This document shows, piece after piece, positions 1 through 32,000 of a stretch of DNA of 32,000 nt. The notes below the pieces were generated by a model, which saw only the letters and a list, made by a program, of their open reading frames with translations, did not search any database and was not told the origin of the DNA. Numbering within the stretch: the stretch's first letter is position 1; every line of letters begins with the position of its first letter. The stretch is from the NCBI RefSeq assembly GCF_000172995.2, contig NC_014729.1, forward strand, positions 2,460,001 to 2,492,000. The letters are read 5' to 3'. The position numbers and the translations under genes were made by a program. The DNA is from Halogeometricum borinquense DSM 11551 (GTDB lineage: Archaea; Halobacteriota; Halobacteria; Halobacteriales; Haloferacaceae).

Positions 1-914
1 TCACGAGCGCGAGCGCGATGGTCGCTGCCGGTTGTCGGTGCGAGCCAACACTCGTGCGGTGAGAGTGCCGCCACCCCCACACGGTCGCCGCTGTCGAGAA
101 GCGACGAAAACGCCCTCGTCGCGGCATCGACGCTTCGTTCGACGGCGTTCTGTTCGCCCTCGTCGGTAGCGACGTACGCCTCCGAACGGGCGTCGATCAG
201 GAGAACGACCGTTGCGGCGCGTTCTTCGCGGAACTCAAGCGTCGCCATCTCTCCCGTGCGAGCGCGGCGGTTCCAGTCGATACGGTTGAGTGGGTCGCCG
301 CGACGGTACTCGCGGGTCGAATAGAACTCCAACCCGGCCCCGGCGACGTTCGTAGCGACTCGGCCGGTGTACTGCGTCGTCAAGCCTCGAAGCGGCAGAT
401 CAGCGGTCGCTTCGAGCGACGGGGTACACCGGAGGACGGTCGTCTCGTCAGGAGAGATGTCCTCGCTTCGCTCCGTTTCCGCGCTCGGACTACGGACGAC
501 GGCATGGAGCGGATCCCACGCGTGTTCGCCGCGGACAGCCTCCACGGAGTACGAGAACGTCGCCGCCTTTCCGGGGCGAAGCGCTGTTCCGATTCGGGCG
601 GACCCGTCCGTCACCTCCAACGCTGGCGGGACGCCGTCGATCAGTCTGAGGTCCGTGAGCGGCGTCGCGCCGACGTTCCTAACGGTGACGGTCACGCGTA
701 CGTCTTCCCCCGTATCCGGCGTCTGGTTGGAGAGTTCTCGCGTGATGTCGAGCGCCGGAGCGGGCGCATCAGCGAACCACGCGTAGGCGGTGTATGCAAC
801 GCCGACCCCGGCGACGAGGAGGAGCGCCGGTTGCTGGAAAACGACGCCCGCGGCACCGGCGATGAGCGCGGCACCTTCGATTCCGGTCCAGCGGTGCGTA
901 TCGAATCCGTTCAT
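1..914 (-). CDS. DUF58 domain protein (MoxR-type operon member); 3-prime end lies outside the window
   Basis: Absent from the ORF track because it runs off the window edge. My translation from ATG 914-912 gives MNGFDTHRWTGIEGAALIAGAAGVV...EFYSTREYRRGDPLNRIDWNRRARTGEMATLEFREERAATVVLLIDARSEAYVATDEGE..., with no stop down to position 3. The Y-x-x-GD...IDW...AR...EF-EE...LLID pattern is the DUF58 signature. There is an ATGA overlap (911-914) with the upstream gene. Confidence 0.85.
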   Translation of the reverse strand, partial: MNGFDTHRWTGIEGAALIAGAAGVVFQQPALLLVAGVGVAYTAYAWFADAPAPALDITRELSNQTPDTGEDVRVTVTVRNVGATPLTDLRLIDGVPPALEVTDGSARIGTALRPGKAATFSYSVEAVRGEHAWDPLHAVVRSPSAETERSEDISPDETTVLRCTPSLEATADLPLRGLTTQYTGRVATNVAGAGLEFYSTREYRRGDPLNRIDWNRRARTGEMATLEFREERAATVVLLIDARSEAYVATDEGEQNAVERSVDAATRAFSSLLDSGDRVGVAALSPHECWLAPTTGSDHRARAR

Positions 915-1477
915 CGGTGCGCCTCCGTCACGGAGTCGTCGCTCTCGTGAACAGACTCGATAGCGTCAATCGTTCGTGCGGCCCGCGCTGCGGTGGACGA
1001 CTGTCCGCGAACAACCAACCGAACCCGGTCAACCAACGAGAGCGAAACGTCGGCACCGAGATAACGGGCCGCGACGGGGTCAGTCGTCCACGTTCCTTCC
1101 TCGACGTGTCGTTCGGCAACGTCGGCCGAGCAGTTGTCGTGGAAGACGAGCGTTTGAATAGCCGACTCGCGGAGGCGCATCCGAAGGTTGGTCGCATCGC
1201 TCACTCGCCAACCGGTCTTCGACAGACGGCGGTCCACGTCGTCGCCGGGCGTCGGAACTCGGTATCGGAGTTCGGGGTCACCTGTGTCTGCTGCACGATA
1301 GTCAACGCTCCGGCGTCCGAGTGCGTAGCGGAGGCCTTGGGCGCCTGCGACGAGACCGACGACGATGACAAAGACGAACGTCGCGCTCAGACCGGGAACG
1401 ACAAATCCCGCGAGGCCCGCGACGCCGCCGAGAACGGCGATGACGCCGACGCCGGCAGTGATTTTTGTCGTGTTCAT
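911..1477 (-). CDS. hypothetical membrane protein of the DUF4129/DUF58 operon
   Basis: ORF track, 188 aa. The N-terminus has two hydrophobic helices (GVGVIAVLGGVAGLAGFVVPGLSATFVFVIVVGLVAGA) followed by a soluble domain. It shares 4-nt ATGA overlaps with both neighbours (1474-1477 and 911-914). I recognised no catalytic motif. Confidence 0.7.
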   Translation of the reverse strand: MNTTKITAGVGVIAVLGGVAGLAGFVVPGLSATFVFVIVVGLVAGAQGLRYALGRRSVDYRAADTGDPELRYRVPTPGDDVDRRLSKTGWRVSDATNLRMRLRESAIQTLVFHDNCSADVAERHVEEGTWTTDPVAARYLGADVSLSLVDRVRLVVRGQSSTAARAARTIDAIESVHESDDSVTEAHR

Positions 1478-2493
1478 GACGCATCCTCCGCGTAAGCCGA
1501 CTCGATGCGTCTGAGAGCGGTGACCGCACGTTCTTCGCGGTCGGTCGTCGCCGACTGCCCGCCGTACCGAACCTCCTCGAACAGGTGCGTGAGTTCGTCC
1601 ACGTCTTCACGGGTCATTCCGGCATCGACCGCGGCGGATGCGAACTCGCCGGGAGTACTCGTCTGAGGATTCGGAATGTCGAGAAGGGCAGTCATCTCGC
1701 TCCACGCGCGGTACACTTCGTTATCTACGTCGGCGTCGTCTTCGATCCGGTCTGCGGCGGCACCGGCGGCCCGGCCGATGTCGCGGATGTCAACGTCGTC
1801 GTCCTCCTCATGAACCGTCTCGGGGTCCGCCGCAGCGTCGTCGTCTCCGGTCGAGAAGAACAGGAGGGCGACAGCACCGACGAGTGCGAGGACGAGAATA
1901 AACCCGAATATCGCGGTGGGTGCGGCGACAGGACCGTCACCGGACCCAGGGAATCCCCCGCCACCCTGTGGAAGTGAAAACGACCCGTTGCTGGCACCGA
2001 TACTGCTGCCGCCGAAGTCGAGTGCGCGACAAGACGTCAGGAGTGCCCAGAAGACGTATCCGGGGAGACCGAACGTGATACCGATGACGAAAACGGGAAG
2101 CAGCGACCGCGTATCGTAGTAGGTGAGAAGTAGCAATCCGACAAAGACGAGGAGGAGGCCGGCTTGCACGAGCGGTTCCGTCAGTATCGGCAAGCAGAAC
2201 GAACCGAACGTCATCCCACCTCCTTCGGTATCGCTGGGACCGACATCGCCTTCGTCGGACGGACCAATTCCTGTTGAAGCACCTGTTCCGAGACCGCCAC
2301 CGCCTGACCCGCCGGTGACAGCGGTGTCGATGGTGGCCGCCGCCATTCCGAGGGCGAGGACGGCGAGGACGGCGAGGGCGACTGTTCGGGCGGCGTGTCT
2401 ATCCACGCCACGACATACCGGGACACACAGTAAATGCGTTTCGAGGTTATCGTGCGTCACTGACACGAAACCGACTGCCGGAAGCGGTCTCAA
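1474..2493 (-). CDS. DUF4129-like membrane protein
   Basis: ORF track, 339 aa, with several TM segments and Gly-rich loops. The C-terminal region (EVYRAWSEMTALLDIPNPQTSTPGEFASAAVDAGMTREDVDELTHLFEEVRYGG) matches the DUF4129 pattern usually found next to DUF58/MoxR genes. The true start may be GTG at 2406 (VDRHAARTVALAVLAVLALG...) rather than 2493. Confidence 0.75.
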   Translation of the reverse strand: MRPLPAVGFVSVTHDNLETHLLCVPVCRGVDRHAARTVALAVLAVLALGMAAATIDTAVTGGSGGGGLGTGASTGIGPSDEGDVGPSDTEGGGMTFGSFCLPILTEPLVQAGLLLVFVGLLLLTYYDTRSLLPVFVIGITFGLPGYVFWALLTSCRALDFGGSSIGASNGSFSLPQGGGGFPGSGDGPVAAPTAIFGFILVLALVGAVALLFFSTGDDDAAADPETVHEEDDDVDIRDIGRAAGAAADRIEDDADVDNEVYRAWSEMTALLDIPNPQTSTPGEFASAAVDAGMTREDVDELTHLFEEVRYGGQSATTDREERAVTALRRIESAYAEDAS

Positions 2494-2847
2494 GCAGTGA
2501 GAGCACCGCCGACTGGCTGATCTTGCCGATCAACCCTGAGATAATTGGTGGCTGTTAGGGCGGTCGTAGCCGTTCCAGTCGGAGTGGAATTTTCCATTTA
2601 TCTTAGAAAGTTATTGTCAGAATTGATAAAATTTGAAATAGGAGGGTCACTATGGACTATTTGTCCCAACGGGCGTTTTCCCGTGCAGGTGCGTCCGTGG
2701 GACGTGAGACCCCTCAGATTGACGCCGCCAGTCGACACCGCGCACCAAAATCGCCGCCCTCACTTTTCCCCGCGGTTCCCCGATCCGCTGGGATCAGACG
2801 TGATTGCACCGTTGGGTTTAGGTCAATCGAAACTGAATTGACACGAA

Positions 2848-3648
2848 GTGAGCGATATAGGGGACCCATCAATCATCGGGTACGTTACGAGCTCAGCGAC
2901 GCGACAGGCGGTCGTCTTGGCGCTCGCTTCAGAACCGAAGACGACCCGCGAACTCTGCACAAAGCTCAACGCCAGCGAATCAGGTATCTACGGAGCAACG
3001 AACAACCTACGCGACAACGGTGTCCTTGAGGGAACCGAAGACGAGCACTTCCGACTCACCGGTCTCGGTATCGTCGTCGCTGACGCCATCAAACGGCGAC
3101 AACAGTTTGAATCTGTCCTCCAGTCAGACCCCGACTACTGGCGCACGCACGACGTATACGCACTTCCGGACGCGTTCCGCGCTCGTCTTGCCGAACTCGA
3201 CGGGGGTTCGGTGTTCCGCGTCTCCGAGACTGATCCGTCGGGCGCGATACGCCTCATCCACGAAAACCTCCGTGAGTCCGAGCGTGTAGCTATCGCCGCC
3301 CCCGTCTACTTTCCAGACCTCGGAAAAACGCTCCGAGAGGTGTGTGATGACCGGCCTGGCAGACTCCTCGTCACCGACGCCGTCGTCACGGAAATTCGCC
3401 GCCATGCCGACGGCCGCGTTCCGGTCCCGGCGAACCTCAACATCCGCGTCACGGATATCTCGTTCGGCCTCGCGGTTGCGAACGGGATAACATTCCTCTC
3501 GTTACCGCAACTGGACGGCACATACGACCCGCGGACCGAACTTATCGCCGACTCTGAGGCCGCGGCGGCGTTCGGTGACGACCTCTTCGAATGGTTCTGG
3601 CGTGACGCGACGCCGATAGACGATGTCGCATCGACACGTCCGATCTGA
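2848..3648 (+). CDS. winged-helix (ArsR-like) transcriptional regulator with DUF1724/FilR1-type C-terminal domain
   Basis: 266 aa with a GTG start. The N-terminal wHTH reads SATRQAVVLALASEPKTTRELCTKLNASESGIYGATNNLRDNGVLE. The long C-terminal domain is typical of archaeal HTH+DUF1724 regulators. TTTAGG sits about 30 nt upstream of the start, consistent with a leaderless transcript. Confidence 0.75.
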   Translation: MSDIGDPSIIGYVTSSATRQAVVLALASEPKTTRELCTKLNASESGIYGATNNLRDNGVLEGTEDEHFRLTGLGIVVADAIKRRQQFESVLQSDPDYWRTHDVYALPDAFRARLAELDGGSVFRVSETDPSGAIRLIHENLRESERVAIAAPVYFPDLGKTLREVCDDRPGRLLVTDAVVTEIRRHADGRVPVPANLNIRVTDISFGLAVANGITFLSLPQLDGTYDPRTELIADSEAAAAFGDDLFEWFWRDATPIDDVASTRPI

Positions 3649-3726
3649 AGACACCACGTCCGAGCCCCATCACACACCGATCAGAAGCCGCCGCATCTAA
3701 CTGTCGGCCAGCAGAACGGTTCGACA

Positions 3727-5490
3727 ATGTCGAGTGGGCTAGAACAGCAACTCATCGATCTGTTGACCGTCTTTCTCATCGCGGGTGGCGTCGGCGCACT
3801 GTTGGCGAAAATCGGGCGGGTGCCGTACACTATCGCGCTCCTCTTAGCCGGATTCGCCGCCTCCATCGCCGGACTGGAAATCGACATTACTCTCACGCAC
3901 GACATCATCCTCCTCGTCGTCCTCCCACCGTTACTGTTCGAGGGCGCGGCGACGACGGACATCGACGAGTTCCGGTCGAACTTCTCGGTCATGCTAACGC
4001 TGGCAACCGTCGGCCTCGCCGCCTCTATCGTCGTTGTCGGCGTTGTCTCCACGAGACTACTCGGCTACTCGTTACTTCTCGGCCTCCTGTTCGGCACCAT
4101 CATCCTCCCGACGGACCCCGTATCGGTACTGGCGTTGTTCAAGCAGGTTGGCGCGCCTGAACGACTCTCCGTCCTCGTAGAGGGCGAGAGCCTGCTCAAC
4201 GACGGCGTCGCCGTCGTCATCTTCTCTGCACTGCTCGCACTGGTCGAAGCGGGCGATAGCGCGGCAGATCTTGCGACGCTAGAGGGAATCGCCGAACTCG
4301 CCGGTGGGATCATCTTCTCCGCCGGTGGAGGTGCCATCGTCGGACTCGCAGCAGGCTACCTCATCTACCGGCTGATGGCGAATCTCGACGAACACATGAC
4401 TGAAATCATTCTCACGGTCGTTCTCGCCTACGGTGCCTTCCTCGTCGCAGAACACTACCTCCACGTCAGCGGTGTCATCGCCACCGTTGCCGCCGGACTC
4501 CTCATCGGCAACCGTGGCCGTGAGTACGCCATGTCGCCGCAGACGAAGACGGCCGTGTTCAACACGTGGGAGACGGCGGCGTACGTCGTCAACACGTTTA
4601 TCTTCCTTCTCCTCGGCGTGAAAACGCCGATTCGACAGATCATCGCCGAGGCGGAACTGCTCTTGCCCGCAGTCGTCCTCGTCCTCGTCGCACGCGCGGT
4701 TGCGGTCTACCCCCTGACGGAGATTGCAAACCGGTTCTCGGACGCAAACGTCCCGCGGAACTACCAGCACGTTCTCGTCTGGGGCGGCCTCCACGGATCG
4801 ATCCCCATCGCGCTCGTCCTCGGACTCCCCGAGGCTGTCGGCCCGCGACAGCAACTCCGCGTCCTCGTGTTCGGTATCGCCGCGTTCAGCCTCGTCATAC
4901 AGGGACTGTCGATGAAACGGTTCCTCCGCGCCGTCGGCGTCGAGACTTCTGGGAAGGAAGAAGAGCTGTATAATCTCCTCCTCACGCGGGCGAAAGCAGT
5001 TGACGAAGCGCTGGATGAGTCCGAACGACTCCACGAGCGAAATCTCATCCGAACCGACGTGTACGAGCGGTTCCAACGCGAGTACGGCCGCGAAAAAGAG
5101 GAACTGAACACCGTCATTCGTGACCTGCTGGAAGCCGAACCCGCACTGCTTAAACAGGAACTGTTGCAGAGCGAACGGCGCGTTCTCCACGCCGAAGAGA
5201 GCGCGATCACCGACGCGGAGTTGAGTGGCCAACTCTCGACTGAACTCGCAGAGGACCTCATCGCCGAAGTCCACCAGAAACAGGCCCGTCTCGACCGCGG
5301 CGAAACGACGGTGACAAGCGACATCGAACGCGAGGGCTACCGAGAGTTCTGGCGCGAACGCGCAACGGCGTTCGGTCTCGATGTCGGTGAGGACGTACTC
5401 GACGAAACAGCGATGGAAGAACTCACGGACGAATCGGGGTCGAACACGTCCCCGCTCGACGACGAGACTGAAGGTGCCGGAACCGACTGA
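3727..5490 (+). CDS. Na+/H+ antiporter, CPA1 (NhaP-type), with a ~170-aa acidic coiled-coil cytoplasmic tail
   Basis: 587 aa with about 11-12 TM helices. The motifs LLFEGAATTD and ILPTDPVSVLALFKQVGAPERLSVLVEGESLLNDGVAVVIF are characteristic of Na+/H+ exchanger family proteins. Confidence 0.9.
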   Translation: MSSGLEQQLIDLLTVFLIAGGVGALLAKIGRVPYTIALLLAGFAASIAGLEIDITLTHDIILLVVLPPLLFEGAATTDIDEFRSNFSVMLTLATVGLAASIVVVGVVSTRLLGYSLLLGLLFGTIILPTDPVSVLALFKQVGAPERLSVLVEGESLLNDGVAVVIFSALLALVEAGDSAADLATLEGIAELAGGIIFSAGGGAIVGLAAGYLIYRLMANLDEHMTEIILTVVLAYGAFLVAEHYLHVSGVIATVAAGLLIGNRGREYAMSPQTKTAVFNTWETAAYVVNTFIFLLLGVKTPIRQIIAEAELLLPAVVLVLVARAVAVYPLTEIANRFSDANVPRNYQHVLVWGGLHGSIPIALVLGLPEAVGPRQQLRVLVFGIAAFSLVIQGLSMKRFLRAVGVETSGKEEELYNLLLTRAKAVDEALDESERLHERNLIRTDVYERFQREYGREKEELNTVIRDLLEAEPALLKQELLQSERRVLHAEESAITDAELSGQLSTELAEDLIAEVHQKQARLDRGETTVTSDIEREGYREFWRERATAFGLDVGEDVLDETAMEELTDESGSNTSPLDDETEGAGTD

Positions 5491-5598
5491 CGAAGTGACC
5501 GACACGCCGACTGACGAAGTGACCGACACGCCGACCGATGAAGTGACCGACACGCCGCTGACGAAGTGACCGACACGCCGACCGATGAAGTAACCGCG
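5483..5598. repeat. 24-bp tandem repeat, about 4.8 copies (CCGACTGACGAAGTGACCGACACG)
   Basis: Copies lie at 5483-5506 and 5507-5530 (identical), 5531-5554 (2 substitutions), 5555-5577 (1-nt deletion) and 5578-5598 (degenerate). The antiporter stop codon TGA (5488-5490) lies inside copy 1. Confidence 0.95.
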
Positions 5599-5650
5599 TT
5601 TCCAAACCCGGCACCGAAGACATTTGTCCTGATAGTGAAACACGGAACCG

Positions 5651-6667
5651 ATGCGCTCCAATCGGTCTTCTCGGCGGCGTGTCCTCGCTGTCGCGGGAAC
5701 AATCGGGGTCTCAGCCGTCAGCGGATGCACGAACCGAATCTCGACGCTCGCTGACGACCTCGGATCGAACAGCAGTCGGCAGTCGAACGCGACTATCACG
5801 TTCCGACTGACCGGCCGGACATCGACGCTCCGCGAACGGTACGTCAAGGACCTAAACGAGACGCGCGTTCCGTGGGACGAAGACGCCCTCGCCGCGGCCG
5901 TCAACGGGACACCGTACACGACGCAGTTCACCGAACCGTTTGTGACCCGAGAGCCGACGTGGGCAAAACACAACGGGACGTACTACCACCTCGACGAAGT
6001 AGTCGTCGGCGAAGAGAAAGTCACACAGCCGGTGCTTCGACTCAGAGACGAGGGTCGAATCGAAAACGGAGAAGCCGACGCACCGAAACACGTCGAGAAA
6101 GGAACGCTCCCCGAATCGGATCAGAAAGCCGTGGAAGTCGCCTACATGGCTGCTCGCGCACGCGGCAACATTGGGGGTGTTCCGTGGGGACTCGTCCAAC
6201 GCGGCGGCTACGTCTACCGGAATGCGGAAACGGCGAAGGCGAGCGAACTGCTCGACGGTGATGGGCCCGACTACGTCGCCTATCGGGGCCACGTCTGGCA
6301 GGTCGAAACGCAGCGTGAGACGTTCTACGAGGCGGTGTATCGTCCGGACGTCGAACCGGTCGCGGAGACAGCAGACGAAATCGAGGAGGTACTGCGCGGA
6401 CGACTCGTCGGGGCGCGAATCGACCCCGAGTCGCTTTCCCAGTCGGAACGTGACGTATTCCGCGAGGCGCAGAACGGCTACACCGCAGAACATCCGTTCC
6501 CCGAGGCGTTCGTTTCGATACTGAAGCGATTGGATGAACGGGCCTACATCGACGGTAACGTGACGAAAGACGCCGGGACGCAGGACTACCCGGAGCATGA
6601 CGTGATTCGCTACGGAGACGAATACTTCGAGTACAGACTGCGATTGGACGAAGCGAGCGAAAAGTAA
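5651..6667 (+). CDS. Tat-signal lipoprotein, function unknown
   Basis: 338 aa. The N-terminus MRSNRSSRRRVLAVAGTIGVSAVSGC combines a twin-arginine motif, a hydrophobic region and a lipobox Cys. The mature part is acidic and carries several N-x-S/T sequons. Confidence 0.75.
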   Translation: MRSNRSSRRRVLAVAGTIGVSAVSGCTNRISTLADDLGSNSSRQSNATITFRLTGRTSTLRERYVKDLNETRVPWDEDALAAAVNGTPYTTQFTEPFVTREPTWAKHNGTYYHLDEVVVGEEKVTQPVLRLRDEGRIENGEADAPKHVEKGTLPESDQKAVEVAYMAARARGNIGGVPWGLVQRGGYVYRNAETAKASELLDGDGPDYVAYRGHVWQVETQRETFYEAVYRPDVEPVAETADEIEEVLRGRLVGARIDPESLSQSERDVFREAQNGYTAEHPFPEAFVSILKRLDERAYIDGNVTKDAGTQDYPEHDVIRYGDEYFEYRLRLDEASEK

Positions 6668-6828
6668 GTGCGAACCTGACTGTCGATTCTGCGTTCGGGT
6701 CACAGGCTCAGCAGATCTCGTCTCATCCCCGGTCTACGTACTCGGTGTCATAACCCGGTCGGACAATCTGGCTCCATACGTGACGCAGAGAGGAACACCT
6801 ATCCGTATTTACTCACACATATGCGCAC

Positions 6829-7155
6829 ATGAGCGAAGAGACAGAACCGGACGCCGAGGATGTCCAAGTGTCGATGGAGATTACCGGGTCGTACGACGAC
6901 GTGCTGTCGCGGTTGAGTCCCGTCGAGAAGCGTCGAGACGGTATCGACTCGCTGATACAGGATGTCGAAATCGTTCTCGAAACGCTCGAACGGATGGGCG
7001 AGGGAACGCGAAGCGCCATCGCGAAAAACCTCCCCGGAGACACGACCGCAGAGTTGGACGCAGAAGCAGTGGTCGAGTTACTCCACGTTCTCAAACGGTA
7101 CGACCTCGTCGTCCTCGAAGGGAACACGTGGAAGCCGCGTCAGCGAAACGAGTAA
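6829..7155 (+). CDS. small acidic hypothetical protein, possibly winged-helix-like
   Basis: 108 aa, very acidic. The C-terminal half (GEGTRSAIAKNLPGDTT...VVELLHVLKRYDLVVLEGNTWKP) looks like a wHTH recognition helix plus wing. This is a weak call. Confidence 0.55.
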   Translation: MSEETEPDAEDVQVSMEITGSYDDVLSRLSPVEKRRDGIDSLIQDVEIVLETLERMGEGTRSAIAKNLPGDTTAELDAEAVVELLHVLKRYDLVVLEGNTWKPRQRNE

Positions 7156-7194
7156 CGTCGTTCTCGTCTCGAATCGAGGACTAACGGACCCGCG

Positions 7195-7200
7195 TTTTTT
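7195..7200 (+). terminator. oligo-T tract (T6) downstream of 6829-7155
   Basis: cgcgTTTTTTgtcg lies 40 nt after the stop codon, between convergent genes. Archaeal termination commonly uses oligo-T tracts. Confidence 0.35.
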
Positions 7201-7233
7201 GTCGATCCGTTTCCGCGAGGGACGACCAAGCCG

Positions 7234-8658
7234 CTACTTCGAGAAGCGGTCCGCCTCGGCAACTGCGTCGGGCGCGTAGACGACGCCAGCGCCGATGTCG
7301 GGGCTACTTTTTCCTTTGCTGAAGCGGGCAGTTCGCTCGATAACGTTCTGAACCTGCTTGGCCGTCAGGTCGGGTGCAACTTCGCGGACGAGGGCGACGA
7401 GTCCGGCCACCTGCGGCGCGGCCATCGACGTCCCAGCGTACCACGCGTACTGCGACCCGTCGTTCAGATCCGCGGGCACCGACGAGTAGACGAGGTTCAG
7501 CGGGTACGGCCACTCGGTATCCGGTGCTAGCGTCTTCTCCACTGTCTCGTAGCCGCCCCCGGGTGCGCCGACATCGACATCGCTGGTGCCGTCGTTCGAG
7601 TAAAACGCTCGTTCGTTACCCGGCCCGGTCGCCGTGATACTCATCGCGCCGGGGACGCTGTTCGGGAGCGTGTAGTAGCCACCCTGTTGGAGGTTCGAAG
7701 AAGCGTTACCTGCACTTGCAGTCACGACGGTGCCGCGTTTGACCGCGTTCTGGATGACAGTCTGGTAGGCGACGTGTTCGCCCGACTTGTGCGCTGAGCC
7801 TTTGATGACGCCGCCGCCGAGGCTCATGTTCGCCGCGTCGGCGTTCGTCTCAGGCGCGTACTCGATTGCACTCAAGATGTCGAAGTCCGTCGTCGCCAGC
7901 GTCGTGACCGTGACGTGCTCTTCTGCCTCGCCGTCGCCGTCTTTGTCCCACGGGAAGTTCTCGACTTTCTTCCAGTAGAACACGCGAAGCGGGACGGCCT
8001 CGGCGTCGGGTGCCATCCCGGCAATGCCAGTCGTACCGGTGTTGTTCCCGGTGGAGATGCCCGCACAGTGGGTTCCGTGCGAATCCACGTCGTCGGCCGC
8101 CGCTTGCGTGCGCAGTTTCGGTGCGCCGAGGTACGTGTACGACTCGATTTCCTCACTTTCGGGCGGGAGTCGCGCCTGAATCGTCGTATCGCCAGCGACG
8201 GTGGGAGTCCCGGTCGGACTCGATATCCCGTCGGCACGGAACAGTTTGCCGTCCGCTGTCGCGGTGGTCAGGTCAGGATGATCCGTCTCGATTCCCGTGT
8301 CGATGATAGCGACGCGTCGGCCGGACCCCGTTGCTGTGTCGTGCGCCTGAAACGCACCCGTGGTGTCGTCGTGTTTGTCCCACTGCGTTTCGGCGTACTC
8401 GTCGTCCCGCGAACCCTCGGAACTCGTTGCCTGCTTTGCCGGACCGAGCAGTCGATACACCTCGTTCGAGTCCGCGGACTTCACGCCGCTGACGCGTTGG
8501 ATAGCCGACTTCGATCCGCCGATAACGAGGTGGACGGAGTCGTCCCCGATGGACTTCACTACCTCGAATCCCTCGCGTTCGAGTCGCTTCCGAACACCCT
8601 TGCCAGAAGCGGTTACGATGTACTGGTTCCGGCCGTCTTCGGCGCTTGCTGTCCCCAT
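7234..8658 (-). CDS. subtilisin-like serine protease (peptidase S8, halolysin-like); the true N-terminus probably extends to about 8724
   Basis: 474 aa from the first ATG. The catalytic triad contexts are VAIIDTGIETDHPDL (Asp), DSHGTHCAGI (His) and GTSMAAPQVAG (Ser). An I9-like propeptide sits at the N-terminus. An in-frame Tat signal lies upstream of the ATG (see findings). Confidence 0.9.
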   Translation of the reverse strand: MGTASAEDGRNQYIVTASGKGVRKRLEREGFEVVKSIGDDSVHLVIGGSKSAIQRVSGVKSADSNEVYRLLGPAKQATSSEGSRDDEYAETQWDKHDDTTGAFQAHDTATGSGRRVAIIDTGIETDHPDLTTATADGKLFRADGISSPTGTPTVAGDTTIQARLPPESEEIESYTYLGAPKLRTQAAADDVDSHGTHCAGISTGNNTGTTGIAGMAPDAEAVPLRVFYWKKVENFPWDKDGDGEAEEHVTVTTLATTDFDILSAIEYAPETNADAANMSLGGGVIKGSAHKSGEHVAYQTVIQNAVKRGTVVTASAGNASSNLQQGGYYTLPNSVPGAMSITATGPGNERAFYSNDGTSDVDVGAPGGGYETVEKTLAPDTEWPYPLNLVYSSVPADLNDGSQYAWYAGTSMAAPQVAGLVALVREVAPDLTAKQVQNVIERTARFSKGKSSPDIGAGVVYAPDAVAEADRFSK

Positions 8659-8724
8659 CGCACCGAGTGCGACCGTACTTCCGACAACACCTTTGAGAAG
8701 TGTCCGTCTGCTAAGTGATTGTAT

Positions 8725-9068
8725 GACAGAAAACCTGTGGGTAGAGCGACGAGTAAAAGGTTCGTTTAATTTTCCTGATGTTTACTTACCTATCAGACGA
8801 CTAATAAACGAGACAACGATTAGACGCTATTCGGCCAGACCCAAGTAATCAAAATTGATAACTATCCCATTATCTAGACTGGATTACTAACTATACATAT
8901 TTCTCTTCCGACCCAATCAGCGCGTAGAATCCATTCTGAGCCACTATTGTGCTGATTATCGATCTCGGCCGGGTCCAACTATTAGAATTCGCGGATTCTC
9001 AAATATTAAATACAGGAACCAAGCAACGAAGTTGCAATGTCGTGTGACGTGTTCGTCGGTGACGGACG
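8725..9068. promoter_or_regulatory. AT-rich divergent intergenic region between the S8 protease and the pilus-like operon
   Basis: About 340 bp that is visibly much more AT-rich than the rest of the window, for example aaaattgataactatcccattatctagactggattactaactatacatatttctc and caaatattaaatacagg. It contains several TATA-like elements and no convincing ORF. Confidence 0.5.
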
Positions 9069-11354
9069 ATGAGCGGCCGACCCGCGGCCGAGAGCGGTGG
9101 GACGGCGAGAACGAGCGCGGCCGAGGTGCCACCCCCGCTCCCACCGGACGACGGCGACGCGTGGTATGCCCCGGACGTTCGCGCACAGTACGAAGTTGTC
9201 CCCGGCGTCGTCGCCACCATCCGTGACGACGCCCACGGCGTCGGCTTCCGATACGAAGTTCACGAACCGGGGTTGGGCGCACGGGAGGAGGCGGCTCTCG
9301 CCCGCGTCCGAGACCATTTCTCCGTCGTGAACCGCCGTCGGCCGCTGACCCGCGAGGGGACCGCAGAACGCGCCGCTGGCGGTGTGCCACCGAAATACCG
9401 CCGCGTGTTCGACCGTCTCCTCGACGTGTCGCCAGCTGCTCAGCGACGCATCGAGTACTACGCGCTCTGCGAGTTGCGACTCCTCGGCGAGGTCACGCCG
9501 TTGGCGCTGGACGACCGCATCGACGTGGTTGACGTGGGGCGGGACGACGAAGACGGAACACTCGTCGTCCACACCGAGAACTACGCCCCCGCGACGACAG
9601 CCTATCGAACGGACGCCGAGTTCGCAGACCGAGTTGCTGGCGAGCGATTGCGCCACTACACGGTCCCGTTCTGCGGATTCGACGTGGACGTGGTTCTCCA
9701 TCGGGACCACCTCCTCGGCGACGACCGGTTCACCACGAAATACGCCGTACTCGAACCCGACCTCCTTCCGGGCGACGACGAACTCATCGCCGAGTGCAAA
9801 GAGCGCATCTGGGAAGCGAACGCCGGAGAGGTCGTCGAAGACCGACGCGAGTTCGTCCGTGAACGCGCCCGGCAGTTCCTCTCGCGCCGTTTGACGGCTA
9901 GAAACACCCGCGCGTGGCTCGAAGCCACCGAGTTCCGCGTGCGGACTGCTCTCGCCGAGTACGGGCTTGCGCTGCCGCCCGTAGACCGTCGGTTCGCCGA
10001 GGACCGTCTGGACGACCTCGTGTACTACGTCCTCCGCGACTACGTCGGCGAGGGTGTCCTCACCGTTCCCATCCGCGACCCAAATCTCGAAGACATCGAA
10101 GCCAACCGTGTCGGCGAACGCGTGAAGGTCATTCCGCGCGCCGGTATCGCCGACGATTCGACCGTCGGCGGCGGCCGCGTTCCCACGAACCTCGCGTTCG
10201 AAGACGAGACGAGTTTCGTCAACGTCGTCACCCAGTTGGCGGCCGCCGACGGCGTCGAGTTGAACGCGTCGCGTCCGTCGGCGAAGGTGAATCTCCGACC
10301 CGAAGGGATCGAGGAGACGATTCGGTGTGCCGTCGCTCTCCCGGTCATCTCCGAAGGCGGTCCGCACGTTTCCATCCGCAAGCAGTCTGCGGACCCGATG
10401 ACACCGGTAGACCTCGTCCACCTCGACGCCCTGCCGATCGAGTTGGTCGCCCTCCTGTGGATGCTGTACGAACACCACCGCGTCGTCCTCTTCTCCGGTC
10501 CGACGGGCGTCGGGAAGACGACGCTGATGAACGCGCACATGCCGTTCATTCCGTACGACCACCGCCCGGTGAGTATCGACGAAGGGTCCCGCGAGGTACG
10601 CCTCCCGCACGAAACGGGCATTTCACTGACGACGCGCGATCACGAATCCGAGTTCAAACGCGTCTCGATGGCCGACCTGATGACCGAGGCCAACTATCTG
10701 AATCCCGACGTCGAGGTGATCGCCGAGGTGAACACGCCCGCCTCGTTCGAGACGTTCGCCGAAGTCTTGAACACAGGGCACGGCGTCATCGGGACGACGC
10801 ACGCCGAAGACATCGAAACGCTGGTCAACCGCGTCGTCGAGCAGGGACTACCTACCTATCTGCTCCGCGAGTTGGATCTCGTGGTGTTCCCGCACCGCGT
10901 CGATGGCGAACGCTACGTCGGTGAAGTCGTCGAACTCGTTGACGAATCGGGCTACGACGCACTGCCCCCGACGGCACGGAAGGGAACGGTCGAAAAGGGC
11001 GGACAGACGCTCTACTGGAACACTGTGCTGTGGCGGGAGACCGACGGGTCGTTCTCGCTGGCGCACGACCACCCGCGACTCGGAGACGACCATCAGCGAC
11101 TCTCCCACCGCGTCTTCCACCGTATCGCCGCGGCCACGGACAGGGAAGTCGATGCAGTCGAAGCCGAGTTCCTCCGGAAGCGCGGCTACGTCGAGTATCT
11201 CGTCCGCGAAGACGTCTCCGAGTTCGACCGCGTGTTCGGGTTCCTCTCTGACCTCCGGACCGACGAGGCGGCGACGGTCGAACGCGTCCGGCGTCAGATG
11301 GCCGAATCAGCGGATGAGACGGAAGACGAAACGGAGGGCGAAACCGATGCGTGA
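9069..11354 (+). CDS. pilB: type II/IV secretion system ATPase, archaeal PilB/FlaI-like
   Basis: 761 aa. It has Walker A (FSGPTGVGKTTLMNA), a Walker B region (NPDVEVIAEVNT) and a His box (GHGVIGTTHAED). The long N-terminal domain is typical of haloarchaeal PilB paralogues. Confidence 0.9.
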   Translation: MSGRPAAESGGTARTSAAEVPPPLPPDDGDAWYAPDVRAQYEVVPGVVATIRDDAHGVGFRYEVHEPGLGAREEAALARVRDHFSVVNRRRPLTREGTAERAAGGVPPKYRRVFDRLLDVSPAAQRRIEYYALCELRLLGEVTPLALDDRIDVVDVGRDDEDGTLVVHTENYAPATTAYRTDAEFADRVAGERLRHYTVPFCGFDVDVVLHRDHLLGDDRFTTKYAVLEPDLLPGDDELIAECKERIWEANAGEVVEDRREFVRERARQFLSRRLTARNTRAWLEATEFRVRTALAEYGLALPPVDRRFAEDRLDDLVYYVLRDYVGEGVLTVPIRDPNLEDIEANRVGERVKVIPRAGIADDSTVGGGRVPTNLAFEDETSFVNVVTQLAAADGVELNASRPSAKVNLRPEGIEETIRCAVALPVISEGGPHVSIRKQSADPMTPVDLVHLDALPIELVALLWMLYEHHRVVLFSGPTGVGKTTLMNAHMPFIPYDHRPVSIDEGSREVRLPHETGISLTTRDHESEFKRVSMADLMTEANYLNPDVEVIAEVNTPASFETFAEVLNTGHGVIGTTHAEDIETLVNRVVEQGLPTYLLRELDLVVFPHRVDGERYVGEVVELVDESGYDALPPTARKGTVEKGGQTLYWNTVLWRETDGSFSLAHDHPRLGDDHQRLSHRVFHRIAAATDREVDAVEAEFLRKRGYVEYLVREDVSEFDRVFGFLSDLRTDEAATVERVRRQMAESADETEDETEGETDA

Positions 11355-11441
11355 GAGACGTTCAAGCGAGCGAACACGGCGTCACGCACCGACCCTACGC
11401 CGACGATCACGGCCGTTCGCCGTCGAACGTGAGGTGAAACA

Positions 11442-13352
11442 GTGACAGACACAGTCTCCCGGTCGGTAGCCGCGCGAGACGACTCTATTTCGGTTCTCGA
11501 CCGCGTCCTGTACGCGCTGTTTGCCCGCCACGCGGACGCCTCACGGCACGAACGGGACCGGCGAGCGTACCGCGGCACCGACCTCCGAATCGGGTTCGAT
11601 CTGTTTCTCGCACGGGTCTACGGTGCCTCGTGGGCCGCGATGCTGCTCGTTGCTGTCCCGATTCCGTTCCTGTTTCTCGCGCTTCCCACATCGACACTGG
11701 ACGGATGGGTCGCGTTCGCGGAGTCAGTCGTCCCGTTCGCCGGTCGCCTCCCGATTCCGCGCATTCCTCGACTCTTCCTCGGAATCGTCGCCGCTGCCGC
11801 GGTCGGTGGCGCGGTAAAACGGAGCGTCGTCGCCCTCGGCGGTCGGTATCTCGGCTGGATCGCCGCCGCGCGCCGGGCGAACATCGACCGGATGCTGCCG
11901 GGCGCCGTCCGCTATCTCCACGTTCTCGCCTCGGGGAGCGACGGCCGCCGAACGATGCTCCGGCGCGTCGCCGACACCGACGCGTACGGCGAGACGGCCG
12001 TCTCGCTTCGGAAGGCGCTCAACACCGCGGCGATGACCGGGAACATCAACGAAGGGCTCCGCCGCGTCGCCCGCGATACGCCCGCGGAGAACACGCTCGC
12101 ACCGTTCCTGTTGAAGTTCAGAGAACACGCCGACCAAGGCTCTGACGCCCTGCGAAACTACCTTCGGATGGAGAGTCGAATGCTCGGACACCAACAGGAC
12201 CGCGCGAGACGCCGTGCTGAGGGTTTTCTCGAACTTCTCGCGGAGATATTCATCGTCCTGCTCGTCCTGCCCGCCTTGCTGGTCATCATCCTGACCGTAA
12301 TGAGCGTCATCGCGCCCGGCCTGTCTACGACGGTCCCAACGCCCGTCGGAACGACGACGCTCCGCGGCGTCATCGTCTACGGAAGCGGTGCGTTCATCAT
12401 CGCTGTCGGTCTCGGCGCGGCATCGCTCGTGGCAACGATTCGTCCGCCAGACCAGACGGTGACGTACGCGCGCCCCGAGACGACGGTCGGGATGCTCGCC
12501 ACGGCGACGACCAACCCAGCGAGTGCGACGCTCGCGTTCGTGCCACTCGGTGTCGTTGCTTCGCTGGTCGCGGCGGCCGCGAAGTCGAATATCGTCGATG
12601 TCGTCCTCGCTGGCTACGTCGTCTATGCCATCCCCGTTGGCGTCGTCGCCGTCCGACGTGCCCGCCTTGACGGCGCGAAGGACCGCGAACTGAAAGATTT
12701 CGTTCACGCTATTTCCGGGCACGTCAGCCTCGGTCGCCCGTTTCCCGAAGCGGTCGAACACGTCGCTCGTGAGGTCGAGTTAGGTCCGCTTTCCGACGAC
12801 GTGGCGGATCTGGCGCTCAACCTCCGTCTCACGTCGCCGAACACGGGCACGGACGAGGACCTCCGAACCGCCGCGTTGGACCGGTTCGTCGAGCGCGTCG
12901 GGACGCCGATGGCCGAACAGACAATCGGACTCGTCATCGGCGCACTCGACGCCGGAAGCGACACCGGAACGGTGTTCGAGACGCTCCAATCCGAGGTTGG
13001 CCGCCTCTACCACGAGAAACGAGCGCTCCGCTCCGGGATGTTGGTCTACGTCGCTGTCGGATGGACCACCGCGCTGCTCGTCGTCGGAATCACGGTTGCC
13101 ACGGGCGCGCACGTCTTCGATGGATTCGCGCAGTTATCGTCGATGTCGGATCTCTCCGGCGTCGCCATCGATCCGCGCGCTGTGGACCTCGAACGCGACC
13201 GGTACCGAATCTACGTGACGACGCAGGCGACGATGCTCGCGTCAGGGTGGTTCGCCGGTGTCGCCAGTAGAGGCCGCTACGAGGCGCTACTCCACTCGGG
13301 TGCGCTGGTTGCCGTCTGCTACGTCGTCTTCGCGGGGGCCGGACTGATATGA
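11442..13352 (+). CDS. pilC: type II secretion system F-family polytopic membrane protein (PilC/TadC/FlaJ-like)
   Basis: 636 aa with a GTG start, preceded by the Shine-Dalgarno-like GAGGTGA 5 nt upstream. It shows two repeats of cytoplasmic helical domain plus TM bundle, and sits directly after the ATPase. Confidence 0.85.
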   Translation: MTDTVSRSVAARDDSISVLDRVLYALFARHADASRHERDRRAYRGTDLRIGFDLFLARVYGASWAAMLLVAVPIPFLFLALPTSTLDGWVAFAESVVPFAGRLPIPRIPRLFLGIVAAAAVGGAVKRSVVALGGRYLGWIAAARRANIDRMLPGAVRYLHVLASGSDGRRTMLRRVADTDAYGETAVSLRKALNTAAMTGNINEGLRRVARDTPAENTLAPFLLKFREHADQGSDALRNYLRMESRMLGHQQDRARRRAEGFLELLAEIFIVLLVLPALLVIILTVMSVIAPGLSTTVPTPVGTTTLRGVIVYGSGAFIIAVGLGAASLVATIRPPDQTVTYARPETTVGMLATATTNPASATLAFVPLGVVASLVAAAAKSNIVDVVLAGYVVYAIPVGVVAVRRARLDGAKDRELKDFVHAISGHVSLGRPFPEAVEHVAREVELGPLSDDVADLALNLRLTSPNTGTDEDLRTAALDRFVERVGTPMAEQTIGLVIGALDAGSDTGTVFETLQSEVGRLYHEKRALRSGMLVYVAVGWTTALLVVGITVATGAHVFDGFAQLSSMSDLSGVAIDPRAVDLERDRYRIYVTTQATMLASGWFAGVASRGRYEALLHSGALVAVCYVVFAGAGLI

Positions 13353-14101
13353 GCCGGAACCAGCACAGCGCGACCGGAACTCGACGTGACCGCGCCCAAT
13401 CCGCTATCGTCGGTGTGGCTCTCCTGCTCGGCCTCACCGTCGTCGGCATCGGCATCCTGACCGCCGCCGCGGGGACGGTCGTCCAAGAGGGTGCATCGAC
13501 CGCCGCGACAACCCGCGTCGCTGGTGGACTGGACGACGCACTCGACACCGGCACGGCGGCGGAGACGGAGGCAACTATCCGTCTTTCAGGTGGGACGATG
13601 CGCGTCACGAACCGAACTGTCCGCGTCCTGAACGACTCCGGCGTCGCGTGGTCCGGGCACACTGGAGCGATTGTGTACGAATCCGGCAACAAGCCCGTCT
13701 CAGCCGTCGCGGGGGCTGTCGCGGTCGGTAACGGAGACCGTAGCCGACTGGACGCACCGCCGAGTATTGCGCCCGCGAACGGGACGCTGTACGTCGGCGT
13801 TCCAGTCCTGAACGCCTCCGGAACCGACGCCGTCTCCGCCCGCGAGACGACAGTTCCGGTGACGCTTCGGACCACGCCGACGCACGAGCGACGACTCCTC
13901 TCTGCAAACCGCTACCGTGTGGCCGTCGAAACGGCGGCACCCGGTGCGTGGGAACGCCACTTCCGCGACCAAGGGGCGACCACTTCGCGGCGTGATTTCG
14001 ACGCCGATGGAACGCCGAGCGTCGTCGCCGACTTCCCGGGACGGCGAACACTCCACCTCGTCGTTCACGACCTGCGACTCCGGATGGAGGTGGGCGCGTG
14101 A
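13349..14101 (+). CDS. pilin-like protein with class III (prepilin) signal peptide
   Basis: 250 aa, with an ATGA overlap with pilC. The N-terminus MSRNQHSATGTRRDRAQSAIVGVALLLGLTVVGIGILTAAAG has a basic n-region, a DRA|QS cleavage-type motif and a hydrophobic helix. Confidence 0.75.
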   Translation: MSRNQHSATGTRRDRAQSAIVGVALLLGLTVVGIGILTAAAGTVVQEGASTAATTRVAGGLDDALDTGTAAETEATIRLSGGTMRVTNRTVRVLNDSGVAWSGHTGAIVYESGNKPVSAVAGAVAVGNGDRSRLDAPPSIAPANGTLYVGVPVLNASGTDAVSARETTVPVTLRTTPTHERRLLSANRYRVAVETAAPGAWERHFRDQGATTSRRDFDADGTPSVVADFPGRRTLHLVVHDLRLRMEVGA

Positions 14102-14661
14102 GCGTTCGACGGAGATGGTGCGGTCAGCGCGACGGACGCACCCCAAAAGGCCGCACGGATCGCGCGCTCTCTCCGGTCGTCGGGAAAGCGCTCGAACTCG
14201 GCATCGTCGTGCTGTTTATCGCCCTCGTAACGACGACGTTCTACGGCGACGTGATCCCCGGCTACCGAACGACGGCCGCCGCCGAGGTGGCCGAGCGCAC
14301 AGTCGTCGATGCCGCAGCGTCAGTCGAGGATGCGGTGCCCGAGCGAACGCATCGCATCGACCGCCGCGTCGCCGTCTCGCTTCCGGCGACAATTCGCGGC
14401 GACCCGTATCGTCTCCGTGCGACTTCGCCGGCAAACGAGAGTACGACTGCGTTAGTTCTCGAACATCCAGACGAAGGCGTCGGTGGGCGAGTAACGCTCT
14501 CGTTCCCGGTGCGCGAGGTGGCGGTGTCGGGGACGTGGCAAAGTACGAGCGAATCGTGGGCCGTCGTCAGCAACGATGGGGGTCGTATCGTGGTGACACT
14601 GGAGAACGGACGGAACGCCGCTTCTGGCGTCGTGAATGCCGTCGCGGGAGGTGCGCCGTGA
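14098..14661 (+). CDS. pilin-like protein with class III signal peptide
   Basis: 187 aa, with a GTGA overlap with the previous gene. The N-terminus reads ...GRTDRALSPVVGKALELGIVVLFIALVTTTFYG. Confidence 0.75.
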   Translation: MSVRRRWCGQRDGRTPKGRTDRALSPVVGKALELGIVVLFIALVTTTFYGDVIPGYRTTAAAEVAERTVVDAAASVEDAVPERTHRIDRRVAVSLPATIRGDPYRLRATSPANESTTALVLEHPDEGVGGRVTLSFPVREVAVSGTWQSTSESWAVVSNDGGRIVVTLENGRNAASGVVNAVAGGAP

Positions 14662-15332
14662 CGACCGAACGCGGGCAGGCAAACCTCATCGGACTCGCCG
14701 CCGCGCTCGTCCTCCTCGCCACGGTAACGACGGGAAGCGTCGCCCTCGCCTCCATCGCACTCGCAGACGCTGACACCGACTCCGAGACGCGGCACGCCGC
14801 CGAAACGCTTGCAGACCGATTGGTCGCCGCCGACGCCGACCACACGAGACGGGCGAACGCAGTCAGCGAAAACGCGATTCGTGCGCTGAACACGACGGCG
14901 GTAGACCGACTCGCGCCCTCGGTACGCAACCGTTCGATTCGCATCCGATTGGGTGACGAAGTTCTTGTCGAACGCGGCGACCCCGAGAAAACGACGGTTC
15001 GTCGTCTCGTCCGAGTCGAACAGTACGAACGCCGAACGACGACGGTTGATCTCGTGACGCAGCGGAGCGTGTCGCTTCCGGACCGAACCGAGACGGTCGA
15101 ACTCGACATCTCGACCGACGGGACGACGACGCTCACGACGGTCCGCGCGAACGACCGCATCGTGCTTCGGGACCGGAGCGGTCTCTCCGGCACCTACGAG
15201 TTCAAGGTGGCGCGCGTCAATCCGCCGCAACTCGAGTTTACGACGGAAGACGGCGTGGACGGAACCGTCACCGTGACGTGGACGGAAACAACCGCGACGG
15301 TCGAACCGCTGGAGGTGACCGTCGGTGCATAG
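14658..15332 (+). CDS. pilin-like protein with class III signal peptide
   Basis: This is the C-terminal third of the 13917-15332 track ORF. GTG at 14658 overlaps the preceding stop (GTGA) and gives VTTERGQANLIGLAAALVLLATVTTGSVALA. The upstream part of the long ORF is an out-of-frame overlap of the two preceding genes. Confidence 0.7.
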   Translation: MTTERGQANLIGLAAALVLLATVTTGSVALASIALADADTDSETRHAAETLADRLVAADADHTRRANAVSENAIRALNTTAVDRLAPSVRNRSIRIRLGDEVLVERGDPEKTTVRRLVRVEQYERRTTTVDLVTQRSVSLPDRTETVELDISTDGTTTLTTVRANDRIVLRDRSGLSGTYEFKVARVNPPQLEFTTEDGVDGTVTVTWTETTATVEPLEVTVGA

Positions 15333-15732
15333 CGACCGGGCACAACTCGCCACGCCGTTGATCGAAGTGACGGTCGGAATCTTCCTCATTCTCGCCGTCG
15401 CGCTCGGATTCGCGCTCCTTCCCGTCGAGACCGAGGAGACTGCGACGCTCGACCGAACGGCGTCGGACGCGCTCTCGGTTCTCGCCGCCGAACCGCCGGA
15501 GGGAACGGGACCGAACCGGATTGCCGCTGCCTGTCGGTCGGAATCGGCGTTCGAGACCGAAGCGGACGAACTGGATAGCCGACTGCGTGCGATACTCCCC
15601 GACCCGCTCTCGTACCGATTGGCGACGCCGCAGGGTCACGTCGGACAACCTCGCCCGTCCGGCATCCCAGCGGGAACAGCATCGTTCACTACTGACGGCT
15701 GTACGGTGACGCTTTGGGTGTGGTACGTATGA
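15325..15732 (+). CDS. pilin-like protein with class III signal peptide
   Basis: 135 aa with a GTG start that overlaps the previous gene by 8 nt. The N-terminus reads MHSDRAQLATPLIEVTVGIFLILAVALGFALL. Confidence 0.7.
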   Translation: MHSDRAQLATPLIEVTVGIFLILAVALGFALLPVETEETATLDRTASDALSVLAAEPPEGTGPNRIAAACRSESAFETEADELDSRLRAILPDPLSYRLATPQGHVGQPRPSGIPAGTASFTTDGCTVTLWVWYV

Positions 15733-16244
15733 CCCGCGACAGGGGGCAGGTGGTCCTCCTCGCGGCCGTCGTCGTCGCCGTCGCGCTCGTTCCGATGGCC
15801 CTCGCGTACGCGCAACTGGGATACGACACCGGGGGCGACGAACCCGCCGCTGGACCCGGAATCGACGGCGCGAGACGGGCGCTTTCGTCAGCATTCACCG
15901 GCGCGGCCGTTCAGACGGATGGCGCATACCACTGGAGCAACCGGGAGGCGGCGGTTTCGACGGTGCGAGACGACATGGCCGACGACGTGACTCGCGTCGA
16001 GAACGCAGCGGCCGCCACAGACCGCTCGCTCGTCGTCTCGTACAACGATTCGGAGGCGACGGGATGGGCAGTACGGAACTGCCCTGATGGGCGCGGGCGG
16101 GAGTTCGGTCCGTGCGAAGTCGAAGACGGTATCGTGATTCAACAGCGTGCCAACGAAACCGCAGTCGTCGCCGCGGCGCTCGACCTCGACATCGTCGCAC
16201 CCGACGAGCGAACGAACGCGACGGTGGTCGTGCGGGCGGTGTGA
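15729..16244 (+). CDS. pilin-like protein with class III signal peptide
   Basis: ATG at 15729 overlaps the preceding stop (ATGA) and gives MTRDRGQVVLLAAVVVAVALVPMALAYA. The track start at 15714 is less likely. Confidence 0.7.
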   Translation: MTRDRGQVVLLAAVVVAVALVPMALAYAQLGYDTGGDEPAAGPGIDGARRALSSAFTGAAVQTDGAYHWSNREAAVSTVRDDMADDVTRVENAAAATDRSLVVSYNDSEATGWAVRNCPDGRGREFGPCEVEDGIVIQQRANETAVVAAALDLDIVAPDERTNATVVVRAV

Positions 16245-16380
16245 CGACGAGTGTCCCACACCAGGACCCACGATGGTGTAACTTGCCATCCAGTCGGGGA
16301 CGACAGAGACAACGTACAATCTCGGCAACGGGACAAGTATACCGATAGAAAACAGGCCGCCACGAGTGCTGGGAGCCGCC

Positions 16381-17502
16381 TCACCAGTTCGACCGCCCCC
16401 ACCCGATGAGGTTCGAGAGCGACCCGCCTCCGGCAGAGACGTTGTGCTTTGCAATCTTCCACGGGAAGTGATACTCTTCTTCGCCGCCGGAGTGGGTCCC
16501 GACGACGTACGGCGAACCGGACCACCATCCGAACACCGGTCCGCCGGAGCCACCGCCGCTTGAGTCTGCTCGGTACTCCAACTCGACGCCCGCGCCGTCG
16601 TTGTCGTCGTCGATGATCGGATACCATGTCACTCTGCTCGGTCGCTGACCGCTCGCAACCGCGCCCGGATATCCGACTTTGGTCCAGTAGTCGCCGTCCT
16701 CCCAGCTATCGTGGTAGGTCTTGTACCCGAAGTATCCGAACGTATCACCGAGCGGCGTGTAGAGCTTCAAAACGGCCATATCATCGCCTTGGCTGTGATT
16801 CTCGTAGCCGCGGTACGCTTGGACGTACGAATTGACTGACCCGCCGAGCCGTGATGAACCGTCCCAGTACGCGGGGACGAACCGCATCATCCACGGATCC
16901 GAATCCCACGGAACAACGTGGCTTGCGGTGAGGACGACGTTCCGACCGACGAGAGCCCCGGTTCCCGACCACGCGGGTCCGCCGGACGGATCGGTCCAGG
17001 CGTATATCTTCCCGGTACATCGCCACGGGTAGCCGTCCGGAACGAACACTTGGCGGTCGTCCGAACCGAGGACGTAGTGTGGGGTGACCGACTCCCCGTC
17101 TCGACGCCTGAGCGGCTCATGTGACCGTGGGGTCCCGATTTTCGGGTGGTATCTTATCCCGTCGTCGTCCGGGAGATACGGATCGAATTCGTGTTCGAAC
17201 CCCGCCTTACGGTTGGGTGGATCCACGGCCTCACCCGCTTGACCGACCCGTCCGACCGCCATGTCCTCGTCGAGATCAACACGGGCTACGTTCTCGAACT
17301 CCGTCTCTCGGATAGACAGTTCTTCGACTCTCTCGGTGGCAAACTCCGACCGCTGCTGCTCTGTGAGCGAACTCAGATACAGTGTCGGCTCCCGCAGCGT
17401 AGCGAGCGCTTCGGGGTCGATCTGCTCTGGTTCGTTGTCTAACTCGACGAACTCGTCCGCGAGCATCGGTCGGTCCGATTCGGGTATGTTATTTGCCATC
17501 AT
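16381..17502 (-). CDS. trypsin-like serine protease (peptidase S1 family) with a long acidic N-terminal region and no signal peptide
   Basis: 373 aa. The triad contexts are VVLTASHVV (His), GDDMAVLKL (Asp) and SSGGGSGGPVF (Ser, GDSGGP-like). The first ~150 aa are acidic and contain no hydrophobic or RR signal. Confidence 0.85.
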   Translation of the reverse strand: MMANNIPESDRPMLADEFVELDNEPEQIDPEALATLREPTLYLSSLTEQQRSEFATERVEELSIRETEFENVARVDLDEDMAVGRVGQAGEAVDPPNRKAGFEHEFDPYLPDDDGIRYHPKIGTPRSHEPLRRRDGESVTPHYVLGSDDRQVFVPDGYPWRCTGKIYAWTDPSGGPAWSGTGALVGRNVVLTASHVVPWDSDPWMMRFVPAYWDGSSRLGGSVNSYVQAYRGYENHSQGDDMAVLKLYTPLGDTFGYFGYKTYHDSWEDGDYWTKVGYPGAVASGQRPSRVTWYPIIDDDNDGAGVELEYRADSSGGGSGGPVFGWWSGSPYVVGTHSGGEEEYHFPWKIAKHNVSAGGGSLSNLIGWGRSNW

Positions 17503-17633
17503 TGATCACACATAGTGAGAAGATATGAAATGGAATAAACATGATGGGCGCGCCGCACATTCCGGATTTTCCGTCTGACCGCTGTTTACATATCAACCCG
17601 CTGTTTTTCGCGCCTTGCTAGTGACATACCAAC

Positions 17634-18164
17634 ATGGACAATATTGACAGACAATCGAACAGAAACCGAGTGCTGAGCGGTATCGCCGTTCTCGCCGCCG
17701 GGTTACTGGTGGCCGCAGCGACCGGTGCGTACCGGGCGTTCTCCTTTCTCGCCATCGGTCTCCTTGTCGGGACGATCGCCGTGGCGTCGGTGGAGCGAAA
17801 CGTCCGTGAACTCGACTTCGCACCGTACAACGGGCTTGTCATCGGCTGGACAGCCGTTTTCACGGTCGGATTTACGGGTATCTGGATGTTGTGGGACCCG
17901 GGCGTAACGTCGTACACGTACGTTCTCGGGCTTCCGACTCCGACACTCGTTTACGCCACCTGCATCTGGCTGTTACCGATTTTAGGCGCGTTCTACTATG
18001 CGTTCGTCTTCGACGAAATCGGTGACGACGACATCGTCGAGGGAATCATGACGGACGCGCGCGAGGCGCAGCGCGGTCAGAACATCCCGCTCGGGCAGGA
18101 AGTGAAGGCCGATGGAAGTGGTGGCTCCGCTGGGACCGAGATGACCGACGGAGGTGAGGACTGA
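17634..18164 (+). CDS. membrane protein, probable accessory subunit of the downstream symporter
   Basis: 176 aa with about 4 TM helices and an acidic C-terminal tail. Its stop overlaps the symporter start (TGATG at 18162-18166). Confidence 0.7.
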   Translation: MDNIDRQSNRNRVLSGIAVLAAGLLVAAATGAYRAFSFLAIGLLVGTIAVASVERNVRELDFAPYNGLVIGWTAVFTVGFTGIWMLWDPGVTSYTYVLGLPTPTLVYATCIWLLPILGAFYYAFVFDEIGDDDIVEGIMTDAREAQRGQNIPLGQEVKADGSGGSAGTEMTDGGED

Positions 18165-19726
18165 TGGAACCGACACCGATGCAGGCGATACCCATCGCTG
18201 ACGACCCGTTCGTCCTCCTGTTCGGCAGTCTGTACATGCTGTTAGTCCTCGGCATCGGCGTCTGGGGCTACATGCAGACGGAGACGACGAGCGACTTCCT
18301 CATCACGGGCAAAAGTATCGGAACGTGGGTACTGGCGCTGACGGCGTTCTCGGTCATCCAATCGGGGTTCGGCTTCGTCGGCGGCCCCGAACTCGTCTAC
18401 TCGTTCGGCACGACGGCGCTGTGGATATTCTTCACCGCGCCGCTCGGGTTCATCGTCACCTGGGTCCTGCTGGCGAAACGGATGCGACTCCTCGCTGACA
18501 TCCGCGACGTGATGACGCTGGCCGATGGCATGTTCGTCCGCTACGAGAGTTCGTGGATGCGCGGCCTCACCGGCGTCGGCGTCCTCATCGGCGTCGTCGC
18601 CTACCTCGCAACGAACCTCGCCGCCCTCCAGTACGTCATGCGCGCCATCTTCGGTCTGCCCGTCATCTGGGGTCTGTTCATCGGCGCGGCCATCCTGCTG
18701 CTGTACAGTATGCTCGGCGGGATGATCGCGGGCGTCTGGACCGACTTCGTGCAGGCGCTCACGATGATCGTCGGGTCCGTCCTCGTGTTCGCGTTCGCGC
18801 TGTCGTTCGGCGGCGGGATGACGAACATCTCACAGAACCTCGCATCCGCAGACCCGGCGCTCGTCTCGCCGTTCGGCGCGATGAGCGGAGCCACCGCCAC
18901 CATCTTCGTCGCCCTCGGATGGTGGATTCTGTTCTCCATCGGCGCGGCCGGACAACCGCACCTCATCACGAAGTTCTACATGAGTCGCAACCTGAAGATT
19001 CTGCGCTGGGGCGCGCCCATCGCGGCCGTCACGTACGCCGTCTCCAGTCTACTTGCGTTCTCCACCGGCCTCTCGATGCGCGCGATGGTCGAGGCCGGAC
19101 AGACCGCGGCCCCAAAGAGCGCCTCCGTCGTCGGTCCGGTGTTCGTCCTCGAACACACGCCGGGCGTCGTCGCCGGACTCATCCTCGCGGCGTTGCTCGC
19201 GGCGATCATGAGTACGAGCGACTCGTTTCTCAACATCGGCGCGGCCGCCGTCTCGCGCGACATCCCGCGCGCACTCGGGCGTCCCATCGAGGACGACCAG
19301 ACGGAACTCCGAGTGACGCAGGCGGCCCTGGCCGGGTTGACCATCGCCTCGACGCTCATCGTCTACTACTCAGACGCGCTGGTCGGTATCCTCGGTACCA
19401 TCGGTTGGGGCTTCTTCGCGGCCGCGTTCTTCGCCATCGCCGCGCTCGGTCTCAACTGGAAAGGAGCCACCCGTGAGGGTGCAGTTGCGGCCATCGCCAT
19501 TGGACTCGCTATCAACCTCCTGTACAGCGCAGTCCCGCGAATCGCATCCACCATCGGGATCGACGGTCTCAGTGAGTCCGTCATGGGACTGTACCCGTTC
19601 CCGTCCGGCTTCCCCGTCGGCACTGTGGCCCTGCTGGCCGGTATCGTTTCCTTCGTCGCCGTCTCGCTGGCGACGCAGGACAGACATCTGGTCCCCGCTG
19701 ACATCGCGGTCCTCCTAGAACGATGA
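18164..19726 (+). CDS. sodium:solute symporter (SSS) family transporter
   Basis: 520 aa with about 13 TM helices. The sequence character is typical of the SSS family (for example GKSIGTWVLALTAFSVIQSG, GGMIAGVWTDFVQAL). Confidence 0.9.
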   Translation: MEPTPMQAIPIADDPFVLLFGSLYMLLVLGIGVWGYMQTETTSDFLITGKSIGTWVLALTAFSVIQSGFGFVGGPELVYSFGTTALWIFFTAPLGFIVTWVLLAKRMRLLADIRDVMTLADGMFVRYESSWMRGLTGVGVLIGVVAYLATNLAALQYVMRAIFGLPVIWGLFIGAAILLLYSMLGGMIAGVWTDFVQALTMIVGSVLVFAFALSFGGGMTNISQNLASADPALVSPFGAMSGATATIFVALGWWILFSIGAAGQPHLITKFYMSRNLKILRWGAPIAAVTYAVSSLLAFSTGLSMRAMVEAGQTAAPKSASVVGPVFVLEHTPGVVAGLILAALLAAIMSTSDSFLNIGAAAVSRDIPRALGRPIEDDQTELRVTQAALAGLTIASTLIVYYSDALVGILGTIGWGFFAAAFFAIAALGLNWKGATREGAVAAIAIGLAINLLYSAVPRIASTIGIDGLSESVMGLYPFPSGFPVGTVALLAGIVSFVAVSLATQDRHLVPADIAVLLER

Positions 19727-20241
19727 CGGCCGAAATCGAACCCATGGACAGAGACGACAGCACGGGTGAGGAAAGAACGAGTGAGACACAGGAGACTCCC
19801 GAACGAGTCCACCTCACTCGGTGGTTCCGGCAACGCCCCACGTCCCTCGAGTTCTGGGACGCCGTCGTGACGGACGACAGCCTCGTCTGGTGCTTCCTCG
19901 GCGAGTCGTTCAAGTCGCTGCTTCTCCGCGCGGACGTGAGCGAGTACAGTCGCAAGGAGGTTGAAAACTGTGCGAACGACGGACTCCCCGAACTGAGCGA
20001 ACAAAACATCTCGGTCCCCCTTTCGGCCCTCCAACGCATCGAACTCGACACCGGGGCGCGCTTCCGCCGATCCAAACTGACAGTCACGTGGGAACAGACG
20101 GATGGAGACGGTACTGTCACGTGGGAACTGTACGGAACAAGCGACTCGGACCCGCAAGTAGAACTAGTCGAATCACTCGCGGCAGACGACCGCTTCTCGC
20201 ACGTGGACGTTCACATCCACCGGCGATCAGGACTGCTGTAG
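19723..20241 (+). CDS. hypothetical acidic cytoplasmic protein translationally coupled to the symporter
   Basis: 172 aa, with an ATGA overlap with the symporter stop. I recognised no motif; a PH-like beta fold is only a guess. Confidence 0.6.
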   Translation: MTAEIEPMDRDDSTGEERTSETQETPERVHLTRWFRQRPTSLEFWDAVVTDDSLVWCFLGESFKSLLLRADVSEYSRKEVENCANDGLPELSEQNISVPLSALQRIELDTGARFRRSKLTVTWEQTDGDGTVTWELYGTSDSDPQVELVESLAADDRFSHVDVHIHRRSGLL

Positions 20242-21033
20242 GTTAACACGCTTCTGATTTTCGCGCTGTCGTTGCTCGCGTTCGTGCTGTGTGTGTTCGT
20301 GTGGCTTCTCACGCCCGGTCGTGAGCGCAGTTTCATCGATTGTTTCGAGCGTCTCGACGACGCTTCCGAGGACCTTCTTTTCTCCCCGACGGAGGTTCTT
20401 CGAGACGCTCGTTTTCGAGACATCGAACTCCTCGGCCAGTGTTGTCAGTGATGCGTCCCGCGGTGTCTCGAAGTACCCCGCCTTGACGGCTTTCGAGAGC
20501 GTCTCCTGTTCGACCCTCGAAAGGTTCCGACAGGTATCCAAGTAGTCGGTCGCCACGTCGATGTTCTGAACCACGTCGAGGTAGTCTTCCAACGAGATGG
20601 AGTTCCGTGCCTCGACGGAGTAGTCGTTCTCGCGTTCGAGGTCCGAAAGCGCCTCGTCGGCGTCCTGGGAGGTGTCGAAACCGACGTTCCACAGTTCGCT
20701 TCCGTCCCGAATCTGGAACGGCCCGGTGATGTAGCCGTCGTGCTCGCGGATGACGCGCATCGCGTTCGTCTCGTGAATAAACGACTTGATGACCGCCGAC
20801 TCTCCCTGTCGGGAGAGGAGGTCGAATCCGCGCATCCCCGGTTGTTCCTTCAGCGAACTCAACCCCTCCGTGAGCGCGCCGCGACTCGCCCCCGTGACGA
20901 GGATGCGCGTCTCCAACGCCTCGCGCGCGGGGTCGAAGTCCCAGTGCATCGTGTGGAACGAAACATCGACGTCGTCGGTGACGGCGATGTACGGGCAGTC
21001 GTACTGCACCATGTCCATGGTCATCGAGAGCAT
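20227..21033 (-). CDS. HTH_10 (bacterio-opsin activator-type) transcriptional regulator
   Basis: 268 aa. The C-terminal LSRVEQETLSKAVKAGYFETPRDASLTTLAEEFDVSKTSVSKNLRRGEKKVL is the classic HTH_10 motif. Which of the clustered N-terminal Met codons is the start remains uncertain. Confidence 0.8.
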   Translation of the reverse strand: MLSMTMDMVQYDCPYIAVTDDVDVSFHTMHWDFDPAREALETRILVTGASRGALTEGLSSLKEQPGMRGFDLLSRQGESAVIKSFIHETNAMRVIREHDGYITGPFQIRDGSELWNVGFDTSQDADEALSDLERENDYSVEARNSISLEDYLDVVQNIDVATDYLDTCRNLSRVEQETLSKAVKAGYFETPRDASLTTLAEEFDVSKTSVSKNLRRGEKKVLGSVVETLETIDETALTTGREKPHEHTQHEREQRQRENQKRVNLQQS

Positions 21034-21081
21034 TATGCACAGTAGTTCGCTACAGACCTATGAACGTTGAGGCCGACCCGA

Positions 21082-21093
21082 TTCACATGTGAA
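21082..21093. promoter_or_regulatory. perfect 12-bp palindrome TTCACATGTGAA in a divergent promoter region
   Basis: Read directly from the sequence. It lies between the HTH_10 regulator (minus strand) and the SDR gene (plus strand), about 40 nt upstream of the SDR ATG and next to a TTATT TATA-like element. Confidence 0.3.
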
Positions 21094-21132
21094 CCCGGCG
21101 TTATTCGCAGGCAGAGAACGAGAATAAAAGAC

Positions 21133-22008
21133 ATGCGCGAGGCAGAGACAGACGCAGACGACCGTATCGAACCGCCGACGTTCGACCCAGCGGATATCCT
21201 GTTCGTGGACGACGACCACTTCACCACAGAAAACGTCGCTGTCATCACAGGTGCAGGGTCGGGAATCGGTCGCGCGACGGCCCTCGCGTGCGCGGCGAAC
21301 GGGCTCACCGTCGCCGCAACGGACGTAGACGGCGAGGGCCTGACGGACACACAAGAGAAAGCTGCCGAACACGACCTCTCGGGAACCGTCGTGACCGTCG
21401 AGGCCGACCTCGCCGACGACGACGAACTGGAAGGAATCGTCGAGACGGCCGCCGACCACGGCACGGTGCGCTATCTCGCCAACGTCGCCGGACTCCAGCA
21501 CATCGATCCCATCGAGGAGTTCCCGATGGAGCAGTACGACCTGATGCACGATGTGATGCTTCGGGCACCGCTGTATCTGTCGAAACTGGTCGTCCCGCAC
21601 ATACGAGCGACGGACGACGGCGTCGGCGTCGTCGGCAATATGGCGTCAGTCCACGGCCACTACGTCACCGGCGACAAAGTCGGATACAACGTCTCAAAGT
21701 TCGGTCTTCGCGGCCTCACACAGTCTATCGCGGCGGAAGGTGACGGGTCTCTTCGGTCGTTTTCGGTCAGCACCGGCTACGTGAAGACGCCGCTCGTCAC
21801 GAACCAGATACCAGATACGGCAGAGCAACGCGGGATCTCCGTGGACGAAGTGATAGAAAACGTGATGCTCGGACAGTCGCGCACGAAGGAGATGATGACG
21901 CCGGGAGAGGTGGCGAACCTGTTCGTCTTCGGCTTCTCGAAGCACGCAAAACATCTCAACGGAGGCGACTTGCGCTTCGATGGCGGGATGACGCTGACGT
22001 ACGAGTAG
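21133..22008 (+). CDS. short-chain dehydrogenase/reductase (SDR), 3-hydroxyacyl/3-hydroxybutyrate dehydrogenase-like
   Basis: VAVITGAGSGIGRATA is the TGxxxGxG NAD(P)-binding motif, and YNVSKFGLRGL is the YxxxK active site. I prefer the ATG at 21133 over the track start at 21067. Confidence 0.85.
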   Translation: MREAETDADDRIEPPTFDPADILFVDDDHFTTENVAVITGAGSGIGRATALACAANGLTVAATDVDGEGLTDTQEKAAEHDLSGTVVTVEADLADDDELEGIVETAADHGTVRYLANVAGLQHIDPIEEFPMEQYDLMHDVMLRAPLYLSKLVVPHIRATDDGVGVVGNMASVHGHYVTGDKVGYNVSKFGLRGLTQSIAAEGDGSLRSFSVSTGYVKTPLVTNQIPDTAEQRGISVDEVIENVMLGQSRTKEMMTPGEVANLFVFGFSKHAKHLNGGDLRFDGGMTLTYE

Positions 22009-22057
22009 CCGGCAAAGCTCACGAACGAATAGCTGGCAAAAAAGACGGTGAGATCCG

Positions 22058-22504
22058 TTAGGCGTCGTCCGGAACCGCGCCCATCTGTTGGAGCGCGCTG
22101 TGGGTGTCCTCTCGGTCCCAGATTTCGACTATTTTGCCGTCCTCGAAGCGGAACATCGAGATACCGGGATTGGTCTTTCGTTCGCCGTCGGGTTCGATGC
22201 CGTCGTACGGTTCCTCGAACGTGCCGGAAACAGTCCACCGTGACGCGCCACCGTCAGCCTGCGCGACGATATCGTGAATCTCCACTGAGAACCCGCTGAA
22301 GGAATCGTGAATGTCCGTCAGTCTCTCTCGGAACGCCTCGATACCGTGCGTCTCCTCGCCATCGAAGGCTCCGTGTACCACAACTTCCTCGGCTAACACC
22401 TCGTCTGCCGCCGCAAGGCCTCCTTCGGTAATTTCGTGGTAGCGACGTATCTTCTCCGCGTTACGACGACTCTGCTCTGGATCGTATTGTGTGTCTGTCT
22501 GCAT
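22058..22504 (-). CDS. SnoaL-like / ester cyclase (NTF2-fold) protein
   Basis: From ATG 22504 it reads MQTDTQYDPEQSRRNAEKIRRYHEI...GKIVEIWDREDTHSALQQMG, which matches the SnoaL-like ester cyclase pattern. The upstream 30 codons of the track ORF lie in AT-rich sequence and are unlikely to be coding. Confidence 0.75.
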   Translation of the reverse strand: MQTDTQYDPEQSRRNAEKIRRYHEITEGGLAAADEVLAEEVVVHGAFDGEETHGIEAFRERLTDIHDSFSGFSVEIHDIVAQADGGASRWTVSGTFEEPYDGIEPDGERKTNPGISMFRFEDGKIVEIWDREDTHSALQQMGAVPDDA

Positions 22505-22805
22505 ACCGTCTCCTCTCACGGATTTCGCGTCTGTGTTGAATCCACCATCAGGACGGTCGGACTCGGCGAGAAACCCACCACAGATACGGCACAAATGATG
22601 ATTATAGTTTCGGCATGTCGTGACAGTTGGTATATGGAATCACGAGGAGCTGTTTCACACAATATTGAACGTGGTGGCCCACAAAACGGGTGACAACAGC
22701 CGAACATTTGTTCGCATAGCGCCGTTATACTGCGATATATGTGAACTAAGGACGAACAGTCCGTCGATTCGGTGGGAATATATGCGGGAATCATAACGGT
22801 CAAAT

Positions 22806-24212
22806 ATGCCTGTTCAACCAGACGGAACGCTCCTGTATCCGGTCGTCGGATACCTGCTTCTTATGGGCGTTATCGCAGCGTGGTCGTACGGCAACACTGA
22901 TAGTGTGGATGACTTCATGCTGGCGGGCCGGGGACTCGGAACCGTCATCATCGCGGGGACGTTGCTCGCCACGTGGATGGGTTCGGGGAGTATTACGGGG
23001 AGTACAAACTCACTCGCGTACTCGTACGGACTCTGGCCGGCCGTCCTGTCGGGAACGTCCGCACTCGTCGGTATCGGCGTACTGTGGTTCCTGTCGTCCC
23101 GCATTCGGGGCTATGACAAGTACACGATTCCCGAAATCCTCGGTGACGGAATCGGTAAGGAGGCGAAGGCGATTGGTCTCGTGACCATCGCAGCGGCGTA
23201 CGTCGGCATCGTCTCGTACCAGTTCACCGGCTTCGGATTCGTCCTCAACGTCACGACGGGCATTCCGGTCGAGACAGGGACGCTCATCGGTGCGGCCCTC
23301 ATCATCATTCTCGCCACGACCGGCGGCCTGATGTCGGTCGCTTACACCGACGCGATCAGTGCGCTTCTGATGGCCGTCGGCCTCATCGTCGGTCTGCCGT
23401 TCATCCTCTCCAGTGCGGGCGGTGTGGAAACGGTCACGTCGAACGTCTCCTCGTCGCCGTTCGGTTCGCTGACCGGACTTCAGTTCCTCGGCTACTGGGC
23501 ACCGGCACTACTCCTGATTCTGGCCGACCAGAACATGTACCAGCGTATCGTCGCTGGTGGCTCGAACGAAGAAACGGATCACGGTATCGGCATCTGGTTC
23601 ATCGGCGTCGCGGTGACGAGTACGATTATCCCAGTGATCGCCTTCGCCGCCCGGTCGCTATTCCCGGACATCGAACCCGGCATGGCGATGATTGCGATGA
23701 CGACCGTCATTCCGACGTGGATCGGCGGTATCCTACTGGCGGCCGCAGCGGCCTTCGTCATCACCACGGGGACCTCGTACCTCCTCTCGGCGAGTACGAA
23801 CATTTCACAGGACCTCTACCGCGGGTTCATCAACCCCAATGCGTCCGACAAGCAAGTGTTCTGGATGACCCGAGTGACCGTGGTCGTCCTCGGGGCGTTC
23901 GCATTCGTGCTCGGACAGTACTTCCCGACGATTCTGTCGCTTCAGATGCTCGCGTACACGGCCTACGGCGCAACCATCACTCCTGCGCTGTTCGCCGTCT
24001 TCCTGATGCGCGGCCACCTGACGAAACTCGGCGGCGTCTCGGGGATGGTGGCCGGATTCTCCGCCACGATCATCTGGTCTCGGGTACTCGCAAAGCCGTT
24101 TGACCTGAACGCGGTCATCGTCTCCGCGCCGATTGCTGCAATCGTGATTATCGCCGTCAGCCTCGTCACGGGATCGACGCAGTCGCAGGCTGTCACTTCT
24201 GGTCAGGACTAA
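22806..24212 (+). CDS. sodium:solute symporter (SSS) family transporter (second copy)
   Basis: 468 aa with about 13 TM helices and SSS-like sequence (DDFMLAGRGLGTVIIAGTLLATWMGSGSITG). Confidence 0.9.
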   Translation: MPVQPDGTLLYPVVGYLLLMGVIAAWSYGNTDSVDDFMLAGRGLGTVIIAGTLLATWMGSGSITGSTNSLAYSYGLWPAVLSGTSALVGIGVLWFLSSRIRGYDKYTIPEILGDGIGKEAKAIGLVTIAAAYVGIVSYQFTGFGFVLNVTTGIPVETGTLIGAALIIILATTGGLMSVAYTDAISALLMAVGLIVGLPFILSSAGGVETVTSNVSSSPFGSLTGLQFLGYWAPALLLILADQNMYQRIVAGGSNEETDHGIGIWFIGVAVTSTIIPVIAFAARSLFPDIEPGMAMIAMTTVIPTWIGGILLAAAAAFVITTGTSYLLSASTNISQDLYRGFINPNASDKQVFWMTRVTVVVLGAFAFVLGQYFPTILSLQMLAYTAYGATITPALFAVFLMRGHLTKLGGVSGMVAGFSATIIWSRVLAKPFDLNAVIVSAPIAAIVIIAVSLVTGSTQSQAVTSGQD

Positions 24213-24298
24213 CGCGGACAAATATTCGCTGACGGCGTTTTATTGCGACGTGCCGCGGTGGACATTCGGCCGTAGCGGCAACTCGGTCGCCGAATGTA

Positions 24299-25036
24299 CT
24301 ACTGTGGGGCGAACCGCCCTCGTTCACGGGAGAGAATCCGCTCCCAGAGCGTGAACAGGGCGCTATTCAGTTCGTACCGACGGTTTACGTCGCGCGCCCA
24401 CACGTCGTCTGTGAACAAGAGGTGTTGGAACCGCCGAACGGTCGGCGTCAAATCATCCATCGTTTTCTCACCAACGTAATAGGCAACAGTCTCCTCACGG
24501 GTGCGAGCGACTAACTCCGGCGGTACCGGGAGACCGCACTCGGTGGCGACGTAGTCGAACCACTCCAAGTGCGTGATCGCGTCGGCAAAGGCGAATCGAT
24601 CAACGAATCCTGACACCCGATCAATCGCCGGGCTTCCTTCATAGAGTACGTCCCGCGGACGACTGAACCGCGGGAGCGACACGTGATCCAGCGTATCGGC
24701 GTACTTACGGGCCACGCGTCGAAGTCGCCAGTCGGCGTAGTGCGTCGGCCCGGTCAACGCCAGTTCGTACCAAAGCGGGGTCCACTCCAAAAACGGCGGA
24801 CCGAACGCGGCGTCGGCGAGTAAGTCGGCGACGATGGTCTGGGCAACTTCAACGGCCACATCGCCACCGGTTCGGTTGGCACGCATCGCCGCCTCCGCCT
24901 CGTCAGCGAGCGCAGGAAAATCGCCCGTCGGAAACCCCATCCCTTCCGCAACCCGGATAACGTAATCCGCGCCAGGCCGATACCAGTCAGCGAAGTCCGC
25001 AGGAGTCCGCAGTGGGGCGAGTGCGAGAACGGTCAC
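24299..25036 (-). CDS. hypothetical protein, last gene of the MinD-like block
   Basis: 245 aa with a GTG start, acidic, Trp-rich, with no TM segment or signal. It has high third-position GC, and lies 46 nt downstream of and co-oriented with 25083-25640. Confidence 0.65.
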   Translation of the reverse strand: MTVLALAPLRTPADFADWYRPGADYVIRVAEGMGFPTGDFPALADEAEAAMRANRTGGDVAVEVAQTIVADLLADAAFGPPFLEWTPLWYELALTGPTHYADWRLRRVARKYADTLDHVSLPRFSRPRDVLYEGSPAIDRVSGFVDRFAFADAITHLEWFDYVATECGLPVPPELVARTREETVAYYVGEKTMDDLTPTVRRFQHLLFTDDVWARDVNRRYELNSALFTLWERILSRERGRFAPQ

Positions 25037-25082
25037 ATCGGCCCTTTGGCCTGCGATGGTATAGGTAATCCGACCTGACTAG

Positions 25083-25640
25083 TCATCTGTCCAATTGGTC
25101 AGTCAGACCCCACTCTTCGGCACGCGACTGCGCTTCCTGTCGTGCCTCGGCCTTGATGGCCTCGATTCGGTCGGCGTCCGCAAGGAACTCCTCGACCGAA
25201 CTCTGTTCGTCCGCCAACCGATGGTCGGGCGCGGCATCTCGGGTCCGCTCTGCGAGTTCCGGGTCGGCCGCAAGGCGGTCCGCCGGTCGCGCAGGCGGAA
25301 CGCGACACGTCTCGTCCCGATGAGCGACAGCCACGTCCTCAGGGTCGAGTTCGAACAGTTCGACGCGGTAAGGTCCCGCGGCGTCGAGCGCCGCGAGAGC
25401 GTCGGGACCGCCGCGGTCCGTCGCGGCGTCGTAGGCGAGAACCGGAACCCCCTCCTCGAACGTCAGGACAGTTGCGTCGTCGCCACCACCGAGGAGCGAC
25501 CCCTGTGGTTCGAAGACGACGTATCCGGTAAGTTCTCGGTCGAGCACCGCCGCGAGCGTTTTGTCAGCATCGCTCACGACGCGTGACTGAAGGAGATCAC
25601 CCTCGGGAATCCGAAACGGTGAGTCCGACTGCACGGTCAC
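25083..25640 (-). CDS. hypothetical acidic protein translationally coupled to the MinD/ParA ATPase
   Basis: 185 aa. The GTG start overlaps the MinD stop (GTGA at 25637-25640). It has an N-terminal globular domain of about 110 aa, an acidic linker and a C-terminal amphipathic helix (EEFLADADRIEAIKAEARQEAQSRAEEWG). Confidence 0.65.
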   Translation of the reverse strand: MTVQSDSPFRIPEGDLLQSRVVSDADKTLAAVLDRELTGYVVFEPQGSLLGGGDDATVLTFEEGVPVLAYDAATDRGGPDALAALDAAGPYRVELFELDPEDVAVAHRDETCRVPPARPADRLAADPELAERTRDAAPDHRLADEQSSVEEFLADADRIEAIKAEARQEAQSRAEEWGLTDQLDR

Positions 25641-26410
25641 ACCCGGTCCGGAAGCACGGCACTTCGGAAGCGGTCCGCGACGCCCGCCGCGTCACCGTCG
25701 CGCACGTCGAGATTTGCGGCCGCCTCGTAGAACGCGTCGGCCGCCGGATCCTCGGGTGCGTGGGCCAAAAGCGGTTCGCCCGCCCGTCGCGCGGCCCTGA
25801 CGGCGTCGCTCTCGGGGACCGACGCCAGCGTCGTCCCGCCGAAGTAGCGCGATGCCTGTTCTGCAATGTTCTCTGTGTCCTCGTCGGGCCGGACGCGGTT
25901 GAAGAGGACGCCGGCCGTTTCAGTGCCGTAGGAGCGAGCGTACTCCTGTACCTTCAGTCCGTCCGAGAGGGATGGAACGGTCGGTTGGAGGACCACCACG
26001 ACTCGGTCGGCGAGAACGACGGGGAGAACGGCGCTTTTCGATCCGAGCGCGGCGGGTGAGTCGAGGAGGAGAACGTCCGTGTCGGCGGCGAGTTCAGCGA
26101 CCACTTCGCGGAGTCGGGCGGGGTCGGCCGCCTCGAATGCGGCGAGACTCGTCCCGCAGGGGACGACAGACATCCCGAAACGGTCGTAAACGGCGTCTTC
26201 GACGCTCGCATCGTGCCCCTCGACTAAGAGGTCGTGGAGCGTCACGTCGGCGTCGTCCAAGCCGGTGTGAAACAGGAGGTTCGCCATCCCCGTGTCGGCG
26301 TCGATAACGGTCACGTCGTACGTCTCGGCGAGAGCCATTCCGAGCGCCAGCGTACTCGTTGTCTTACCCGTGCCACCCTTCCCGCTGGCGACGGCGAACG
26401 CTTCGACCAT
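25637..26410 (-). CDS. MinD/ParA-family P-loop ATPase
   Basis: 257 aa. It has the deviant Walker A (VASGKGGTGKTTSTLALG), then VIDADTGMANL, and a Walker B-like VLLLDSPAALG. Confidence 0.9.
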   Translation of the reverse strand: MVEAFAVASGKGGTGKTTSTLALGMALAETYDVTVIDADTGMANLLFHTGLDDADVTLHDLLVEGHDASVEDAVYDRFGMSVVPCGTSLAAFEAADPARLREVVAELAADTDVLLLDSPAALGSKSAVLPVVLADRVVVVLQPTVPSLSDGLKVQEYARSYGTETAGVLFNRVRPDEDTENIAEQASRYFGGTTLASVPESDAVRAARRAGEPLLAHAPEDPAADAFYEAAANLDVRDGDAAGVADRFRSAVLPDRV

Positions 26411-26499
26411 ACTCGCGCCTCGCGGTTCCCCGGGTTAAAGATTCGGACACGCGATGCGCTCGTCAGTGTCCGATGAGAAGTGAATCAAGACAGCCGAGT

Positions 26500-27183
26500 T
26501 CAGCGATGAGGCTGCTTTCGCTCCCGTTTCCGCTTCTCCTTCCGCTTTCGCCTTTCTTTCTCCTCTTTCCGTCTCCGCTTCCGCTTTTCGCTTCTTCCGT
26601 TCTCCTTTCGCTTCCGCTTCTTCCTCCGTTTTCGCTTCGACCGGTTGCCGTTGTTGCTATCGCTACAGACGGTTCCACACCGGTTCGTGAACATGTCTCG
26701 GGGTGCATCCAGGTTCGAGGGATGCGTACAGGCGTCTCGTAACGTCCCCTCGATGCTCTCGAAGCAGGTCAGTTCGTCGAGCCATTTCTGCGCACACTGG
26801 TTCGGGTTACACCAGACATTTCCATCTGGTGACTCGACGGCGAGGATGGCCTCGCCCGCCTCGACGGTGTAGCGAAACGCGTGTTCGCGGTCGCCACCGA
26901 CCTTACAATCGGGCGTCTCGACCGTGCGCGTTCGACAACCGCCTTCGTTCGTCGCGCGGAGATACACCGTAAGAGGACTTGTACGCGCGAGTCCCGTCGC
27001 AACGACCTGACTGCACCCGCAGAAGTACAACTGATCCGGGGTCTCACCGGCGGCCGCTGTTCCCGTCGCGGCCCGTAACCCGACTGCACCTAGTCCGGTC
27101 GCTCCAACGGACTTTAGCACGGCCCGCCGGTTCACTGTTCGTCGTGTCGATTCGTCTCCCTCAGTTCGCGTTGGTGACCACAT
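26500..27183 (-). CDS. Tat-signal, cysteine-rich secreted protein with a polybasic (Lys/Arg) C-terminal tail; function unknown
   Basis: From ATG 27183 it reads MWSPTRTEGDESTRRTVNRRAVLKSVGATGLGAVGLRAATGTAAAG (Tat-like signal). A ~140-aa domain with 10 Cys follows, then SKRKRRKKRKRKENGRSEKRKRRRKEEKERRKRKEKRKRERKQPHR. The track start at 27327 lies in AT-rich sequence and I rejected it. The tail reading frame cannot be confirmed from ORF logic alone (see findings). Confidence 0.6.
   Translation of the reverse strand: MWSPTRTEGDESTRRTVNRRAVLKSVGATGLGAVGLRAATGTAAAGETPDQLYFCGCSQVVATGLARTSPLTVYLRATNEGGCRTRTVETPDCKVGGDREHAFRYTVEAGEAILAVESPDGNVWCNPNQCAQKWLDELTCFESIEGTLRDACTHPSNLDAPRDMFTNRCGTVCSDSNNGNRSKRKRRKKRKRKENGRSEKRKRRRKEEKERRKRKEKRKRERKQPHR
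26510..26639. repeat. 130-nt low-complexity tract with no A on the plus strand (T-free, purine-rich on the coding minus strand)
   Basis: Direct reading shows only C, T and G between 26510 and 26639, made of reiterated cgctt/ccgctt/ctcctt units. It encodes the K/R/E tail of the preceding feature. Confidence 0.9.
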
Positions 27184-27372
27184 GGCTGTGTGAATGTTGC
27201 CGCTACGAGACAGCCCCACCAACCGAATCAGAATCCCGTAGAGACGATAGGACAGACGAGAATCACGAGTATAAGTATTATTCAGGTGACTAGAACGGTC
27301 CGGATCGAGAAAATAAATTGAGAACACGTACCCGCCCGAACGCCTTTGCCTCCAACCACCCTACGCTCGGCC

Positions 27373-27558
27373 ATGACAGATGACTCCGAAGCCGACGACC
27401 CCGTCCGTATCCCCATCGTAGACGACGACTCGGTCGAAGAACCGACCGACGACAGTCGCAGCGCCGGTCTCATCATGCTCGTTCTCGCCATCGTCGCGTT
27501 CGCCGTTATCTACCTTGTCTCCCGAGGCAACGACGACGCGATGGAACCACCGTTCTGA
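27373..27558 (+). CDS. small single-pass membrane protein (61 aa)
   Basis: MTDDSEADDPVRIPIVDDDSVEEPTDDSRSAGLIMLVLAIVAFAVIYLVSRGNDDAMEPPF has an acidic N-terminus and one TM helix. It is divergent from the Cys-rich gene. It is short, so my confidence is moderate. Confidence 0.45.
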   Translation: MTDDSEADDPVRIPIVDDDSVEEPTDDSRSAGLIMLVLAIVAFAVIYLVSRGNDDAMEPPF

Positions 27559-27673
27559 CCGCCCGACCCGAACGCAGGAGTAGCGACAGGGGATGTGATG
27601 TTGGAACTGACTCCGGATCGGAAACGGGCGAATCGGCAGTAGAGTTTATCATCTGACAGAAACAACAGCCGCC

Positions 27674-28345
27674 ATGGCGTCGATAGCCGAGTTCACCCTG
27701 CCCGCGCCCGACTTCCCGTTGGGTCGAATTTTCGAGCGGTGGCCGGAGGCGACGCTAGAACTCGACCGAGTCGTTCCGAACGACGACACGGTGATGCCGT
27801 ACTTCTGGGTGACCGTTCCGAACGCAGACGGCGATTTGGCGGCCATCCGAGAGGAGTTCGACGGACTTGCAGAGTTACGGTCGGCCGTGCTGATGGAGGA
27901 GTTAGGTGACAAGGGGCTGTTCCGCGCCGAATGGGAACCCGAGTATATGGGAATCATGCGCGCCATCTCCGTGACCGGTGTGACGGTTCTCTCCGCTACC
28001 GGCTCCGCAGACGGGTGGACGTTCGAACTCCGTGCGATGGAAGCCGAGCAGTTCTCGCAGTTTCATCACTACTGCACGGAACACGACATCAACGTAACGC
28101 TCGCCCGCCTCAGTCAACTCTCGGAGGCGACGACTGGTTCGGAGTACGACCTCACTCCAGAACAGGCGGAGGCGCTACGGCGCGCCTACAAATCCGAGTA
28201 CTACGACGACCCGCGCGGAATCGACCAGAAGGCGCTCGCCGAAGAACTCGGGATTTCGCGGCAGGCGTTCGCGTCTCGTCTCCGACGCGGCTATCGTAAC
28301 CTCATCAGGTGTACGCTCATCCGAGATACTCGAACTGACGACTAG
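27674..28345 (+). CDS. HTH_10 (bacterio-opsin activator-type) transcriptional regulator
   Basis: 223 aa. The C-terminal LTPEQAEALRRAYKSEYYDDPRGIDQKALAEELGISRQAFASRLRRGYRNLI is the HTH_10 motif. The N-terminal domain is of the type seen in Bat-like regulators. TTTATC sits about 27 nt upstream of the ATG. Confidence 0.8.
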   Translation: MASIAEFTLPAPDFPLGRIFERWPEATLELDRVVPNDDTVMPYFWVTVPNADGDLAAIREEFDGLAELRSAVLMEELGDKGLFRAEWEPEYMGIMRAISVTGVTVLSATGSADGWTFELRAMEAEQFSQFHHYCTEHDINVTLARLSQLSEATTGSEYDLTPEQAEALRRAYKSEYYDDPRGIDQKALAEELGISRQAFASRLRRGYRNLIRCTLIRDTRTDD

Positions 28346-28926
28346 CTGTAATAAACGAGTTGCATACGTAAGACGGCAACTCATTGTCCTCGTGCCACTA
28401 ACGCAGTTGGAGATGGGCAACGGTTACGGAAGGGGTGAAACAGTTTCGACGGGCAGGGCATCGCCCGGTGGGCCATTCAGTGGAGACGTTGTCACACGCG
28501 TCTCCGCGCTCACGGGCTTCGATTCGGAACCCAGTTCCGATTCGTCCGCCGGTACGACCAAAGAAACGCTCAACCCGTCGAACACCGTCACCGACTCAGA
28601 GGCACCCGACTCAACACTTCGGAGGGCCGTTCGAGAGACGGACCGCCACAGCGGTTACGTCACCCTCAGCAGCCACAGAGACAGGGGAGCGGTCATCGAG
28701 GGGGGCACCATCTCCACCGAACAACCCACACGAGCGGCCGACAGGGTGTAGTCGCGCCTACAACACGCTCTGCCGTCATTCGGAATTCGGGCACACGGCA
28801 GACAAGTCGGCCGCTTTCGAGATCAGGGCACGTGGCGAAAACCACAGGGGTCTCACGTCCGTATTCTTTCCGGCAGTTCAGCAGGAGGCAACAAACCTTT
28901 CGTGCGACCGAGTGTAGTTTTCTGAG

Positions 28927-30468
28927 ATGACGACTTCGAACGAAGCGGTCGGCGGGCCGGTCGTTCGCGTCGCCGGGGGTTCGCCGCATCGAACCGACGT
29001 GAGCGCCGTCGTAGACGCTGCGAGAGAGGCCACCGAGACGGCGACCGTTCGAGAGACGGGACCGACGGGAGCGGACGCACTCGAACCGTTACTGTTGGTC
29101 ACGGTGGCGAATAAGACAGCGTTCTACGCCACGCCGTCGCTCGACACCGTCCGTAACGTGATACACGCCGCTGAATCGGGGAAATCCGCGGACGCTCTCG
29201 CTGACGGTGCAGACGCTGTAGTCGAGAGTGACGGAACGCGGTTGCCAGTTCCCGACGAAGGGCCGTTGCGTGTCGGTTGCCGTCGTGTACTCGGTCGATG
29301 TGGATGGGTGAATCCGACTGAACCACCCACAGAATCCGTTCTCGACGCCGTTTCCGACGACTCCGAGAGCGTGTGTACGGAGATACACCGAATCGGCCTT
29401 CTCGGTCGCGGACGTGGCGACGCACGCGCAGACCGGCCGGTCGCTGAGGGGTGGGCAACGGCACGGAAAACCGACGGCGACACCGTACTCGTGGTGAACG
29501 CGAACGACGCTGACGAGCGAAACCGAACGGACAGCACGCTCGTTGAAGGCGATGCCGGGGGCGTCGTAGACGCCGCAATGGCCGTCGCACACCTCGTGGA
29601 AGCCGAGGACGTAATCATGTACGCCCAGACGGGGTCGATGGCGGCCGAACGCCTCTCGGCCGCCGCCTCGCGCTACCGGGACGAGTACGGCGACGCACCG
29701 CAGGTGGCCGTCGGTCCCGAACGGTATATCGCAGGCGAACCGACGATGGCGCTTGAATCCTTAGAGGGGAACGACCGATTGGAAGCACGCTTACGCCCGC
29801 CGGGACCGGAAACGCACGGTCTGTACGGCCGGCCGACCGTCATCCATACGCCGCGGACGTTGCTACAGGTGCGCGAAGCGATTCTCCGGCCCGAGGAGTT
29901 CGACGCCGACGATGCTGACCCGGGAACGCGCGTCGTCACCGTCACTGGCGACGTGGACTCACCCGCGACGGTCGAACTCACAACAGGAGCACCGCTTCGG
30001 GCGGCCGCGGCGGCCGTGGATAGAACGGAGACGAAGATGGCCATCGTCGGCGGGCAGTTCGGCGGCGTCACCCGCCATCTGGACCACACGCTCTCTGCAC
30101 CCGCGTTGTCGGGGGCGAATCTCGGTACCGAAGGCGTCGTCGAACTGTTCGGTGACGACCGGTGTGCGCTGGCGACCGTGGGGTCGCGCGCGCGGTTCGC
30201 GTCCGAAGAGAACTGCGGGCGGTGCGTCCCGTGCCGCGAGGGGACAACGCAACTCACCGACCTCCTGCGCGACATCTACGCGGGCGACTACGACGACGAT
30301 ACGCTTCGGGAGTTGACGCGGACGATGCGAAACACGAGTACGTGTGACTTCGGCCGAAGCGCGGCGCGAACCGTCGAGACGGCGATGGCCGCATTCGAGG
30401 CAGAATTCGAGGCGCATACTCACGGCCGATGTCCAACGGGGCAGTGTGACGCGCAGGCGGGACAGTGA
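28927..30468 (+). CDS. NuoF-like protein (NADH dehydrogenase subunit F family Fe-S binding domain), divergent
   Basis: 513 aa. ENCGRCVPCREGTTQL plus a downstream STCDFG matches the NuoF 4Fe-4S (N3-type) cysteine motif. VVNANDADERNRTDSTLVEGD resembles the NuoF core, but the Gly-rich FMN loop is degenerate (GRGRGDARADRP). Confidence 0.8.
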   Translation: MTTSNEAVGGPVVRVAGGSPHRTDVSAVVDAAREATETATVRETGPTGADALEPLLLVTVANKTAFYATPSLDTVRNVIHAAESGKSADALADGADAVVESDGTRLPVPDEGPLRVGCRRVLGRCGWVNPTEPPTESVLDAVSDDSESVCTEIHRIGLLGRGRGDARADRPVAEGWATARKTDGDTVLVVNANDADERNRTDSTLVEGDAGGVVDAAMAVAHLVEAEDVIMYAQTGSMAAERLSAAASRYRDEYGDAPQVAVGPERYIAGEPTMALESLEGNDRLEARLRPPGPETHGLYGRPTVIHTPRTLLQVREAILRPEEFDADDADPGTRVVTVTGDVDSPATVELTTGAPLRAAAAAVDRTETKMAIVGGQFGGVTRHLDHTLSAPALSGANLGTEGVVELFGDDRCALATVGSRARFASEENCGRCVPCREGTTQLTDLLRDIYAGDYDDDTLRELTRTMRNTSTCDFGRSAARTVETAMAAFEAEFEAHTHGRCPTGQCDAQAGQ

Positions 30469-30713
30469 GTGTGAAGTGGGACGTCCGGATCACGCGGTGG
30501 AACCTCCTGAACGCCGTGAAAGAACTTCTCCGACCAATCCTCCCGGTGGCGATAGTCGTCTACGCCGTTATCGACCTGTTCGCTGACGCGTGGGTCACAG
30601 AACAGGGACCCTCGATGCTTGCCTCGGCCGTTGACGGACTCGGATTTGTCACAGTCGGTATCGTCGGTGCCGTTCTCGTGTTCGACATCACTGACTGGTT
30701 GCGTTCGCGGTGA
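30465..30713 (+). CDS. small membrane protein (82 aa) overlapping the NuoF-like stop
   Basis: The GTG start overlaps the upstream stop (GTGA). It has two hydrophobic helices (ILPVAIVVYAVIDLF, GLGFVTVGIVGAVLVF) and reasonable third-position GC. Confidence 0.5.
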   Translation: MSVKWDVRITRWNLLNAVKELLRPILPVAIVVYAVIDLFADAWVTEQGPSMLASAVDGLGFVTVGIVGAVLVFDITDWLRSR

Positions 30714-30722
30714 GCGACGCTG

Positions 30723-32000
30723 TCAGGGCCGCAAATTATCGATCCCCAACCGCTCGCACAGGTCTGGCGTCGGCCGCCCGTCTTCATCCCACCCAAGACG
30801 GTCGTAGTAGGCATCCAACGTCCGCTCGAACGCCTCGCGGTCCAGTCCGTCGTGCCCGCCCTGCACTTGCGGGCGGGTGAGTATGTCGGGCAGCGCATCG
30901 TCGTCACGGTCGAATCCCTCGCGGACGTTGAACAGGCGAGTGAGCGTCCACACTCGTTCGCCGACGCGACGAAGTTCCGCCGGCGTGTAGTCGAGACCGA
31001 CGGCAGAGAGCCACGACGCACCGTAATCACGGATCACCTCGCCCGCGAAGTCATCAACGACCAGCGACCACAGCACCGCCCGCGTGATCTGTTCTTCGGC
31101 GACGGCCGCCGCGCGGCGTTCCGGCGACCACTCCTCGGTGGCAAACACCTCCTCAACGACGGGGCGAGCGCGGCGGTGACACGCTCCCCGGTCGCTAGTC
31201 GCGTAAGCGAGTGCCATCGCTGGCGACCCGCGCGGGTCGTACGACGGGAGTGCCATCGACTTTACCGTCGGAACGAGACTATCGCCATCACCAGACGGTG
31301 TCTGCTGAGCCGACGTATGTGAACGTCGCTCGTCGTTTCCGAAACGGTTGGCCGCCGCGTCCACACCGTCCGCGAGTGTATCTGCGAGTTCACCATCGCG
31401 GCGAGCGATACGTGAAACGAGTGCTTGTGCCGACGCCGCATCACCGAACGACAGGTCGCGTTCGAGGAGCCCTTCGTCGGCCGCTCGCATCGCCCACGCG
31501 ACGGCGGTACCGGCGCTGATTACGTCCACACCGAGACGGTCGCATGTCGCTCCGAGCGTCGCCACAGCGTCGAAATCGTCGATAGCGAGACCCGCACCCA
31601 GCGAGATTGGTGCGGCCCCTCGCGGCACGGATTCGGGTTTCTGCTCATCGGAGACTTCGATACGAAAGTCGCCGCGTCCGTCGCTCACGACGCTCACATC
31701 GTCGTATTCGCGGGCGACAGCGGCCGCCTGAACCGCCTCGATTCCCACGTCGTCCACGCCGTCGAACGACCCGGACTCCCACCCGCGCGTCGGGAGAACG
31801 CCCATCTCGTCGGCGAAGTCTATCGTCTCCAGCGTCCCGCCCGCACGAAGCCACTCGCCCGGCCCCTCACGCGAGAAGCGTTCGCGGTGTGCCTCGCGGA
31901 GAGACTCAAGTTCCGGCGTCGATGTGGGCGGGTCACCACGAGCGACAACCGATTTCAGTTGCTTCGATCCGAAGACGGCCCCGACGCCGCCGCGTCCGGC
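30723..32000 (-). CDS. aor: aldehyde:ferredoxin oxidoreductase (AOR) family protein; N-terminus outside the window
   Basis: The track ORF (30723-31805) continues upstream in frame, without a stop, to the window edge. My translation of 32000-31806 gives AGRGGVGAVFGSKQLKSVVARGDPP..., the AOR GxGGxGAVxGSKxLKA motif. The C-terminal domain is typical of the AOR family. Confidence 0.9.
   Translation of the reverse strand, partial: AGRGGVGAVFGSKQLKSVVARGDPPTSTPELESLREAHRERFSREGPGEWLRAGGTLETIDFADEMGVLPTRGWESGSFDGVDDVGIEAVQAAAVAREYDDVSVVSDGRGDFRIEVSDEQKPESVPRGAAPISLGAGLAIDDFDAVATLGATCDRLGVDVISAGTAVAWAMRAADEGLLERDLSFGDAASAQALVSRIARRDGELADTLADGVDAAANRFGNDERRSHTSAQQTPSGDGDSLVPTVKSMALPSYDPRGSPAMALAYATSDRGACHRRARPVVEEVFATEEWSPERRAAAVAEEQITRAVLWSLVVDDFAGEVIRDYGASWLSAVGLDYTPAELRRVGERVWTLTRLFNVREGFDRDDDALPDILTRPQVQGGHDGLDREAFERTLDAYYDRLGWDEDGRPTPDLCERLGIDNLRP

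What the first reader, a model, noticed from the sequence alone, without database searches (positions are those of the whole stretch)
26500..27183. Orphan Tat-exported, 10-cysteine protein ending in a ~46-residue Lys/Arg tail
From ATG 27183 the ORF has a twin-arginine signal (STRRTVNRRAVLKSVGATGLGAVGL...TGTAAAG). A ~140-aa domain with 10 Cys follows (FCGC, GGC, PDC, WCNPNQC, TCF, DAC, NRC, VCS). It then ends in SKRKRRKKRKRKENGRSEKRKRRRKEEKERRKRKEKRKRERKQPHR-stop. Every other protein in the window is acidic, as expected for a salt-in halophile, so a secreted protein with this polycationic tail is a striking outlier. A Tat signal plus a Cys-rich secreted domain is the general architecture of several halocin precursors. 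I see no resemblance to the halocin sequences I remember, though. It could therefore be a new antimicrobial, or an effector that binds acidic cell surfaces, S-layers or extracellular DNA. It sits 90 bp upstream of, and co-oriented with, a MinD/ParA module, and is divergent from a 61-aa single-TM protein.
Basis: partly seen in the sequence, partly recalled or inferred. Interest (0 to 1): 0.8.

Follow-up and report, generated by a model that had tools for sequence, protein, structure and literature searches.

The report
Secreted cysteine-rich protein with polybasic tail
This is a real but uncharacterised Halogeometricum borinquense gene for an exported, cysteine-rich beta-sandwich protein; it is not an orphan, because it belongs to an undescribed haloarchaeal family whose members tend to end in short basic tails, and here that tail has grown to an extreme +25 charge.

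Summary
The ORF 26500..27183 (-) is exactly as described: a twin-arginine signal, a ~135-aa domain with 10 Cys, and a 46-aa tail (17 R, 15 K, 7 E, no hydrophobic residue, net +25). It is Hbor_26010 of Halogeometricum borinquense.

"Orphan" is wrong. Profile searches find about 120 sequence clusters. Every named source organism is a haloarchaeon, and none of the proteins matches Pfam or NCBIfam. They share RR...FCGCSQ...NPNxCA...CG motifs.

The core models confidently (pLDDT 90, pTM 0.85) as a beta-sandwich. It has no significant structural relative in PDB or BFVD.

The nearest homologues (59-70% identity) have tails of only 3-31 residues, so the long K/R tail is species-specific. It arose from a degenerate 39-bp purine repeat. 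Three H. borinquense alleles keep it in frame with no indels. Across the family, C-termini are significantly more basic than in background proteins (p=1.6e-8).

Gene neighbourhood is not conserved, so the MinD link is coincidental. There are no homologues on plasmids or phages, and no match to any Pfam or NCBIfam model. Nothing tested supports a halocin.

The most likely reading is a secreted disulfide-stabilised binding module whose disordered basic tail tethers it to anionic envelope or matrix polymers. Its function is untested. Interest is moderate.

The parts
26500..27183 (-). Complete ORF, 227 aa plus stop. It is Hbor_26010 / C499_15430 (ADQ68154.1) of Halogeometricum borinquense DSM 11551.
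   Evidence: Searches give the ORF. Searches give a 100% identical database protein on the 2.82-Mb chromosome. GC3 is 0.67 in both core and tail in this frame.
27046..27183 (-). Predicted Tat signal peptide (residues 1-46). The n-region carries the twin arginine N-R-R-A-V-L-K (RR codons 27124..27129). The h-region is SVGATGLGAVGL. The c-region is RAATGTAAA|G.
   Evidence: The sequence is. RR is >=90% conserved across 49 family members. A profile search of PDB hits only Tat transit or signal peptides: PsbQ', PSII 5-kDa, SCO3963. Pfam TAT_signal is hit weakly in relative P0074. The cleavage site is inferred, and TatFind/SignalP were not run.
26641..27045 (-). Mature Cys-rich core (residues 47-181). 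It is a 7-stranded beta-sandwich plus a small helical Cys-rich sub-domain with 10 Cys. The family-invariant residues are F54-C55-G56-C57-S58-Q59, N126-P127, C130-A131 and C169-G170.
   Evidence: Alignments A1 to A4. AF2 core model pLDDT 89.8, pTM 0.85. No Pfam or NCBIfam hit. Foldseek gives nothing below E=0.02.
26503..26640 (-). Polycationic low-complexity tail (residues 182-227; 17 R, 15 K, 7 E; net +25). It consists of about 3.5 imperfect 13-aa (39-bp) repeats.
   Evidence: Its length and frame are kept in three H. borinquense alleles, with 2 synonymous and 4 nonsynonymous changes against CP048739. It is absent from the nearest homologues.
26509..26643 (.). Homopurine/homopyrimidine tract that underlies the tail. 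It is unique in the window.
   Evidence: TRF arrays span 26525..26638.
27265..27285 (-). AT-rich element (gaataatacttatactc) in the 189-nt divergent intergenic region. It is a candidate TATA/BRE promoter element for the gene.
   Evidence: Read from the sequence only. This is an inference with no transcript data.

Best explanation
Hbor_26010 is a genuine, fast-evolving, stand-alone chromosomal gene. Its product is exported through the Tat pathway.

Shown:
- Twin-arginine signal motif.
- Membership of an undescribed family (RR signal, then FCGCSQ ... NPNxCA ... CG). Every source that names an organism names a haloarchaeon.
- A confidently modelled beta-sandwich core with no close structural relative.
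- The same module also sits directly after the Tat signal in multidomain extracellular-type proteins.

Inferred:
- After signal cleavage around AAA|G, the acidic ~135-aa core is stabilised by five disulfides. Two invariant pairs probably staple strand 1 (C55, C57) to the C-terminal sub-domain (C130, C169). The core acts as an extracellular binding or scaffold module.
- The C-terminus is an intrinsically disordered, basic, low-complexity tail, which is a family trend.
- In H. borinquense this tail was expanded to +25 by slippage or duplication of a 39-bp purine repeat.
- The tail most likely acts as a non-specific polyanion tether. It would hold the protein on the highly acidic haloarchaeal envelope or matrix (S-layer glycans, exopolysaccharide, extracellular DNA) rather than letting it diffuse away.

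The descriptive part is well supported (about 0.85). The tether mechanism is a hypothesis (about 0.3). The stated confidence is for the explanation as a whole.
For: - Gene reality: the identical protein occurs in several independent assemblies. Three alleles keep all 10 Cys and the tail frame. GC3 favours the annotated frame: 0.67 against 0.53 and 0.44. Core dN/dS is 0.40, below 1.
- Family: 57 hits with the word-indexed profile search, and 122 clusters at 50% identity with the exhaustive search.
- Named sources are all haloarchaeal: Halogeometricum, Haloarchaeobius, Haloferax and Halapricum.
- 89% of stand-alone members have an even Cys count, yet Cys positions differ between subfamilies. This favours disulfides over a fixed metal site.
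- Fold: pLDDT 89.8, pTM 0.85.
- Fusions of the module to Fasciclin, VWA, FG-GAP and Ferritin_2 domains, plus tandem copies, point to an extracellular structural or adhesive role.
- Tail trend: the family's last 20 residues average net +1.1, against -1.8 in 53 background haloarchaeal genes (Mann-Whitney p=1.6e-8). 45 of 132 members end in Arg. The whole proteins average net -10.8.
- Other members also have strongly basic tails: P0030 +23, and P0031, P0054, P0055 and P0029.
- The tail has no hydrophobic residue, so it looks like a polyanion binder rather than a membrane-inserting peptide.
Against: - The nearest homologues have very short tails or none (RGD, RGN, GGPPQR), so the core works without a long tail.
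- Within-species tail changes are 2 synonymous to 4 nonsynonymous. This is compatible with neutrality, and the counts are tiny.
- At 3-4 M salt, simple electrostatic attraction is strongly screened (general physical chemistry).
- Exporting +25 charges against an inside-negative membrane potential may be difficult (general knowledge).
- The h-region is only 12 uncharged residues before Arg37, which may fall short of TatFind's rule as I remember it.
- No expression, localisation or binding data exist, and no paper mentions the locus tag.
- The AF2 helix predicted for the tail is typical of charged low-complexity sequence and is not evidence of structure.
Confidence: 0.4

Rival explanations
1. 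The long K/R tail is a selectively neutral by-product of repeat slippage in an unconstrained disordered C-terminus. Only the beta-sandwich core has a function, and the tail neither helps nor harms.
For: - The tail is encoded by a degenerate 39-, 27- and 6-bp purine repeat.
- It is absent from the 59-70% identical homologues.
- Family tails vary widely in length (3-71 aa) and composition (GNGN, GPP, RGRG, KGKG).
- Frameshifted tails occur in relatives: P0012 against P0009, plus H. baliensis and Halapricum.
- Tail dN/dS is 0.56, from 6 changes.
Against: - The family-wide shift toward basic C-termini in otherwise acidic proteins is highly significant. This argues for selection on charge.
- A slippage-prone repeat shows no indel among three alleles that differ at 5% of nucleotides.
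- GC3 of the tail equals that of the core in the annotated frame.
Confidence: 0.3
2. It is a new protein halocin or another secreted antagonistic effector. Either the polycation or the Cys-rich domain would damage competing haloarchaea.
For: - It shares the outline of halocin precursors: a Tat signal plus a Cys-rich secreted product. Reviews PMC3387779 and PMC3831642 describe this outline.
- Halogeometricum isolates produce unidentified halocins (PMC3831642).
- Distribution among isolates is patchy. Protein evolution is fast compared with neighbours: dN 0.04 against 0 in minD, DUF8572 and DUF8116.
- Protease-activated secreted precursors exist in haloarchaea (PMC12893001).
Against: - No match to any Pfam or NCBIfam model.
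- The gene is chromosomal, and there are no homologues on 72,556 plasmids or 50,697 phage records. Known halocin genes lie on megaplasmids (PMC3831642).
- No conserved immunity, transporter or protease neighbour was found at seven loci.
- The module is fused to adhesion-type domains in relatives.
- The tail lacks any hydrophobic or amphipathic character.
- dN/dS of 0.4 is not positive selection.
Confidence: 0.15
3. The Cys (and, in relatives, His) residues bind a metal or cofactor that is loaded in the cytoplasm, which would explain Tat export. The protein would then be an extracellular metallochaperone or redox protein, and the tail would be incidental.
For: - Four Cys are invariant: C55, C57, C130 and C169.
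- Motifs in relatives are CxCx3CxC and CGxPPCEHPG.
- About 43% of members have His as the predicted first mature residue, at a fixed distance from FCGCSQ. This recalls a His-brace.
- One fusion is to a Ferritin_2 domain.
Against: - The N-terminal His and the CEHPG motif are absent in this protein and its subfamily.
- Cys counts are even in 89% of members, and the positions change in pairs between subfamilies.
- Multidomain relatives lack most of the Cys but keep the fold-level match (P0101, P0128).
- No Foldseek match to cupredoxins, LPMOs, CopC or Fe-S proteins.
- Tat use is the default for haloarchaeal secretion (PMC6525301 abstract).
Confidence: 0.1
4. It is an annotation or sequence artefact. 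Either the tail is not translated in this frame or the ORF is not expressed.
For: - The +1 frame of the tail reads as a family-like G/R/S-rich tail.
- Tails in relatives are prone to frameshifts.
- RefSeq re-annotations disagree on the start codon.
- No expression data exist.
Against: - Independent assemblies of the type strain give the identical sequence, and two other strains keep the same frame.
- GC3 is highest in the annotated frame.
- The start of the tail (CSDSNNGN...) aligns in frame with homologues (CSDNNKNDDK..., CSDGESGS...).
- The stop is conserved in three alleles.
Confidence: 0.03

Closest known systems
Halocin C8 precursor (ProC8: HalI plus HalC8) and the protein halocin H4
   Same: Haloarchaeal, with an N-terminal Tat signal and a cysteine-rich secreted product. 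HalC8 has 10 Cys by my recollection. The Tat and precursor features are described in PMC3387779.
   Different: - No sequence-model match.
- Here the Cys-rich part is an N-terminal ~135-aa beta-sandwich. In ProC8 it is a C-terminal 76-aa peptide released from an immunity moiety.
- The gene is chromosomal, not on a megaplasmid, and no plasmid homologues were found.
- It ends in a polybasic tail that halocins lack.
Generic Ig-like / fibronectin-III beta-sandwich domains
   Same: A seven-stranded sandwich in an extracellular protein. The best Foldseek hits are FN3, Ig and TCR domains.
   Different: All hits have E>=0.02, TM<=0.35 and rmsd 5-10 A, so there is no evidence of homology. An extra Cys-rich helical sub-domain is stapled onto the sandwich.
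Polybasic polyanion-binding tails. Examples: the Lys-rich C-terminus of mycobacterial HBHA, which binds sulfated glycans, and the glycosaminoglycan-binding basic tails of secreted semaphorins (PMC11295036).
   Same: A disordered, strongly cationic C-terminal extension on a secreted or surface protein, attached to a folded binding domain.
   Different: There is no sequence relationship. Function at molar salt is untested. The HBHA comparison rests on my own knowledge and is an analogy only.
Known haloarchaeal surface-anchoring signals: the Tat lipobox and PGF-CTERM/archaeosortase A (PMC3387779, PMC7157517)
   Same: A Tat-exported haloarchaeal protein that may stay at the cell surface.
   Different: There is no lipobox Cys after the h-region. 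There is also no PGF motif and no C-terminal hydrophobic helix. If the protein is retained, a different, non-covalent mechanism must be responsible.

Membership tests
Undescribed haloarchaeal 'FCGCSQ / NPNxCA' Tat-secreted beta-sandwich family (defined here) | Twin-arginine signal followed within about 35 residues by F-C-G-C-S-Q | tested here: met
   R19, R20 and F54-Q59 are invariant or >=90% conserved in 49 sequences. The register is shown.
Undescribed haloarchaeal 'FCGCSQ / NPNxCA' Tat-secreted beta-sandwich family (defined here) | N-P-(N)-x-C-A motif and a distal C-G motif | tested here: met
   N126, P127, C130 and A131 are invariant. C169 and G170 are >=90% conserved. Profile E-values reach 1e-87.
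Undescribed haloarchaeal 'FCGCSQ / NPNxCA' Tat-secreted beta-sandwich family (defined here) | Low-complexity G/R/N/P/K-rich C-terminal tail that is usually net basic | tested here: met
   The family's last 20 aa average net +1.1, against -1.8 in the background (p=1.6e-8). This protein is the extreme at +25.
Halocin C8-like / known halocins | Sequence similarity to a curated halocin model or known halocin | tested here: not met
   No Pfam-A or NCBIfam family at E<=0.1. I did not verify independently which halocin models these libraries contain.
Halocin C8-like / known halocins | Encoded on a megaplasmid | tested here: not met
   The gene lies on 2.8-4.0 Mb chromosomal contigs. tblastn of the core against PLSDB gives no match.
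Halocin C8-like / known halocins | Precursor processed to a small hydrophobic Cys-rich C-terminal peptide plus an immunity moiety | tested here: not met
   The architecture is reversed: a Cys-rich folded N-terminal domain and a hydrophilic polybasic C-terminus. This is a test of architecture only. Processing itself was not tested.
Halocin C8-like / known halocins | Growth inhibition of sensitive haloarchaea | not testable with these tools
   This needs overlay or agar-diffusion assays.
Tat substrates | Twin-arginine consensus (S/T-R-R-x-F-L-K-like) followed by a moderately hydrophobic h-region and an A-x-A cleavage site | tested here: met
   The sequence is N-R-R-A-V-L-K, then SVGATGLGAVGL, then RAATGTAAA|G. 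The family profile matches Tat signal peptides in PDB chains.
Tat substrates | Positive call by TatFind or SignalP, or experimental TatC dependence | not testable with these tools
   These predictors are not available here. The h-region has only 12 uncharged residues before Arg37, which is borderline for TatFind as I recall its rule.
Archaeal lipoproteins / archaeosortase (PGF-CTERM) substrates | Lipobox Cys at the end of the h-region, or a PGF motif plus a C-terminal TM helix | tested here: not met
   The first Cys lies 35 residues after RR, behind the charged stretch GETPDQLY. The C-terminus has no hydrophobic residue.
Ig-like / FN3 fold superfamilies | Significant structural superposition on a solved member | tested here: inconclusive
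   The best Foldseek result is E=0.02-0.05 with TM 0.2-0.35. The topology class is plausible, but homology is not shown.
ER/K single alpha-helix | Roughly balanced, alternating E and K/R blocks | tested here: not met
   There are 7 E against 32 K/R. The AF2 helix is not taken as evidence.

The most novel reading that the evidence does not exclude
Basic low-complexity C-terminal tails (RG-, KG- or KR-rich) could be a previously unrecognised, non-covalent cell-surface or matrix retention signal in haloarchaea. They would tether a new family of Tat-exported, disulfide-rich beta-sandwich modules, and the domains fused to them, to the polyanionic S-layer, EPS or eDNA at molar salt. Hbor_26010 would be the most extreme natural example. 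This would add a third way of displaying surface proteins, beside lipobox and PGF-CTERM anchoring.
Probability: 0.15. Interest if true: 0.7.

Novelty: new variant of a known kind. Interest (0 to 1): 0.42.

Why it matters
Haloarchaeal proteomes are strongly acidic, and their known surface-anchoring routes are covalent (lipobox, archaeosortase). This family is absent from Pfam and NCBIfam and has no detectable structural relative. Its members are acidic overall but systematically end in basic disordered tails. That pattern points to an unexplored way of retaining or targeting secreted proteins at molar salt, and it defines a new domain that could be added to domain databases. If the alternative halocin reading were right, it would instead give a gene to one of the many unassigned Halogeometricum antagonistic activities. 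At present it is an uncharacterised secreted protein with one eye-catching, lineage-specific feature.

Tried and rejected
- Pfam-A and NCBIfam scans of the protein gave nothing. The PDB sequence-profile search matched only Tat signal peptides.
- Foldseek was run on the full-length model and on the core-only model against PDB, and on the core-only model against BFVD. No hit had E<0.02.
- A functional link to MinD/ParA or the 61-aa membrane protein is rejected. The neighbourhood differs at L005-L008, L009, L010/L011 and L012. minD also appears to have its own TATA-like box about 27 nt upstream of its ATG.
- Plasmid or viral origin is rejected: tblastn found no match in PLSDB or INPHARED.
- Frameshift origin or mis-framing of the tail was considered, because the +1 frame gives a family-like G/R/S tail. 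It is not supported by GC3 (0.67 against 0.53 and 0.44). It is also not supported by the conserved frame in three alleles.
- A lipoprotein or PGF-CTERM anchor is rejected from the sequence.
- A relation to the HFX_0892 protease-activated precursor (PMC12893001) has no support in the text. That protein's active part is an alpha-helical N-terminus, and the paper does not mention cysteines.
- The first genome-contig scan, with the close subfamily, returned nothing and did not even recover H. borinquense. The broader alignments A1 and A2 were too diverse for that tool.
- The second scan found only two loci, and both are frameshifted.
- A literature search for the locus tag returned nothing.
Full report
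**Observation**

The window carries an ATG-initiated ORF at 26500..27183 on the minus strand (227 aa).
- An N-terminal region with N-R-R-A-V-L-K and a 12-residue uncharged stretch, followed by RAATGTAAAG.
- A ~135-residue segment with ten cysteines.
- A 46-residue C-terminus made almost only of Arg (17), Lys (15) and Glu (7), with no hydrophobic residue.

The tail is net +25. The core has pI 4.7 and net -7. The whole protein has pI 10.07. Called genes in the neighbouring ~15 kb have pI 4.05-5.43.

The tail is encoded by a 135-bp homopurine tract (26509..26643). This is the only such tract in the 32-kb window, and the only place in any of six frames with >=18 K/R in 30 residues. Tandem Repeats Finder detects a degenerate repeat there with periods 39, 27 and 6 bp. 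That corresponds to about 3.5 imperfect 13-residue units.

**Identity**

The protein is 100% identical to 'hypothetical protein Hbor_26010 / C499_15430' (ADQ68154.1) of Halogeometricum borinquense DSM 11551. It lies on the 2.82-Mb chromosome. No paper in the searchable library mentions the locus tag.

**Not an orphan**

- A search with the signal plus core found 12 homologues at 59-70% identity and two distant ones. Nearly all come from metagenomes or read-archive (Logan) assemblies.
- A profile of these found 57 proteins.
- An exhaustive HMM search of 1.84 billion cluster representatives found 122 clusters at E<=1e-3, and 51 at E<=1e-10.
- Named sources are all haloarchaea: Halogeometricum, Haloarchaeobius, Haloferax sp. 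MBLA0076 and Halapricum.
- None of these proteins has a Pfam domain on record. My own Pfam and NCBIfam scans of the query were empty.

Across 49 diverse members, the invariant or near-invariant positions are the twin arginine, F54-C55-G56-C57-S58-Q59, N126-P127, C130-A131 and C169-G170.

89% of stand-alone members have an even number of cysteines (mostly 8, 10 or 12). The additional Cys positions differ between subfamilies. This pattern fits disulfides better than a fixed metal site.

**Fold**

- AlphaFold2 with the 49-sequence alignment models the core at pLDDT >90.
- The core-only model has mean pLDDT 89.8 and pTM 0.85. It shows seven strands followed by short helices.
- Foldseek against PDB (both models) and BFVD (core model) gives only generic Ig, FN3 or TCR sandwiches at E>=0.02 and TM<=0.35.
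- The PDB sequence-profile search matches only Tat signal or transit peptides. This indirectly supports the signal assignment.

So the core is a beta-sandwich with no demonstrable relative.

**Domain architecture in relatives**

The same module, always directly after the Tat signal, also occurs fused to other domains. These are Fasciclin (P0101), VWA (P0125), FG-GAP (P0118), Ferritin_2 (P0128) and unknown Cys-containing repeats (P0072, P0074, P0084). It also occurs in tandem (P0019, P0062). These are extracellular, adhesion-type partners. Some fused versions have lost most of the cysteines.

**The tail**

- Nearest homologues. They end 3-31 residues after the last Cys. Examples are RGD, RGN, SGGPPDR, SDGGSSGGLRRRGRGR, SDGESGSSEGDHRKKPRRPR and SDNNKNDDKRDNGNDKGKSNKNKK.... 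The 46-residue K/R/E tail is therefore specific to H. borinquense.
- Within the species. Three alleles (DSM 11551, CP048739 and RZHH01000002) differ at up to 5.1% of nucleotides in this gene. They still keep the tail at exactly the same length and frame with no indel. Against CP048739 there are 2 synonymous and 4 nonsynonymous changes. GC3 of the tail in the annotated frame (0.67) equals that of the core and exceeds the other frames (0.53, 0.44).
- Across the family. Low-complexity G/R/N/P/K-rich tails are the rule, and they are basic. The last 20 residues of 132 stand-alone members average net +1.1, against -1.8 for 53 neighbouring haloarchaeal genes (Mann-Whitney p=1.6e-8). 45 of 132 end in Arg, although the whole proteins average net -10.8.
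- Other extreme tails. Several members approach the H. borinquense extreme. They include P0030 (net +23...KKRKAKKGKKGKRGRKGGHGRGRGKGGH), P0031, P0054, P0055 and P0029.

I therefore read the tail as an expansion, by repeat slippage or duplication, of a family-typical basic disordered C-terminus.

**Evolutionary rate**

Between DSM 11551 and CP048739 the core shows 13 synonymous and 16 nonsynonymous changes (dN/dS about 0.40). All ten Cys are retained. The adjacent minD, DUF8572 and DUF8116 genes show 44 substitutions, all synonymous. The gene is constrained but fast-evolving, as is common for secreted or surface proteins.

**Context**

In all H. borinquense assemblies the gene sits between a 61-aa membrane-protein gene plus a BAT/HTH_10 regulator on one side and minD-DUF8572-DUF8116 on the other.

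At the homologue loci the neighbours are unrelated:
- An FG-GAP/ASPIC-type protein.
- An N6/N4 methyltransferase and paralogous unknown proteins.
- OsmC and phosphoribosyltransferase genes.
- trp genes and an ATP-grasp gene.
- HhH-GPD and DUF7332 genes.

No operon partner, immunity gene, transporter or protease is conserved. A TTTAA box about 27 nt upstream of the minD ATG suggests that minD has its own, leaderless-type promoter. This is read from the sequence and is an inference. The MinD association is coincidental.

**Halocin hypothesis**

Evidence for it is limited:
- Reviews confirm that halocin precursors carry Tat signals and that known halocin genes lie on megaplasmids (PMC3387779, PMC3831642).
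- Halogeometricum isolates produce unidentified halocins (PMC3831642).

Evidence against it is stronger:
- No match to any Pfam or NCBIfam model.
- The gene is chromosomal.
- tblastn finds no relative in 72,556 plasmids or 50,697 phage records.
- The architecture is the reverse of ProC8.
- The tail has no amphipathic character.
- The recently described HFX_0892 protease-activated precursor appears unrelated.

The halocin reading is not excluded, but it has no positive support beyond the general outline.

**Most likely mechanism**

Shown:
- A twin-arginine signal motif.
- Family membership.
- A confident beta-sandwich model.
- Fusion partners of extracellular type.
- The basic-tail trend.
- In-frame conservation of the tail within the species.

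Inferred:
- Export by Tat and cleavage near AAA|G.
- Five disulfides, with C55 and C57 probably paired to C130 and C169.
- The core acts as an extracellular binding or scaffold module.
- The disordered polycation tethers the protein to anionic envelope or matrix polymers.

Caveats:
- Charge screening at molar salt.
- The cost of exporting +25 charges.
- A borderline h-region, with Arg37 after 12 uncharged residues.
- Tail-less close homologues.
- A complete lack of expression data.

**Verdict**

'Orphan', the MinD link and the halocin analogy are not supported. The polycationic tail is lineage-specific in its extreme form, but it exaggerates a real and previously undescribed family trait. The finding defines an unannotated haloarchaeal secreted-protein family. 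It is of moderate interest and its function is untested.

Noticed in passing
window 26435-26440 (minus strand), upstream of minD ATG 26410: A TTTAA box lies about 27 nt upstream of the minD start codon. This spacing is typical of a haloarchaeal TATA box on a leaderless transcript. It suggests that minD-DUF8572-DUF8116 is transcribed independently of the Cys-rich gene.
   Followed up: no
window 24299-26410 (minD, DUF8572, DUF8116): Between H. borinquense DSM 11551 and strain CP048739, these three genes carry 44 substitutions and all of them are synonymous. This is very strong purifying selection on an archaeal MinD module whose partner proteins are of unknown function.
   Followed up: partly
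window 25083-25640 and 24299-25036: The local Pfam scan found nothing for these two proteins. The precomputed table lists PF26239 (DUF8572) and PF26426 (DUF8116) for the identical genes. The local Pfam copy apparently lacks these recent families.
   Followed up: no
family members P0014-P0074 (predicted signal cleavage region): In about 43% of family members the predicted cleavage site A-x-A/G is followed by His exactly 7-8 residues before FCGCSQ (for example ASA|HEVTEGPVFCGCSQ). The mature protein would then start with His, which recalls a His-brace. The H. borinquense subfamily has Gly, Ala or Val at that position.
   Followed up: partly
L009/L016 about 6380-6530 (Haloarchaeobius baliensis); L017 about 5000-5500 (Halapricum sp. 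CBA1109): Both copies of the family found in species-representative isolate genomes are frameshifted relative to intact metagenomic relatives. The GGPCGxPPCEHPG motif continues in another frame. They may be pseudogenes or assembly errors. P0012 likewise looks like a tail-frameshifted version of P0009.
   Followed up: partly
window 27135 (GTG) and downstream; RefSeq WP_239524429, WP_241432418, WP_242492741: RefSeq re-annotations shorten the N-terminus to 211 aa (GTG start, MNRR...) or 206 aa (MLKSVG...). The 206-aa version removes the twin arginine altogether. Homologues carry 15-25 residues before RR, which favours ATG 27183.
   Followed up: partly
window 26503-26640, +1 frame: Read one base out of frame, the tail gives GRSENGGRSGSERRTEEAKSGSGDGKRRKKGESGRRSGNGSES. 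This G/R/S-rich sequence resembles typical family tails, but GC3 favours the annotated frame. An ancient frameshift origin of the K/R tail cannot be excluded.
   Followed up: partly
window 28927-30468 (+) and downstream: A stand-alone NuoF-like protein (Complex1_51K plus NADH_4Fe-4S) lies next to an 82-aa ORF and an aldehyde:ferredoxin oxidoreductase gene. This is an unusual pairing. The NuoF-like gene also shows 16 nonsynonymous changes between strains.
   Followed up: no
L007 1430-2113; L008 1603-2280 and 2526-3158: In two related metagenome contigs the homologue lies next to one or two paralogous ~210-227-aa proteins of unknown function (52-72% identical to each other) and an N6/N4 DNA methyltransferase. 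This may be a mobile or variable region.
   Followed up: partly
Genome-contig collection: The first scan used the patterns TPDQLYFC and WCNPNNC and did not recover H. borinquense itself, although the TPDQLYFC peptide is present in the gene. The species representative may lack the gene, or that stretch may be masked.
   Followed up: no
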